A stretch of 64,000 nt of DNA from Candidatus Aquilonibacter sp. (GCA_035702815.1 DASSZO010000092.1:7004-71003), one strand, 5' to 3'. Shown: positions 1-64,000, counted from the first letter of the stretch. Program-made: numbers and translations. Notes: generated from the letters alone by a model not told the origin.

Positions 1-169
1 GCGGTAATATCGGTACGCCCGCCCGATGGAGCGCGTGAAAGACGCGATAGGCGACGATCGCGTGAAAGCCCGGATACGACAAGACGATGTCGAGCGCTCC
101 GCGAGCCGCCGGGTCGCGTTCAAGCGGCGTGCGCAAATCGCCCGCGAGCGATGCGAGCAGGCTAGGCAT
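1..169 (-). CDS. cysE: Serine O-acetyltransferase, N-terminal fragment; the gene continues past the left edge of the window
   Basis: Hand translation of the minus strand from ATG 169-167 gives MPSLLASLAGDLRTPLERDPAARGALDIVLSYPGFHAIVAYRVFHALHRAGVPILP. The DPAAR..(L)xYPGFHAI..YR..HxL block is the conserved CysE N-terminal region. The ATG overlaps the upstream TAG (162-164). Absent from the ORF track because fewer than 60 aa lie in the window. Confidence 0.7.
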   Translation of the reverse strand, partial: MPSLLASLAGDLRTPLERDPAARGALDIVLSYPGFHAIVAYRVFHALHRAGVPILP

Positions 170-710
170 CTGCAGGCGGCTCCGAGCGAATCGGTTCGAA
201 CGGCTTACCGTCGGGACCATAGCGAATCGGTTCGAGCCCACGTCCGTGCAGCAGCCGCGAATTGACCGCGCCGATTCGAATCAGCATACGGTCGTGTCCG
301 AGCAGCGGAAAGAGCAATTCCAGCGGCGGCCCGGCGCTTTGTCCCGTCAGCGCCATGCGCGCGGCGTAGAGCGCATCGTCTGCCGCAATGCCGAATTCTT
401 GGGCGATCGCGGGAATGTCGTGCCCAAGCGGCAGGCCGCGTAACTCCGGCTGATGATCGATGTACTGGCCGAGCGAGTCAAGGAAAAACAGCACGTTGCG
501 GGTGCGCAGCCGCTCGAGCTCCAGCGCCGGAATCACGCACGCCTCCGCGCGCAGCGCGGCAACGAGGGAAAAAGCATCATCCGCAGTGGCGACCTGGTCT
601 CCATACGCCTCTAAGAACGTGTCGATCCAGCGAAGGGCTGCATCGGGTGCCGGCGCTTCGAGAAATCCCCAGCGCTGCATCGCAGTCATCAACTGCGCCG
701 CGGATACCAT
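162..710 (-). CDS. Stand-alone glutamyl-tRNA synthetase C-terminal (anticodon-binding) domain-like protein, 182 aa, with no catalytic domain
   Basis: The tail ...ARMALTGQSAGPPLELLFPLLGHDRMLIRI resembles the conserved GluRS C-terminal end (R-x-A-L-T-G...P.L.....LG). It occupies the gltX slot between ispF and cysE. ATG 710-708 overlaps the ispF TGA by 1 nt. Confidence 0.55.
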   Translation of the reverse strand: MVSAAQLMTAMQRWGFLEAPAPDAALRWIDTFLEAYGDQVATADDAFSLVAALRAEACVIPALELERLRTRNVLFFLDSLGQYIDHQPELRGLPLGHDIPAIAQEFGIAADDALYAARMALTGQSAGPPLELLFPLLGHDRMLIRIGAVNSRLLHGRGLEPIRYGPDGKPFEPIRSEPPADA

Positions 711-1192
711 CAGGCGTGTTCCCTCTTCTCCAAAGCCGCAACGGCGTACGCGGCGATGCCGCTGCCGTCACCCGTATACCCCATTCCCTCGCTCGTCTTG
801 GCCTTCACGCTGACGTCCTCGAGCGGAAGTTCGAGACGGGTTGCCAGGTTCTCGCGCATAGCTCCGATATACGGCGCGAGCTTCGGACGGTCGACGACGA
901 TCGTCGCATCGATGTTGATGATGCGGTATCCCGCCTCGCGAACCCGGCCGGCGCAGGCCTCGAGGAGCACGAGCGAGTCGGCGTCCTTCCACTGCGGGTC
1001 GCTGTCCGGGAAATGTCCGCCGAGGTCGCCGAGCGCGGCAGCGCCGAGCAAGGCATCGGAAACGGCATGCGCGAGCGCATCGGCATCGGAATGCCCCAAA
1101 AGGCCGCGTTCGTACGGAATTTCAACGCCGCCGAGAATCAGCGGGCGCCCTTGCGTAAACCGGTGCGCATCGAAGCCGTGCCCCACGCGCAT
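710..1192 (-). CDS. ispF: 2-C-methyl-D-erythritol 2,4-cyclodiphosphate synthase
   Basis: [11 protein letters not shown]...[19 protein letters not shown]...[19 protein letters not shown] is a classic IspF sequence. ATG at 1192 forms an ATGA overlap with the ispD stop. The track start at 1195 is an upstream GTG. Confidence 0.95.
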
Positions 1193-2145
1193 CACGGGCG
1201 ACTCGCTTCGCCGCGTCCGGCGTAGTGCGAAAAGCGTGCGGTGAAGGTTGCGGTGCCGTCGGCAAAGGCCTCGAAGCGCGAACCGAAACCGCGCAACGCG
1301 CTCGCCTCCACGTAGGCGCGCACGACCGCTCCGGACGGGAGGTCGCGATCGACGCCGTCGATCGTCGCGCCGCGGCCTTCCAACTCACGTTCGACGGCCT
1401 CGACGAGCGCATCGTCGGCAAAGACTTCGACCAACAGTACTTCTTCTTCGTGCGGCGCATGGTCCACGCGCTCGGCCAACAGCGTCTGCGCTCGCAACAC
1501 ATCCGAAGGATGCGTGACTTTAAAGTTTTCGTTCGACGCCGGAACGACGATCACGTCGACGCCGATCGCTTCGAGCAACGCGACGTCGTCGGTTGCGTCC
1601 ACGCCTTCGCGCGCAGCGTACGCGTGTGCGCGTTCGAGTTCGCGCCGCATCGCAAACTGCGGCGTCTGAGCCGCCCATAGTTCACCGCGGGTAAGCGTTC
1701 GACGAACGGTCATCGTTGACGGATCCACCACCTTGATCGTATCGACGACCGGCGCCGCCAGCACGGCAGCTCTCCCGGCGCGTACTTCACGCATGCCGAG
1801 ACGAACGTCTTGCGCCCGCACGAGCGGCCGTGCTCCATCGTGCACGAACACCGCTGCGCAGGCATCGGAGATCGCGCGAAGACCGTTGCGAACGCTTTCC
1901 TGACGGGTGGCGCCTCCGGCAACGACGCGTGAGGCATGCGACGGCGCAAGTTGCGCAAGCAGCAACCGCATCGGCTCGATCCACTCTTCCTCGGTCACCA
2001 CGACGAGCTCGCCGATTTCGGGCATCGCATCGAAGGTTCGTAACGACCAGCCCACCATCGGCAAACCGCCGATTTCGACGAATTGTTTAGGTCCTCCAAA
2101 GCGGGTTCCGCGTCCCGCCGCGACCACGATCGATCCCCAGTTCAT
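1192..2145 (-). CDS. ispD: 2-C-methyl-D-erythritol 4-phosphate cytidylyltransferase with a ~85-aa C-terminal extra domain
   Basis: The N-terminus [22 protein letters not shown] is the IspD P-loop-like motif. At 317 aa it is well beyond the usual ~230 aa. ATGA overlap with the upstream PIN/TRAM gene. Confidence 0.9.
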
Positions 2146-3194
2146 CGTGCCGTCGTGCTCTGCGTCTTTGGACGCGCAAAGATCATGCGGCCGGCCACCG
2201 TTTGCAGCACGCTGGTCACCACCACATCCGTCTCTTCGCCGATCAGGCGGCGTCCATGTTCGACCACAATCATCGTCCCGTCATCGAGATAACCGACGCC
2301 CTGATGCGATTCCTTGCCTTCGCGAATGACGCTAACATGCAGTTCTTCGCCCGGAAGCACGACCGGTTTGACGGCATTGGCCAGCTCGTTGATATTGAGA
2401 ACCTCGACCCCTTCAACCGCCGCGACGCGATTGAGATTGTAATCGTTGGTGAGAAGCCAGGCATGCATTTCCTTTGCAAGGCGGACGAGTTTTGCGTCCA
2501 CGTTACCCGGCGGCATATCGGTGTATTCGCGTTCGCCGATCTCCACCGGACGCATCTCTTGCAGTCGATGCAGCACCTCGAGACCGCGCCGTCCGCGGGT
2601 GCGTTTGAGCGGATCGACGGAGTCGGCTATGGTCTGCAACTCGCGAAGCACGAAACGCGGCACCAGGAGTGGCCCTTCGAGGAAGCCGCTCTCGGCGATC
2701 TCGATGATGCGCCCGTCGACGATGACCGACGTGTCGACCAGCTTAAGCACGGCGCCGCCGTCGCGCTCCGCCGCAAGCGGGCGCATTCCGACCTTCGATC
2801 CGACGCGCGCACCGAGATAGGCGCAAAACACCGCGACGATCAGATAGACGACGATCGCGAGATAGTGACCGGCGCGCCCGCCGAATGAGACGAATTCAAA
2901 CGCGATCGTTTTGACCAAGAGCGAGATGCCCAGCCCCGCGATCAGCCCGATCGCGCCGCCGGCAATCTCGGCCGGCGAAAGCCGCTCGATCGCGCCTTCC
3001 GCGAGGTTGAGTTCGTCCTCGAAAAAATTCTGCGCAAGCGGTGCGAGCAACACGCCGACGAGCGCCCCGGCAACCGATGAGCCGATCGAGAGGGCAAGTT
3101 GAAGCGACTCGTTTGCCACGTGGAGCGACAGCATCTTCAGATACGCCTCGCGCCCCAGCAAAAAGCCCGTCACCGCGAACACGACGATGAACAC
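2142..3194 (-). CDS. yacL: Membrane-anchored PIN/TRAM domain protein (YacL-like)
   Basis: Four N-terminal hydrophobic helices, then a PIN-like LKLVDTSVIVDGRI segment, then a C-terminal TRAM-like GEELHVSVIREGKESHQGVGYLDDGTMIVVEHG. Sits upstream of ispD-ispF as in Bacillus. Confidence 0.8.
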   Translation of the reverse strand: MFIVVFAVTGFLLGREAYLKMLSLHVANESLQLALSIGSSVAGALVGVLLAPLAQNFFEDELNLAEGAIERLSPAEIAGGAIGLIAGLGISLLVKTIAFEFVSFGGRAGHYLAIVVYLIVAVFCAYLGARVGSKVGMRPLAAERDGGAVLKLVDTSVIVDGRIIEIAESGFLEGPLLVPRFVLRELQTIADSVDPLKRTRGRRGLEVLHRLQEMRPVEIGEREYTDMPPGNVDAKLVRLAKEMHAWLLTNDYNLNRVAAVEGVEVLNINELANAVKPVVLPGEELHVSVIREGKESHQGVGYLDDGTMIVVEHGRRLIGEETDVVVTSVLQTVAGRMIFARPKTQSTTAR

Positions 3195-3229
3195 GGTTCG
3201 CAGGATTGCCCCCGATAGATTGTTGCCCG

Positions 3230-4357
3230 CTACTCGAATGTTACGAATGCTCCGCAGACGTCGTTTGCTACGAATCGGCCCTGCCGCGTGAGGCGCATCG
3301 CCCCATCGTCGACCACTAAGAGACCGGCGGCCGCGTACCGCTCGACGACCCGCCCGTAGTACGCGAGGACCTCGACGCCATACCGCTCTTTGAACTCCGC
3401 GAGACGGACCCCTTGCGCGGTACGCAACGCAAGCATGATCGCCTCACCCCACGCCTTGTGGGGTTCGAGGCGTTCGTACTCGGCCGGAATCGGAGCGCCC
3501 GCGACCGCGGCTTCCACGTACTCGTGCAGCTCACGGGTGTGAATACTGCGCGTGCCATCCCGGTACGACGCGGCCCCCACGCCGAAACCGATATATTCTC
3601 CGTTTTTCCAGTAATTGGCATTGTGCGCGCTGGAATGTCCCGGGCGTGCGAAATTGCTGATTTCGTAGTGTTCGAATCCGGCCTCGCCGAGCAGCGTAAT
3701 CGCTCGATCGTAGAGATCCGCCTCGTGTCCCTCTTGCGCGAATGCGGACGGCTCGCGCGCGAACCACGACGCGTACGGCGTTCCCTCTTCGACGGTTAAG
3801 CCGTACGTCGAAATATGATCGACGCCGAGCGCGATCGCCGACCGAAGCGACGCCTCCCACGAGGCCAGCGTTTGGCCCGGCACCGCAAAGATCAAATCGA
3901 GCGAGACGGATGCGATGCCGGCACTCCGCGCGAGACGCACGGCGCGTTCGATCTGCTCGGGCGTATGCTTGCGCCCGAGCGTGGCGATTTCGGCAGGCAC
4001 GAACGATTGGACGCCGATCGAGAGCCGGTTGACTCCGGCCGCCGCATAGCGATCGAAGTCCTCATCGCGCACGAGTTCGGGATTGATCTCGATCGTCGTT
4101 TCCGACACCGTCGAGGCCGCATTGTACCGATCGTTCAGAAGCGCAAGCAGCCGCACGATGGATTGCGGATCGTACGCATTGGGCGTTCCGCCTCCGAGAA
4201 AGATCGTACCGGCGCCTTCGGCAGGCGCCGCGTCGATCTCCGCCGTGAGCGCGTTCAGGTAGGCATCGGCACTGCTGCGGCGCATCGGCCACTTCGCGAA
4301 GTCGCAATAGGGACAGATGTACGGGCAAAACGGGAGATGGACGTAGATTCCAAGCAT
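3230..4357 (-). CDS. hemW: Radical SAM heme chaperone / oxygen-independent coproporphyrinogen oxidase-like protein
   Basis: MLGIYVHLPFCPYICPYCDF contains the CxxxCxxC radical-SAM cluster motif. About 375 aa, which is HemW-sized. Start trimmed to ATG 4357, because the longer ORF would overlap the upstream degV. Confidence 0.85.
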   Translation of the reverse strand: MLGIYVHLPFCPYICPYCDFAKWPMRRSSADAYLNALTAEIDAAPAEGAGTIFLGGGTPNAYDPQSIVRLLALLNDRYNAASTVSETTIEINPELVRDEDFDRYAAAGVNRLSIGVQSFVPAEIATLGRKHTPEQIERAVRLARSAGIASVSLDLIFAVPGQTLASWEASLRSAIALGVDHISTYGLTVEEGTPYASWFAREPSAFAQEGHEADLYDRAITLLGEAGFEHYEISNFARPGHSSAHNANYWKNGEYIGFGVGAASYRDGTRSIHTRELHEYVEAAVAGAPIPAEYERLEPHKAWGEAIMLALRTAQGVRLAEFKERYGVEVLAYYGRVVERYAAAGLLVVDDGAMRLTRQGRFVANDVCGAFVTFE

Positions 4358-4409
4358 GAGGCTCCGGCTCTCTTCGTCGCCGAAGCTCGCATTTACCGCG
4401 GTGCGCGCC

Positions 4410-5255
4410 TTAGGGCACGATTGCAAAGACGCCGATCGCGCCTTCGCCCATGTGCGAGGCAATCGTCAGCGTCGATTCGTGAATGAGTTCTTTGGCGGGT
4501 GGATGCCCCAGCTTTTCTTCGACCATTTTCTGCAGCTTGATAACGGTATCGGCGGCATGCACGTGTGAATATGCAACCCAAGCATTGGGCGCGTGCGCGA
4601 TCGTTCGCACGACCGCATCGACCATCAACTCCGTCGTCTTGTCATACGAGCGGCTCTGGCCGGCCGGAGCGATCGCACCTTGCTCGTTCATTTTGAGCAC
4701 GAGGCTGACGTTCAACATCGAACCGAGCGCGACGACCGCTTTGGGAAGGCGGCCGCTTTTGCCCAGCGCGTTCATGTTCGGAACGGAAAAATACGCTGCC
4801 GTCTTGAGCGTTGCGGGATCGATCTTTCGCGCGATCTCCGCGGCGCTCTCGCCGGCCTTCGCGCGTTCCGCCGCATAGATCGCAAGCAGTGACTCAAGAC
4901 CGCTGGCGCCGCGCGAGTCGACGACCTTCACGCGGTCGCCGAACGATGCGGCCGCCGCCGTTGCGTGCTCGAACGATTTAGAGATTTGCGACGAGAGCGC
5001 GATCATCACGACGTCATGTCCCGATCCGACGAGCCGGTTGAACACCGCCTGGTAATCCTCGGACCGCGCCGGCTCCGTCGTTACGTTTTCGCCGGCTTCG
5101 ACCCGGCGATAATAGGTTGTACGATCGATATCGACGCCGTCGCGCAAACGTTCCGAACCAAAAAGGATGTAGACGGGAACGACCTCGATTCCGTAACGGC
5201 TTGCTTCAGAGGGTGTTAGGTCGTTTCCGCTATCGGTGACGATCGTTACTGCCAT
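4410..5255 (-). CDS. DegV family fatty-acid-binding protein
   Basis: MAVTIVTDSGNDLTPSEASRYGIEVVPVYILFG is a typical DegV N-terminus. An AAGGAG-like SD lies upstream. Confidence 0.85.
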   Translation of the reverse strand: MAVTIVTDSGNDLTPSEASRYGIEVVPVYILFGSERLRDGVDIDRTTYYRRVEAGENVTTEPARSEDYQAVFNRLVGSGHDVVMIALSSQISKSFEHATAAAASFGDRVKVVDSRGASGLESLLAIYAAERAKAGESAAEIARKIDPATLKTAAYFSVPNMNALGKSGRLPKAVVALGSMLNVSLVLKMNEQGAIAPAGQSRSYDKTTELMVDAVVRTIAHAPNAWVAYSHVHAADTVIKLQKMVEEKLGHPPAKELIHESTLTIASHMGEGAIGVFAIVP

Positions 5256-5264
5256 CCTCGCTCC

Positions 5265-6119
5265 TTACTCGTCGGCTGCGACGAAGATTCCAACTGCACC
5301 CGCGCCGGCATGCGTTGCAATGACCGGCCCCGCTTCCAAAATTTCGAGCAGACGCGGCGCTGCGCCATTTAAACGTTCGGTCAACTTTGCCATCGCGTTC
5401 TCGGCCAGGTGCGGCGCGTTGGTGTGCATGACGAGAAACCGCGCCTTTTCCGGAGCAGGCGCGGCCGCCATCGCCAAGTCGAGCATCGTCTCTTGAGCGC
5501 GCGCGAAGGTTCGCACTTGCGCTTCGGCCGCGACTTGGCCATCTTTGAGCGCGAGTACCGGTACGATCCGCATGAGCGTTCCGAGCACTTGCTGCGCCTT
5601 GCCGATGCGTCCCGTCCGTTGCAGATGCGACAGATCGGGAATGCATGCGTAGAGGCGTTGCGTCGCGCGTTCGTGATCGAGCACGTGAAGAATCGCATCG
5701 AGCGAAGCTCCCGACGACGCCATCTCCGCCGCGCGCATGACCATCATGCCCAACCCGCCGGCCGCGCTCTGCGAATCGTAGATCGCGATGCGCTCGTCGC
5801 CGAGCGCCTGCGCCGCCGCGCGCGCGGCGTTGATCGTGCCCGAGAGAAACGACGAGATCGTGATGCAGAGCACCTGATCTCCGGCTTCGATCAACGGCGC
5901 AAACGCATCCTCGAACATCTGCGCGGTGGGTTGCGAGGTCGTCGGCAGATCCTTCTGCGTGGCGAGCATTTCGTAGAACTGCGGACGCGAAAGGTCGAGG
6001 TAGTCGCGATATCCGCGATTTCCGAACAGGACGAAAAGCGGCACGACGGTGACGCCGAGTTGCTCGGCGCGCTCGGGCGAGAGATCCGAGGTGCTGTCCG
6101 TAACGATCCTAATAGCCAC
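5265..6119 (-). CDS. DegV family fatty-acid-binding protein (tandem paralog)
   Basis: AIRIVTDSTSDLSPERAEQLGVTVVPLFVLFG. GTG start at 6119. Confidence 0.85.
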   Translation of the reverse strand: MAIRIVTDSTSDLSPERAEQLGVTVVPLFVLFGNRGYRDYLDLSRPQFYEMLATQKDLPTTSQPTAQMFEDAFAPLIEAGDQVLCITISSFLSGTINAARAAAQALGDERIAIYDSQSAAGGLGMMVMRAAEMASSGASLDAILHVLDHERATQRLYACIPDLSHLQRTGRIGKAQQVLGTLMRIVPVLALKDGQVAAEAQVRTFARAQETMLDLAMAAAPAPEKARFLVMHTNAPHLAENAMAKLTERLNGAAPRLLEILEAGPVIATHAGAGAVGIFVAADE

Positions 6120-6161
6120 CGATCAACATTCCTTTATCGATCTTCGAGAGGAGCGCCGCGC

Positions 6162-7172
6162 CTAGGCCTCTTTTGCCAGGTGCGGCGTGATCAATTCCGT
6201 GATCTTTCCAACGACGTCGTTCTCAGCTTCAGCGATGGCACTGCCAATCGCGTTTTTGATGCCGCGTCGCGTCACGCGCCCGTGCGTGTAGAAACAGTTT
6301 CCTCGCAAGCCCAAGAGCGGCGCGCCGCCGATCGTCTCGTAATCAAAGCGCTTGCCCAGATTGCGCAATGCCGGCGCCAACAAGAAGGCGCCGACCTTCG
6401 TCATGATTCCGCCGCCCAGCAGCGTGTCTTTGATCACCTTACCCATCGCCGAGACCATGCCTTCGCTCGTCTTGAGCAGGACGTTTCCGACGAAGCCGTC
6501 GGCGACGATCACGTCGGCGACGTTGTAAAACAGATCTTTGCCTTCGATATTTCCGATGAAGTTGACCGGCGCTTTCTCCAGGAGTGCGGCAGCCTCGAGC
6601 ACTTGGGTATTGCCTTTGGTTCGCTCTTCACCGATCGACATGACCGCGACACGCGGCGAGGCGATGCCGAGGACCGCCTTCGCATACGCCGATCCCATGA
6701 TGCCGAACTGTTCGAGCCATTCAGGCCGGCAATCGACGTTTGCGCCGGAATCGAGCAAGACGAAATTTCCGGTAAGCCCGGGCCAGACGGTGGCGATGGC
6801 GGGACGCGCGACACCTTCGATCGTGCGCAATCGAACGAGGGCAATCGCGAGGAACGCGCCGCTGTTTCCCGCCGAGACGACGGCGTCAGCGTCGCCGTTC
6901 TTGACCATCTTCACGGCGATTCCGAGCGAAGTCTTGTCCGACGAGCGCAAGGCTTGCGACGCGTGTTGATCCATCGGAACGGCCTCGGGAGCGTGGACGA
7001 CCGCAATGCGATCGGCGCCGGGGCCCCGCAGCAGCGCACGCACGCGCGGCTCGTCGCCGACGAGCGTTAACTCTGCGTCGAACTCATTGGCCGCCAGCAA
7101 CGCACCGGCGACGATTTCTTCAGGCGCATGGTCGCCGCCCATGGCGTCGATTGCGATGCGTGCTTTACTCAT
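6162..7172 (-). CDS. plsX: Phosphate acyltransferase
   Basis: RIAIDAMGGDHAPEEIVAGA is the PlsX signature. 336 aa. 8-nt overlap with the upstream gene's stop. Confidence 0.95.
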   Translation of the reverse strand: MSKARIAIDAMGGDHAPEEIVAGALLAANEFDAELTLVGDEPRVRALLRGPGADRIAVVHAPEAVPMDQHASQALRSSDKTSLGIAVKMVKNGDADAVVSAGNSGAFLAIALVRLRTIEGVARPAIATVWPGLTGNFVLLDSGANVDCRPEWLEQFGIMGSAYAKAVLGIASPRVAVMSIGEERTKGNTQVLEAAALLEKAPVNFIGNIEGKDLFYNVADVIVADGFVGNVLLKTSEGMVSAMGKVIKDTLLGGGIMTKVGAFLLAPALRNLGKRFDYETIGGAPLLGLRGNCFYTHGRVTRRGIKNAIGSAIAEAENDVVGKITELITPHLAKEA

Positions 7173-8757
7173 CGAGGGAGACCCAGTATTCCGCGTTTTT
7201 CATACCGCCGTAGTAGTATTCGACCTCGGCTTGCGAAAATACCGCAGCCAACTCTTCGGCCAGGCGCTGCGCGTCACGCTCGCGCTGCGCGCCGCCATAG
7301 TAGAGCGTCACGAGGCCGCCTTCGCCCGCGCCCATCGCACGGACCGCCGCCGTAGCCGCTTCACCGATGGTTTCTCCCCCGTAGAGCGCGCCGGCGGCGA
7401 GCGCAGCCGGTTTGCCCTTCACGACCGTCGTTCCGCCGACCGACGCGTCCTTACCGGCAAAGAAAACCTGTGCGCTCTTGACGCGCGATGCCTCGCGCAA
7501 GAGGACGTCCGCATCCGGACGTTGCGCCTGGCCCGCGCCGCGGAGCGCGAAGAGCGCCGCAATCCCGCCGACGATGTCGGTCGTCGGAATCACGCGCACG
7601 CGTTTATCGGTCAGTTTTTCGACCTCGCGCGCCGCGAGCGCGACGTTCTTATCGTTGACGAAGAGCAAGACGTCGTTCGATAGCGTCTTATTGACGGCCA
7701 AGAGCAAATCGCGAACGCTGGGATTTTTCGAGCCGTTGACGGTGACTTCGGCGCCGAGTTCCCGCACGATTCGATCGAAGCCGTCCCCAGGGACGACGGC
7801 GATGATCGATTGGCCCGCCTGCGGCGTGTCGACGACGAGGACGTTGTGTTGGTTTTCCATGTCGTCGACTTTGACGCGAGTGAGCGTGCCGTGACGGCCC
7901 GCGATCTCTTGCACCCGCGACGGGTTATCGGTGTGAATGTGCACTTTGATCGTCGGCGGTCCGCCGATGACGAGCAGCGACTCACCGCGCGGCGCGAGCG
8001 CTTCGCGCAAATCGAGCGCGCTGATGTGCGCGTCCTCGAGGATGAATTCCGTACAAAACTTGTTCTCGCCGACGACTTGCGATGCGGTAAAGACATTCTG
8101 CCGGACGGGACGCCGCGGAAATGCCGTCGCGCGCACCTTGACCTCGGGGAGAAACCGCAAGATGCCCTCGAGGAAATAGACGAAGCCCGCGCCGCCCGAA
8201 TCGACCACTCCCGCCTCCTTGAGTGCAGGGAGTTGATCGGGCGTACGGTCGAGCGCCTCGTTGGCGGCCCGCAGCACGCCGCTTCCAAACCGGTAAAAAT
8301 CGCGTTCGTGCAGCGCAAGGTGGTAGGCGGCATCGGCGGCGGCCTCGGCGACCGAGATGATCGTGCCTTCCACGGGTTTGAGGAGCGCCTGTTTGGCGGC
8401 GGCGACGGCCTCGCGCATGCCGGTGGCCAGCATGAACGTGTCGATCTCGCTGCGGTGACGCACGTGGTGGGCAAAGCCGCGGAGCATCTGCGAAATGATG
8501 ACGCCGGAGTTCCCGCGTGCACCCATGAGGCTGCCCTCGGCCGCCGCGGCCGCTACATCCGCTAAGCGGTTCGAGCGGGTCTTGGACGCCTGAAGCATCG
8601 CGGAGCGGACGGTCAGGTACATGTTCGTCCCCGTGTCCCCGTCGGGGACCGGGAAGACGTTGAGGTCGTTGAGGACCTGGCGGTACTTTCGCAAGAAGTA
8701 GGTGCCGGCCGCCACGAACTTGGCATACGCGCGGCCATCGAGCGCGATGACGTCCAC
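7165..8757 (-). CDS. DAK2 (DhaL-like) domain fusion protein, YloV family
   Basis: LNVFPVPDGDTGTNM is the DAK2 motif. Long DegV-like C-terminal half. Divergent from rpmB as in Bacillus. Start placed at GTG 8757; the track's TTG at 8799 would lie inside the putative rpmB -35 box. Start uncertain. Confidence 0.85.
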   Translation of the reverse strand: MDVIALDGRAYAKFVAAGTYFLRKYRQVLNDLNVFPVPDGDTGTNMYLTVRSAMLQASKTRSNRLADVAAAAAEGSLMGARGNSGVIISQMLRGFAHHVRHRSEIDTFMLATGMREAVAAAKQALLKPVEGTIISVAEAAADAAYHLALHERDFYRFGSGVLRAANEALDRTPDQLPALKEAGVVDSGGAGFVYFLEGILRFLPEVKVRATAFPRRPVRQNVFTASQVVGENKFCTEFILEDAHISALDLREALAPRGESLLVIGGPPTIKVHIHTDNPSRVQEIAGRHGTLTRVKVDDMENQHNVLVVDTPQAGQSIIAVVPGDGFDRIVRELGAEVTVNGSKNPSVRDLLLAVNKTLSNDVLLFVNDKNVALAAREVEKLTDKRVRVIPTTDIVGGIAALFALRGAGQAQRPDADVLLREASRVKSAQVFFAGKDASVGGTTVVKGKPAALAAGALYGGETIGEAATAAVRAMGAGEGGLVTLYYGGAQRERDAQRLAEELAAVFSQAEVEYYYGGMKNAEYWVSLDE

Positions 8758-8792
8758 GGCTCGCGGTCTGCTTCGCCTAGCCGGTGGAATCC

Positions 8793-8821
8793 TTGTCAAC
8801 GCTAGAGCGGCGTGGTATTAT
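8793..8821 (+). promoter_or_regulatory. Candidate sigma-70-type promoter for rpmB
   Basis: TTGTCA (8793-8798), a 17-nt spacer, then TATTAT (8816-8821). About 75 nt upstream of the rpmB ATG, which has a GAGGA SD at 8886-8890. Confidence 0.4.
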
Positions 8822-8899
8822 CTGCGGGTTGCCCGGGAGCATGTGCATCCGGGTGCGACTTTTGTCAAAATCCACGAGTAGAGTAGAGGAACGTTCCCA

Positions 8900-9091
8900 A
8901 TGGCGAAGCGCTGCGAGATCTGTGGCAAGGGGCCGAAAGCCGGCAACAACGTCAGCCACGCGATGAACAAAACCAAGCGCCGCTGGCTGCCCAACTTGCA
9001 GTCGGTGAAGGTCAACGAGCTCGGCACGCACCGGACGGCCAAAGTCTGCACGTCCTGCATGCGCAGCAAACGCGTCACGCGCGCCGTTTAG
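8900..9091 (+). CDS. rpmB: 50S ribosomal protein L28
   Basis: [34 protein letters not shown] is an unmistakable L28 sequence. Confidence 0.97.
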
Positions 9092-9110
9092 CTCTACCCC
9101 AAACGTTTGC

Positions 9111-9138
9111 AAAAGCCGCCCGCCCGGGCGGCTTTTTT
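9111..9138. terminator. Bidirectional intrinsic terminator
   Basis: AAAA, GCCGCCC (9115-9121), loop GCCC, GGGCGGC (9126-9132), TTTTTT. Lies between convergent rpmB and the 144-aa ORF. A- and T-tracts flank the 7-bp GC stem. Confidence 0.75.
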
Positions 9139-9571
9139 ATTGCTCGGCTGCGGTTGCGAGCGCGGCGAGGTCCATGAGCGCGCGCGAAATCGTTTCCGGT
9201 TCCAGCGTCACCATGTATTCCACGCGCACGTGCGAGCTCTCGATGCTCTTGAGGCGCACCGCACAGAGGACCGGACCGCGGCGCGTCGGCGCGAACGACA
9301 GCTCGAACAGGCCTCCCGCAAACGAGAACGCTTCCTGCGGCCCGTTTCCTGAATTGATCGTTGCGAGATAGTCGCGCAAGTCCATGAACTCATCGACGCG
9401 CATGGACATGGCAAAGGGCGCTTCGACCGGCGGTGCGACCGCATGCACCGTGCAGCGCAACAGATCCATGCCGTGCGGCTCGACCGTTTCTGGATGCTCG
9501 AAGCCTTCGATCTCGATGCGGACGTGCGGCTTGCCCTCATTCTCACCGAGATAGAGCGTGCGGGACACCAT
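9137..9571 (-). CDS. Hypothetical protein, 144 aa
   Basis: Last ORF of the PASTA-rpe-thiL-kinase operon and ends in the terminator. No motif I recognise. Confidence 0.5.
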   Translation of the reverse strand: MVSRTLYLGENEGKPHVRIEIEGFEHPETVEPHGMDLLRCTVHAVAPPVEAPFAMSMRVDEFMDLRDYLATINSGNGPQEAFSFAGGLFELSFAPTRRGPVLCAVRLKSIESSHVRVEYMVTLEPETISRALMDLAALATAAEQ

Positions 9572-9580
9572 CTCCCAACG

Positions 9581-10534
9581 TTACCCGTAAATGATCTTGT
9601 GTTTCGGCGGCGCGAACTTCAGGCGCGCGGCGTCGTGCGCGGTGGCTTTGAGCTGCGCGCTGTCGACGCTCGAGCGATCGCAAAAGCGCATCGCCTTATC
9701 ATCGTCCATCTGATACCCGAGCGGGTTCCATTTTGAGAGCGCGCCGACCGGGTCGACCGTCGACCCGCCATACTGGGTCGTGTTGGCAACCGCGCGGGTG
9801 GCAAGCGCCGTTGCCAGCAGTGCCGCTGCAAACGGCGAGCCGCCCAGGCCAATGAACGTCGCCAGTGCCGACGCAAACACGTCGCCGACGCCGTGCGCGG
9901 GAAAGCGCGGAAAGTAAGGACTGGTGATGCGGTGATAGCTATAGCCGTTGGTGAAGAGCGACGTGGCGCGCTGCTTTTCGAGATCGCGGGTAAACGACGT
10001 GATCACGACGGCCTCCGGCCCGAGGTCGAACAGGCCGTTCAAAAACGCCATTTCGCTCAAGTTCGGATCGCCCGTACCGAGCAGCACCTCCGCCTCGAAG
10101 CGATTGGGCGTGATGATCTCGGCGTGCGGAATGAGCCAATCTTTGATCGCGCGCGCGGTTTCTTCGCTGACGTAGAGCCCTTTACGGTGGTCGCCGATGA
10201 CCGGATCGACGAGCACCACGCCCTTATAGTCGACCAGCGCGGACGCGACGACATCGACGTGCATCGGTTTGGGAAGGTACCCGATGTGGATGATGCCGGG
10301 GCGTTGCGCAATCAAGAACGAGACGTCGCGTCGAAACTGCGCGACGTCGGCGATAACGGTCGAGCGCCCCGGAACGCCGCCGTGAGCGTTGGAAAATTGC
10401 GTCTGCGCGTGGACGAGGCGCCCGCCGAGCGCATTGACGATCGCCGATGCCGCTTGATTTCCGATGAACCCCATCGCGACGCTGTTTTGAATGCTGCCGA
10501 TGAGAGGGTACGATTGCGCTTCGTCGTCGAGCAC
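9581..10534 (-). CDS. Pyridoxal/pyridoxamine kinase family protein (PdxK/PdxY-like ribokinase fold)
   Basis: IGSIQNSVAMGFIGNQAA...FSNAHGG is a PdxY-type N-terminus. Also ITPNRFEAEVLLG and AHGVGDVFASAL (anion hole / GxGD region). Confidence 0.75.
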   Translation of the reverse strand: MLDDEAQSYPLIGSIQNSVAMGFIGNQAASAIVNALGGRLVHAQTQFSNAHGGVPGRSTVIADVAQFRRDVSFLIAQRPGIIHIGYLPKPMHVDVVASALVDYKGVVLVDPVIGDHRKGLYVSEETARAIKDWLIPHAEIITPNRFEAEVLLGTGDPNLSEMAFLNGLFDLGPEAVVITSFTRDLEKQRATSLFTNGYSYHRITSPYFPRFPAHGVGDVFASALATFIGLGGSPFAAALLATALATRAVANTTQYGGSTVDPVGALSKWNPLGYQMDDDKAMRFCDRSSVDSAQLKATAHDAARLKFAPPKHKIIYG

Positions 10535-10546
10535 GTCGTTCGTCCT

Positions 10547-11524
10547 TTAGGAGAAGTGATCCCAGCCGCTGCGGGTTAACGGCTCTTCGCGCCCCTGCTT
10601 CACCACGACCACGCGCTCGTCCGCCTGCATGACCCCCACGCGAAAGAGCGGCCGCCCAAAACGGGCGGAAAACCGACGCGCCACATGCGCGAAGGCGCGC
10701 GCTTCCACGGCGACGAGAAGTTCGAAATCTTCACCGCCGGCCAGGGCGAAGGTCGCCGGTTCCTCACCGAGCTGTTGCGCTGCCTCTTCGGCAGGCGGGG
10801 CAACTGGAACGCTTTCGATTCGAATCCCGACGCCGCTAGCGCGGGCGAGCCGGCCGGCGTCGGTCGAGAGTCCGTCGGAGCAATCCATCATGGCGCGGAC
10901 GGAGCGGCTGGCAGCCAAGAACCGTCCCTCGCGAACGCGCGCATGCGGCCGCACGTGCGCGGCTACCGCCTGCGCCTGCAGGTCGTCCGCGAGCGAGACC
11001 TTCTTCTGCAGCGCGAGCAGCCCGGCGCGGCTCGCGCCGAGCATCCCGGTGACGGCGAATACGTCGCCCGGCCGCGCGCCCGAACGGCAGGTGAGATTCG
11101 AGGGCCGCACCTCGCCGACGACCGTAATCGCGACGCTCCAAACGGGGGATCGCGACAGATCGCCGCCTGCAATCTCAATGCCGGCGCGTCTGGCGCACGC
11201 ATCCATGCCGCGATACCACGCCAAGATCGCATCTTCGCTCGCGCCGTCCGGCACGCCGAATGCAATCGTGGCAAGGACGCCGCGCGCGCCCATGGCGGCG
11301 AGATCGCTCGCGTTGGCCGCCATCGCGCGCCAGCCGGCGTCTTCGTATGACATGTAAGCGAACGAGAAGTGCACGTTCTCGACGAGCATGTCGGTCGTAA
11401 TGACGCTGCGCGCGGAACGCGACGGCTGCCAAACCGCGGCGTCATCGCCGATCCCCACGAGAATTCTCGAATCGCTGCGCGCGGTCAATCGCGCGATCGC
11501 AGCGACGAGGTCGTCTTCGGTCAC
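10547..11524 (-). CDS. thiL: Thiamine-monophosphate kinase
   Basis: GIGDDAAVW and VITTDMLVENVHF are ThiL motifs. Start trimmed to GTG 11524, which forms a GTGA overlap with the rpe stop. Confidence 0.85.
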   Translation of the reverse strand: MTEDDLVAAIARLTARSDSRILVGIGDDAAVWQPSRSARSVITTDMLVENVHFSFAYMSYEDAGWRAMAANASDLAAMGARGVLATIAFGVPDGASEDAILAWYRGMDACARRAGIEIAGGDLSRSPVWSVAITVVGEVRPSNLTCRSGARPGDVFAVTGMLGASRAGLLALQKKVSLADDLQAQAVAAHVRPHARVREGRFLAASRSVRAMMDCSDGLSTDAGRLARASGVGIRIESVPVAPPAEEAAQQLGEEPATFALAGGEDFELLVAVEARAFAHVARRFSARFGRPLFRVGVMQADERVVVVKQGREEPLTRSGWDHFS

Positions 11525-12180
11525 TCGACCAGCGATCGCATCCGTCGAACCGTTTGCGCCGGGTCGGCGGTTCCGAAAATGCTCGATCCCATGACGATCG
11601 CACGCGCACCCGCATCGACCACGCTGCGAATGTTCTCGCTGCCGACGCCGCCGTCGACTTCGAGAATGCATTCCGGGTTACGCGCGTCGATAAGCGCGCG
11701 CGCCTCGCGTAACTTTTCAAGCGATCGCGGAATGAACGACTGGCCGCCAAAACCGGGATTGACGCTCATGATGAGCACGAGATCGCAGTCATCGATGATA
11801 TCTTGCAGCATGGATACGGGCGTCTGCGGACAGAGCGAGATGCCGGCCTTCGCGCCGAGCGAACGAATGTGCGCGAGCAGCCGCTGCGCGTGCGGTGTGG
11901 CCTCGTAATGAAAGGTCACGATATCGGCACCGGCCCGAACGAATTCCTCGACGTACCGCTCCGGCTCGACGATCATCAAATGACAATCAAAGACCTTTGT
12001 GCTGAGCTTGCGCAGATCGCCGATGATCTTCGGCCCCCACGTGATGTTCGGCACGAACCGCCCGTCCATCACATCGAGATGCAAGAACTCGGCGCCCGCT
12101 TCATCGACCGCGCGAATCTGATCGGCAATGCGCGCAAAGTCCGCCGAGAGCAGCGACGGCGCGATCGTGACCCGGCTCAC
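11521..12180 (-). CDS. rpe: Ribulose-phosphate 3-epimerase
   Basis: IAPSLLSADFARIADQI...LHLDVMDGRFVPNITWGP...DCHLM...VNPGFGGQSF. Confidence 0.95.
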   Translation of the reverse strand: MSRVTIAPSLLSADFARIADQIRAVDEAGAEFLHLDVMDGRFVPNITWGPKIIGDLRKLSTKVFDCHLMIVEPERYVEEFVRAGADIVTFHYEATPHAQRLLAHIRSLGAKAGISLCPQTPVSMLQDIIDDCDLVLIMSVNPGFGGQSFIPRSLEKLREARALIDARNPECILEVDGGVGSENIRSVVDAGARAIVMGSSIFGTADPAQTVRRMRSLVE

Positions 12181-13172
12181 GGGCGGCGATGCTCCTTGGT
12201 CTTACGTCCTTGATCGTAGATCCTCGCCGGCTCGTTGCCCAAACGCGTTTCGCCGACGAGCACGTCGTTGACGTACATGTCGACCACGGATGTCCCGACC
12301 GCCGTGACGATGAAGTCGATCTTCTGGCCCGGCTGAGCGTATCCGCGGAAGAAATCGTACGTCCCGGTCGCGTCGCGCACGCGCAACGTCAATTTGACCG
12401 AATCTCCGGGTTTGGCATTGTCCGGAATCGGAACCGACGCGAGCACCCGAACCTGACGGATGATGTATCCGGACTCATTAGGACCGGCGCTGATTTGAAG
12501 CGAGACCGGATCGTACGAGTTGATCTTCGTCCCGGGCGCCACCGACTGACGCGCGACGTCTCCATGCGCGGGTCCGCTTCGTCCAAGCGGTGTCCAAACC
12601 AGTTGGCCGAGCATGACGCCGTCCTTCTCCGCGAGCGCACGTGCTTGATCGATCTGCATGCCGACGAAATTCGGCACGCGGACCGTTTGGGCGCCGCCCT
12701 TGCTGACCACCAAATCGACCTTGTCGCCTTCGAGGACATTGGAGAGCGGCTGCGGTTGCTGCTCGATGACGTGCCCTTCCGGCACGACGTCGCTCTTGAC
12801 GAACGTGACTTTGCCCAATTGCAAACGGGTGCGCGACAGGTCTAGACCGACTTCGCGCATCGACTGGTAGCGTAGGTCGGGCATCAAGCGGGTGATGATT
12901 CCGTCACTGACGACGAAGCTGACAATCCGGCCTTGACGAACTTTCGTTCCCGCTTCCGGCCGCTGATTCATCACGACGCCTTTGGGATACCGGTCGCTCG
13001 TCGCATGATCGATGACTTTCGCGGACAGATGCATGTGCTGCGCAGCGCTGTCGGCGTCGCTCACCGTCTGTCCGACGAACGACGGGATCGTTACTTCATC
13101 GACGGGCGGAAGCAAAAAGTCGTGAATTTGATGACCGAACCAAACGACGACACCGACAAAGGCGGCGAGCAC
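12177..13172 (-). CDS. Membrane-anchored PASTA-repeat protein without a kinase domain
   Basis: Repeated PASTA-like units: IPSFVGQTVSDA..., VPNFVGMQIDQARALAEKDG.... Short hydrophobic N-terminus. GTGA overlap with rpe. See the finding on the start codon. Confidence 0.75.
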   Translation of the reverse strand: MLAAFVGVVVWFGHQIHDFLLPPVDEVTIPSFVGQTVSDADSAAQHMHLSAKVIDHATSDRYPKGVVMNQRPEAGTKVRQGRIVSFVVSDGIITRLMPDLRYQSMREVGLDLSRTRLQLGKVTFVKSDVVPEGHVIEQQPQPLSNVLEGDKVDLVVSKGGAQTVRVPNFVGMQIDQARALAEKDGVMLGQLVWTPLGRSGPAHGDVARQSVAPGTKINSYDPVSLQISAGPNESGYIIRQVRVLASVPIPDNAKPGDSVKLTLRVRDATGTYDFFRGYAQPGQKIDFIVTAVGTSVVDMYVNDVLVGETRLGNEPARIYDQGRKTKEHRRP

Positions 13173-13243
13173 GAGCGGGAAGACCCAATCGCGCGGGATA
13201 TATTCGTGCAGCCTTTCGCGCCAATCGCGGGAAACGGGCTCGT

Positions 13244-13984
13244 TCAGGCCAACGCCTCCAGTGCGGCGTCCGACAACTCGACGTTGCTAAAGACCCGCTG
13301 GACGTCTTCATTCGACTCGAGCGCTTCGAGAAAAGCCAACACTTCGTTGAGCGGCGCTCCTTCCGGGGATACCGTTTGCTTTGCTCGCACGCCGAGGAAG
13401 GCGCCCGTGATTTTTAATCCGGCCTGCGAAAGCAGCTCACGCGCATGGGCCAGTTGCGTGGGTTCGGTATAGATCTGCGCCTGCTCGTCACCGTAATCCA
13501 GATCGACCACGCCGTCGACGAGTGCCGCTTCGGTCAGGTCGTCTTCGGACTTGCCTTGCGGATGGACTTCGACGATGCCGACCGCGTCGAACATCCACGC
13601 GACCGACCCGGTTTCGCCGAGCGATCCGCCGTTTTTGGAAAACAAGAAGCGTAACTCGCCGGCCGTGCGGTTGCGATTATCCGTCGCGGCATCGACGACG
13701 ACGGCGACGCCGTGAGGACCGTAGCCCTCGTAGCGAATCTCCTCGATCTCTTTCTCGCCCGTTCCACCCGCGCCGCGCGCAATCGCCCGCTTGATGTTGT
13801 CCTGCGGCATGTTATGCTCGCGCGCCTTGTCGACGGCGATCTTCAACCGGTGGTTGGCATCGGGGTCGGGTGAGCCGCCCTTGGCGGCAAGGGTAATTTC
13901 GCGGCTCAGCTTGGTGAACAGCGCGCCGCGCTCTTGGTCGAGTTTGCCTTTACCTAGTTTGATGTTTTGCCACTTACGGCCCAT
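13244..13984 (-). CDS. yebC: YebC/PmpR family DNA-binding regulator
   Basis: MGRKWQNIKLGKGKLDQERGALFTKLSREITLAAKGGSPDPDAN. Confidence 0.95.
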   Translation of the reverse strand: MGRKWQNIKLGKGKLDQERGALFTKLSREITLAAKGGSPDPDANHRLKIAVDKAREHNMPQDNIKRAIARGAGGTGEKEIEEIRYEGYGPHGVAVVVDAATDNRNRTAGELRFLFSKNGGSLGETGSVAWMFDAVGIVEVHPQGKSEDDLTEAALVDGVVDLDYGDEQAQIYTEPTQLAHARELLSQAGLKITGAFLGVRAKQTVSPEGAPLNEVLAFLEALESNEDVQRVFSNVELSDAALEALA

Positions 13985-14051
13985 ACGTATTCCTCAGTAC
14001 GGTCAGCGATGTTCCGGTAGGAGCCAGGCCGTTCCTCGACGGCGCGAGCGT

Positions 14052-17000
14052 TTACCCCGGTCCGACCACCCATTTGTTGTTGATCATCCACATCCGCGCG
14101 TGCCAGGCGGCCCAGGTGATCTTTTGCGCCGAGAGGATCGGATAGAAGTAGACGAACCCGAACACGATGATCGCCGTGATCGCCCCGACCGCGCCGAATC
14201 CGATCCAGCGGTTGCTGTCGCTCTTGGTCTTTGCCCAATTCCAGATGCGCTGCAAGACGATCGCATTACACAGACAGATCAACGGGATGTCGACGTAAAA
14301 ATGGTAGGCAAAGGTTATTCGGGGTGACTTTGCCCAAGGCAACCATTGCAACAGGTAGGTAAGAACGATCAGCAGATAGCCTTTGTTCTTCTCCTTCCAG
14401 GCCAAGAACCCGACGAGCGGCACGCACATCAAGCCGAACCACAAGATGAACGGGTTCGGCATTGACGTGATCTCTTGAACGCAGCAGGCGTTGTCGTCGG
14501 ACTTATTCGCGCGGTTGTCCTGATAGAAGTATGCGATCGGGACGTAATCGAGCGGCCATTCCCAAAACTTGGATGAATACGGATGCGTCGCTTTGAGCGT
14601 GTCGTGATACTCGAACATCGAATATTGGCGAGCGACCACGTCGTTGAAATTGTGGATTTCGTTGGGATCGGGCGATTGCCGCACGAGATCGGGCACCCAC
14701 ACCAATCCATAGATCGTCATCGAGATGAAGACGATGGTCACGAGCGCGCCGTCGAGACGGAAGCCGCGCGGGTTACCCCATAGCGCGATCTTGCCCTTGC
14801 CGACCCGGAAGAAGCGCTGCAGCCAGACGAAGATCAGCGCGGTGAAGCTGACGCCGAAGCCCATGACGCCGTACCACTTGCTGCTCACGAGCAGACCGAG
14901 CGCGACGGTGAACGTTACCAGCCAGAACGTTGCCGAACGGCCCTTCTCGCGCGCGTCGTCGCAACGGATTTCGTTCGAAGCGTACGTTGCTTCGCCGTCC
15001 GGTGTGGCATAGGTCACGCTCGGCTCGGTACGATATGCGATCGCGACGTCGCCGTCACGATACTCCAACGTGTTCGCGCGCGCTTGCGAATGCGCGCCGC
15101 TGCGAACCTTTGGTTTGCCCGGGCCGACGCTTTCGATGCCGCCGCCGTCGGGAGCAAATACCGCGGTGAGCTGCGGATCGACCAGTGCGTACGAGCCGTC
15201 CGGGAACGTCTGCTCGATCGCTCCATCGGCGTACATCGTGGGGAACGCGACGTACCGGGCGAGCAGATAGACGCCAAGGGCGACGTATAGGGTAATGATG
15301 ATCGAGGATGCGGTATCGAGCTTCCCTGGATTGGGAATGTGCAGCCAAATGGCGTCCCAAATACCGACGACGATGACGCCGCAGATCAACGCGACGACGA
15401 CAGCGCCCGCAAAGGCGAGCGGCGGCACGACGACGTGCTTGCGTTCCTCGACTTGCGAGGCGATCCAGAACCGGTAAAACGCGTAGACCGCGGCGAGCGA
15501 AAAGAGGACGACGAACCCTTCGGGCGTCGCGATCCGCGACTGCACGAAGTGCATCCCGTCGAACATCAAAAACGCGGCGGCGAGCGTCGCGAACGCCGAC
15601 GAACGCGTGATCCGCTTGGCAAACGCGAAAAGCAGCATGACGACGAGCGCGCCGAACACGACGTCGAGAAAGCGCCAACCGTACGTGTTGTCACCGTGCG
15701 CGAGACCGCCCATGAGCATCGTCGACAGCGTGACAAGCAGTTTCGACAGCGGCGGATGGGTATTCTCGTAGATGCGAAGGTTGCGCAAGTACTCGTCGGC
15801 GGCGCGCGCAAAATAGATCTCATCGAAGACGCCGCAGCGCGTCACGCCCGCGATCGTCCAGCATTGATCGGTCTTGCTGGGATACCAATAGCCGACGTAC
15901 GAGATCACGAAGCTCGCGACGCCGAGCGCGCCCATGAGGACGTAGTCGAGCGGCGCTCGCAGCACCGAAAGCCCTTCTTTCGGATCGAAATACGGGCGGA
16001 TCTGACGCCACCACGACTGCAGCGAGGCGCCGTCCGCGCGGTGCTCGCCGGGCCGGTGCACGGCAACGGCCGCTTCATCGTCGACGCGCGCGATGTCGCC
16101 GAGATAGCTGTATCCGAGCGCGAAGAACGTTCCGACGGCCAGCAGCGAGTACAGCGACGTCCACACGCCCCAGAGATTGTGCGGATCGGCTCCCGGCATG
16201 CCGCCTTGCACGGCACTCAAGTACTGTAGCGAATAGATCAAATTCGCGAAGAGCACGACCGTTAATGCGATCGAGGCCCAGAGATACCGTCGCGCGATCG
16301 GCAAACAGGCGATGCAGAACAACAAGCCGTTGAAGCTGTAGCGCTCGTGCATGCGGGTGGCGAGCACGAAAAACGCAAGCAAACCGAGCGCGCAGGCTTC
16401 GAGAAACGATTCCGGCGTCGCATCTTGGAGATACCGCCAGACGATGAGCGCAAGCGCCGCGACGACGAGTCCGATGCCCCACGTCGATTGCGCGAACGCG
16501 AGCAGACCGAACCCGATGGGTTGGGAATCGGGTTGCCACATCGCTCCGCGGATCGCCCACAGATTGAAGGCGTTGACGCTGTTGAACTGATAGACGTGCG
16601 AACCGACGTTGTAGCGCGCGAGCAGCCAGACCATCGCGGCGATCGGATTTGACGCGTGGAACGGTTCGACCAGTGCGATGGCAAAGACGAACGCAAGCGC
16701 GATGCCCGCGATCGTAGCGGTAATGCGCGCACGCATGCGCACGCGATCCGTGAACGCAAACGCGATGAAGACCGGAATGACGGCGGCCGCCTGCGGCTTG
16801 ATCAGCAGCGAATACGCAAGTGCGACCCACGCCGCCGGAATGTACCACGAGAAGCGGTCCACGGGTCCGTCGTCGCTCTTGAGCAGCAGGTAGGCGCCCA
16901 GGAGCGCGAAGCCGCCGGCGATCGCGTCGACCTGCCCCCAATCGGCCGAGATGAAGATCGTGGCCGGATTAAAGACGTAGAAGGCGGCGGCGCCGAGCGC

Positions 17001-17390
17001 GAGCGCCGGGCTTGCGAAGCGGCGTACCACGGCGTAGAGCAGCGCGCCGATGCCGAGGTCGGCCAGAATCGCCGGCATCTTCACCAAAACGGCAAGCAGC
17101 GAGTACGACGGATCGTGCGCTTTGAACGGCGCCCAGATACCGCCGATGAACGCCAATATATAGAAGTAGCCCGGAGGATAATCGGCAAAGCTGGTCTTGG
17201 CGTAGAAATTGCCAAGACCGTTATCGTGCGCCGAGAGCGCCCATGCTTCGAACGTCGTGATGTCGGTTTGAAACCCCGACTGGTGCACGAAGAGCATGCG
17301 GATGATGAAGCCGAGCACGAGGATGCCGGGAAGTGCCCACGGATACATGCGCTCCCAGACGGACGGCTGGGCGTTCGTCATGACCTTCAC
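14052..17390 (-). CDS. 1112-aa polytopic glycosyltransferase made of two GT-C modules: an N-terminal DYPP-motif module and a C-terminal PMT/GT39-like protein O-mannosyltransferase module
   Basis: N-half: FADYPPGYFYILAF and RMHERYSF, within a highly hydrophobic region. C-half: DEIYFARAADEYL...ENTHPPLSKLL is the PMT loop-1 signature, and HPYSSKFWEWPL is a PMT_4TMC-like tail. A GGAGGA SD lies 9 nt before GTG 17390. Confidence 0.8.
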   Translation of the reverse strand: MKVMTNAQPSVWERMYPWALPGILVLGFIIRMLFVHQSGFQTDITTFEAWALSAHDNGLGNFYAKTSFADYPPGYFYILAFIGGIWAPFKAHDPSYSLLAVLVKMPAILADLGIGALLYAVVRRFASPALALGAAAFYVFNPATIFISADWGQVDAIAGGFALLGAYLLLKSDDGPVDRFSWYIPAAWVALAYSLLIKPQAAAVIPVFIAFAFTDRVRMRARITATIAGIALAFVFAIALVEPFHASNPIAAMVWLLARYNVGSHVYQFNSVNAFNLWAIRGAMWQPDSQPIGFGLLAFAQSTWGIGLVVAALALIVWRYLQDATPESFLEACALGLLAFFVLATRMHERYSFNGLLFCIACLPIARRYLWASIALTVVLFANLIYSLQYLSAVQGGMPGADPHNLWGVWTSLYSLLAVGTFFALGYSYLGDIARVDDEAAVAVHRPGEHRADGASLQSWWRQIRPYFDPKEGLSVLRAPLDYVLMGALGVASFVISYVGYWYPSKTDQCWTIAGVTRCGVFDEIYFARAADEYLRNLRIYENTHPPLSKLLVTLSTMLMGGLAHGDNTYGWRFLDVVFGALVVMLLFAFAKRITRSSAFATLAAAFLMFDGMHFVQSRIATPEGFVVLFSLAAVYAFYRFWIASQVEERKHVVVPPLAFAGAVVVALICGVIVVGIWDAIWLHIPNPGKLDTASSIIITLYVALGVYLLARYVAFPTMYADGAIEQTFPDGSYALVDPQLTAVFAPDGGGIESVGPGKPKVRSGAHSQARANTLEYRDGDVAIAYRTEPSVTYATPDGEATYASNEIRCDDAREKGRSATFWLVTFTVALGLLVSSKWYGVMGFGVSFTALIFVWLQRFFRVGKGKIALWGNPRGFRLDGALVTIVFISMTIYGLVWVPDLVRQSPDPNEIHNFNDVVARQYSMFEYHDTLKATHPYSSKFWEWPLDYVPIAYFYQDNRANKSDDNACCVQEITSMPNPFILWFGLMCVPLVGFLAWKEKNKGYLLIVLTYLLQWLPWAKSPRITFAYHFYVDIPLICLCNAIVLQRIWNWAKTKSDSNRWIGFGAVGAITAIIVFGFVYFYPILSAQKITWAAWHARMWMINNKWVVGPG

Positions 17391-17410
17391 GTAACGTCGA
17401 TCCTCCGGTA

Positions 17411-18448
17411 TTAGCCGACGCTTGCGGCTAGCGATCCGAGTAGATAGTCGCGGAGATCGTTCGGACAGAGGCGCTCCACGACCGCCACATGTTCTTCAAC
17501 CGCACGCACTGCGGCCTGTCGAGCGCCTAGCGTGTCGAGCGCATCCCTGACGTCGCTCACCGTTGCCGGGTCGAGCTCCCGCCGTGCGGCATAGGCACGT
17601 TCGACGACCGCACGTGCCGGAGACGGCGCTCCGCTCAACGCCCAGACGATGGGAAAGGTCCATTTTCTGCGCGCGAGATCGTTTTGGGCGACTTTGCCCG
17701 TCCGCTCCACGTCGGCCCATATCCCCAGCAGGTCATCCTGAATCTGAAACGCGAGGCCGAAGGCCCGTCCGATCTGAGCGTACCGCTCGGTTTGCTCCGC
17801 ATCGCACCCGGCGGCCTGAGCACCGAGCATGCACGAGGCTTCGAACAGGGCCGCCGTCTTGCATGCGATCATGTGCGTATAGCGTTCGAGATCGACGTGC
17901 GTTTCGGTTTCGAACTGCAGATCGAGCGACTGTCCTTCGCACATCACCCGGTGCGCCTCGTGAAGGATCTCGGTCATGCGGACAACCCGGCCGTGCGGGT
18001 GCCGCTCCGCGGCGCGTAAGAGCGTCAAAAACGTGATCGCGCAGAGCGCATCTCCGGCATTGATCGCCTGCGCGATGCCGTAGACGTTCCATAGCGTGCG
18101 CCGTCCGCGGCGAAGTTCGTCGCGATCCTCGATGTCGTCGTGAACGAGCGAATAGTTGTGCAGCAGCTCGACGGCCGCGGCGGCATCGAACGCGTCGTCC
18201 ACGCGTGCGCCCTCGTTCTGCGCGACCCGCATGACGAGTTGCGGGCGCAGGCGTTTTCCCGCGCGGGCCGGGCCGTGAGGACCGTAGCCGAAGTGATACA
18301 AAAGCATATCGGAGATCAGTGACGATCCCCGATATTCACGAACGCGCGTTTCGAGATGAGCTTCGAAGCGCTCAGGAGACGAGTTGACGGCTGAGTTCCT
18401 CCATGCGCGCGTGCACCTCGTCGACGAGCCATCCGGGCGTCGACGCAC
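17411..18448 (-). CDS. Polyprenyl (geranylgeranyl/farnesyl) diphosphate synthase
   Basis: FARM motif LLHNYSLVHDDIEDRDELRRGR and SARM motif FQIQDDLLG. The track start (TTG 18448) overlaps the ispH 3' end by 77 nt, so the true start is uncertain. Confidence 0.85.
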   Translation of the reverse strand: MRRRPDGSSTRCTRAWRNSAVNSSPERFEAHLETRVREYRGSSLISDMLLYHFGYGPHGPARAGKRLRPQLVMRVAQNEGARVDDAFDAAAAVELLHNYSLVHDDIEDRDELRRGRRTLWNVYGIAQAINAGDALCAITFLTLLRAAERHPHGRVVRMTEILHEAHRVMCEGQSLDLQFETETHVDLERYTHMIACKTAALFEASCMLGAQAAGCDAEQTERYAQIGRAFGLAFQIQDDLLGIWADVERTGKVAQNDLARRKWTFPIVWALSGAPSPARAVVERAYAARRELDPATVSDVRDALDTLGARQAAVRAVEEHVAVVERLCPNDLRDYLLGSLAASVG

Positions 18449-19217
18449 CCGACATCAAACCGGCAACCTTGACGCCGTCGAACCACTCGGCACGAAGATC
18501 GTCCGCGCCCTCGATGTGGTACGAGCGCGCGCCGTGCGTTTCGGCCAACTCGGCCAGATGTTTGGTGTTCGCGGACGTCTTGCCGCCGACGACGACCATG
18601 ACCTCGACTTCGGCCGCAAGCCGTAACGCTTCACTCTGGCGATTGTTCGTATCGGTGCAGATCGTGTTGACCGCGCGAACTTCGTAGTACTTCTCCGAGA
18701 GTTTCTTGACGATGTCGGTGAAGCGCTCGCGCGAATACGTCGACTGTACGACGACGCCGACTTTGCTGCCGCGCGGAAGTTTTTCGACGTCCTCGACCGT
18801 TTCGATGCACCACGCTCCCGCCACGTGGCTGAGCGTGCCTTTGACCTCGGGGTGCTTGGGATCGCCGACGACGATGATCTTGTATCCGTCCTCGCGCAAG
18901 CGTTTGGCCTGCACGTGAATCTTGGTGACCATCGGGCAGGTCGCGTCGATCACTTCGAGGCCCTTTTCTTCGGCCTTCTCGAACACCTCGACCGGCAATC
19001 CGTGAGCGCGAACGAACAGCGCGCCGCCCTCGACGTCATCGACGGAATGGGCGTTGCGCAGCCCGCGCGACGCGAGCGACTCGACCATCTGCGGATTGTG
19101 TACCACGTGGCCAAGTGTGGTCACGTCGTCGCGCGACGCGATCGCTTCTTCGGCCTTTTTCACCGTGATGGCCACGCCGAAGCAGAATCCCTGAACCTTA
19201 GCCTTGCGAATTTCCAC
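18372..19217 (-). CDS. ispH: 4-hydroxy-3-methylbut-2-enyl diphosphate reductase
   Basis: KAKVQGFCFGVAITVKKAEEA..., ...VHNPQMV..., ...ATCPMVTKIH.... Start trimmed to GTG 19217 (282 aa). The 395-aa track ORF is an Arg-rich upstream read-through overlapping plsC. Confidence 0.9.
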   Translation of the reverse strand: MEIRKAKVQGFCFGVAITVKKAEEAIASRDDVTTLGHVVHNPQMVESLASRGLRNAHSVDDVEGGALFVRAHGLPVEVFEKAEEKGLEVIDATCPMVTKIHVQAKRLREDGYKIIVVGDPKHPEVKGTLSHVAGAWCIETVEDVEKLPRGSKVGVVVQSTYSRERFTDIVKKLSEKYYEVRAVNTICTDTNNRQSEALRLAAEVEVMVVVGGKTSANTKHLAELAETHGARSYHIEGADDLRAEWFDGVKVAGLMSGASTPGWLVDEVHARMEELSRQLVS

Positions 19218-19809
19218 CGATATCCTCGTACAGCGCCTCGATCGCGCGCATAATCTCGTTTGTAAACTTCGCCAAAGCCTCTTTCGTTGCTTTCCCCGCG
19301 GGCGGCGCAATCGGCGAGCCGTATGCGACTTTAATCTCAGTACGAAAAAACCGCGCTCCGCCGCTGCCGGCGACGGCGCAGGGAACGACCGGTACCTGAG
19401 CGGTGATGGCAAGCCACGCGAGCCCTTGACGCGCCTCTTGCTCCTCGTGCGCGTCGCGGCGACGTCCCTCGGGTAACACCCAAACGCACTCGCCGGCTCG
19501 CAAGAACTTGAGCGACTCCATGAGCGGCGCACGCACGCTCCCTTCCCGATTGACCGCAAAGGCCTGCAACTGCGGGAGCAGCCAACTCAAAATCGGCTTC
19601 GAAAACAGCTCTTCCTTGGCCATAAAGCGGATCGTACGCGGCGATGCAAAGCCCGCATAGATCGGCGGATCGAGATTCGACTGATGATTGCCGGCGAAGA
19701 GGTATGCGCCGCGCCGCGGGATGTTCGCTCTTCCATACGCACGCACGCGAAAGAAGACCGCCCCGCCGACGCGGATCCAAAACATCGTAAGCGGGTAGAC
19801 GAAGTTCAC
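19198..19809 (-). CDS. plsC: 1-acyl-sn-glycerol-3-phosphate acyltransferase family protein
   Basis: HX4D motif GNHQSNLDPP and the VLPEGRR block. GTGA overlap with the upstream paralog. Confidence 0.8.
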   Translation of the reverse strand: MNFVYPLTMFWIRVGGAVFFRVRAYGRANIPRRGAYLFAGNHQSNLDPPIYAGFASPRTIRFMAKEELFSKPILSWLLPQLQAFAVNREGSVRAPLMESLKFLRAGECVWVLPEGRRRDAHEEQEARQGLAWLAITAQVPVVPCAVAGSGGARFFRTEIKVAYGSPIAPPAGKATKEALAKFTNEIMRAIEALYEDIGGNSQG

Positions 19810-20429
19810 GAGCCTTCGCGCAACGCTGCGATCGCCGCCATAATCTGCTCGGTAAACGCGGCGAGGTCTTCTCGCGTTGCCTTGCGGTCTTGGGGTAACG
19901 ACATCGGTTTACCGTAGATGACCTTGACCGGCGGCTTGGGACGTTCTTTTAGCCGCTCGCTATTGATGATCGCCGCTGGAACGACGACGGCGCCCGTGAG
20001 CGCGGCCAGCAGCGCCACGCCGGTCTGCGCTTCCTTATCGCCTTCGACGTTTCGGCCGCCCTCGGGAAAGATGCCGACGCACCCTCCGCCTTTGAGGATG
20101 TCGACCGCATGCTTGATCGCAGGACGCGCGCTGCCTTCCCGATCGACGGGAAATGCGCCCATCGTCGCGATCAGCGGGCCGAGCCACTTGATCTCAAAGA
20201 GCTCCTTCTTGGCCATGTAGTTGACCCGGCGCGGAAAATACGCGCCGACGATCGGCGGATCGAGCCACGACACGTGATTGGCTGCAAGAATGACCGGGCC
20301 GGTCCGCGGGACGTTCTCCTTGCCGTACACTTTGAGGCGATAGTCTTTCCACGCGATGAATCGGGTCACGCCGCGCCAGAAGCGATATGAGAGCGCGACC
20401 ACGAGGTGGGGCGGTTTGCTAATTTTCAC
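19806..20429 (-). CDS. plsC: 1-acyl-sn-glycerol-3-phosphate acyltransferase family protein (tandem paralog)
   Basis: ANHVSWLDPP is the HX4D motif, and IFPEGGR follows. GTGA overlap with cmk. Confidence 0.8.
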   Translation of the reverse strand: MKISKPPHLVVALSYRFWRGVTRFIAWKDYRLKVYGKENVPRTGPVILAANHVSWLDPPIVGAYFPRRVNYMAKKELFEIKWLGPLIATMGAFPVDREGSARPAIKHAVDILKGGGCVGIFPEGGRNVEGDKEAQTGVALLAALTGAVVVPAAIINSERLKERPKPPVKVIYGKPMSLPQDRKATREDLAAFTEQIMAAIAALREGS

Positions 20430-21103
20430 GATTGTGCGATCCTTACGATTTCCTCGACGACGGCCTCCGCATCGATCTCGCTCGAATCGATGACGTGCGC
20501 GTCGGGCGCCGGAGCGAGCGGCGAGACCGCGCGTTCCCGGTCCAACCGGTCACGCTCCTCGATCTCCTGTGCGAGTTGATGAATGCTCACGTCGACGCCC
20601 GCCTCGAGAAGCTGGGCGCGACGGCGCGCCACCCGCGCTTGAACCGATGCCGTCAAAAAGATCTTGACTTGCGCAAACGGCAGAACAACCGTGCCGATAT
20701 CTCTGCCGGCCATGACGACGGCGCCGCGCGCCGCAATCTCGCGTTGGCTGCGAACCATCGCCTCGCGGACGCGAGGGTGCGCGGCAATGGTGGAGACGAT
20801 GATGCTCACTTCGTTGGACTGCAATGCGTGGAGGTCGACGGCGCTCTCGTTGACCGTGATGCGAAAGCCGGTGACGGCGTCGAACTCGATGCGAACGTGC
20901 GACGACTCCCACAGGCGCACGAGCGCCGCCTCGTTGTCGGCTTCCGTTCGCGTGGTGAGCGCCAGCGACGCCAGCGTGCGATACATCGCGCCCGTATCGA
21001 GATACAGGATGCGCATGCGCTCGGCGAGACGCTGCGCGACCGTCGTCTTTCCCGACGCGGCCGGGCCGTCGATGGCGATTTGCAGATGAGGCGGAACGCT
21101 CAT
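20426..21103 (-). CDS. cmk: Cytidylate kinase
   Basis: IAIDGPAASGKTTVAQRLAERMRILYLDTGAMYR. Confidence 0.95.
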   Translation of the reverse strand: MSVPPHLQIAIDGPAASGKTTVAQRLAERMRILYLDTGAMYRTLASLALTTRTEADNEAALVRLWESSHVRIEFDAVTGFRITVNESAVDLHALQSNEVSIIVSTIAAHPRVREAMVRSQREIAARGAVVMAGRDIGTVVLPFAQVKIFLTASVQARVARRRAQLLEAGVDVSIHQLAQEIEERDRLDRERAVSPLAPAPDAHVIDSSEIDAEAVVEEIVRIAQS

Positions 21104-22221
21104 GGTCGAGCGGCCGATTCGCCGCCGGAGAGGTGTCTACCCCGCCATGCGAGGCGCCCGCGCAGTCCTTGGACGAGTGCATTGACGCCGAGCACCACGC
21201 CGAGCGCCGTTCCCGCGGGAGCAAGCAGTACGCCCGCGACCGGCTCGCGCATCGACCACCCGCTGATCGCGCGCGAGAGATACAGCGTCGGAGGAGAGAG
21301 CAGCAGCGACATCTGCCAGAGCGCAAACGCGACGCATCCAGCCGGACCGGCGCCATAAAAGAGCGAGCGTCCCAAGCCGCGGAGATTTGCGCGCAGCGTC
21401 GCATAGCCTCGTACCGAACCGATCGCAGCACCACTTGCCAGTGCGACGCGAAAACCGCTGCGTTTGAGCCCACGCGCGAGCGCGACATCTTCGACGATTT
21501 CGCGAATTGCCGCGTGTCCGCCGCACTGCTCGTAGGCATCGGCCCGGACGACAAAGCACTGTCCGTTGCCCGCGCTAAAGCGAGGGTCGGTGCCGCGCGC
21601 CGCTCGCATCGGCAACGCTTGCAGCAAAAAGAGCGTGACGAGCGGTGCGAGCAGCTTTGACGACAGTGACGGCGCATCGACGAAAAGCCACGCCGTGGCC
21701 GCGGCCGCGTCGCGGGTTTTCGCATACCGGACGAGCGCGCCGGCGGCACCGCAGCGCAAGCGGACGTCGGCGTCCACGAACGCAATCCAGCGCGTGCGCG
21801 GCGCATACGCGGCAACCGCAGCCGCAAGCGCCGCCGACTTCCCTCCGTTCACCCGCACGTACGCGATACGCGGATCGTGCGCTGCCGCTGCTGCAACCAG
21901 CGACGCGGTCGCATCGGTCGAAGCATCGTCGGCAACGACGACTCGCGCAACGCTCGAATCGCAAAGAAGCGTCGCAAGAAACGCTTGCGCATTTTCCGCT
22001 TCGTCGCGCATCGCGACGTACACGTCGACCGGCTCGGGATCGCGCACGGGCAATACGCGGCGAAATTCGGAAAGGTTCGATAGCTGCACCGCTAAACCGG
22101 CCAGCGCGACGACGTTAGCGCCGAGAAAGAGCCAAACGATCGTCGACACCGGCGTGTCCTGCAAACGCAAGCGCAAACGACGCGCGTCCGTCGCGCGCGA
22201 GATCGTCATCCATCGATTCAA
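21100..22221 (-). CDS. Family-2 glycosyltransferase, membrane-associated (carotenoid glycosyltransferase candidate, CrtQ/CruC-like)
   Basis: VVVADDASTDAT is the GT2 DxD region, with N- and C-terminal TM segments, in a carotenoid gene context. An alternative GTG start at 22149 would cut the overlap with the upstream gene from 107 nt to 35 nt. Confidence 0.75.
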   Translation of the reverse strand: MNRWMTISRATDARRLRLRLQDTPVSTIVWLFLGANVVALAGLAVQLSNLSEFRRVLPVRDPEPVDVYVAMRDEAENAQAFLATLLCDSSVARVVVADDASTDATASLVAAAAAHDPRIAYVRVNGGKSAALAAAVAAYAPRTRWIAFVDADVRLRCGAAGALVRYAKTRDAAAATAWLFVDAPSLSSKLLAPLVTLFLLQALPMRAARGTDPRFSAGNGQCFVVRADAYEQCGGHAAIREIVEDVALARGLKRSGFRVALASGAAIGSVRGYATLRANLRGLGRSLFYGAGPAGCVAFALWQMSLLLSPPTLYLSRAISGWSMREPVAGVLLAPAGTALGVVLGVNALVQGLRGRLAWRGRHLSGGESAARP

Positions 22222-22813
22222 GCATCGCCGTCACAGCCTGCTGCGCGCACTCGCGCGCGTCGCGCGCGTGCGCGTCGATCGGCTGACCGCGTTCGACGAA
22301 GACCTCAGGACGTTGCCGATCGAGAAACAGCAGCCGCATCGCGACCGGAACGATCGGAACGCCCGCCAGGCGCGCCGCATGTACGAATCCGCTCGTGAAC
22401 GCCGGCGTCGCCGAGGGCGGCCGCAGCGTTCCGTCGGGAAAGATCCAGACCGCAGCACCCTGCTGCGCTTGCGCGGCGGCGTACGAAATCGACGCATACG
22501 CGCGACGCGTCGTCGACGGATCGACCGAGAACGCGCCGCCGAATCGAAAGTAGGGAAAGCGCTGTAGTTCGGCGTCGCTCATCATGATGCGAAACGGCTG
22601 CTCGGATGCAGAACCCTGGCGGTGCAGCAGGTACGGTATGAACCCGTCCCACCACGAATGGTGGTTGGCGACGGCGACGTAGCCGCGCTCGCGCGGAAGG
22701 TCCGCGCCGCGAACCCAGAGGGCGGCAAACGAACGGCGCATGAGACGGCGCAGATACATCGTGAAGCACCAGTCAAATCCGCGTAACGGCCGCGCGGGAC
22801 TCCACGTGCTCAC
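22115..22813 (-). CDS. PlsC-family acyltransferase (carotenoid-glycoside acyltransferase candidate, CruD-like)
   Basis: VANHHSWWDGF is the HX4D motif, and IFPDGTLR follows. GTGA overlap with the upstream CrtI-family gene. Confidence 0.7.
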   Translation of the reverse strand: MSTWSPARPLRGFDWCFTMYLRRLMRRSFAALWVRGADLPRERGYVAVANHHSWWDGFIPYLLHRQGSASEQPFRIMMSDAELQRFPYFRFGGAFSVDPSTTRRAYASISYAAAQAQQGAAVWIFPDGTLRPPSATPAFTSGFVHAARLAGVPIVPVAMRLLFLDRQRPEVFVERGQPIDAHARDARECAQQAVTAMLESMDDDLARDGRASFALAFAGHAGVDDRLALSRR

Positions 22814-24237
22814 GCGAGCAATCGTTCTGCCGCAAGACGGCCGCTGATCATCACCATCGGCACGCCGGATCCCGGCCGGGTTCCGCTGCCTGCAAAGACG
22901 ACGTTGGGATAGCGCGGATGCGCGATCGACGGGCGGAACGGTCCCATCTGATCGAGCGTGTGATCCGGCCCGAACGCCGCGCCATGCATGAGCCCTAACT
23001 CCGACGCAAATTCGCGCGGTCCCCGCCGGCGTTCGAGCACGATGTGCGGACGAATCGGCCCTGCGATCGCTTCAAGGCGGTCGAGCGCGCGCTCACGCAG
23101 CGTGCTCTCGTCCAGATTCGGCTGCGCGTGAAGGTTTGGAACGGGCATGAGCACGAGCAACGCGCTGCCGCCCGCCGGCGCAACCGCGGCGTCGGTAACC
23201 GCCGGATTATGCACGTAGAGCATCGGTTCATCGGGCGGATCGCCTACATCGAGACGCTCGTACGCGCGCCAGGGATCGTGCGGCAAGAGCACCGTGTGAT
23301 GATCGAGGTCGACCGTTCGATCGAGGCCGAAATACCACACGCACGCGGAGTGCCCGTAGCGAACGCGACGTTGCCGGGGCACGGGCTCGTCAAACAGACT
23401 CAGCGCCGCTTCGCGATCGGACGCGACGACGAGCGCATCGGCGGATTTCGCAGTAGAACCGCTGCAAATCCGAATCGAGCCGTCGACGGATCGCACGATG
23501 CGCTCGACGGGCCAACGCATCTCGATCTCGACGCCGTTTCGCACCGCCTCGTCGACCAGCGACGCGACGATCCGGCTCATCCCGCCACGCGCGTACCACA
23601 CGCCGCCGATCATCTCTTCCACCGGAAGCAACGCATACGCGGCAGGCGCGATCCGCGGCGACGTTCCGAGATAGAGCGGCGCAAACGTCAGCGCTTCGAT
23701 GACCCGAGGGTGCGTGAAGAACCGCGACGTAAAGCGTCGTAAGTTTCCGCCCATCCATGGACGCATCTTCCCAGGCGCGAGCATCGTACGCAGCAGCGAT
23801 GCAAGCGAGTGATCGCGTTCCAGAATACGTGCGCGCGATTCGACGTGCGCTTCCCATACCGTTGACAGATACCCAAGCGCGGCAGCGGCGCGCCCAGGTT
23901 CAAAGCGCGCGAATTCTGCAAGCGCGAGCGCGATATCGGAATGATTGGCGAAGGTTTGTCCGTCCGGCCAACGGACCCGATATCCCGGCTCCAAACGTTG
24001 CAGTTCCAGTGACGAAAACGCGTCGTCACCGAGCGTGCGGCGAAGAACGTCCGTCATGACGAGCAGCGTCGGCCCAAGATCGAAGCGAAAGCCGTTGCTC
24101 TGCCAGCCCTGCGCGCGACCACCGCACTGTTCGGACGCCTCGACGACCGTGACCGCAACGCCGGCGCGCGCGAGATGAATCGCCGCCGATAAGCCGGCAA
24201 TACCGGCGCCGGCGACAAGGGCGGAGCGGGGCTTCAT
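22810..24237 (-). CDS. CrtI-family FAD-dependent carotenoid desaturase/oxidase (CrtP/CrtN-like)
   Basis: ALVAGAGIAGLSAAIHLARAGVAVTVVEASEQCGGRA is the dinucleotide fold, and VFAGSGTRPGSGVPMVMISG is the CrtI C-terminal signature. Start trimmed to ATG 24237 (475 aa). Confidence 0.8.
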   Translation of the reverse strand: MKPRSALVAGAGIAGLSAAIHLARAGVAVTVVEASEQCGGRAQGWQSNGFRFDLGPTLLVMTDVLRRTLGDDAFSSLELQRLEPGYRVRWPDGQTFANHSDIALALAEFARFEPGRAAAALGYLSTVWEAHVESRARILERDHSLASLLRTMLAPGKMRPWMGGNLRRFTSRFFTHPRVIEALTFAPLYLGTSPRIAPAAYALLPVEEMIGGVWYARGGMSRIVASLVDEAVRNGVEIEMRWPVERIVRSVDGSIRICSGSTAKSADALVVASDREAALSLFDEPVPRQRRVRYGHSACVWYFGLDRTVDLDHHTVLLPHDPWRAYERLDVGDPPDEPMLYVHNPAVTDAAVAPAGGSALLVLMPVPNLHAQPNLDESTLRERALDRLEAIAGPIRPHIVLERRRGPREFASELGLMHGAAFGPDHTLDQMGPFRPSIAHPRYPNVVFAGSGTRPGSGVPMVMISGRLAAERLLA

Positions 24238-24255
24238 CGCAGGGAACCTCGCGAT

Positions 24256-24702
24256 ATGCTCGCGCTCAAGACGCTGCACATCGCAGCCGCCGTATTGTGG
24301 CTCGGAAATTTCGTCGTCACCGGGGTGTGGAGCATTCGCGCCTTTCTTAGCGGAGAACGTTCGCTCGAACGGTTTGCAACGCGCGAGATCCTGTTCACGG
24401 ATGCAATCTTCACCCTTGGCTTCGGCTCGGCGGTCGTCGCATCCGGATTGATCCTCGCATCGATGGAGGGCGTCGCTGCGCTTGCCACCCGATGGACGGC
24501 AACCGCGCTCGCCGTCGCCGTCGCCAGCGGTATCGTTTGGCTCGTGCTGCTGCTGCCGCTCGAACTGCGCATGCACCGTCTGAGCGCGACCAACCAGGCC
24601 GGCACGTTGCGGCGACTCTTCCTCATTTGGAATCTCGCCGGCTGGGCGGTGACGCTCGCGCTCTTCGCCGTCATCTACTTGATGGTCGCAAAGCCGACGT
24701 AA
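24256..24702 (+). CDS. Small 4-TM membrane protein (DUF2269-like by look)
   Basis: Four clear hydrophobic helices: AAAVLWLGNFVVTGVW, AIFTLGFGSAVVASGLIL, ALAVAVASGIVWLVLLLPL, AGWAVTLALFAVIYLMV. It is the only plus-strand gene inside the carotenoid cluster. Its 3' end overlaps the synthase gene by 28 nt. Confidence 0.55.
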   Translation: MLALKTLHIAAAVLWLGNFVVTGVWSIRAFLSGERSLERFATREILFTDAIFTLGFGSAVVASGLILASMEGVAALATRWTATALAVAVASGIVWLVLLLPLELRMHRLSATNQAGTLRRLFLIWNLAGWAVTLALFAVIYLMVAKPT

Positions 24703-25508
24703 CTCTGCACCAGACACGCAAGCGCGCGCCGCAGCTTCTCGGTTTGCGGCACGTACGCGCGCCCGAGCGTCGGATCGAATGCGCGCCGTTCCAAGCGATC
24801 GAGGATCGCTTGATAGATATCCGCCGTCATCAGCAGTGCAGCGCGCGAGCCGTCGTTGGGAACCCGTCCGGCGAGAACGGGCGCTTCGAGGTAATAGGCG
24901 CGCGCGTGTAACGCGACCTGACGCATCACGCTCGAGACCGGCTCGCCCGGGAAATCCTCGAACGGCAGATAGCTGCGTCCCCGCAGCCGGTCCTCTTCGA
25001 CGTCGCGCAGGACGTTGGTGTACTGCATTGCAACGCCGAGCCGCTCGCCGCGAACGAGCGAATCTTCGTCGGCGGCGCCGAGAATCGCCATCGATGCGCG
25101 TCCCACCGTTCCCGCGACGCACGCCGAATATGCGTACAGATCGTCCATCGTGTGCAACGCCGCCGGCACGACGTCGCCTCGGCACGCTTCAATGAGGCGC
25201 AGCACGTCGCGCCGGTCGATCGGAAAGCGCGCAAAGGCGTCGGCAACCGCAGCGAACCACGGCGCGTCGCCGGTGGCGCCGTCCGCCGCGCGTTCGACCT
25301 GCTCCATCGTTTCGTCCAGCGCGGCAAGACGTTGATCGTCGGGCGGCCCCGGCTCGTCTGCAAGGTCGTCCGCCGTGCGGAAGAGGCCGTAAAGCGCCTC
25401 GACCGCGTGTCGCTTGGCTCGCGGTAAAATGCGCGTCGACAGGTAGAAGCTTTTCGCGTGCTCCCGCATGACGTTTGCGCACCAGCGCCGGCTGTGCTCG
25501 AGCGTCAC
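24675..25508 (-). CDS. Phytoene / 4,4'-diapophytoene (squalene-type) synthase
   Basis: HAKSFYLSTRILP...ALYGLFRTADDLADE is the first DxxxD box, and NVLRDVEEDRLRGRSYLP is the second. Start trimmed to GTG 25508, a GTGA overlap with the upstream desaturase. Confidence 0.85.
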   Translation of the reverse strand: MTLEHSRRWCANVMREHAKSFYLSTRILPRAKRHAVEALYGLFRTADDLADEPGPPDDQRLAALDETMEQVERAADGATGDAPWFAAVADAFARFPIDRRDVLRLIEACRGDVVPAALHTMDDLYAYSACVAGTVGRASMAILGAADEDSLVRGERLGVAMQYTNVLRDVEEDRLRGRSYLPFEDFPGEPVSSVMRQVALHARAYYLEAPVLAGRVPNDGSRAALLMTADIYQAILDRLERRAFDPTLGRAYVPQTEKLRRALACLVQSYVGFATIK

Positions 25509-26971
25509 GCCGGGATCTCCTCGAAGATGCGGTCGGCGGTCTGCATTGCGCTTAGCGTCACGAGCGGCAGCCCGGTCGCGGGTCGCGTGGACGCGCCGGT
25601 GAAGAACAGATTCTTCAACCGTTTGTGACGGTTGTCCGGACGTAGCGGGCCGATCTGCAGAACGTCGTGGGAAAGACCGAACGCGGCGCCGTCGTTGAGG
25701 TTGAGCTCGTGGCGGAAATCGAGCGGCGTGCGCGTGCGCATGAAGCGAATGCGCGAGCGCAGGCCGGGAAGACGGCGGCGCTCGATCGTTTCGAGGATCC
25801 GCTGCGCGAGCGCCGGCGTCTGCGATCGCCAGTCGGTGCTGCCGCGCAAATTCGGCGACGGGACGAGCACGTACAGCGCTTCGCCCCCGGGCGGCGCCAT
25901 CGACGGATCGGTCGTCGCCGGCGCGCAGAGATAGATTGCCGGATCGCGCGGCACCGCACCGCGGGCGAAGATGTCGTCGCACGTGTCGCGCAGCGACGAC
26001 GGCATCAGAAACTCGTGATGGAGCAGATCGCCGTATCCGCGATCCAGGCCCAGGTAGATCAGCAATGCGGACGGGGTCTGCGCCATGCGCAGCGATCGAT
26101 GCCGCGTCTCACCCAAGAGCGTTTCGTAGACATACGGCAAGTCGGCGCTGCACGCGACCAGATCGCAAGCATACCGTCCCGATGCCGTGCGCACGGCCGT
26201 GACTCGGCGCGCGTCGCGTTCGAACGCGGTCGCCGCTTCGCCGTAGTGGATCGCGACGCCTAAGTCGATCGCGCTGCGCTCGAGCGCGCGAGCAAGCGAT
26301 CCGATGCCGCCGATCGGAAAGTGAATCCCCTCGCCGAGTTCGGTAAAGAGCAGCAGCCGGTAGAGCAGCGGACTGTCGTACGGCGACATGCCGAGATACA
26401 TCGACTGAAACGAAAACGCATTCGCGACCCGTTCCGAGCCGAAGGCCGCTTTCGCCGCGGCGCCCAGGCGCGAAAACGCACCGGCGGCAAAGAGCCCCGC
26501 GATCTTACGCGGGGTGAGGAAATGCGCGAACGAGCGGATCCGTTCGCCGACGAACTCTTTTCGTGAGAGCTCGTACGCACGCGCGGCCGAAGCAAGATAC
26601 GCGAGTAAGTTCTTGCTGGAACCCGGCGCGAGCGTTTCGAGCGACGCGATCGTCTCACTCAAGACCGGCGATACCGTCAAGGCTGCACCGTCGGGCCAAT
26701 GCAAGCGGTAATTCGGACGCAGCCGCACGGTTGGAACGAGCCGGTCGAAATCCGCGCCCCAGCGCGCGAACGCCTCGCGGTAGACGTCGAGCATGAATAG
26801 CAGCGTCGGCCCGAGATCGAAGGTGAAGCCGTCCCAGATCGCTTGTGCTGCCCGGCCGCCCGGGCGGTCGCTCTGCTCGAGCACCGTCACCGCATATCCA
26901 CGGTGCGCAAGGAGTGAAGCCAGCGTCAGACCCGAAATTCCCGCCCCGATAACCGTCGCTCGCCGTTGCAT
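25505..26971 (-). CDS. CrtI/CrtN-family phytoene (or diapophytoene) desaturase
   Basis: ATVIGAGISGLTLASLLAHRGYAVTVLEQSDRPGGRA and the C-terminal FFTGASTRPATGLPLV. Start placed at ATG 26971. Confidence 0.85.
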   Translation of the reverse strand: MQRRATVIGAGISGLTLASLLAHRGYAVTVLEQSDRPGGRAAQAIWDGFTFDLGPTLLFMLDVYREAFARWGADFDRLVPTVRLRPNYRLHWPDGAALTVSPVLSETIASLETLAPGSSKNLLAYLASAARAYELSRKEFVGERIRSFAHFLTPRKIAGLFAAGAFSRLGAAAKAAFGSERVANAFSFQSMYLGMSPYDSPLLYRLLLFTELGEGIHFPIGGIGSLARALERSAIDLGVAIHYGEAATAFERDARRVTAVRTASGRYACDLVACSADLPYVYETLLGETRHRSLRMAQTPSALLIYLGLDRGYGDLLHHEFLMPSSLRDTCDDIFARGAVPRDPAIYLCAPATTDPSMAPPGGEALYVLVPSPNLRGSTDWRSQTPALAQRILETIERRRLPGLRSRIRFMRTRTPLDFRHELNLNDGAAFGLSHDVLQIGPLRPDNRHKRLKNLFFTGASTRPATGLPLVTLSAMQTADRIFEEIPA

Positions 26972-27034
26972 TTCAAAGCACCGAACACGCGCCGCGTGCA
27001 AAGGGTTGTGCGCTGGTCCGCCTAAGCCCGGAGC

Positions 27035-28351
27035 GTGGCTAAGGCGCGCTCCGTCTACTTCTGTAATGCGTGCGGTTTCGAATCACCGCGCTGGCTGGGC
27101 CGATGCCCGCAATGCGAAGCGTGGAACTCGTTCGACGAGCGTCCGTTTAGCGTGCCGGCGCGTTCGGCCAAAGCGGCGCCGGCGCGAAATCCGGCGCTCG
27201 GCCCGGTGACGCTCGACGAGATCGATAGCGCGAAGATCGCGCGCGTTCGCACCGGACTCCCTGAGTTTGACGGCGTGCTCGGCGGCGGCATCGTGCCGGG
27301 CAGCCTGACGCTCATCGGCGGTCCGCCCGGAGCGGGGAAATCGACGCTCTTACTGCAGATTGCGGCGCGGCTCGCCGATCTGGGCCCCACGGTATACGTG
27401 TGCGGTGAAGAGTCGGCCGCGCAAGTGAAGTTGCGCGCGGCGCGTCTGGGCCTTACTGCGCCGGTACTCGTGCATGCCGAGACGAATCTGCGCGCGGTGC
27501 TCGACGCGCTCGAACGCATCGCGCCGATCGCATTGATCGTCGATTCGATTCAGACGGTGTGGCTTCCCGAAGCCGAAGCCTACGCCGGTTCGGTAACGCA
27601 GGTGCGCGACTGCACGCAGGCGCTCATGGAGTATGCCAAGCGCAGCGGCTGCGCGACGTTCATCGTCGGACACGTCACCAAAGACGGCGCGATCGCCGGA
27701 CCGCGGCTGCTCGAACACCTCGTCGACACCGTGCTGTATTTTGAGGGCGAAACCAGCGGCGAGTACCGCATCTTGCGCGCGTACAAGAATCGCTTCGGCT
27801 CGATCGACGAGATCTGCGTCTTCTCGATGCACGAAGCGGGCCTGGAAGAGGTCGTCAATCCCTCGGAACTCTTTCTCGCCGGTCGCGATACGCGTCCGAG
27901 CGGCTCGTGCGTGGTCGCCTCGATCGTCGGTTCGCGCCCGGTGCTCATCGAAGTGCAGGCGCTCGTCGGCGAGACGAGCTACGGAACGCCGCGGCGGCTG
28001 GCGAACAACCTCGATCAAGCGCGCTTGGCGATGATCCTCGCGGTACTCGAACGCCGCGTCGGCCTGCACCTGGGGACGCACGACGTGTATGCGTCGGTCG
28101 CCGGCGGGCTGCGGGTCAACGAACCGGCGGCGGATCTCGGGATCGCGCTCGCCATCGCTTCCTCGTTCCGCAATGTGGCGCTCGCCGACGACGTCGCGGC
28201 ATTCGGCGAACTCGGCCTTTCCGGCGAGCTGCGCGCGGTCGGCGCATCGCCCCGCCGCGAAGCCGAGGCACGAAAGCTCGGGTATCGGACGCTCGTGACG
28301 CCGTCGACGCACCGCGACATCGCAAGCGCGATCTCGGCAGTGCTGAGCTGA
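27035..28351 (+). CDS. radA: DNA repair protein RadA/Sms
   Basis: A zinc finger (YFCNACGFESPRWLGRCPQCEAWNSF), a Walker A motif (GGPPGAGKST), KNRFG, and a Lon-like C-terminus. Confidence 0.95.
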   Translation: MAKARSVYFCNACGFESPRWLGRCPQCEAWNSFDERPFSVPARSAKAAPARNPALGPVTLDEIDSAKIARVRTGLPEFDGVLGGGIVPGSLTLIGGPPGAGKSTLLLQIAARLADLGPTVYVCGEESAAQVKLRAARLGLTAPVLVHAETNLRAVLDALERIAPIALIVDSIQTVWLPEAEAYAGSVTQVRDCTQALMEYAKRSGCATFIVGHVTKDGAIAGPRLLEHLVDTVLYFEGETSGEYRILRAYKNRFGSIDEICVFSMHEAGLEEVVNPSELFLAGRDTRPSGSCVVASIVGSRPVLIEVQALVGETSYGTPRRLANNLDQARLAMILAVLERRVGLHLGTHDVYASVAGGLRVNEPAADLGIALAIASSFRNVALADDVAAFGELGLSGELRAVGASPRREAEARKLGYRTLVTPSTHRDIASAISAVLS

Positions 28352-28355
28352 CCGC

Positions 28356-29201
28356 GTGGCGCTCTTCGAAATCGTACCGAACATGTCGGAAGGCCGACGC
28401 AGCGCGACGATCGATGCCGCCGTGCGCGCGGTACACCAGACCGGCGCACGCGTCTTGCACCGGACGAGCGATGCCGTGCATCACCGCAGCGTGCTCACGA
28501 TCGTCGGCAGCGCGCCGCAAGTGCTCGACGCAGCCGTCGCGCTCGCCGGCGTCGCGGTCGAAACGATCGATCTTCGCACGCATCGCGGCGTCCATCCCCG
28601 CATCGGCGCACTGGACGTACTCCCTTTCGTCCCCTTACGCGACGCGACGTTGACGCAAGCGGCCGATCTCGCCCACCGCGCGGGAACGCTCATCTGGGAT
28701 CGCTACCGCATTCCTTCATTTTTTTATGGCGCCGCGGCGCGATCTCCGCAGCGCGTTCTGCTTGCATCCGTTCGCGAGGGGCAGTTCGAAGGGTTGGAGG
28801 CACGCTTTGCGGATCCGGCTTGGAAACCCGACACCGGCGACGTACCGCGCCACGAACGCGCGGGCGCAATCGCGATCGGAGCGCGCGATCTGCTCGTTGC
28901 GTTCAACGTCAACCTCGCAACGGGTGACCTTGCGCTGGCACGTTCGATCGCGCGGACCCTACGCGAACGCACGGGCGGCTTGCTGACGCTTCGCGCGCTT
29001 GGCTTGCGCCTCGACGAGAACGCCGTTCAGGTCTCGTTCAACGTCACGCAGTATGAATCGACCCCGCTCTATCGAATCGTCGAGCTCGTGCGTCACCTTG
29101 CCGCGGCGCGGGGCGTTGCGATCGCAACGAGCGAGTTGATCGGCTGCCTGCCTCGAGCGGCCGTCGAGTCCGCCGCAACGTATTACCTCGGCATCCGCTA
29201 A
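28356..29201 (+). CDS. Glutamate formimidoyltransferase (FtcD N-terminal-type)
   Basis: EIVPNMSEGRR...HHRSVLTIVG is a typical formiminotransferase N-subdomain. Confidence 0.85.
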   Translation: MALFEIVPNMSEGRRSATIDAAVRAVHQTGARVLHRTSDAVHHRSVLTIVGSAPQVLDAAVALAGVAVETIDLRTHRGVHPRIGALDVLPFVPLRDATLTQAADLAHRAGTLIWDRYRIPSFFYGAAARSPQRVLLASVREGQFEGLEARFADPAWKPDTGDVPRHERAGAIAIGARDLLVAFNVNLATGDLALARSIARTLRERTGGLLTLRALGLRLDENAVQVSFNVTQYESTPLYRIVELVRHLAAARGVAIATSELIGCLPRAAVESAATYYLGIR

Positions 29202-29218
29202 CGACCCAAGGAGCATCA

Positions 29219-31912
29219 GTGAAAATCCTCGCGTACGTCCTCTTCTTCGTCATGGCGATCGGTGCACCGGTCTTTGCGGCAAGCGGTGACGCCGGCGGCC
29301 CCGGCGACGGCGGCATCTACACGGCGACGCTTCACAACGGGCTGCGCGTGGTCGTCGTCGAGGATCGCAGCGCACCGGTCGTGCAGACGGCCGTGTGGTA
29401 TCACTTCGGATCGCTCGACGAAACGCCCGGCAAGACCGGCCTCGCGCATGCCCTCGAACACATGATGTTTCGTGGAACGACCGACATGAGCGCCGGCGGC
29501 CTCGACGACGTCGTGGCGCGCTTAGGCGCGCAGATGAACGCCGAGACGTCCTACGATCAAACGCACTTCTACTTTCTCATGCCGTCGGACAAACTCGACG
29601 TCGGACTCATGATCGAGGCGGACCGGATGCGGCATCTCGCGCTGCGCCAAGCGGACTGGAACATCGAACGCGGGGCGGTCATCAACGAACTCGAAGGCGA
29701 CGAGAGCTCCCCGTTTTTCTCATTGCTCTCTCGCGTGCGCGCCGCAGCCTTTCCCAATCAGCCCGAAGGGCGCACCCCGATCGGGAAGAAGGCCGACATC
29801 GAACGCGCAAGCGTTGCCGACATCGCGCGCTACTATCACGAATGGTATGCGCCCAACAACGCCACGCTCGTCGTTGCCGGCAACGTCGCACATCAAACCG
29901 TTTTCGACGACGCGGCGCGCTACTTCGGATCGATTCCCAGCAAGAAGCTACCGGCGCACCAGTCGCTGCATCCCGTTCCGGTCGCGCATACCGTCACCGT
30001 CGACTCGGATCTGCCGTTTCCATTCGAAATTCTCGACCTTGCCTACGCCGTTCCCGGCGACACGGAACCCGGCGAGCCGGAGATCAGCACGCTCGTCCAG
30101 TTGATCGGCAACCAGCTCTCCCCGTTCTATCAGGCACTCGTCGAATCGAACGTCGCGCTCGCCGTTGACGGCGAACAGGACACGCAGTTGCACGGCGGAC
30201 TGTTCAACGTCTTCATCGTGCTCAATCCCGGGCACACGAGCGCCGAGGCGCAAGCGATCTTTCAAGCGACGATGGATAACGTGCTCAAAAACGGCGTGAC
30301 CCCCGATCTTCTCCAAGCCGCCAAGCGTCTGACGATCGCCGACCGCATGTACTCGGGCGACTCAATCACCGGGATGGGCGATCTCGCCGGATACACGTAC
30401 GGCATCGTCGGCGAACGAATCGCCGACGAAGACAACCGGCTTGCGGGGATTACGTCGACGTCATTGCAGGGCGTGCTGGCGCGGTATCTTGCGCATCCGA
30501 CCGTGGTCGGCATCCTGCGCACGCGCACGCAGCCGGCAAAAGGAAGCTCCCAAAAGAGCGACGCGTCGATCAGCGACGACTTCTCAAAGCGCGTTCCCAA
30601 CGGTCCGATCGTCATTCCGGCACCGATCCGCTCGCTTGCGGAAGCACCGACGACGGCGCGCAGCCCGCTGCATCCGGTTGCATTCACGTTGAGTAACGGA
30701 CTCAAAGTGCTCGTGCAAGAGAAACACGATCGCCCGACGTTCATCCTGCGCGGTCAGATCGAATCATCCAGCGCGTTCACGCCGCCGGGCAAAGAGGGCA
30801 TCGCGCGCCTGGCTTCCGACGCCGCGGACTACGGCAGCGAGCACTATCCCTTCGCGCAGCGGCGGCGCGCGATCGATATGATGGGCGCGAACGTCCACAA
30901 CGGCGCGGAGTTCGGCGCACGCGGCCTGGTTCGCGACTTCTCGAAAATCGTCGATATCGTGGCCGACGGCGAAGAACATCCGACCTTCGCCGATCCGTGG
31001 TTCGGCATCGAAAAGGGACAGCTGTCCAACAGCCTCCAATCCGAAGCATCGATCTCGGGCGTCATGATCGACCGCGCCTACGCGCGTCTGCTGGCGTCTC
31101 CGAGCGATCCGTCGTTGCGCATTCCGACGGCGGGCACCGTCGACACGATCAGCCGCGACGATCTGCTCGCTTACGTGTCGACGTATTGGCGTCCGGATCT
31201 CACGACGATTTCCGTCGTGGGCGACGTGACGCCTGACGAAGTGCGCACCGCGCTCGAACGCGCATTCGGCGGTTGGAAGGCCGCGGGCGCGACGCCCGAT
31301 GCGCATCAGCTTGCGTACACCGCCGCGCATCGCGGGACCGACTTCATCGAGACGCAAGCGCAACAGGTCTTCGTGCGGCTGGGCCAGCCTGCGGTCGCGC
31401 GCAACAGTCCCGACTATCCCGCGCTTATGGTCCTCAACCAAATCCTCGGCGCCGGCGGCAACTTCGAGTCGCGCTTGTGGCAAGAGCTCCGTCAGAAGCG
31501 CGGACTCGTCTACGGCGTGACGAGTTCGGTCAACGCAGGGCGCGATCGCGGTGATTTCCGCATCGAACTCAACGCGTCGCCGTCGCGCGTGGGTGAAGCC
31601 GTTCGTTTCGTTCGTCAGGAGCTTCGCGAACTGCAGACGCATCCGGTCTCGCCGACCGAGTTGCAGGAAGCCAAGCTTCGGTTGGTCAGCGATGCGCTGC
31701 TCCAAGAAGCGAGCTCCGACGGGCAGGTCGCGCAACTTGCGGAGATCGGCGGGTACGGACTGCCGCTCGATTACTTTCAAACGCTCAACGACCGCTTTGC
31801 GGGAGTGACCGCCGCGGACGTGCAGCGCGTTGCCAAGACCTACCTCGTGCCCGATCGTCTCGTCGAGATCTTTGCGGGTCCCGCCGGACCGTGGGCACAA
31901 GGGAGGTTATGA
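29219..31912 (+). CDS. Secreted M16 (pitrilysin/insulinase) family zinc peptidase, double-length (two M16 pairs)
   Basis: Signal peptide MKILAYVLFFVMAIGAPVFAA. Inverted zinc motif GLAHALEHMMFRGT (HxxEH). AAGGAG SD at 29208-29213. Confidence 0.85.
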   Translation: MKILAYVLFFVMAIGAPVFAASGDAGGPGDGGIYTATLHNGLRVVVVEDRSAPVVQTAVWYHFGSLDETPGKTGLAHALEHMMFRGTTDMSAGGLDDVVARLGAQMNAETSYDQTHFYFLMPSDKLDVGLMIEADRMRHLALRQADWNIERGAVINELEGDESSPFFSLLSRVRAAAFPNQPEGRTPIGKKADIERASVADIARYYHEWYAPNNATLVVAGNVAHQTVFDDAARYFGSIPSKKLPAHQSLHPVPVAHTVTVDSDLPFPFEILDLAYAVPGDTEPGEPEISTLVQLIGNQLSPFYQALVESNVALAVDGEQDTQLHGGLFNVFIVLNPGHTSAEAQAIFQATMDNVLKNGVTPDLLQAAKRLTIADRMYSGDSITGMGDLAGYTYGIVGERIADEDNRLAGITSTSLQGVLARYLAHPTVVGILRTRTQPAKGSSQKSDASISDDFSKRVPNGPIVIPAPIRSLAEAPTTARSPLHPVAFTLSNGLKVLVQEKHDRPTFILRGQIESSSAFTPPGKEGIARLASDAADYGSEHYPFAQRRRAIDMMGANVHNGAEFGARGLVRDFSKIVDIVADGEEHPTFADPWFGIEKGQLSNSLQSEASISGVMIDRAYARLLASPSDPSLRIPTAGTVDTISRDDLLAYVSTYWRPDLTTISVVGDVTPDEVRTALERAFGGWKAAGATPDAHQLAYTAAHRGTDFIETQAQQVFVRLGQPAVARNSPDYPALMVLNQILGAGGNFESRLWQELRQKRGLVYGVTSSVNAGRDRGDFRIELNASPSRVGEAVRFVRQELRELQTHPVSPTELQEAKLRLVSDALLQEASSDGQVAQLAEIGGYGLPLDYFQTLNDRFAGVTAADVQRVAKTYLVPDRLVEIFAGPAGPWAQGRL

Positions 31913-33300
31913 ACGTTCAAACGCGCGATGCGATAACCACCATCAACCCGGCCACCGGCGAAGCGATCGAGCGCATTGCGCGAACGAGCGGGGCCGATCT
32001 CGACGAGACGCTCGCGCAGGCCGACGCGCGCTATCGCGCGTGGCGTGAAGCGCCGGTCGAGGATCGCGCGCAGCTCTTCTTCGGTATTGCGCGCGCACTC
32101 CGATCGGAGCGGGCGTCGCTCGCGCAAACCGCCGTACGCGAAATGGGTAAGCCGATCGATCAGGCCAATGCCGAAATCGAAAAGTGCGCGACATGTTGTG
32201 AGTACTTTGCCCAACAGGGTCCGGCGATGCTTGCCGACCTTGCGATGCCGAGCAACGCGTCGCGCAGTTATGCCGCGTTTCGACCCCTTGGGGTGATCCT
32301 CGCGGTCATGCCGTGGAACTTTCCGTACTGGCAGGTGTTCCGCGCCGCGGTCCCCGCGCTGATGGCCGGCAATACGATGCTCCTCAAACATGCGGAAAAC
32401 ACGACGCGCTGCGGCCTCGAAATCGAACGGATTTTCCAAGAAGCGGGCGCGCCTCGCGGACTCTTCGCGACGATCGTGGTCGAGCACGACGCGGCCGAAC
32501 GTCTGCTCGCCGACGAACGCATCGTTGCCGCGACGCTGACGGGCAGCGAACGGGCGGGTGTAGCCATCGCGCGCGCTGCCGGAACGAAGTTGAAAAAAAC
32601 GGTGCTCGAACTGGGCGGGAGCGATCCGTTCATCGTTCTCGGCGACGCCGACCTCGACGCCGCGGTACGCCTCGCCGTGGCGGGACGGTTTCAAAACAAT
32701 GGACAGAGCTGCATCGCCGCAAAGCGTTTCATCATCGAGAGCAGCGCGTACGACGAATTCGCCGCGCGATTCGCCGAGGCCGCGCGAGCCCAACGCGTCG
32801 GCGATCCGATGGACGAGGCGACCGAACTCGGTCCGCTTGCGCGCGCCGACTTAATGAAGACGCTTCACGAACAGGTGAGGGAAACGCTCGAAGCGGGCGC
32901 GACGCTCCTGAGCGGTGGACGACCGATCGATCGCGCGGGCAACTTTTACGAAGCGACGGTGGTCGGAGACGTCGTTCCCGGCATGCGCATGTTCGATGAG
33001 GAGACGTTCGGGCCGGCTGCCGCGCTCGTGCGCGCGCGCAACGAACGCGAAGCGATCGCACTCGCCAACCGTTCTTCGTACGGACTCGGCGCGTCGATTC
33101 ACAGCCGCGATACGCAGCGCGCGGAGCGGCTCGCATCGCACATCGAAGCCGGAATGGTTTTCGTCAACGGCATCGTCGCAAGCGATCCTCGCCTACCGTT
33201 CGGCGGCCGCAAGCGCAGCGGGCACGGCCGCGAACTCTCCCACTTCGGCATCCACGAATTCACGAATATTCAAACGGTGTGGGTCGGCCTCGGGCAGTAG
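31909..33300 (+). CDS. NAD(P)-dependent aldehyde dehydrogenase (succinate-semialdehyde dehydrogenase-like)
   Basis: WNFPYWQVFR, ELGGSDPFIV and GQSCIAAKRF (catalytic Cys). ATGA overlap with the peptidase stop. GGGAGG SD. Confidence 0.85.
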   Translation: MNVQTRDAITTINPATGEAIERIARTSGADLDETLAQADARYRAWREAPVEDRAQLFFGIARALRSERASLAQTAVREMGKPIDQANAEIEKCATCCEYFAQQGPAMLADLAMPSNASRSYAAFRPLGVILAVMPWNFPYWQVFRAAVPALMAGNTMLLKHAENTTRCGLEIERIFQEAGAPRGLFATIVVEHDAAERLLADERIVAATLTGSERAGVAIARAAGTKLKKTVLELGGSDPFIVLGDADLDAAVRLAVAGRFQNNGQSCIAAKRFIIESSAYDEFAARFAEAARAQRVGDPMDEATELGPLARADLMKTLHEQVRETLEAGATLLSGGRPIDRAGNFYEATVVGDVVPGMRMFDEETFGPAAALVRARNEREAIALANRSSYGLGASIHSRDTQRAERLASHIEAGMVFVNGIVASDPRLPFGGRKRSGHGRELSHFGIHEFTNIQTVWVGLGQ

Positions 33301-33576
33301 TTCGAGCAGATCGGCGTTTTCGTCGACGATCGACTGCAGCGCCGCGCCGTGGCGGCCGCGTGCGCGGGCGAGCGTCAGGAATGCGTGCAGCGAGGCGACG
33401 AACGCCTTCCACGCCGGCTCGCGCTGCGCGTCCGGTGCCATGAGCGCGGCGGCGTACCGATCGCTCACCGAGAGCGCGAAGTGCTCGAGCGCGCGTTCGG
33501 TGCCGGCAGCGCACCGTAAGTGGGCCGATACCTCGCGATACGACGTTGCAAGGTCGGGGTCAAAAAAGAGTCTCAC
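33193..33576 (-). CDS. Hypothetical protein, 127 aa, translationally coupled to the upstream MFS gene
   Basis: GTG 33576 forms a GTGA overlap with the MFS stop. No recognisable motif. The 3' 108 nt run antisense through the end of the aldehyde dehydrogenase gene. Confidence 0.4.
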   Translation of the reverse strand: MRLFFDPDLATSYREVSAHLRCAAGTERALEHFALSVSDRYAAALMAPDAQREPAWKAFVASLHAFLTLARARGRHGAALQSIVDENADLLELLPEADPHRLNIREFVDAEVGEFAAVPAALAAAER

Positions 33577-35129
33577 GATTTTTTCCTCGGAAGCAAAAGG
33601 ACCAGCGGCGCGAGCGCGCACACGACGGTTCCTGCGACGAGCAAGACGTCGTCATACGCGAGCGTCGTCGCTTGCGCATCGACGATCGATGCAAGCTGCG
33701 CGAGCGAATGGCCGTGTAAGAATTGAGCGACGGCGGAGCGATCGAGCGTCGCGCCCGCGGCAAGGACCGCTTGATGAAAGACTTCGCGGCGGTCCAGCAG
33801 CGTGACGAGCAATGCGGCGGTGATCGAACCGCTCATTTGGAATGCGAGGATGACAAACGATGACGCCTTGGCCGCCTCTTGCGGAACCGCGCGCAGCACG
33901 GCGACGAGCAGCGGCGAGTAGACGAACGCGATGCCGAGTCCGGCCAGTAATTGCGGGCCGACGAAGGTCATGAACGTGGAATCCGTTGTGATCGTTCGTC
34001 CCAGCCAAATCGCGCCCAAACCGTTGGTAAAGAGTCCCAGTCCGATCATGACGCGCAGATCGATGCGTTGATTGTTCGTCAATCGTCCGATCCACAGCGT
34101 GAGCAAGACGACGGGCAACGCTCGCAGCCCGACGAGAATGCCGGTCTGCGTCGATGTAAATCCCAAACCGTCGACCGTGAATTGCGGCAGCAGCAGCGCG
34201 CCGCCGAAGACGCCGATCGCGTTGGCCATGATGCACAGGACCGCGATGAGGACCGCGCGGTGGCGCAGCACGCGCAAGTCGACGATCGGCGCCTTCTGAC
34301 GCAACTCCCACACGACGAACGCCGCGAGCGACGCAACGGAGGCGACCGCCGCGCCCGCGATGCGCGGATCGGAGAACCAGTCATATTGCTGGCCTTGATC
34401 GAGCACGTACTGCAGCGTGGAGAGCGCGACGATGAGCAAGCCGAGCCCGATGCCGTCGAGCGGCTCGCGCGACGGCACGGAGTCGTCGCGCAGCAAACGC
34501 CAGATCAGCACGAACGCGATGGCGCCCGGGACGATATTGACGTCGAAGATCCAGGGCCAGGATGCGTTATCCGTGATCAAGCCGCCGAGCGTCGGGCCGA
34601 CGGACGGACCGAGGACCGTCGCGAACGCGAAGATCGACTGACTCAAGCCCAGTTGCTTGGGACCGAACGTGTCGCGCATCACGATCTGCGCGGTCGAAAG
34701 CAGGCCGCCGCCGAACGCGCCTTGCGCGATACGAAAGACGATCAGCGCGTCGAGGGACGTCGCCATGCCGCAGAGCAGCGAGGTGAGCGTAAAGCCGGCG
34801 ATCGAGATCAGAAAGTAACGTTTGCGCCCGAGCCGCCGCTGAAGCCATGGCGTGATCGGAATGACGACGACGTTGGCGACGACGAAGGCGGTGACGATCC
34901 AGATCGACTCGTCGACCGTCGCGCCCAGATTTCCCTGAATGGTGGGCAGCGAGACGTTGACGATCGTCGTATCGATCATCTGGAGCAACGCTGCCAGCAT
35001 GACGCCGGTCACGATCAAGACCCGGCGCGTTCCGTGTTCGACCAGCGTCGGAACCGGGGCCGGGGACGGGAGCGGACGGGGCGCCGGCGGGCGAAGCGGC
35101 GGGACGGTGCTGATGGTTGTCGTTGTCAT
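33573..35129 (-). CDS. MFS transporter, DHA2 (EmrB/QacA, 14-TMS) family
   Basis: LLQMIDTTIVNVSLPTIQGNLG is a DHA2 hallmark. About 14 hydrophobic segments. Confidence 0.85.
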   Translation of the reverse strand: MTTTTISTVPPLRPPAPRPLPSPAPVPTLVEHGTRRVLIVTGVMLAALLQMIDTTIVNVSLPTIQGNLGATVDESIWIVTAFVVANVVVIPITPWLQRRLGRKRYFLISIAGFTLTSLLCGMATSLDALIVFRIAQGAFGGGLLSTAQIVMRDTFGPKQLGLSQSIFAFATVLGPSVGPTLGGLITDNASWPWIFDVNIVPGAIAFVLIWRLLRDDSVPSREPLDGIGLGLLIVALSTLQYVLDQGQQYDWFSDPRIAGAAVASVASLAAFVVWELRQKAPIVDLRVLRHRAVLIAVLCIMANAIGVFGGALLLPQFTVDGLGFTSTQTGILVGLRALPVVLLTLWIGRLTNNQRIDLRVMIGLGLFTNGLGAIWLGRTITTDSTFMTFVGPQLLAGLGIAFVYSPLLVAVLRAVPQEAAKASSFVILAFQMSGSITAALLVTLLDRREVFHQAVLAAGATLDRSAVAQFLHGHSLAQLASIVDAQATTLAYDDVLLVAGTVVCALAPLVLLLPRKKS

Positions 35130-35136
35130 GCGCTGA

Positions 35137-35189
35137 TGCTAGAATACGGGGGAGGTTATCCTAGCACCAGCCCCGCGTTATCCTAGCAC
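35137..35189 (+). promoter_or_regulatory. Divergent promoter region: an extended -10 box plus a 13-bp direct repeat (operator candidate)
   Basis: TGCTAGAAT at 35137-35145 (TGn-TAGAAT). GTTATCCTAGCAC occurs at 35155-35167 and again at 35177-35189, 22 bp start to start. Confidence 0.35.
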
Positions 35190-35202
35190 TGAGAGTGACA
35201 GC

Positions 35203-36102
35203 ATGGCCCTACTGAATCCGGACCGCGACGCGGAACGCCGCGCCGAACTGAGCGATTTCTTGCGCACCCGCCGCGCGCGCTTGACTCCCGAGGACGTCGG
35301 CCTCGTGAGCGGATCCCGTCGCCGAACCCCCGGGCTGCGCCGCGAAGAGGTGGCGTTGCTCGCGAACATCGGGGCGACCTGGTATACCCGGCTCGAGCAG
35401 GGGTTACCGATCAACGTTTCGCCGGACGTCCTCGAAAGCATCGGCAAAGCGCTTCATCTCACCGACGTCGAGCGCCATCATCTCTTTACCCTGGCGGGCG
35501 TCGCCTTTCCCGAGCGCAACGACACGCAACTCGAAGCGATCACGCCGCAACTGCGCCGGGTGATCGACGCGATGTATCCGCATCCCGCGTACGTACGCGG
35601 GCGGCGCTGGGATATTTTGGCGGCGAATAAGGCGGCCGAAGTCGTGCTCGGTATTCCCGATGTCGAACACGGCCCGAAGATCAACATGCTCTACCGCTTC
35701 TTCACCAACTATTCGTGCCGCTCGATCTATCCGAGCTGGGATGAAATCGGGCCGAAGCTCGTCGCCCAATTTCGGGCAATCGCGGCACGCTATCCCGATG
35801 ACGAGGGGTTTCGCTCGCTGATCTCAACGCTCGCGGAACGCAGCGAACATTTTCGCCGCTGGTGGGCGCAGCACGACGTCGTCGACGTGACGCAAGGATT
35901 CAAGCGCTTCTACCATCCGTCCGTCGGCGAACTTACGCTCGATCACGTGGTGCTCGCGGTTCCCGACTTTGCGGACGTTCGCGTGATCGCGTACTCGGTG
36001 GAACCGGGATCGGACTCCGAACGCAAACTGCATCGCTTGGTTGCAATGCCGGACGCGTACGAGAAGATCCAGTTTTGCCGCGCTTCCCCCACCCGGATCT
36101 GA
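35203..36102 (+). CDS. MmyB-like XRE-family transcriptional regulator
   Basis: LSDFLRTRRARLTPEDVGL...RRRTPGLRREEVALLANIGATWYTRLEQG is a canonical MmyB-family N-terminus. Confidence 0.8.
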   Translation: MALLNPDRDAERRAELSDFLRTRRARLTPEDVGLVSGSRRRTPGLRREEVALLANIGATWYTRLEQGLPINVSPDVLESIGKALHLTDVERHHLFTLAGVAFPERNDTQLEAITPQLRRVIDAMYPHPAYVRGRRWDILAANKAAEVVLGIPDVEHGPKINMLYRFFTNYSCRSIYPSWDEIGPKLVAQFRAIAARYPDDEGFRSLISTLAERSEHFRRWWAQHDVVDVTQGFKRFYHPSVGELTLDHVVLAVPDFADVRVIAYSVEPGSDSERKLHRLVAMPDAYEKIQFCRASPTRI

Positions 36103-36107
36103 CCGCC

Positions 36108-37244
36108 TTACACGTGCGCCAAATCGCTGGTAAATTTCGCCATCCGGCGCACGCCTTCGCGAACGCGATCGAGCGGCGCAACCCAGCTCAAGCGTAGCCA
36201 GCCTTCAAACGAGGCGCCGAACGCCGAGCCGGGAATCGCGAGCACGTCGTACTCTTCGAGTAACCCGAGCGCGCCCTCGAGTGAAGAGATGCCGTCGGGA
36301 AGACGCACGCACGCATAAAAACTGCCCTCGGGTTTGATGAAGCGCATCCCGCTGGCCTCGAGCGCCTCGACGACCCCGGCCCACTGTCCGCGATACCACG
36401 AAACCTGTTCGCCCACGCCGCCGAGCGTCGTAAAGACCGAGAGCGCGACCTGCTGGGCGAACGTGTCGGCGCACGACGTCACCCACGCATGCGCTTTGAT
36501 CGCCTCGGTGATGAACTCGTGCGGCGCGAGGATCCATCCCAAACGCAGCCCGGTCAGCGCATTGCTCTTGCTGACGGAGTTGGTGACGATCGTGCGCGGA
36601 TAGATCTCGGCGAAGTACGCTTCGTCTTCGACGAAGGTTTGCTCGCGATAGATCTCGTCGTGCACGATCCAGACCGGTTCACCGCCGCGCGCTTCGAGCC
36701 CGTTCACCAACGTTTGCGCTTCTTGACGGCTCATGACGCGCCCGGTCGGATTGTTCGGCGAACAGATCACGATCGCGCGCGTACGATCGTTGACGGCCGA
36801 GAGAATCCGCTCGGCGTCGAAGGCAAAATCGTCCTCTTCGCGCATCGCGACCGTCGACACCGTGACGCCCTCGAGCTTGGCCATCTTCACGTACGACGGG
36901 AACGCCGGATCGACGACGAGCAGTTCGTCCTTTGCCGGGTCGAGCAGCGTCTTGAGCGCAACGTACATCGCCTCTTGCGATCCGGTCGTGACGCACACGT
37001 TCTCGCTGCGATGCATGTCGGGGTAGTTGTAATGCCGCGCGATCGCTTCGCGCAACGCCGGATCGCCCGCGTTGTGGGTATAGCGCACGCCGTGCCGGCG
37101 AACGTACTCCATCGCGGCGGTGAAGTGCTCGGGATTCGGCATGAGCGACGGCTCGCCCAGGCCGAGGTCGATCGAGGTGGGCTTCTTCTTCGCCGCAACC
37201 TCGCGGATGAGCGAACCGGGAATGGCCAGTACTTTGGGATTCAT
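36108..37244 (-). CDS. Class I/II pyridoxal-phosphate aminotransferase (N-succinyl-DAP aminotransferase candidate by context)
   Basis: SPNNPTG and SVSKSNALTGLRLGW (PLP lysine). Immediately downstream of dapD. ATG 37244 preferred over the track's TTG 37259. Confidence 0.8.
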   Translation of the reverse strand: MNPKVLAIPGSLIREVAAKKKPTSIDLGLGEPSLMPNPEHFTAAMEYVRRHGVRYTHNAGDPALREAIARHYNYPDMHRSENVCVTTGSQEAMYVALKTLLDPAKDELLVVDPAFPSYVKMAKLEGVTVSTVAMREEDDFAFDAERILSAVNDRTRAIVICSPNNPTGRVMSRQEAQTLVNGLEARGGEPVWIVHDEIYREQTFVEDEAYFAEIYPRTIVTNSVSKSNALTGLRLGWILAPHEFITEAIKAHAWVTSCADTFAQQVALSVFTTLGGVGEQVSWYRGQWAGVVEALEASGMRFIKPEGSFYACVRLPDGISSLEGALGLLEEYDVLAIPGSAFGASFEGWLRLSWVAPLDRVREGVRRMAKFTSDLAHV

Positions 37245-37248
37245 CGAG

Positions 37249-38076
37249 TTAGACGGCAACCTCGTAGTCGCGCAAGACCGCGTTGAGCGACGTCTTGCGA
37301 TCGGTCGATTCGGAGCGCGATCCGATGATCAACGCGCACGGCACGCCGTACTCGCCGGCGGCAAAGCGTTTGGGAATCGTTCCCGGAATGACGACCGCGC
37401 GCGGGGGGACTGCGCCCTTGCTCGTGCGCGCTTGCGCGTCGCGGACGTCGACGATCGGAGTGCTTGCCGTGAGGACGACGCCCGCGCCCAGCACCGCTTC
37501 ACGGCCCACCCGCACGCCTTCGACGACGATGCATCGCGAGCCGATGAAGGCACCGTCTTCCACGATTACCGGCGCCGCTTGCGGCGGTTCGAGGACGCCG
37601 CCGATACCGACGCCGCCCGAGAGGTGCACGCCCTTTCCGATCTGCGCGCACGAGCCGACCGTCGCCCAGGTGTCGATCATCGAACCTTCGTCGACGTATG
37701 CGCCGATGTTGACGTAGCCGGGCATGAGGATCACGCCGCGCGCCAAGAAGCTGCCGAAGCGGGCGACGCCCGGCGGCACGCAGCGAACGCCGAGCTTCTT
37801 ATAGTTGCGCTTGACGGGAAGCTTGTCGTAAAAGGCAAGGGGATCGCGGTCGGGATCGCCCATCGCTTCGACCTCGCGTCGCGCAAAGTAGAGCAGGATC
37901 GCCTGTTTGACCCATGCGTTGACACGCCAGTGGTCACCGTCGGGCTCGGCAACCCGGAGCTCGCCGCGATCGAGCGCATCGATGATCTCGTCGACGATGC
38001 TACCGTCCGCGCCGCGAACGTCTCCGTGCCCGGCGCTCAAGCGTTCGACGCGCTCGCGGGCGTGATTGATATCCAT
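37249..38076 (-). CDS. dapD: 2,3,4,5-tetrahydropyridine-2,6-dicarboxylate N-succinyltransferase
   Basis: [15 protein letters not shown], then hexapeptide repeats: [40 protein letters not shown]. Confidence 0.9.
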
Positions 38077-38189
38077 CGGGCCTACCGATACGGCTGCCTG
38101 TACGGTTCTACCTCGCGCACGTGGGGGTAAGACCCAACTCGGGGAGCGAAACTATCCGGTCCCGTTTATCGCTTTGCGGAGGAGACACC

Positions 38190-40193
<2,004 letters not shown>

Positions 40194-40217
40194 CAATCCG
40201 ACGACTAGGAGAGCATC

Positions 40218-43061
40218 GTGAGCAATCAATTGGAACAATTACTGGCCGCCGGACAGAGCGTATGGCTCGACAACCTACGGCGCGGCATGTTCGCGTCGGG
40301 CGAACTCAAGCGCCTGATCGATCAAGGCCTGCGCGGCATGACGAGTAATCCGACGATCTTCGAAAAGGCGATCGGCACCGGGAACGACTACGACGAACAG
40401 CTGCGAACGCTCATCCAACAAGAGACGAATCCCGACGCGCTCTTCTGGGACCTTGCGGTTGCGGACATTCAGAATGCATGCGATGCGTTCAAAGGCGTCT
40501 ATGAATCGTCCGGCGGCAACGACGGATTCGTTAGCCTGGAAGTCTCGCCGCTTCTCGCGCACGACACGCAAGGCACGATCGCAAACGCCAAACAGTTGTG
40601 GGAACGGGTCGGCCGTCCGAACTTGATGGTGAAGATCCCCGGCACGAACGCCGGCGTTGCGGCCATCGAAGAGTGCATCTATGCCGGTCTCAACATCAAC
40701 GTCACCTTGATCTTCGCAATCGAGATGTACGAAAAGACGGCACGCGCGTATATCAAGGGGCTCGAACGGCGCATAGCGGAGGGCAAGCCGGTCGAGCGGA
40801 TTCGCTCGGTGAATTCGGTGTTTGTCAGCCGCATCGATACGGCAGTCGACAAATTGATCCAAGGAAAGATCGACAAGGGCGAGACCAAACTGCAAGGCCT
40901 GCTCGGCAAAGCCGGCATCGCCAATCTCAAATTGACGTACCAGCGCTTCAAAGAGCTGTTCGAAGGCGATGCGTTTGCGGCATGCAGAAAAGCCGGCGCC
41001 GCCGTTCAACGCCCGCTTTGGGCAAGCACGTCGACGAAGAACCCGTCGTACCCGGACTTGATGTACGTCGAGACCGTCGTCGGGAAAGACACCGTCAATA
41101 CGATGCCGCCGAACACGCTCGACGCACTGATCGATCACGGCAACGTGCGCCCGGACACCGTCGAGCAGGGCTTGGACGAGGCACGCGACGTGATGAAGCG
41201 GCTGCAAGAGGCAAACATCTCACTCTTCGACGTGACGCATCAGCTCCAGATCGAAGGCGTATCGTCATTCTCCGATTCGTTCGCGGCGCTCATGGGCGCA
41301 ATAGTCTACAAGCAAAAGCAACTCGCTGACGGCAGCGAGCGTATCGAGCTCGCGCTCGGGAGCCATCAGCAGGACTTCACCGCGGCGCTCGACCGGCTTG
41401 CTCAGGCCGATTTTCTCAAAAAGCTTTGGGCGAAGGATCCGTCGCCGTGGACGAGCGATCCGCAAGCGGCCGACATCATCAAGCACGCGCTCGGGTGGCT
41501 CGATATTCCGCAGCATCTGATGGAGCACGTCCCCAACCTGCTTGCGTTCGCACAAGAGGTCAAACGCGAGTTCGATCACGTCGTCGTCCTCGGAATGGGA
41601 GGGAGTTCGCTCGCGCCCGACGTCATGGCCGACACGTTCGGTCAGTTCGACGGGTGGCCGCAGCTGCACGTGCTCGACTCCACCGCGCCCTCGCAGCTCG
41701 AAGAACTCGATGAGGCGATCGATCTCGACAGCACGCTCTTCATCGTCGCCAGCAAGAGCGGCACGACGACCGAACCCAACGCGTTCTTTGCCTACTATTA
41801 CGACAAGGTTGCCAAGCGCATCGGCGCGGAGAAAGCGGGCGACCGTTTTATCGCGGTGACCGATCCCGGGACGAAGATGGTCGAGGTTGCCAAGGGGCAC
41901 AAGTTCCGGCGCATCTTCGAGAACGACCCGAACATCGGCGGTCGCTACTCGGCGCTCTCCTTCTTCGGCATGGTGCCGGCGGCGCTAGCCGGATACGATA
42001 TCAACCTGCTGCTCGACCGCGGCCTTGGTGCGATGCATGCAAACGACAAGATGGTCGACCCCAAAAGCGCGCCCGGCGTTCGTTTCGGCGCCGCCATCGG
42101 CGGACTCGCGGTCAACGGCCGGGATAAGCTGACGATCGTGACGCATCCCGACGTTGCCGCGTTCGGTGCGTGGGCGGAGCAACTCATCGCGGAATCGACG
42201 GGCAAACTGGGCAAGGGCATCGTTCCCATCGAGGGCGAGGAACTCGGCCATCCGGACGATTACGGCCGGGATCGCGTCTTCGTCTACGTCGGATCGAATC
42301 TGCCCGACCCGCATCCCGGCACGGACGAGGCGCTCGCGGATCTGCAAGCCGCGGGTCATCCCGTCATTCGTCTTGCGATGAACGACGAATACGATTTAGG
42401 CGAGCAATTCTATACCTGGGAGATCGCAACGGCTGCCGCCGGCAGCGTGCTCGGCATCAATGCGTTCGATCAGCCCAACGTGCAAGAGTCCAAAGACAAC
42501 ACCAAAGCGCTGCTCGAGGTCTACCAGAAAAACGGGGCGATTCCGGAACCGGCCGCTAACGTTTCGGAAGATCGCTTCGACCTGACCTACCTTTCGGGCA
42601 GCAAACACGCGGACAACGCCCGCACGGTCTCGGCCGCGCTCTCGGCCATCTTCGGGCAGATCGTCCCCGGTGATTACGTCGCGATCTGCGCATACATCAG
42701 CCGCGATCACGAGCACGTCCATCTGCTCGACGAGTTGCGCTTGAAGATTCGCGACGCCGAAGACGTTGCGGTGACCGTCGGCTTCGGGCCGCGCTTCTTG
42801 CACTCGACCGGACAACTGCACAAGGGCGGTCCCAACTCCGCGGTGATGCTGCAGATCACCGGTGACGAGACGAGCGATCCGGCGATTCCCGGGATGAACG
42901 TCGGCTTCCGCACGCTGCTCGCGGCACAAGCGCTCGGCGATCTCCAATCGCTCGATAAGCGCGACCGGCGCGGCGCGCGCATTCACCTCAAGGGCGACAC
43001 CCAAACGGCGCTGCGCGCGCTCATCGGTGCCGTCGACGACGCGCTCGCGGCGCGAGCGTAG
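40218..43061 (+). CDS. Bifunctional transaldolase / glucose-6-phosphate isomerase fusion
   Basis: N-terminus QSVWLDNLRR...MTSNPTIFEKA...VKIPGT is transaldolase. The C-terminal ~550 aa (VVLGMGGSSLAP, IVASKSGTTTEP) is a PGI SIS domain. AGGAGAG SD before GTG 40218. Confidence 0.9.
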   Translation: MSNQLEQLLAAGQSVWLDNLRRGMFASGELKRLIDQGLRGMTSNPTIFEKAIGTGNDYDEQLRTLIQQETNPDALFWDLAVADIQNACDAFKGVYESSGGNDGFVSLEVSPLLAHDTQGTIANAKQLWERVGRPNLMVKIPGTNAGVAAIEECIYAGLNINVTLIFAIEMYEKTARAYIKGLERRIAEGKPVERIRSVNSVFVSRIDTAVDKLIQGKIDKGETKLQGLLGKAGIANLKLTYQRFKELFEGDAFAACRKAGAAVQRPLWASTSTKNPSYPDLMYVETVVGKDTVNTMPPNTLDALIDHGNVRPDTVEQGLDEARDVMKRLQEANISLFDVTHQLQIEGVSSFSDSFAALMGAIVYKQKQLADGSERIELALGSHQQDFTAALDRLAQADFLKKLWAKDPSPWTSDPQAADIIKHALGWLDIPQHLMEHVPNLLAFAQEVKREFDHVVVLGMGGSSLAPDVMADTFGQFDGWPQLHVLDSTAPSQLEELDEAIDLDSTLFIVASKSGTTTEPNAFFAYYYDKVAKRIGAEKAGDRFIAVTDPGTKMVEVAKGHKFRRIFENDPNIGGRYSALSFFGMVPAALAGYDINLLLDRGLGAMHANDKMVDPKSAPGVRFGAAIGGLAVNGRDKLTIVTHPDVAAFGAWAEQLIAESTGKLGKGIVPIEGEELGHPDDYGRDRVFVYVGSNLPDPHPGTDEALADLQAAGHPVIRLAMNDEYDLGEQFYTWEIATAAAGSVLGINAFDQPNVQESKDNTKALLEVYQKNGAIPEPAANVSEDRFDLTYLSGSKHADNARTVSAALSAIFGQIVPGDYVAICAYISRDHEHVHLLDELRLKIRDAEDVAVTVGFGPRFLHSTGQLHKGGPNSAVMLQITGDETSDPAIPGMNVGFRTLLAAQALGDLQSLDKRDRRGARIHLKGDTQTALRALIGAVDDALAARA

Positions 43062-43074
43062 CGAAGGGACGTCT

Positions 43075-44634
43075 ATGGCCGATGCGGTAGCGACGGTATC
43101 CTCTGACGGAAAGCAGCAGATCAACCCGCTTCGCGCGGGACTGCAAACGGATCGCATCAGCGATCCGGCGACGGTGGTCTTCTTCGGGGCGAGCGGCGAC
43201 TTATTTAAACGCATGCTCCTGCCCGCTATGTGGGCGATGCGCGCACGCGGGATTTTGCCCAACGATTTTGCCATCGTCGGCTTCTCGCGAACCGAGTATT
43301 CCGATGACGAGTTCCGCGCCTACTGCAAAGAGCAGCTCGATGCGTTCGCGCCGGACGAACAAAAACCGCAGGGCGCGATCTGGGACGACTTTTCCAAACG
43401 GCTTCGCTACGTAAGCGCCGACTTCGACGATCACAAGTGCTACGGCAATCTCGCGAAGATCATCGGCCAAAACGACGAGCAATTCGGAACCAAGGGCAAC
43501 GTGCTCTTCTACCTCTCGACGCCGCCGTCGCTCTTCCCGACGATCATCGACTGCCTCAAAGAGGCGGATCTCAATCCGCATGAAGGCAAAGAGGGCTGGT
43601 CGCGCATCATCATCGAGAAGCCGTTCGGCATCGATCTCGACTCCGCGCGCGCGCTGCAGACGACGGTGGACCGCGTTTTTCCCGAAAGCGCGGTTTACCG
43701 CATCGACCACTATCTCGGTAAAGAGCCGGTGCAAGACATCATGGCGCTGCGCTTTGCCAACACCATCTTCGAACCGGTCTGGAATCGCAACTACATCGAT
43801 TCGGTCCAAATCACCGCCGCCGAACAGCTCGGCGTCGAACTGCGCGGCGGGTACTACGACAATGCCGGCGCGCTGCGCGACATGATTCAAAATCACGTGA
43901 TGAATCTGCTCGCGCTCGTTGCGATGGAACCGCCGGCGACGCGCGACGCCGACGCGATCCGCGCTGAGAAAGCAAAGGTGCTTTCAGCCATCCAAATCCC
44001 GACGATCATGGACGTTCCCAGCATGTCGGCGCGTGGCCAATACGGCGCGGGAACGATCAACGGCAAACCGGTTCCCGCTTACCGCCAAGAGCCCGACGTC
44101 AATCCGCAATCGAATACCGAGACGTTTGCGGCGGTCAAGCTCAACGTGGAGAGTTGGCGCTGGGCCGGCGTCCCGTTCTATCTTCGAAGCGGGAAGCGCT
44201 TGGCGAAAAAGACGTCGGAGATCGCCGTAACGTTCAAGCCGATTCCGCATCGCATCTACGGCGACGAAACGGACACGATCGAGCCGAACGTACTGGTGAT
44301 GAAGATCCAACCCGAAGAAGGCGTCGCGATGCGCTTCTCGGCAAAGGTCCCCGGTCCCAAGAGCCACATCCGCAGCGTCTTCATGGACTTCAACTACGGC
44401 ACCGGTTTCGGCGTGCAGTCACCGCCCGCATACGAGCGTCTCATCGGCGATGCGCTGCGCGGCGATCAAACGCTCTTCACGCGGTGGGATGCCGTCGAGC
44501 GCGCGTGGGAGGTCGTGATGCCGGTCCTTGAGGTCTGGCAGAACACGAAGGACTTCACGTTTCCGAACTACGCGTCGGGATCGCAGGGGCCGCAGTCTTC
44601 ATTCGATCTGTTCCCGGGTTGGCGATCGTTGTGA
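43075..44634 (+). CDS. zwf: Glucose-6-phosphate 1-dehydrogenase
   Basis: VVFFGASGDLFKRMLLPAM, RIDHYLGKE and IIEKPFG. Confidence 0.95.
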   Translation: MADAVATVSSDGKQQINPLRAGLQTDRISDPATVVFFGASGDLFKRMLLPAMWAMRARGILPNDFAIVGFSRTEYSDDEFRAYCKEQLDAFAPDEQKPQGAIWDDFSKRLRYVSADFDDHKCYGNLAKIIGQNDEQFGTKGNVLFYLSTPPSLFPTIIDCLKEADLNPHEGKEGWSRIIIEKPFGIDLDSARALQTTVDRVFPESAVYRIDHYLGKEPVQDIMALRFANTIFEPVWNRNYIDSVQITAAEQLGVELRGGYYDNAGALRDMIQNHVMNLLALVAMEPPATRDADAIRAEKAKVLSAIQIPTIMDVPSMSARGQYGAGTINGKPVPAYRQEPDVNPQSNTETFAAVKLNVESWRWAGVPFYLRSGKRLAKKTSEIAVTFKPIPHRIYGDETDTIEPNVLVMKIQPEEGVAMRFSAKVPGPKSHIRSVFMDFNYGTGFGVQSPPAYERLIGDALRGDQTLFTRWDAVERAWEVVMPVLEVWQNTKDFTFPNYASGSQGPQSSFDLFPGWRSL

Positions 44635-45611
44635 ACCTCGACGTGCACCCGCTCGTCGCGGAGCTGACGCACGCGCGGCATAGCGCCGGTTCGATGAACG
44701 CGGCAACGATGACGCTCGTGGTCTTCTACGAAGACGCGCAAGTCGGTTCGTGGGTTCGTTCACGCACGCGCGCGATCGCGGACAAGCATCCGTCGCGCGT
44801 GCTGCTTTTCGACGGCACCAAGAACGAAGGCGATCAGCATGCCGAGCCCTCCGCGACGCGCGGCGAATGGGTCGAGATCGGGGTAAAAGGCAGCCACGCG
44901 AGTGAAATCGGCGCGGCGCTTTCGATGCTCGCGCTGGCGGAAGCCCCCGTCGTCCTGTGCTGGATCGCAACCGATCTCGCCGCCGACGAGCGGTTCGTGA
45001 CGCTTGCCAAACAGGCACATACGATCGTCGTGAGCAGTTCGGTGATTCGCAGCGACGAGCGTCCCTTGCGCGACCTGATCGCCTTCGTCGAAGCGCACCC
45101 GGAGATCGTCGTCCAAGACATTGCGTATCTGCGGCTCGCCGCTTGGCAAGAACTCATTGCCGAATTTTTCGACGAACCGGAGTTCCTCGAAGAGTTGACG
45201 GCACTGCGCGAGGTGGAAGTCCACGCGGGCTCCGACGCGGAGATGTACTATCTGCTCGGGTGGCTCGCCAGCCGTTTGGACTGGATTCCGTGCGCGCCCG
45301 ATGCGATGTGCAATAGCTCGGGCGACATCATTCACATCACCGAGCAGCGCGACGGCTCGGCGCGCCGTCTGTCCAAGGTCGAGCTTCGGTCGAAGGACGT
45401 CGTCTTCAGTGCGTGCGTTCATCCGGATGATCCCGACGCCGTCTGCTTGGAAGTGACCGGCGCGAAGTCCCGTAAAGAGCGTTGCGCGCCGCTTCACACC
45501 ATGGACATCGCGTCGCTGATCGAGCGCGCCATCCTGCGCAGCAGCGTCGACGACATCTTCGAGCAATCGCTTGCCCTTGCAAAACTCATCATCGAACGGA
45601 AGGTGTCGTGA
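44631..45611 (+). CDS. opcA: Glucose-6-phosphate dehydrogenase assembly protein OpcA-like
   Basis: Positioned between zwf and pgl as in actinobacterial and cyanobacterial OPP operons. About 325 aa. GTGA overlaps at both ends. The call rests mainly on context. Confidence 0.75.
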   Translation: MNLDVHPLVAELTHARHSAGSMNAATMTLVVFYEDAQVGSWVRSRTRAIADKHPSRVLLFDGTKNEGDQHAEPSATRGEWVEIGVKGSHASEIGAALSMLALAEAPVVLCWIATDLAADERFVTLAKQAHTIVVSSSVIRSDERPLRDLIAFVEAHPEIVVQDIAYLRLAAWQELIAEFFDEPEFLEELTALREVEVHAGSDAEMYYLLGWLASRLDWIPCAPDAMCNSSGDIIHITEQRDGSARRLSKVELRSKDVVFSACVHPDDPDAVCLEVTGAKSRKERCAPLHTMDIASLIERAILRSSVDDIFEQSLALAKLIIERKVS

Positions 45612-46339
45612 GCGAACGCCCCGGTGAACTGCGGGTCTACGATTCGCCGGCGGACGTCGCGCGCGCGTTGGCCGAACTCTTCGTACGGACGGGAACCGAG
45701 TCGATCGTCGCGCGCGGCACTTTCACCGTCGCGCTCGCCGGCGGAAGCACGCCAAAGGCAGCGTACGCGCTGCTCGGCGCCGAGTACGCCGATGCGCTCG
45801 ACTGGGGGAACGTAGACATCTTCTTCGGCGACGAGCGCTGCGTGCCGCCCGACGACGATCTCTCGAACTACAAGACGGCCGACGATGCGTTTCTCTCGCA
45901 TATCGACATCCCGTCGGAAAACGTGCATCGGATGCATGGCGAGATGGATCCCGCCGACGCCGCGGCCGAGTATCGGCGCGATGTGATCGAGGTGCTTGGG
46001 CCCGATCCGCGCTTCGATCTGATCATGCTCGGCATGGGGCCCGACGGACACACAGCCTCGCTCTTCCCGGGAACCGATCCCACGACCGACGACGACGCAC
46101 TGGTGCGCGCCGTCTATTCCTCATCGCAACAGCAGTGGCGCATCACCTTAACGCCCAAAGTGATCAACAACGCGCGATGCGTCGTTTTTGCCACCGAAGG
46201 TGCCGCAAAACGCGCGATGCTAAAGCGCGTACGCGAAGGAACGTACGATCCGGTGCAAACACCGGCACAGATCGTCGCGCCGCACGACGGCGCATTGATT
46301 TGGCTCGTCGATTCGGCGGCGGTTACAAACGAATCTTAG
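45608..46339 (+). CDS. pgl: 6-phosphogluconolactonase
   Basis: FTVALAGGSTP, FFGDERCVPPDD and MLGMGPDGHTASLFPG. Confidence 0.9.
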   Translation: MSERPGELRVYDSPADVARALAELFVRTGTESIVARGTFTVALAGGSTPKAAYALLGAEYADALDWGNVDIFFGDERCVPPDDDLSNYKTADDAFLSHIDIPSENVHRMHGEMDPADAAAEYRRDVIEVLGPDPRFDLIMLGMGPDGHTASLFPGTDPTTDDDALVRAVYSSSQQQWRITLTPKVINNARCVVFATEGAAKRAMLKRVREGTYDPVQTPAQIVAPHDGALIWLVDSAAVTNES

Positions 46340-46451
46340 TGATAACGGCTGTTCCAGCGCTCGAGCTCGCGCGCGTAGAGGACGGCACTGCGCTCTTGAA
46401 GTTTCCGATGCGTCAGCGGGCTCAAGCGCGGGCGGCGCATTCGCACGATGG

Positions 46452-48173
46452 TCATGGTTTGAGTGCTCCTTCACCTAACGTCGATAGATTAACGTTACTC
46501 GCAGCAAAGATCGTTCCGTCGGCTTCTCTCAGCGCGACCACAGCTTTGTCGAAATCCGTCTGAGCTTGAAGTTCCCGGCCCTGATTCTGGACGAGTTCGA
46601 TCTGCCGTTGCGTGACGAGGAACGTGGTCGACTCACCGGCACGGAAGCGGCGGAGTTCGCTCTCGTACACGGCCTGCGAAGCTTCCCGCGCGCGCCGCGC
46701 GGCGTACAGGCGAGACTCGGCCGTCTGGAAATTCTGCAGCGCGTTGCGAACGTCGAACAGGATGCGTTCGTCGACGTTCGATGACGTAATCGTCGCGATG
46801 CGCTCCTGCTCTTGGGCCGCCGCGTACTGCGCTTTAGCGGTGTGGTTCCCCAGCGGCGCGGAAATATTGACGCCGACGGTGTAGGACGGGAAGCGGCCGA
46901 TATTACCGTATGCTTGCGAGTAGGTTCCGCCCAGATACGGAGGCGGCGTCGCGCTTCCGAACGCGCCGCCGACCGGCGGCAGCGCGTTTCCGGCAAAGCC
47001 GTTGCCCTGATACTGCGCCTGCAAATCGACTTGCGGAAGCAGTTGGTTCTTGGCATAGGCGAGGTTCACGCCGGCCTGGCGCCGCTGCGCGGCCGCCTGG
47101 GCGAGCTCCGGCCGATACTTCATCGCATTGCTCATGAGTTGGTTGAGCGAGAGCGCCGGCGGCGTCGATTCGATCGACGTCGTGGGCATCAGATTCGCCA
47201 TCCAAATCGGATCGCCGGGATTGTCCGCGATGAGCGATTTGAGTTGATTCTGCAACTGCGCGACGCGCTGGAGCGCCGAAAAGACGTTGTCTTGATAGAC
47301 GGCGACCTGCGTTGAGGATTCGACGGCGTCGATGGGCGCCGCGGCCCCGTGTTTAGCGAGACGAACGTTGCTGTTCTGTTGGGCGACGGCCTGTTTGAGT
47401 GCATCTTCCTGAATTGCAACGCTGCGCCACGCGGCGACGAGATCCCAATAGGCGTCGGAGACCTGTCCGATCGTATTCGAAACCGAGGTCAGCGTCGCAG
47501 CGGTGGTCGCGTCTTGGTTGATCACGGCCAATTGAATTTGGCGCTGCGTCTCGTTTCCGGGACCGGCGTTTTTGAGCAACGGCTGCGTAATCGACGCGTT
47601 CAACGTCGAGGTGTACCACGGGTCGAACGCATTGATGATCGTGTTGTTGTCGAACTTCTGTTGGGTGATGCCCACTTGATACTGCGTGCCGGTCGGAAGC
47701 TGCCCGGAGACGCCGACGTTGAGCGATTGGGTATTTGCCGTAATCGGCCCGAAGTTCGGCCCCGCAAAGAACGCGTTCTCCGGCGCGGTCACGGAATGCG
47801 TGACGGACGGGACGACATTGAAGCGAACGTCGTACGCGCCCTTGGCGGCCGCAATCTGGTAGCCGGCAATACGCGTGTTCGCCGCGGAGATCGCGAGATT
47901 GGGATTCTTCGCAAGCGCCATCGTGACGGCGTCCATTAATTTGATCCCGACGAACGGTTGCTGCGTGATGCCGACGATCGCGGCGCTGGTGGGCCGCACG
48001 TCGGGCGCTTTGAAGCCCGGCGCGACCGTCGGCGTGACCGGAAGAATCGGCGACGGCTCGGGCGTCGGAATCGTCGCCTGCGTCGGCGGTGAATGCGGCT
48101 GCGCCGGCGATGCCAGCGGAACGGCCACGAGCATCAGGCCAAGAGCAAAGGCGGAAAAGTGACGAGTATTCAC
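46452..48173 (-). CDS. TolC-family outer-membrane efflux channel
   Basis: Signal peptide plus a Pro-rich linker. Two repeats of the TolC-type coiled/barrel pattern (LSLNQLMSNAMKYRPEL..., ...LRRFRAGESTTFLVTQRQIELVQ). Last gene of the efflux operon. Confidence 0.8.
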   Translation of the reverse strand: MNTRHFSAFALGLMLVAVPLASPAQPHSPPTQATIPTPEPSPILPVTPTVAPGFKAPDVRPTSAAIVGITQQPFVGIKLMDAVTMALAKNPNLAISAANTRIAGYQIAAAKGAYDVRFNVVPSVTHSVTAPENAFFAGPNFGPITANTQSLNVGVSGQLPTGTQYQVGITQQKFDNNTIINAFDPWYTSTLNASITQPLLKNAGPGNETQRQIQLAVINQDATTAATLTSVSNTIGQVSDAYWDLVAAWRSVAIQEDALKQAVAQQNSNVRLAKHGAAAPIDAVESSTQVAVYQDNVFSALQRVAQLQNQLKSLIADNPGDPIWMANLMPTTSIESTPPALSLNQLMSNAMKYRPELAQAAAQRRQAGVNLAYAKNQLLPQVDLQAQYQGNGFAGNALPPVGGAFGSATPPPYLGGTYSQAYGNIGRFPSYTVGVNISAPLGNHTAKAQYAAAQEQERIATITSSNVDERILFDVRNALQNFQTAESRLYAARRAREASQAVYESELRRFRAGESTTFLVTQRQIELVQNQGRELQAQTDFDKAVVALREADGTIFAASNVNLSTLGEGALKP

Positions 48174-48181
48174 GACGACTC

Positions 48182-49717
48182 CTATTCGATTGCGACGTGT
48201 GCACCCACACGCGGCTTATTCAACAGTAGCACTAAGGGAGCTAAAGCAAAGGTGATAATGGCGGTCCAACGCGAGGTGTCCGCATATGACAGCACGGCCG
48301 CTTGCCCCGCGACAATGGCTTGCAGGTTCGCAAGCGCGGGAATCGAGTGTTCGCCGCCGTTGGCATGCAGATACGCGGCGACCGGAGCGCTGGCAAGGGT
48401 TTGGGTGGCGGCGACGGCGGTTTGATGGATCGTGACGCCGCGCACGAGAATCGTCACGAGCACGGCGGTTGCAATGCTGCCGCCGACCTGACGCGAGAGA
48501 TTGAAGAACGCCGACGTTGCGGGGACGTCCTTATCGGGGACGCCGCCGAGCACCGCAAGCGACAGCGGGACGAAGATTTGCGAGAGGCCGATACCGCTGA
48601 TGATCAGCGAGATGATGAACGTTCCAAACGCGGAATTCGGGGTCGTTACGTCGGCGAGAATCCAGTTCGACACGCCGAGCAACACGAAGCCGAGCGCGAC
48701 GTTGATGCGCACGTCGATAACGCCGCGGCTCGCGAGGGCCGCCGTGATCGGGGTGAAGATCATGACCGCCACGGCCCGAACGAGAATCGTCAGTCCCGAG
48801 AGCGTGGCGGTGAAGCCCAGCGAGTTCTGCAGATACTGTGGAAGCACGAGAATCGAGCCGTAGAGGCTGACGCCCAAGACCGCACCCAGCACGCTTCCCG
48901 CGGCAACCTGACGCAATCGAAGCACGTGAAGATCGACGACGGGAATCGTCGAGCGTAACGTCCACCAGATGAAGCCGCCGAGTCCCAAAAGCGCGACCAT
49001 CGAGAACAGACGAATGTTGCCATCGTCGAACCAGTCGTATTGCTGCCCTTGATCGAGCACGTACTGCATCGAACCCAACCCGATCGCGAGCAAGCCGAGG
49101 CCGGCCCAATCGAGCTGCTTCTTCTGCGGCTCCGAGGGATTGCGCAGATAGTTCCAGATCAACGCCGCGGCGATGATGCCGACGGGCAGATTGATGAAGA
49201 ACGCCCAACGCCACGTTAAATTGTCGGTGATCCATCCGCCGAGAACGGGGCCAAGCGCGGGACCGACGATGACGCCCATCGCGAAGATCCCTTGCGCCTT
49301 TCCTTGTTCGTTGAGGGGGTACGTGTCGCGCAAAATCGCCTGCGACGTGGAGATGAGACCGCCGCCGCCGAGGCCCTGGACGATACGCCAAAAGACGAGA
49401 TCGCCGAAGCTTCCGGAGAGGCCGCACATCAACGAGGCAATCGTAAAGATCACGATCGACGCAAAGAAATACTGGCGCCGGCCGAACCGCGCGGCGAGCC
49501 ACGGCGTGATGGGAATCACGACGACGTTTGCGATGATGTAGCCGGTAACGATCCACGCGCCTTGATCGACGGGCACGCCGAAATTTCCCTGAATATTCGG
49601 CAATGCGACGTTCACGATCGTGGTATCGATGATCTCCAGGAGCGTCGCCGCGATCACGCCGACGCTCACGATCATCCTGCGCAGGCCGAATTCGACCACG
49701 CTATTGCCTTGTTCCAT
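48182..49717 (-). CDS. MFS DHA2-family efflux permease (EmrB-like)
   Basis: LLEIIDTTIVNVALPNIQGNFG. 14 TMS. 511 aa. Confidence 0.85.
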   Translation of the reverse strand: MEQGNSVVEFGLRRMIVSVGVIAATLLEIIDTTIVNVALPNIQGNFGVPVDQGAWIVTGYIIANVVVIPITPWLAARFGRRQYFFASIVIFTIASLMCGLSGSFGDLVFWRIVQGLGGGGLISTSQAILRDTYPLNEQGKAQGIFAMGVIVGPALGPVLGGWITDNLTWRWAFFINLPVGIIAAALIWNYLRNPSEPQKKQLDWAGLGLLAIGLGSMQYVLDQGQQYDWFDDGNIRLFSMVALLGLGGFIWWTLRSTIPVVDLHVLRLRQVAAGSVLGAVLGVSLYGSILVLPQYLQNSLGFTATLSGLTILVRAVAVMIFTPITAALASRGVIDVRINVALGFVLLGVSNWILADVTTPNSAFGTFIISLIISGIGLSQIFVPLSLAVLGGVPDKDVPATSAFFNLSRQVGGSIATAVLVTILVRGVTIHQTAVAATQTLASAPVAAYLHANGGEHSIPALANLQAIVAGQAAVLSYADTSRWTAIITFALAPLVLLLNKPRVGAHVAIE

Positions 49718-49736
49718 CGCTCGACGGCCTTACGCC

Positions 49737-51002
49737 TTAGCGCACCTTGACGTACGTCTCGACGCTCATGCCGGGACGTAAGGGCATAGTGGGGCTCATG
49801 TCGTCGACGGAGATGCGAACCGGAATACGCTGCGTCACCTTCACGAAGTTTCCGGTCGCGTTCTGCGCCGGGACGAGCGCGTAGGTGTTTTGCGACGCCG
49901 GGTTGATCGAAACGACCTTGCCGTGCAGCGTCTGATTGTACGCATCGACGTGGATGTCGACCGGCTGACCGATTCGCATGTCGCGCAACTGCGTCTCTTT
50001 ATAGTTCGCGGTGATGAAAATCTGGCCCGGGCCTTCCGGAACCAGCGTCAGCAGCGTCATGCCGGCCTGCACGGTTTGACCGACTTCCGCGCTCTTCTGT
50101 CCCACCGATCCGTTGATCGGCGACGTGATCCGTGTGTAGCCGAGATTTTGCTTGGCGATCGCCAGTTGCGCTTTGGCCGCTTCGACTTGGCTCGGGTCGG
50201 AGGCTTGCGCGAGTTTGCCTTGAGCCGTCGTCACGCCGCCTTGCGCTGCGCCGACGGCCGCCTGGGCAGCCCCGACCTTACTTTGTGCCGCGGCGACGGT
50301 CGACTGCGCGCTGTTGACTTGATCTTGAGCGGACTTGAGTTGCGCGGCCGCGTTTGCGAGATTTGCGCGAGCGGCGTCGAGTTGAGAGCGCGCGACGTCG
50401 CCGCTGGAAACGAGCGAGGCCGTGCGGTTGTAATCGGCGAGGGCGCGATCGTACGCCGCTTGCGCGGAGGGAACTTGCGCTTGCGCGACCCGAAGCGACG
50501 ACTCCGCCTGCGCGACGCCGGCCTGCGCCACGGGAACTTGAGCCGCGGCGTTGGTGACATCGGACTGCGCTTGCGTGACGCCGCCCTGACCTTGAACGGA
50601 CTGCGTGCGTTGGTTGGCAAGCGCGAGGTCGTACTGCGCCTGCGCGGTACGTACCTGATCGCGCTCAACGGCATTGTCGAGCACGACGAGGAGCTGACCT
50701 TTGGTGACGCGTTGATTCGTATCGACGAGGATCTGATCGATACGCTCGTTGATCTTACTCGTCACGGCAACGACGTCGGCATCGACCCGCGCGTCGTCGG
50801 TGCCTTCATGCACGCGCGCATACGCATACCACTTGACGCCCCAGATGATCAGAAAGATAGCGACGATCGCGCCGATGATGCCGAAGATCACGCGCTTGCG
50901 CGGACCGTTACGTTCTTCCACCTCATCGGCGGCCGGTTCGTTGGCGCGGCCGTTGGGCTGCGCGGTTGCCGTCGCCGGCTTCTCTGCCTCGCGGGTATCC
51001 AT
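49737..51002 (-). CDS. HlyD-family membrane fusion protein (EmrA-like)
   Basis: One N-terminal TM, a long Ala/Gln coiled coil, and the barrel motifs ITSPINGSV and VKVTQRIPVRI. Confidence 0.85.
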   Translation of the reverse strand: MDTREAEKPATATAQPNGRANEPAADEVEERNGPRKRVIFGIIGAIVAIFLIIWGVKWYAYARVHEGTDDARVDADVVAVTSKINERIDQILVDTNQRVTKGQLLVVLDNAVERDQVRTAQAQYDLALANQRTQSVQGQGGVTQAQSDVTNAAAQVPVAQAGVAQAESSLRVAQAQVPSAQAAYDRALADYNRTASLVSSGDVARSQLDAARANLANAAAQLKSAQDQVNSAQSTVAAAQSKVGAAQAAVGAAQGGVTTAQGKLAQASDPSQVEAAKAQLAIAKQNLGYTRITSPINGSVGQKSAEVGQTVQAGMTLLTLVPEGPGQIFITANYKETQLRDMRIGQPVDIHVDAYNQTLHGKVVSINPASQNTYALVPAQNATGNFVKVTQRIPVRISVDDMSPTMPLRPGMSVETYVKVR

Positions 51003-51619
51003 TATTTGCTCCTTACACCGTTCAGAAAGACGTTGACGAAAAGACGGGTTGCATATTCCGGATCGACCGAGAGGGTGGTTCCGGGAAACTTATCGCGGGC
51101 GATGATCCGTGCAAAGATCGTGCCCATGAAGATCGTCGCAAGCTCGCTCGGATCGCCCGAGATCGTACCGGCGTCGACGCACGACTGAAGATACTCGATG
51201 ACGATCTGCCGCACGGCCGTTTGCGGACGCCACGCCTCTTTGGAAAAGATCGCTTCCTCGTAGTCGCTCTCGACCAGCGACCATTTAATCATGTCGATCA
51301 TCGACTCGAGCTGCTTGTTCAGGAACAGACCGATTTGGAGTAGATCTTCTTCGATCGGCCCGCGGAGATCGACCATGACCTCGCGCAACCGCGCGTCCGG
51401 ACATGACGCCTTGGCGACCGCGACGATGAGCGATTCCTTGTTTCCAAAATGCCGGAAGAGCGTCGCTTCGTTGACGCCCGCGACGTCGGCGATCTCGCGC
51501 GTGGTCGAACCGCGCTTGCCTTTACGTCCGATCACCTCGCGCGCCGCGGCGATGATGCGGTCGCGCGTTTGATCGGCCTGCGACTTTACGGCGTTCTCGG
51601 ACGCGTGTTGTTCGATCAT
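51002..51619 (-). CDS. TetR/AcrR family transcriptional regulator
   Basis: The HTH region TTREIADVAGVNEATLFRHFGNKE is the TetR signature. Confidence 0.85.
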   Translation of the reverse strand: MIEQHASENAVKSQADQTRDRIIAAAREVIGRKGKRGSTTREIADVAGVNEATLFRHFGNKESLIVAVAKASCPDARLREVMVDLRGPIEEDLLQIGLFLNKQLESMIDMIKWSLVESDYEEAIFSKEAWRPQTAVRQIVIEYLQSCVDAGTISGDPSELATIFMGTIFARIIARDKFPGTTLSVDPEYATRLFVNVFLNGVRSK

Positions 51620-52296
51620 TTCTTGAACACCGAGTCGTCGACGGCAACGTTCGTCTGATAGGTCGCGTACACCGCATCGCCGACGGCATGAACGTGCGGA
51701 ATCGAGATGTCGACGTGCTGCTGCGAAACCAAACTATAGCCGCCTTGGTCGCGATACCACTGACGCATGACGATCTTGCCGCCGTTGCGATAATTCCAGG
51801 CCATCTCGAGCAATTCGTAGTTGTTCGGGTCGACGTAAGCGACGGTGTCGGCAATTTGATCGCTGTAAATCTTCTTGGTCATCACCAACGTGAGCAGCGG
51901 CACCGGGTATCCGTCGAGTTTCGTCAGCCCTTTGTAGGTCACGTTCGAGTCGGACTGCCACGCGAGCGGGTCGGCGATGTCGTTGAAGAGCTTCTCGAAA
52001 CCCTTGGCGTACGCGGGCACGCGGTCGAACACGACCTCGTTATGATCGGGACGCTTGTAGTACGACGTGCCGTCGAGTTTGGGCGCGAGAAACGGGAAGT
52101 TGAGCATGCGCAGATCGACGTGCACGCGTGCCTGATATGACGCGAGCGCGGGATTGCGTTCGACCATCTTCTGCATGATCGCGCGGGCATTCAACGACGC
52201 GGGATTGACAGGGTGAGCCGGAGCTTGCGCCGCGGCGGGCGCCCCGCCATAGGTGAAAAGCGCGAGCAAGGCGGAGGCGAGCAGACGTTTGATCAT
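51616..52296 (-). CDS. Secreted LolA-like / outer-membrane lipoprotein-sorting-like protein
   Basis: Signal peptide MIKRLLASALLALFTYGGAPAAAQA. Beta-rich, with a LolA-like N-terminal helix (ARAIMQKMVERN). ATGA overlaps on both sides. Confidence 0.6.
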   Translation of the reverse strand: MIKRLLASALLALFTYGGAPAAAQAPAHPVNPASLNARAIMQKMVERNPALASYQARVHVDLRMLNFPFLAPKLDGTSYYKRPDHNEVVFDRVPAYAKGFEKLFNDIADPLAWQSDSNVTYKGLTKLDGYPVPLLTLVMTKKIYSDQIADTVAYVDPNNYELLEMAWNYRNGGKIVMRQWYRDQGGYSLVSQQHVDISIPHVHAVGDAVYATYQTNVAVDDSVFKK

Positions 52297-52583
52297 GCCG
52301 CGCTCACCATCGGAAAGAGGCGATCGAGCGCGAGGGTGTTGAGCGTGCGCAGGACCTCGGGCCGAGTAGCACGCAGCGCCACCTCGCCGCCCACTTCACG
52401 CGACCGGCGAAGCAAGGTGATCAAGCCTCGGACACCGTCGGTGTCCAAGCGCGGAAGCTCGTCCAGGTCGAGGACCACTCGTTCGGCCCCGGTCTCGAAC
52501 GCGGTCAGCATGGCTGCCTGCAAGGCCTCAAAAGCCGCCGGGCGGTACTCAAAAACGATCGATTGCGTCATCCAGTTCATCAT
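52293..52583 (-). CDS. STAS-domain protein (anti-sigma antagonist / MlaB-like), ~97 aa
   Basis: VVLDLDELPRLDTDGVRGLITLLRRS...VALRATRPEVLRTL fits the STAS pattern. Start trimmed to ATG 52583; the ORF upstream of that runs through the operator repeat. Confidence 0.7.
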   Translation of the reverse strand: MMNWMTQSIVFEYRPAAFEALQAAMLTAFETGAERVVLDLDELPRLDTDGVRGLITLLRRSREVGGEVALRATRPEVLRTLNTLALDRLFPMVSAA

Positions 52584-52591
52584 TTCAGTGC

Positions 52592-52654
52592 GCAAGTGGG
52601 TACTTGCACGCACAGAATAGCACACCCATTTCGCGCGTGCAAGTACCCACTTGC
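52592..52654. promoter_or_regulatory. Perfect 20-bp inverted repeat with a 23-bp spacer; operator candidate in a divergent promoter region
   Basis: GCAAGTGGGTACTTGCACGC (52592-52611) is the exact reverse complement of GCGTGCAAGTACCCACTTGC (52635-52654). Each arm contains its own palindromic box, GCAAGT-N4-ACTTGC. Confidence 0.6.
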
Positions 52655-53482
52655 AGCGCGCGCATCGACCATAACGCGAGGAGTTGGGCCTTGGATGCAC
52701 CCCTGGACGAGCGGCGGCTAGGCGAGCTGCTTCACTATCATGGCCTCGAGCCGGCAAGTGCCGTGCTCCACGCGCTCGAGCCGGGCTGGCAGGTCGCCCT
52801 GGACCCGCAACGCCCCCTCTACCCGGCGAGCATGATCAAGACGCCGCTGGCGGCGGCCGCACTGGGCATTGCGGACGAGCGCGGCGCCGGCCGCCCGGAA
52901 CGCCTGGCGGTGACGCAGGCGAACATGACGTACAACGATGCGCCGTCGCCGCTCGTCCCCGGGTATAGCGCGACCGTCACGGAAGTCTGCGAGCTTGCGA
53001 TTTCCCGGTCCGACAACGTCGCGACCAACATGCTCTTCGACGCTGCCGACCGCGACCGCGCGACGCGCTACGCGCAGGAGCGGCTGGGACTGCGCAACAC
53101 CGCCTTCTACCGCAAACTCTCGGGGAGCGATCCGCTCATAAACGATCCGGGCTGGGACGGCGTTCATCACAACAGCCATCCCGCCGGTGATGCGGCGCGC
53201 ATGTTCGAGCTCATCGCGCTCGATCGCGTCGCGCACAGCGACCTGCTGCGCGGCGCGCTCGCGCATCAATACTGGAACGACAAGCTCTCGAAGGGATTGC
53301 GCGAAGGCGATACATTCGCGCACAAGACGGGCGACACGAGCGATGTGACGCACGACGGCGGAATTCTCACGACCAACGAGGGCCGCACGTACGTCATCGT
53401 CGTGTACACCGGCCTCGGCGCGACGGAAGCGAACAACGCGCGCTTCGGCCCTTTCATGCGCGATCTGCGCGTTTTTTTGTAA
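52604..53482 (+). CDS. Class A beta-lactamase-related serine hydrolase, no obvious signal peptide
   Basis: ASMIK (SxxK), SRSDN (SDN) and HKTGDT (KTG), in the canonical order and spacing. There is no in-frame ATG before SxxK. Candidate starts are TTG 52604, GTG 52637 and TTG 52691. Confidence 0.75.
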   Translation: MHAQNSTPISRVQVPTCSARIDHNARSWALDAPLDERRLGELLHYHGLEPASAVLHALEPGWQVALDPQRPLYPASMIKTPLAAAALGIADERGAGRPERLAVTQANMTYNDAPSPLVPGYSATVTEVCELAISRSDNVATNMLFDAADRDRATRYAQERLGLRNTAFYRKLSGSDPLINDPGWDGVHHNSHPAGDAARMFELIALDRVAHSDLLRGALAHQYWNDKLSKGLREGDTFAHKTGDTSDVTHDGGILTTNEGRTYVIVVYTGLGATEANNARFGPFMRDLRVFL

Positions 53483-53525
53483 CGAGCCCACCCGCTGGGA
53501 GCAGGCTCGTTAGCGGTTCCTCAGA

Positions 53526-53927
53526 TCAATGACGGGATGCGTGCGTGCCGGCCTTGTGATAGCCTTCCTTGACGGCCTGGCTCGGGCACATGTATTTGCC
53601 GTGCTTCGTGCGACCGTAATAGGGATCGTTCGGCTCGTGGTAGACGTGCGTCTTGGTGTTGACCCACACCGCTTGCACGGCACCGCACTGCATGTTCGGC
53701 GGCTGCGTCGCAAGCGTTCCCGGCGCCATCGGTTCTCCCGACGCGTCGATTCCCCCCATGGGAGCGTTGGCCGCGGTACTCGGCGACGGATTGGCGCTCT
53801 GGTCCGTCATGACGCCGGCGCTTTGCGCGGCTTGCGTCTGCGTTTTCGTCGTCGAACTCGAATGATGACCGCCACACGCGCAAAGCGCGCTCATGACGGC
53901 GAGGGCAAACAGGTTACGGAATGACAC
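53526..53927 (-). CDS. Small lipoprotein with a low-complexity linker and a ~45-aa C-terminal His/Cys/Tyr-rich domain
   Basis: MSFRNLFALAVMSALCACGG is a lipobox-like signal. A Ser/Thr/Gln/Ala/Pro linker follows, then a C-terminal CGAVQAVWVNTKTHVYHEPNDPYYGRTKHGKYMCPSQAVKEGYHKAG. The GTG start overlaps the upstream stop by 14 nt. Confidence 0.6.
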   Translation of the reverse strand: MSFRNLFALAVMSALCACGGHHSSSTTKTQTQAAQSAGVMTDQSANPSPSTAANAPMGGIDASGEPMAPGTLATQPPNMQCGAVQAVWVNTKTHVYHEPNDPYYGRTKHGKYMCPSQAVKEGYHKAGTHASRH

Positions 53928-55212
53928 GTTCGGTTATCTCCTTTACCTTCTGCTGTGCTAAGCGGGCGAGTGGTGAGCGTTCTCCCATATACACGCGGCT
54001 GCCGCCGACGAATGCTGCCTGTACCCAGCTATCTTGCCCACGATAGACCACACCGTTGACTTCGGGCGTCCAGGCGTCGATCGCCGACGCATCGAGCACG
54101 AGGAAGTCGGCCGCATTGCCCGCAGTCAGGTCGCCCGCATCGATAGCAAGCGCGCGCGCGCCTTGTGCGGTGCCAAGATCGAACGCGACGGACGCGCCCA
54201 ATGCGCTGCCGTCCGTGCGCGCGATTTTCTGTAGCAACGTCGCTGCGCGCATCTCGTCGATCAAAGACGGCTTGACGTCGGCATCGGTTCCCAGGCCCAT
54301 GATCACCCCCAGGGCCTGCAACTGCGTCACGTCGCAAATGCCGTCGCCGAGGTACTGATTGGTCATCGGATTGTGGATCACGCGCGCGCCGCGTTCGGCG
54401 AGCAATCGTTTCTCTTCTTCGGTAATGTAGATCGCGTGGATCGCCACCGTCCGCTCGTTGAGCGCATCGAGCCGTTCCAACAGCACGATCGGAGTCGCGC
54501 CGTGAGCTTGGAGCGTCGCTTCACCTTCGTACGACGCTTCCGCGGCATGGACGTGCATCATGCAATCGTAGGTGCGCGCAAAATCCGAGGCCGCGCGAAT
54601 CATCGCGTGCGAAGCCGCGTGTAACGAGTGCGGCGCGACGCAGACATTTGCCCACGGATAGGCGTTCATCAATTCGAGCGTTCGGCTTTGCGCTTCGTCG
54701 ATCGATTCACGAAACGCGGGCGGCGCGTACTCGGCATCCATCCACGTCCGCGCGAACACGAGCCGAATTCCCGTCTCGCGCGCGGCTCGAATCGCGGCCT
54801 CGGCGTGCGCGTTCCCGCGACCATTGAGATAGAAGAATTCGGCGACCGTCGTAATGCCCGCGGCGAGCATCTCGCTGAACGCGGCAACGAAGGTCCAGTA
54901 CACGTCATCCGGTGTCAGCTCCGGAACGACTTTATAGAGTGCGTCGCTCCTCCATTTTGCAAACGTCCAATCGTCGGCCCATCCGCGAAGCAGAATCTGG
55001 TACGCGTGACTGTGCCCGTTGATAAAGCCGGGGACGATGAGCCGGTCTTCGGGAAAGGAGCGGCTCGACGGCGCGGAACTGCGCGCGGCGACCACGGCGA
55101 AATCGCCGGCGTCTTCGATCCGTCCATCGCGCACGACGAACGCATAATCCCGCCGCGTCCGGCCGCCCGCGATTGCGCGCGCGCAGCGAACGAGCTCATG
55201 CGACGACGTCAT
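53914..55212 (-). CDS. Amidohydrolase-superfamily deiminase (formimidoylglutamate deiminase HutF-like)
   Basis: PGFINGHSHAYQILLRGWADD..WR is an HxH metal motif in a HutF-like context. Also HVHAAE and GLGTDA. ATGA overlap with hutI. Start trimmed to ATG 55212. Confidence 0.7.
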   Translation of the reverse strand: MTSSHELVRCARAIAGGRTRRDYAFVVRDGRIEDAGDFAVVAARSSAPSSRSFPEDRLIVPGFINGHSHAYQILLRGWADDWTFAKWRSDALYKVVPELTPDDVYWTFVAAFSEMLAAGITTVAEFFYLNGRGNAHAEAAIRAARETGIRLVFARTWMDAEYAPPAFRESIDEAQSRTLELMNAYPWANVCVAPHSLHAASHAMIRAASDFARTYDCMMHVHAAEASYEGEATLQAHGATPIVLLERLDALNERTVAIHAIYITEEEKRLLAERGARVIHNPMTNQYLGDGICDVTQLQALGVIMGLGTDADVKPSLIDEMRAATLLQKIARTDGSALGASVAFDLGTAQGARALAIDAGDLTAGNAADFLVLDASAIDAWTPEVNGVVYRGQDSWVQAAFVGGSRVYMGERSPLARLAQQKVKEITERVIP

Positions 55213-56438
55213 ATGAGCACCCCGCGATGAACGACGGCCGATGCAAGATTGCCGCCATGCTGCCAACCGAACTCGTCGGGCGAGCTGATGTCGAGTGCAA
55301 CGAAATCCGCAACGCCGCCGGGCTCCAAAACGCCCGCATCGCTGCGCAACGATTTCGCTGCCGCGACGGTAACGCCGAAGAGCGCCTCCGCGGCGGTCAT
55401 ACCGAAGAGTTTGCGCCCGAAGTACGCAACCGTCTGCAGGTTGAAACACGGCGACGTTCCGGGGTTGTAGTCGCTCGCGAGCGCAACGGCGCCGCCGCGT
55501 TCGAGCAATTGGCGTACGGGCGCCTTTTGCGGCAGATCCAGATATGCGATCGTTGCGGGACAGGCGACGGTAACGGTGCCGCTCTGCGCGATCGCGCGAA
55601 CATCGTCATCCCGAATGCAATTGCAGTGATCGACGGCATCGACGCCCAGGTCGACGGCCATCTCGGCCGCGTGCCCAAACTGCATCTCGTCGCAATGCAC
55701 GCGCAGACGCATGCCCGCGTCGCGGCACGCCTGCAGGTAGCGGCGTGTTTGTTCAGGCGTGAAAAAACCCGGTTCGCAGAATGCGTCGGCGTACACCGCC
55801 CCGTGCGCGTGCGCGAACGGGACGACCTGATCGATCAAATAGTCGACGTAAGCATCTTCGCGTGAGAATTCCGGCGGAAGCGCGTGCGCGCCAAGAAACG
55901 TTGCGATCATCGTCGGAACGTCTTCGTCTTCTCGATGTGCCGCGATGAGGTCGAGCAGTTCGGTTTCACCCGGTTTGTGCAGCGCGTATCCGGTCTTGGT
56001 CTCGAGCGTCGTGGTTCCGTGCTCGAGGAGCGTGCGGAGGCGGCGATGGATCGTATGAGCGTAGAAGTGCTCGGGCTCGAGCAACGCGGTGCGCGTCTGC
56101 TCCACCGTATAGAGCATGCCGAGCGCCGGTTTTTCGCCGCGCTGCCGCGACGCAAAATCCGGTTCGCGATCGCCGGCGAAGAGCGGATGCGCGTGCGCGT
56201 CGACAAAGCCGGGAACGACGACGGCGTCGCGCAGATCGAGCTCGCGCAGGGTGCGGCCCGTAAGCGAAGGCTCGATCTCCGCCCATCGGCCGAGCGCGGC
56301 GATGCGACCGCCTTCGACGATCATCGCCGCGTCGTCGATCCGCCCGAGATCGTCGAACGTGACGCCGTGTTGAGCGGCGTCACGAGCGCACGGGATGATG
56401 GTTTTGGCGCGGACGAGGATCGGAACTACAGGCGCCAA
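55209..56438 (-). CDS. hutI: Imidazolonepropionase
   Basis: [29 protein letters not shown] and [14 protein letters not shown] start overlaps the hutU stop by 13 nt. Confidence 0.9.
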
Positions 56439-58087
56439 TCGATGCCCTTTGCATCGGCGGTTTCAACGGCGATCTCGTATCCGGCATCCGCGTGGCGAAC
56501 GACGCCCATGCCGCAGTCCGTTGCAAGCACCGCGGCAAGACGCTCGTGGGCATCCTGCGAACCATCGGCGACGACCACCATACCGGCGTGCAGACTGTAT
56601 CCGATGCCGACGCCGCCGCCATGGTGAAAACTCACCCAGTGCGCGCCCGCCGCCGTATTGAGCAGCGCGTTGAGGATCGGCCAATCGGCGATCGCGTCGG
56701 ATCCGTCCTTCATCGATTCCGTCTCGCGGTACGGCGACGCGACGCTTCCCGTATCCAAGTGATCGCGCCCGATGACGATCGGCGCCGACACTTCGCCGCT
56801 CTTGACCAGTTCGTTGAAGCGCAATCCCGCCTTCGCGCGATCGCCGTAGCCAAGCCAACAGATGCGCGCCGGAAGTCCCTGGAACGAGACGCGCTCTTGC
56901 GCGAGTTTGATCCATCGCTGCAGCCCCGCATCGTCGGGGAACAGGGCGAGCAATTCTTGATCGAGCCGATGGATGTCTTTGGGATCGCCCGAGAGTGCGG
57001 CGAAGCGGAATGGCCCCGAACCCTTGCAGAACAGCGGGCGCACGAACGCCGGCACAAAGCCCGGGAACGCAAATGCGCGACCGAATCCCGCACGCTGCGC
57101 TTGCGCGCGAATATTATTGCCGTAGTCGAACACGATCGCTCCGGCGTCCAAGAATTTGACCATCGCTTCGACGTGCTTGCCGCAGCTTTCGAGCGCGCGC
57201 CGTTCGTACTCTTCGGGAGAACGCGCACGTAACGCCGCCGCTTCGTCGAGCGTAACGCCTTCGGGAACGTAGCCGTTGATCAGATCGTGCGCGGACGTTT
57301 GATCGGTGACGGCGTCGGGACGAAATCCCAGATCGTACAGCTCCCAGAACTCGGTTGCCGCATTGCCTTCGTATCCGATCGAGATCGCGGTGCCGGCCTT
57401 GCGCGCGCGCTCGACTTCACGCAGCGCCTCGTCGCGCGAATCGACGACCACGTCCAGATAGCGCAGGTCGCGACGGCGATCCAAGCGCGAGCGGTCGACG
57501 TCGACGACGAGCGCGATGCCTTCGTTCATCGTGATCGCAAGCGGCTGGGCGCCACCCATGCCGCCGATACCCGCCGTCAAACAGACGCGGCCCTTGAGCG
57601 AGCCGCCGAAATGTTGGCGCGCAAGCTCCGCAAACGTCTCGTACGTTCCTTGAACGATGCCTTGCGTGCCGATGTAGATCCACGACCCCGCCGTCATCTG
57701 GCCGTACATCGTCAAGCCTTGCGCCTCGAGCTCGCGGAAGACTTTCCAATCCGCCCACTTCGGCACGAGATTCGAGTTGGCAATGAGCACGCGCGGCGCA
57801 CGTTCGTGCGTCTTCCAGACCGCCACCGGCTTGCCGCTCTGCACGATCATCGTCTCGTCGTTCTTGAGCCGCCGCAGGGTGCGCACGAGCGCATCGAACG
57901 CCTCCCATGAACGCGCGGCACGCCCGTTTCCGCCGTACACGACCAAATCGTCCGGCCGTTCGGCAACCTCGGGATCGAGATTGTTCATCAACATGCGAAG
58001 GGCGGCTTCTTGCGCCCACCCTTGACACGATAGCTCGGTACCGCGGGCGGCGCGAACCGTGCGCGCGCCTGAAACTGTGCTCGTCAT
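56426..58087 (-). CDS. hutU: Urocanate hydratase
   Basis: [47 protein letters not shown] and [12 protein letters not shown]. Start trimmed to ATG 58087 (553 aa). Confidence 0.95.
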
Positions 58088-58136
58088 AGTGCTCGGACAC
58101 TTACGGCCAACGCTAACGGGCGCCTCTCGAACGGTC

Positions 58137-58165
58137 TTGACATGTTTCGATATATCGAATAGTGT
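58137..58165 (+). promoter_or_regulatory. Candidate promoter with an embedded 14-bp perfect palindrome (operator candidate) between hutU and the wHTH/PadR genes
   Basis: TTGACA (58137-58142), a 17-nt spacer, then TAGTGT (58160-65). The spacer contains the perfect palindrome TTCGATATATCGAA (58146-58159). The ATG of the 82-aa ORF is only 7 nt after the -10 box, implying a leaderless or near-leaderless mRNA. Confidence 0.45.
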
Positions 58166-58171
58166 CGAGCC

Positions 58172-58420
58172 ATGACGTATGACGTACTCGCTGTCCTCTG
58201 GGCGGGACCCGGGACGGAGATCGAGGTGGTACGTGCCGTGGGCGAGCGTCTCGGTACGCCGATAAGCCGCAACGCCGTCGACGCGCACCTGCGCCTGCTT
58301 CGGACGACCGGACACGTGCGCACGCTCAACCTCGCCGGCACCACCGCCTACGCGTTAACGGAGAGCGGTTCGGAGCTTCTCTCGACCCTCGCGGAGAACG
58401 AATTACATGTTTGCCTTTAA
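58172..58420 (+). CDS. Small winged-helix-like protein, 82 aa
   Basis: The pattern VLAVLWAG...EIEVVRAV...[22 protein letters not shown]...AYALTESG resembles a wHTH recognition helix plus wing. Overlaps the PadR start by 14 nt. Confidence 0.5.
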
Positions 58421-58889
58421 GCACGGGCGCCATCACGGACTCGGAATGCGCGGTGGACGCGCACGCGGCGAGATGAAGTACGAGATTCTCCAATGTCTCG
58501 CACATGGACCGCGCCACGGCTACGACATCATGCTCGAAATCGAATCGAAGACGGGGATGCGGCCCAGTCCCGGTTCGATCTATCCCGCGCTACAGATGCT
58601 CGAAGACGGCGATTTCATTCGCGGTCAGGAGCGCGATGGAAAGCGCACGTACGAGATCACGGACAAGGGACGCGAACTCCTCGCGCAGCGCGAGCGCCCC
58701 CAGGACGAAGGCGCCGAAGATGAATCGTTTTACGGCGTGATCGCCGAAGCGATGCGCCAGGTTCACGGCATCAAAGATGCAGTCAAACAAATCGCGCGCA
58801 GCGGGAATCTCGACATGTACAAAAAAGCCGTAGCCGTGCTCGACAAGGCGCGGCGCGAGCTCTTCGCAATTCTCGCCGATCATGTCTAG
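58407..58889 (+). CDS. PadR family transcriptional regulator
   Basis: EILQCLAHGPRHGYDIMLEIESKTGMRPSPGSIYPALQMLEDGDFI...YEITDKGRELL. Confidence 0.85.
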   Translation: MFAFKHGRHHGLGMRGGRARGEMKYEILQCLAHGPRHGYDIMLEIESKTGMRPSPGSIYPALQMLEDGDFIRGQERDGKRTYEITDKGRELLAQRERPQDEGAEDESFYGVIAEAMRQVHGIKDAVKQIARSGNLDMYKKAVAVLDKARRELFAILADHV

Positions 58890-60268
58890 CGGCGCAAGCC
58901 GCGCAGAATCTTGCCCTCCGTGTTCAGGTAATAGGTCGCAGGATCGAAACGAGACGAGCCGGCGAACATCAGATAGAGATACTTGAAGTTCTCGCTGAAA
59001 CTGTAGGCCGGGAAGTGGTCGCCGACTGTCATCGGCGTCGTGCGAATGTCCGTCAAGACGGTGTATCCGTTCTCAACCCGGCAGTGGTCGCGTACGGCGA
59101 GGAAGTAGTCGTACGCGGTGCGCCGGTATTTTTCATCGCCGGTGAGAAACCACAGATCGAACGCGGAGTTCGCGTACTCGGGGCGCAATCCGTAGCGCGG
59201 ATCGGTAATCGCCATCGTTGCAACGTCGATCTCTTCCGGAAAGATCCCGTACTTCTGCAGTACGGCCGTCCACGAATCGTAGAACGCGGCGCCGACGTCG
59301 CGCCGCCCTCCTTTGGCGACCAGTTCGGCGTAGAACGCCGAAAGCTCGGTAAGGCGCGTATTCCCCGTCGGCTTGCCCGTGGTGTAATCCGTCGTCGCAA
59401 ACCACAGATGTCCGCCGTAGTGCACGCTGTTATAGCGCAAGAGCGGTTCGGTGACCAGATCGTACCAGGCACGGCACTGCCCGACGTGCAGCATCTGCCA
59501 ACCGCCCCACAAGTATTCGTAAAACGAATCGACGGGTTCGTCGGGCGCAACGTCGTCGTGATCGATGAACTCCCCCGATTCGACGTCGAAATTCGTGCCA
59601 AGGAGATCGAGCGGCGATCGCTTCGCGATCACGGTCCGCAGCGCGCGCATGGAAGCATCGAGGTACTTTGGATCGCCCGTCAACCGCGACAGATCGCCGA
59701 ACTCCAGAATATTGCTGCCGATCTCCGCAAGATTCGATTTCGGATCCGAGACGGCGCCGGTTTTGAGATTTGCGAAACGGTACGGCGCGCTGCTTGGCGA
59801 TTTGGTAAAACACGGCAAGAGGCGGTCCGCCAAATCGCGCGCGCCGTCGAGCATGAATCGCTCGCCCGTCGCGTAGTATCCGGCCAAAAGCCCGGCGACC
59901 ATCCGGATCACCGCCTCGAACATTTGGACGTTCGCGTCGACGTCGAAGTCGAGATGCGCGCGCAGCCATGCCACGCAAGCGTCGAGTTCGTCGTCGAGTT
60001 CCATCACGTAGAGCGTGTCGAGCGCTTCGATGATCGACAGCCCGAAGGAATGCGACGGAACGAAAAAATTCGAAGGCGTTCCACTCACGGGTTTGACTTC
60101 ATCGGCGCCCCACGCGAAGCGCTTATATCCCGTCCACGCGTGCAGAAACTCCGCGCGCACCGCGTCGGCAACGCTCTTTGGCGTAGGCGTCGCACCGAGC
60201 AGGAACGGCCCCGTCGCACACGCTGCCAAACCGCCGAGAAACCAGGATCGCCGCATCGATCGAGTCAT
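58886..60268 (-). CDS. Secreted glycoside hydrolase family 47 (class I alpha-1,2-mannosidase-like)
   Basis: FLHAWTGYKRFAWGADEVKPVSG, GLSIIEALDTLYVM, RPEYANSAFDLWFLTGDEKYRR and ENFKYLYLMF match the GH47 conserved blocks. N-terminal MRRSWFLGGLAACA signal. Its stop shares a CTAG with the PadR stop. Confidence 0.85.
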   Translation of the reverse strand: MTRSMRRSWFLGGLAACATGPFLLGATPTPKSVADAVRAEFLHAWTGYKRFAWGADEVKPVSGTPSNFFVPSHSFGLSIIEALDTLYVMELDDELDACVAWLRAHLDFDVDANVQMFEAVIRMVAGLLAGYYATGERFMLDGARDLADRLLPCFTKSPSSAPYRFANLKTGAVSDPKSNLAEIGSNILEFGDLSRLTGDPKYLDASMRALRTVIAKRSPLDLLGTNFDVESGEFIDHDDVAPDEPVDSFYEYLWGGWQMLHVGQCRAWYDLVTEPLLRYNSVHYGGHLWFATTDYTTGKPTGNTRLTELSAFYAELVAKGGRRDVGAAFYDSWTAVLQKYGIFPEEIDVATMAITDPRYGLRPEYANSAFDLWFLTGDEKYRRTAYDYFLAVRDHCRVENGYTVLTDIRTTPMTVGDHFPAYSFSENFKYLYLMFAGSSRFDPATYYLNTEGKILRGLRR

Positions 60269-60323
60269 CCGATGCCCTTCGAGATCGGCATCACGCCATT
60301 CCCCGTCAATCCGAGCTTATCGT

Positions 60324-60434
60324 TGTCATCCTGAGCTCGCCTCTGTCATCCTGAGCTTGTCGAAGGACGTCCCTCGACAAGCTCGGGATGACAGAGACAA
60401 GCTCGGGATGACAGAGACAGCTCAGGATGACAGA
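60324..60434. repeat. Nested palindromic repeat element built from 20-nt tandem units (REP/MITE-like)
   Basis: Two forward units start with TGTCATCCTGAGCT (60324, 60344). Three inverted units follow: GACAAGCTCGGGATGACAGA at 60376-60395 and 60396-60415 (identical), and GACAGCTCAGGATGACAGA at 60416-60434. The centre is at ~60368. Lies between the hutH stop and the GH47 start. Confidence 0.8.
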
Positions 60435-60446
60435 AGGGGACGTTTG

Positions 60447-61994
60447 CTACAACGATTCGCCCGTCGCGCGCTCCGCGGCGGCGACCAAGGCACCGCTGCC
60501 GATGAGTTCGCGCGCGGCTTCAATATCCGGTGCGGGGATGCGGTCCTCGGTCCACGGTGCGATCGAGATCCGCGCGAGATCGTACGCGGCTTGCGTGCCC
60601 GTTCCAGATTTGAGCGGACGGCGAAAATCCGTTGCGGCCAATGCGCCGAGCAGTTCGCACGCGAGTGCGCCCTCAACGTTATCGAGAACGCGAACAAGGT
60701 TATTCGCCGACGTCATGCCCATGCTGACGTGATCCTCTTGTCCGGCCGACGTCGGGATCGAGTCGACGCTCGACGGCCACGCGAGCCCCTTATTGTCGTT
60801 CACGACGGCTGCCGCCGCGTATTGCACGATCATCAATCCGGACTGCAATCCGGAACGGCCGGTGAGGAAGAGCGGCAGACCGCGATCTTCGGCGTTGAGC
60901 AACAGATAGAGGCGCCGTTCGGCGATCGACGCCAACTCGCTGATCGCAAGCTTGAGAAAGTCGATTGCGAGCGCGATCGGTTCGCCGTGGAAATTTCCAC
61001 CCGAGAGAAACTCGCCGTCTTCGGGAAAGACGAGCGGATTATCGGTGACCGAATTCGCCTCGACTTCCGCGACCCGCCGCACGTGCGCGATCGAATCGCG
61101 AACCGCGCCGTGAACGACCGGAATGCAGCGGAACGAATACGGGTCTTGCACGCGTCCGCACTCGCGGTGCGACAGCATGATCTCCGAACCGGCGAGAATC
61201 GCGCGCAAATTGGCGGCGACGCGTGACTGGCCGGGATGCGGCCGAAGATCGTTGATGCGATGATCGAAGACGCGATCCGTACCGAGAAACGCTTCGAGCG
61301 ACATTGCGGCGATCACGTCGGCGGCAGCCGCGAGGCGCTGCGCGCGCAGCACGCCGAGCGATGCAACGCCGGTCATCATCTGCGTGCCGTTGATGAGCGC
61401 GAGGCCCTCTTTCGGCCCGAGCGTCACCGGTTGCAACCCGGCCTGCGCGAGCGCAGCAGCGCTCGTCATCCGCTCGCCGCGATAAAACGCCTCGCCTTCG
61501 CCGATGAGCGTCAGCGACATGTGCGCGAGCGGCGCCAAGTCACCGCTTGCGCCGACCGATCCCTGACATGGAACGACGGGAACGACGCCGCGATTCAAAC
61601 ACGCCGCGATCAGTTCCAGCGTCTCGAGTTTGACCCCGGAATGACCGGCGGCCAGCGAATTGACGCGTAACGCGCAGGCGGCGCGAACCAACCGAATGTC
61701 GAGCGCCGGACCGGTGCCCGAGGCATGGCTTCGCACGAGGTTGAGCTGGAGTTGCGCGGCGTCTTTGGGGTCCACCGGCACGTTGGCCAGCCGGCCGAAC
61801 CCGGTCGTGACGCCGTAGATCGCCTGGCCGTCGGCGAACCGCTCGTCGACGAACGCGCGCGCCCGCACGACGCGTTCGCGCGCCGCTTCCGAGATCGCAA
61901 GCAAAGCGCCGTCCGCGATCGCTTCGACGGCTTCCAGGGTCAGGTGACGGCCGTCCAACTCGACGGTGGACGAGGGCTTCTCGGTCGTGGTCAT
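60447..61994 (-). CDS. hutH: Histidine ammonia-lyase
   Basis: GSVGASGDLAPLAHM is the MIO-forming ASG triad. Also YGVTTGFG and GGNFHGEP. Confidence 0.95.
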   Translation of the reverse strand: MTTTEKPSSTVELDGRHLTLEAVEAIADGALLAISEAARERVVRARAFVDERFADGQAIYGVTTGFGRLANVPVDPKDAAQLQLNLVRSHASGTGPALDIRLVRAACALRVNSLAAGHSGVKLETLELIAACLNRGVVPVVPCQGSVGASGDLAPLAHMSLTLIGEGEAFYRGERMTSAAALAQAGLQPVTLGPKEGLALINGTQMMTGVASLGVLRAQRLAAAADVIAAMSLEAFLGTDRVFDHRINDLRPHPGQSRVAANLRAILAGSEIMLSHRECGRVQDPYSFRCIPVVHGAVRDSIAHVRRVAEVEANSVTDNPLVFPEDGEFLSGGNFHGEPIALAIDFLKLAISELASIAERRLYLLLNAEDRGLPLFLTGRSGLQSGLMIVQYAAAAVVNDNKGLAWPSSVDSIPTSAGQEDHVSMGMTSANNLVRVLDNVEGALACELLGALAATDFRRPLKSGTGTQAAYDLARISIAPWTEDRIPAPDIEAARELIGSGALVAAAERATGESL

Positions 61995-62085
61995 GGCGCT
62001 AGACTTCCGGCCGTGCCCCCGCGCCTCCCGGGCTGCGACCTAGTTGGCGGGACTACAACCGCAATTAGGTTAAACTAACTTCACG

Positions 62086-63954
62086 ATGCGACGCCTCTTC
62101 GCGGTCCTTGCCTGCGCCCTGGTCTGCGCGCTTGCCCTCCTGCCGGTCTGCGTGCGGGCCGACGCTGACGAGCCCGCCGGGGTCAACCCGGTAACCCTCG
62201 GCCTCCAACCGCTCAAGGGCGCCGTCCCGGCCGCGACCGCGGCGCCGGGAGAATCGAGAAGCGTTCCGCGTCCCGACGGAACCGTTGCTGCGGTGCCGCA
62301 GACAAGCGGTCGTATCAAGACGTTTCATCTCGTCGAGCGTCTCGCGCCGTGGACTCTGCGTCCAGGGCTTACCGTGATGGCGCGAACGTACAACGGTGTC
62401 GTGCCAGGTCCGGTCCTGGAAGTCAATCAAGGCGACACCGTCGTCATCGAGTACGCGAACGACTCGGACATGCCGGACACCATTCATCTCCACGGCATCC
62501 ATAGCACCGCCGTCGACATGGACGGCGTCGCGGGAATTTCGCAGCCGCTGGTGCCGCCGGGCGGCCATTACACCTACCGTTTCGTCGCCGATCAACCCGG
62601 AACGTTCATCTACCACACGCACGGCACCGAGGCGATGCTCGATTCCGGACTCTATGGCGCGATTATCGTTCGGCCGTTGCATCCGCGTCCGGAAGAGCGC
62701 AACATCGCGCGCGACTACGTCGAGGTCATTTCGTCGTGGTCGATCCAGAGCGGCGCGGAAAACCACTTCACCCTCAACGGAAAAGAATATCCCGCGACGA
62801 CGCAACTGCAGGTTCGCAAGGGTGAACGCATGCGCATTCGCTGGATCAACATTTCCGGCGAAGAGTGGCACACGATGCACACGCACGGCCACGATCAACT
62901 CATCATCGCGCGGGATGCGCAACCGCGCAGCCAGCCCGACCTGCAAGACACCGTCGCGCTCGGACCGGGACAGCGCGCCGACGTCGTCGTTACCGCAAAC
63001 GCAAAGCCCGGAACGTGGCTCGTGCACTGCCACGTCGGCGACCACGTGCAGGACTCGCACTCGATGCCCGCGGGTTTGATCACCGCGATCCATTACGAGG
63101 GAACGCCGGACACCTTTGCATCGATGTACGACGCGATGATGCCGATGATGTCGCACGGCGGCCCGACCCCGCTCTCGATGCGCGACACCGTGTTGCTCGG
63201 CGCGATCGCCGGAATGACGATCTTTCTCGGTCTGCCGATCGCGCGTGCCAAGCGTTTATCGCCCAAAGCCGTCGCGATTCTCAATGCGATCGCCGTCGGG
63301 ATCCTCGTCTTTCTCGTCGTCGAGATCGCGCATAACGCAACGCAGCCGTTGACCAACGCGTTCACGGTCTGGCACGCCGGCCAAGCCCCGTTTCCACTCT
63401 GGCTGAGCATCGTGTACGTCGCCGGCCTCGCGATCGGGCTCATCGGTCTCGGCAGCGCGTCGCACCAATTTCTCAAACGCCATCAGGGCGACGTTGCCGA
63501 CAATCCGTGGGCGCTTTCGGCGGTCATCGCGTTCGGCATCGGCGCGCATAATTTCGGTGAAGGTCTTGCAATCGGCGCATCGGCGGCAAGCGGCGCGACC
63601 GCGCTTGCGATCGGACTGATCGTCGGCTTTGCGTTGCACAATGCAACCGAAGGGTTCGGGATCGCCGCGCCGATGACGGGACGCATGGTGCCGTCGTGGG
63701 GGCAGATCGCGCTGGCCGGGCTCGTCGCCGGCGGACCGACGTTCGTCGGTACGGTCGTCGGATACTATTTTTCGTCGCCGCTGCTCTCGGTGTTCTTTTT
63801 AACGATCGCAGCCGGCGCGCTCGTCTTCGTCATCGGCGAACTGTGGAGCGTACTCAAACGCACGGGCGTCACGAGCGCGGTGACGACCGCGCTCACCTGC
63901 GGTTTCGTCATCGCGCTCGTGACCGAGATGATCGTCGATCTCAGCGGCGGCTAA
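62086..63954 (+). CDS. Fusion protein: signal peptide, two-domain multicopper oxidase, Met-rich linker, and 8-TM ZIP-family metal permease
   Basis: MCO ligand blocks TIHLHG, FIYHTHG, WHTMHTHGH and LVHCHVGDH..M. ZIP signatures GAHNFGEGLAIG and ALHNATEGFGIA. Continuous 622-aa ORF. Confidence 0.85.
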   Translation: MRRLFAVLACALVCALALLPVCVRADADEPAGVNPVTLGLQPLKGAVPAATAAPGESRSVPRPDGTVAAVPQTSGRIKTFHLVERLAPWTLRPGLTVMARTYNGVVPGPVLEVNQGDTVVIEYANDSDMPDTIHLHGIHSTAVDMDGVAGISQPLVPPGGHYTYRFVADQPGTFIYHTHGTEAMLDSGLYGAIIVRPLHPRPEERNIARDYVEVISSWSIQSGAENHFTLNGKEYPATTQLQVRKGERMRIRWINISGEEWHTMHTHGHDQLIIARDAQPRSQPDLQDTVALGPGQRADVVVTANAKPGTWLVHCHVGDHVQDSHSMPAGLITAIHYEGTPDTFASMYDAMMPMMSHGGPTPLSMRDTVLLGAIAGMTIFLGLPIARAKRLSPKAVAILNAIAVGILVFLVVEIAHNATQPLTNAFTVWHAGQAPFPLWLSIVYVAGLAIGLIGLGSASHQFLKRHQGDVADNPWALSAVIAFGIGAHNFGEGLAIGASAASGATALAIGLIVGFALHNATEGFGIAAPMTGRMVPSWGQIALAGLVAGGPTFVGTVVGYYFSSPLLSVFFLTIAAGALVFVIGELWSVLKRTGVTSAVTTALTCGFVIALVTEMIVDLSGG

Positions 63955-64000
63955 CGCCTATGGGTTGCTGAGCGACCGTTGGCCGACGACGCGGCCCATC

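Follow-up and report, generated by a model that had tools for sequence, protein, structure and literature searches.

Several systems are known in which an extracytoplasmic oxidase is coupled to a metal permease. In Fet3p-Ftr1p, EfeUOB and FtrABCD, the oxidase is a multicopper oxidase (MCO), a cupredoxin or a DyP peroxidase, the permease is devoted to uptake and the system is induced upon metal starvation; MCO, cupredoxin and DyP domains are the partner types of Ftr1/EfeU-type iron permeases. ZIP permeases, on which metal nutrition centrally depends in organisms as different as bacteria and humans, carry divalent cations and are regarded as simple carriers of such ions. The only precedent that we found for an MCO partnered with a ZIP is non-covalent, the MCO1 and ZIP gene pair of ammonia-oxidizing archaea, which in Nitrososphaera viennensis we take to be NVIE_000600 and NVIE_000590 and of which Kerou 2016 is said to be among the descriptions. 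In most of these archaea the ZIP gene directly adjoins MCO1, and it has been proposed that Cu+ is oxidized to Cu2+ for uptake by the ZIP (PMC7785015, PMC5817080, PMC5767755; the pair is also described in Reyes 2020 and Herbold 2017), with the analogy to Fet3/Ftr1 made explicit in one of these papers (PMC7785015). The preliminary description of the locus presented here did not mention the archaeal pair.

The window, the whole 64-kb stretch of DNA that was analyzed, comes from an uncultured soil bacterium of the phylum Eremiobacterota and contains a complete gene in which a two-domain MCO is likewise partnered with a ZIP, not as separate adjacent archaeal genes but as one bacterial polypeptide. 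Its features, in window coordinates, are as follows.

62065..62078, no strand assigned: 14-bp palindromic candidate operator TTAGGTTAAACTAA, TTAGG-N4-CCTAA, ~20 nt upstream of the start codon
62086..63954, plus strand: complete MCO-ZIP fusion gene, 622 codons plus stop codon
62086..62160, plus strand: predicted Sec-type signal peptide, aa 1-25, from hydropathy and conservation, with cleavage inferred between VRA and DADE
62161..62316, plus strand: N-terminal extension of the mature oxidase, aa 26-77, with conserved motifs GLQP and PAPGES
62317..62685, plus strand: MCO cupredoxin domain 1, aa ~78-200, Pfam Cu-oxidase_3, with HLH at 134-136 and HTH at 177-179
62698..63105, plus strand: MCO cupredoxin domain 2, aa ~205-340, Pfam Cu-oxidase_2, with HTMHTHGH at 262-269 and HCHVGDH at 314-320
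63106..63177, plus strand: Met-enriched flexible linker, aa 341-364, motif MxxAM with M347 and M351 invariant
63178..63951, plus strand: ZIP permease domain, aa 365-622, eight TM helices, from NCBIfam ZupT, a BbZIP profile and AlphaFold2/Foldseek
63547..63564, plus strand: TM4 metal-site motif HNFGEG, aa 488-493, aligned to BbZIP H177, N178 and E181
63637..63654, plus strand: TM5 metal-site motif HNATEG, aa 518-523, aligned to BbZIP Q207, D208 and E211

The 622-aa ORF is uninterrupted, and its domain order (Sec-type signal peptide, two-domain MCO, Met-enriched linker, eight-helix ZIP) is the anatomy set out in the preliminary description, whose topology of an exported oxidase and an outside-facing ZIP N-terminus is also self-consistent. 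An exact look-up of the window protein returned no recorded gene call, and a protein 100% identical to the fusion is on record (P0001, Candidatus Aquilonibacter sp.). The one weak point is that the window comes from a metagenome-assembled genome, in which a frameshift, a missed stop codon or the join of two adjacent genes might create such an ORF. The chance of this is negligible: an uninterrupted protein of ~620 aa is present in each of the 119 cluster representatives that were aligned (64-79% identity), the fusion is carried at full length by 415 metagenome loci from many samples, confirmed by tblastn, some fusion loci are on contigs as long as 3.4 Mb and there are invariant residues within the linker itself. 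The frameshift or assembly join, left as a point to be checked when the ORF was first noticed, is thereby excluded. The identical full-length architecture occurs in more than 119 protein clusters in addition to the 415 loci, mostly from Eremiobacterota; it is not rare, being near-universal within one large group of this phylum, and MCO-ZIP fusions are already in public databases under automatic names. Of the prospect that the architecture might be both common and functionally described, the first part is therefore the case, but a functional description was not found in the literature searched, nor was any characterized covalent MCO-ZIP fusion, in keeping with the original claim that none is known.

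A Sec signal had been placed at aa 1-26, and this is plausible: the hydrophobic segment comprises aa 1-29, and A25, D26 and D28, which surround the putative cleavage site, are unchanged across 119 homologues. Because RR is not conserved and a Tat consensus is found in 0/119 homologues, export is taken to be of the Sec type, in contrast to the Tat signals of other two-domain MCOs. Export of the fusion by Tat was rejected for the lack of a conserved RR, and lipoprotein anchoring was rejected as Cys22 is not conserved. In the extension that follows, the GLQP and PAPGES columns are invariant or near-invariant and pLDDT is 86-97 at aa 41-80 (AlphaFold2); in other two-domain MCO trimers, extensions wrap the neighboring subunit.

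For the oxidase half, the preliminary description had recognized four ligand blocks of a small two-cupredoxin MCO, and this assignment is borne out by strong matches to both Pfam models, Cu-oxidase_3 (aa 97-197, E=6.8e-31) and Cu-oxidase_2 (aa 223-323, E=1.1e-29), by the invariance of the ligands and by the closest solved structures, which are the two-domain MCOs mgLAC (2zwn, 2.9e-52) and the Nitrosomonas europaea blue copper oxidase (3g5w, 6.3e-46); the Pfam count of cupredoxin domains is two, all within aa 97-323. All 12 copper ligands are present. Across the 119 homologues, H134, H177, H179, H262, H265, H267, H269, H314, C315, H316 and H320 are invariant, and position 136 is H in 118. The set of trinuclear-cluster histidines is complete, in four HxH motifs (H134/H136, H177/H179, H265/H267 and H314/H316), and the type-1 copper site, which comprises the invariant H262, C315 and H320 and, as a candidate axial ligand, M327 (M in 118/119 homologues), is located in domain 2 along with half of the trinuclear-cluster ligands. 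Two cupredoxin domains and a full ligand set are shared with mgLAC, the Nitrosomonas enzyme and the Streptomyces small laccases, at 33% identity and a Foldseek TM-score of about 0.75-0.78 when normalized to the target. In 2zwn and 3g5w, however, the type-1 Cys is in domain 1, whereas domain 1 of the fusion has Thr or Ser there, YHTH aligning opposite the YHCH of 2zwn; the Streptomyces small laccases have their type-1 Cys in domain 2, as in the fusion. A further difference from all of these is the C-terminal membrane transporter. As two-domain MCOs form their trinuclear copper cluster between subunits, the MCO-ZIP protein probably works, by analogy, as a trimer in which an oxidase cap would sit over three ZIP protomers.

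The other half was described as an eight-helix ZIP with HNFGEG and HNATEG motifs, and AlphaFold2, Foldseek and a BbZIP profile all bear this out. The model consists of eight long helices (pLDDT 91.9), and its top 10 Foldseek matches are all BbZIP, with probability 1.00 and TM-scores of 0.59-0.65, the next match having E=0.02. A single-sequence search of the PDB with the ZIP half gave no match, and it required the family profile to reach BbZIP (E~6e-12, spanning TM1-8). Similarly, the window protein alone falls short of the gathering cut-off of the Pfam Zip model PF02535 (23.2 vs 35.1 bits), but members of its clade exceed it (P0164, 49.3; P0190, 46.5; P0176, 42.9). NCBIfam ZupT is matched with E=1.4e-11 over aa 368-613, corresponding to positions 8-261 of a 266-position profile; with 44.2 bits against the curated cut-off of 252 for the ZupT equivalog NF003243, the domain is a ZupT relative and not a ZupT orthologue. 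Judged by its sequence, it belongs to a large ZupT-like clade marked by HNFxEG and HNATEG. The residues H488, N489, E492, H518, N519 and E522 are invariant in the 119 homologues, and the HNFGEG-to-HNATEG spacing is exactly 30 residues throughout the clade.

With ZupT/GufA-type ZIPs such as E. coli ZupT and BbZIP, the clade thus shares the eight-helix fold, the TM4 HNFxEG and TM5 HNxxEG motifs and, presumably, broad divalent-metal import. There are differences. The motifs of E. coli ZupT are HNFPEG and HNIPEG, and in the clade the Pro of both is replaced, by S/A/G in one and by T in the other. In TM6, T552 of the invariant GGPTF stands in the place of the BbZIP Glu E240; the second ZIP metal site is probably altered. 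Finally, the clade differs from ZupT in its predicted DtxR-type control and in the frequent fusion of its members to redox domains.

Between the two halves, Met accounts for 11.8% of the linker as compared with 2.5% of the whole protein, there are 2-6 Met per ~28-aa linker across the family, and pLDDT is below 50 at aa 354-360 (AlphaFold2). The junction had been likened to the Met/His clusters of CueO and Ctr1. The Met enrichment stands, and the junction is conserved in relatives to the extent that M347 and M351 are invariant in the 119-homologue alignment, but the other linker Mets vary, as does the His within SHGG. As in CueO and PcoA, a Met-rich segment accompanies an oxidase, and the closest stand-alone relatives of the fusion's MCO occur in copper-efflux contexts: of those examined, one has a CopA-like P-type ATPase and YHS proteins as neighbors, and another is beside an HMA-domain protein and a cupredoxin. 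CueO, however, is a soluble, three-domain, Tat-exported enzyme whose Met-rich helix covers the type-1 site, whereas the Mets here are in an inter-domain linker and, in contrast to CueO and PcoA, only two of them are invariant.

The copper contexts of the stand-alone MCOs and the Met-enriched linker, with its two invariant Mets, point to Cu(I) as the oxidase substrate. Archaeal MCO1 and its adjoining ZIP are mildly induced by Cu limitation (PMC7785015, PMC5817080, PMC5767755). On the model of that pair, for which oxidation followed by ZIP uptake has been proposed, the linker might capture Cu(I), the MCO convert it to Cu(II) and the ZIP import the product, a chemistry that suits the divalent preference of ZIPs. 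Copper acquisition of this kind nevertheless seems unlikely to us, as the conserved operator and the adjoining regulators considered below are of the DtxR/IdeR/MntR family, an Fe or Mn signal rather than a copper one, and no CsoR-, CopY- or CueR-type context was seen. Moreover, sister fusions with cytochrome c, DyP and thioredoxin-like domains are not copper-specific, and the likeness to the archaeal pair is drawn from its published description.

The palindrome upstream of the gene resembles the operators of the DtxR/IdeR family. At 15/19 positions, the sequence at 62065-62083 agrees with the IdeR iron-box consensus of PMC4598388, and no other site in the window's 64 kb scores 13/19 or more. 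The palindrome is also conserved: TTAGG-N4-CCTAA with at least 9/10 matches is found about 20 nt upstream of the start in 55/56 related loci, 41 of them perfect, and in 0/916 background windows, and at a threshold of at least 8/10 it precedes 55/82 stand-alone clade ZIP genes from other phyla as compared with 20/1480 background windows. A second 9/10 palindrome, at 2087, falls within coding sequence and was put down to chance. Scans for a sigma-70 promoter and a terminator around the start found nothing, and an Rfam search found no riboswitch or other RNA element. There is no DtxR gene in the 64-kb window or in the 3-kb flanks of related loci; within at most 6 kb to either side of the clade ZIP gene, a DtxR-family gene is present in 18 of the 80 best genome loci, and L005 brings the total to 19 loci.

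Regulators of the DtxR/IdeR/MntR family sense Fe or Mn, not Cu, and an operator of DtxR/IdeR type therefore favors a role in uptake under Fe or Mn starvation. We tentatively suggest, while holding the case to be somewhat short of even, that the fusion is a metal-starvation-induced, oxidase-coupled importer akin to Fet3-Ftr1 or EfeUOB, but with a ZIP permease, and that its most likely substrate is iron. Sec would export the N-terminal two-domain MCO, which would stay outside the membrane, tethered by the short Met-enriched linker to the ZupT-like ZIP. As the conserved site implies, a metal-loaded DtxR-family repressor would turn the gene off and metal starvation would turn it on, a pattern expected of an uptake device. 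The oxidase would then carry out the one-electron oxidation of a reduced metal ion, most likely Fe(II), at the mouth of the permease, thereby coupling redox speciation to import by the logic of Fet3-Ftr1, EfeUOB and FtrABCD, with a ZIP in place of Ftr1/EfeU. We infer trimer formation, transport direction, metal identity and the hand-over of the oxidized ion to the pore. Among the mechanisms raised in the preliminary description, self-metallation of the oxidase would be the least likely, given the operator.

The resemblance to the iron systems thus extends to the partner types, as MCO, cupredoxin and DyP domains all recur in sister ZIP fusions, and to starvation induction as read from the predicted operator. 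In contrast to Fet3p-Ftr1p and EfeUOB, the partners are covalently fused, the MCO has two domains and is probably trimeric instead of having three domains, and the permease is an HNxxEG ZIP and not a REXXE Ftr1/EfeU protein; Pfam and NCBIfam gave no match to the Ftr1 or EfeU families in the fusion protein. It counts against an iron mechanism that we know of no characterized ZIP that transports Fe(III), the product of Fe(II) oxidation.

It also counts against iron that in 16/16 regulators beside stand-alone clade ZIPs the residues corresponding to M10 and C102 of IdeR are O/N donors, a pattern of the Mn type, and that L017 is the only MCO-ZIP locus with a regulator of the Fe type. There, an IdeR-like gene lies directly upstream of the MCO-ZIP gene, overlapping its GTG start by 4 nt; the regulator retains the IdeR primary-site ligands M10, C102, E105 and H106, and a 9/10 palindrome precedes the pair. 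When NCBIfam models were used to type the regulators as MntR or DtxR, none of them reached an equivalog cut-off. Fe cannot be told from Mn by the type of operator, since DR2539, a Mn sensor of Deinococcus, binds ATTTTAGTCGCGCCTAAAAT, a palindrome of the same type.

It can thus be imagined that what is imported upon starvation is Mn(II), or another redox-inert divalent ion, and that Fe(II) and Cu(I), as competing or toxic ions, are oxidized by the tethered MCO at the mouth of the pore and so removed, which would sharpen selectivity in acidic soils rich in Fe(II). This would agree with the 16 Mn-type regulators, with the likeness of the operator to the DR2539 site and with the typical divalent-cation ligands kept in the ZIP metal site; it would also account for Cu(I)-binding Mets and for fused partners that can all be described as one-electron oxidants able to act on Fe(II). 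Yet the thioredoxin-like fusion is ill-suited to an oxidant role, the L017 locus couples the fusion to an Fe-type regulator, and we found no mechanism of this kind to serve as a precedent. We regard this purely inferential proposal as doubtful.

Evidence on whether oxidase and permease are coupled at all comes from the ZIP clade as a whole, in which the fusion partners are MCOs (in both orders), cupredoxin (alone or together with DyP peroxidase), cytochrome c and a thioredoxin-like domain. In P0208, the ZIP groups with cupredoxin-, thioredoxin- and DyP-fused ZIPs while the MCO groups with those of P0125 and L017, indicating that the MCO fusions arose independently. Such recurrence, in both orders and with other redox domains, argues for a functional link, and against the view that the ZIP merely anchors or co-localizes a laccase-like oxidase at the cell surface or supplies the copper to load it. 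That view has in its favor that two-domain MCOs are often laccases on organic substrates, as their PDB names indicate, and that an oxidase exported by Sec must acquire its copper outside the cell. Still, an anchor would hardly need six invariant residues, H488, N489, E492, H518, N519 and E522, within a conserved eight-helix fold, and a metal-repressor operator fits uptake; the absence of any mechanistic coupling is accordingly very improbable.

As far as can be read from sequence, redox coupling is characteristic of the ZIP clade. An MCO is present in only 1/80 of the best genome loci for the clade (L017, where it is fused), at three loci examined no oxidase was seen beside the stand-alone clade ZIP, and ammonia-oxidizing archaea are absent from these best 80 loci. 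No match was found for the ~250-aa C-terminal domain of P0161 and P0164, for which an EfeO-M75-like identity is consequently unsupported. One may suppose, with somewhat less than even weight, that the HNFxEG/HNATEG clade represents an unrecognized class of redox-coupled ZIPs and an independent invention of the oxidase-plus-permease principle. In such a class an extracytoplasmic one-electron module (a two-domain MCO in either order, cupredoxin, cytochrome c, DyP or a thioredoxin-like domain) would determine which oxidation state the metal has at the ZIP pore, under the control of a DtxR-family regulator; among the fused forms of the class the MCO-ZIP of Eremiobacterota would be the most abundant, with the MCO1 and ZIP pair of the archaea as the unfused counterpart.

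The fusion points to an undescribed coupling of metal oxidation to metal uptake, and a ZIP with an oxidase built into it would demonstrate that ZIP-mediated uptake can include redox speciation. Being a single polypeptide, it is also a tractable system in which to approach the question of MCO1 and ZIP in ammonia-oxidizing archaea. It would bear on metal acquisition by Eremiobacterota, an abundant uncultured phylum of acidic peat and boreal soils, environments in which the chemistry of Fe(II), Mn(II) and Cu(I) matters, and the conserved candidate operator offers a handle on a DtxR-family regulon in a phylum without a genetic system. Neither at the close homologues L001 and L002, from which the gene context was read, nor in the 3-kb flanks of relatives was a recurrent chaperone, reductase or regulator seen beside the Eremiobacterota fusion gene. 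The MCO-ZIP gene stands alone and is self-contained: the neighbors at L001 are the same as in the window, with the flanking genes on the opposite strand, and those at L002 are different.

The gene at 62086-63954 (plus strand) is an open reading frame of 622 codons, and the uninterrupted fusion of a multicopper oxidase (MCO) to a ZIP permease that had been claimed for it is borne out by Pfam and NCBIfam domain matches. Among 5.8 billion proteins searched there is one identical (100%) match, from Candidatus Aquilonibacter sp., and length and domain content are the same in all 119 further clusters among the best matches listed (64-79% identity where aligned), whose named sources are nearly all Eremiobacterota (Aquilonibacter, Cybelea, Tumulicola, Baltobacteraceae and Vulcanimicrobiaceae). 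With 415 fusion loci also confirmed in a metagenome scan, this recurrence rules out a frameshift or an assembly join as the origin of the fusion, which is real and not an artefact. It is common within one phylum, and databases already list such proteins under automatic names, yet it is uncharacterised: the literature searched yielded no account of an MCO-ZIP, cupredoxin-ZIP or cytochrome-ZIP fusion, as the preliminary description had supposed for the first of these. The nearest precedent, as judged from literature description, is found in most ammonia-oxidising archaea, where the MCO1 gene lies directly beside a ZIP gene and a role of the pair in copper uptake has been proposed without test (PMC7785015; PMC5817080; PMC5767755). 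Candidatus Nitrosotalea sp. is given as the source of one partial fusion copy (P0047, 599 aa, 69% identity with the window protein), but its 2-kb contig is most likely an Eremiobacterota contig in the wrong bin and not evidence of an archaeal fusion.

Two leads are new, a conserved DtxR-type operator and a wider pattern of redox-ZIP fusions. The surroundings of the fusion gene are as follows.

53914-61994, minus strand: histidine-utilisation cluster, divergently upstream of the fusion gene
53914-55449, minus strand: amidohydrolase, probably formimidoylglutamate deiminase
55209-56438, minus strand: hutI
56426-58315, minus strand: hutU
58407-58889, plus strand: PadR-family regulator gene, between hut genes
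58886-60268, minus strand: glycoside hydrolase family 47 (mannosidase-like) gene, between hut genes; the family is mostly eukaryotic
60447-61994, minus strand: hutH
62065-62078: putative operator TTAGGTTAAACTAA, directly before the fusion start codon

The fusion gene stands alone, without neighbours conserved across two homologous loci: those of L001, a close relative, match the window (hut genes upstream on the opposite strand, downstream gene convergent), and those of L002 are unrelated to it. As the hut arrangement kept in L001 is absent from L002, the cluster is probably unrelated to the fusion. What is conserved lies immediately upstream. Read from 62065, a 19-mer agrees with the IdeR iron-box consensus, TTAGGTTAGGCTAACCTAA (PMC4598388), at 15 of 19 positions; no other site in the 64 kb reaches 13. 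When related loci were anchored on the conserved mature N-terminus, the palindrome TTAGG-N4-CCTAA was present at 9/10 or better in 55 of 56 (41 perfect), about 20 nt before the start codon, with the consensus TTAGGC[GA][TC][AG]CCTAA; none of 916 background windows reached 9/10. A second 9/10 match at 2087-2100 (TTAGGTCCTCCAAA) falls inside a coding region, close to where two minus-strand ORFs meet, and is probably due to chance.

A similar operator accompanies stand-alone ZIPs of the same clade, which occur in Chloroflexota, Actinomycetota (including Streptomyces, Nocardioides and Rhodococcus), Peribacteria, Melainabacteria, Dormibacterota and other groups: T[TA]AGG-N4-CCT[TA]A is found upstream at 8/10 or better in 55 of 82 loci (background, 20 of 1480 windows). 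Within the DNA up to 6 kb on each side of the ZIP gene, 18 of 80 genome loci carry a DtxR-family gene (19 loci in all, including L005). A further case is L017, a 2.05-Mb MAG contig labelled 'proteobacterium', whose fusion is of the type of P0125, with relatives named Eremiobacteraceae. At 4133-6774 the gene for this second kind of MCO-ZIP fusion, a 631-aa protein ~50% identical to that of the window, is immediately preceded by an IdeR-like regulator gene, which overlaps the GTG start of the fusion gene by 4 nt; a 9/10 palindrome stands before the pair. Such regulatory evidence, the operator together with regulators adjoining the gene in relatives, points to an uptake device switched on by metal starvation.

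As to which metal, the L017 regulator is closest to M. tuberculosis IdeR (1fx7) and keeps M10, C102, E105 and H106. The 16 regulators adjoining stand-alone ZIPs have E/D/H/R at position 10 and D/E/H/Q/A at position 102, a Mn-type pattern by the DtxR/MntR metal-selectivity rule reportedly set out by Guedon and Helmann in 2003. From the operator type alone Fe cannot be told from Mn: ATTTTAGTCGCGCCTAAAAT is bound by DR2539, a Mn sensor of Deinococcus (bioRxiv 10.1101/2024.02.12.579695). A gatekeeper role, in which the oxidase would clear away Fe(II) and Cu(I) ahead of a ZIP that imports Mn(II), is a serious rival to the iron import proposed below, though less probable. A distinct subgroup of the regulators, from Gaiellales and Acidimicrobiia (L037, L051, L058, L065, L072, L025 and L005), reads HxHADExGD(T/S) where IdeR has HAEACRWEH, is without the usual Glu/His ligands at 105/106, and is paired with the operator variant TAAGG-N4-CCTTA.

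Pfam matches to the oxidase half are significant (Cu-oxidase_3 at aa 97-197, E=6.8e-31; Cu-oxidase_2 at aa 223-323, E=1.1e-29), whereas the Zip match (aa 478-581) scores 23.2 bits, below the cut-off of 35.1; the NCBIfam ZupT match (aa 368-613, E=1.4e-11) is far below the equivalog cut-off. The claimed eight-helix ZIP is nonetheless upheld by structure prediction. The full-length AlphaFold2 model is confident (pLDDT 81.9, pTM 0.60; 91.9 pLDDT for the ZIP domain alone), with eight helices after a disordered linker (aa 354-360), and the top ten Foldseek matches of the ZIP model are all the structurally solved BbZIP (probability 1.00, TM-score 0.59-0.65; next match E=0.02). The window protein thus has the ZIP fold. 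A clade profile matches BbZIP across TM1-8 (E~6e-12), aligning HNFGEG with H177, N178 and E181 and HNATEG with Q207, D208 and E211; BbZIP E240, the TM6 Glu, is replaced by Thr within the invariant stretch GGPTF. The clade motifs, HNF[SAG]EG and HN[A..]TEG, are spaced exactly 30 residues apart throughout and resemble HNFPEG and HNIPEG of E. coli ZupT, yet the clade is a distinct subfamily and the window ZIP is not a ZupT orthologue. Nor is the fusion one of the Ftr1/EfeU transporters, although it may function in a similar way.

The oxidase half is a two-domain MCO, as had been claimed: its best solved relatives are two-domain enzymes (metagenomic laccase 2zwn, 2.9e-52; Nitrosomonas europaea blue copper oxidase 3g5w, 6.3e-46), and in the 119-member alignment H134, H177, H179, H262, H265, H267, H269, H314, C315, H316 and H320 are invariant and H136 and M327 are each kept in 118. 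It differs from its closest solved relatives in the placement of type-1 copper: they have the Cys in domain 1 (YHCH), where the window protein reads YHTH, and in domain 2 it has HCH where 2zwn has HDH, so its single blue-copper site lies in domain 2. The trinuclear cluster of solved two-domain MCOs is built at the interfaces between the subunits of a trimer, and since the ligands here are likewise split between both domains, a trimer is expected by analogy. The N-terminus resembles a Sec signal, as first described (putative cleavage site VRA|DADE), and a Tat consensus is found in none of 119 homologues, RR not being conserved; the oxidase must therefore fold and load copper outside the cell.

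The linker described as a 'Met/His cluster' is only partly conserved: of its ~28 residues 2-6 are Met (11.8% vs 2.5% in the whole protein), and M347 and M351 are invariant in the motif MxxAM, but the other Mets and the His vary. The closest stand-alone oxidase relatives (37-53% identity; Chloroflexota, Paenibacillus, Cohnella and other taxa) lie in copper contexts in two of three cases examined, namely the following Chloroflexota loci with copper-type neighbours.

L169, 1976-6023: stand-alone MCO of the same subfamily
L168, 4069-6071: stand-alone MCO of the same subfamily

One context has a CopA-like P-type ATPase and YHS-domain proteins directly upstream; in the second, an HMA-domain protein is encoded nearby, as is a cupredoxin. 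These gene sets look like copper-resistance operons with the small oxidase in CueO's role. The contexts and the Met-enriched linker suggest Cu(I) as the substrate of the oxidase lineage. Both would suit a copper importer, in which the oxidase would convert Cu(I) to Cu(II) for uptake by the ZIP, as in the archaeal model; this is another serious rival to iron import, again less probable.

The ZIP half was also searched against 1.84 billion representative proteins (1903 matches at E<1e-3, 104 at E<1e-30).

Redox architectures among the best 150 of the 1903 matches
MCO then ZIP: P0121, P0125
ZIP then MCO: P0181, P0208
ZIP + cupredoxin: P0137, P0150, P0165 and others
ZIP + cupredoxin + DyP peroxidase: P0179
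ZIP + cytochrome c: P0149, P0190
ZIP + thioredoxin-like domain: P0216

The MCO domains of the window protein, P0125, L017 and P0208 form one subfamily (47-68% identity, same ligand pattern), but the P0208 ZIP groups with cupredoxin-, thioredoxin- and DyP-fused ZIPs (48-55%) and not with that of P0125 (38-41%). The two orders thus have separate origins, which speaks for a functional connection of the modules; mere anchoring or self-metallation of the oxidase is unlikely. The recurrence of redox-ZIP fusions suggests redox chemistry at the pore mouth as a common theme, and P0179 (691 aa), with ZIP, cupredoxin and DyP in one chain, mirrors EfeU, EfeO and EfeB of EfeUOB, the ZIP replacing EfeU. We tentatively propose, by analogy with Fet3-Ftr1 and EfeUOB, an oxidase-coupled importer, with iron as the most likely metal: starvation would turn the gene on through DtxR-type control, and the oxidase would do redox chemistry on the metal at the ZIP pore mouth ahead of import. 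The main weakness of the iron reading is chemical, since transport of Fe(III) is not known for any ZIP. The initial observation is confirmed, then, and its interpretation supported in part.

Two of the other architectures deserve mention. In P0181 (620 aa), HCH reads QCH, so that one of the His ligands of type-3 copper is lost; this single metagenomic sequence may contain an error or a variant site. In P0161 and P0164 (593 aa) a ZIP is joined to a segment resembling cupredoxin, which Pfam matches weakly and in P0161 alone, and to a helical C-terminal domain of ~250 aa which, having no match in Pfam, NCBIfam or PDB, could be a new extracytoplasmic metal-handling domain.
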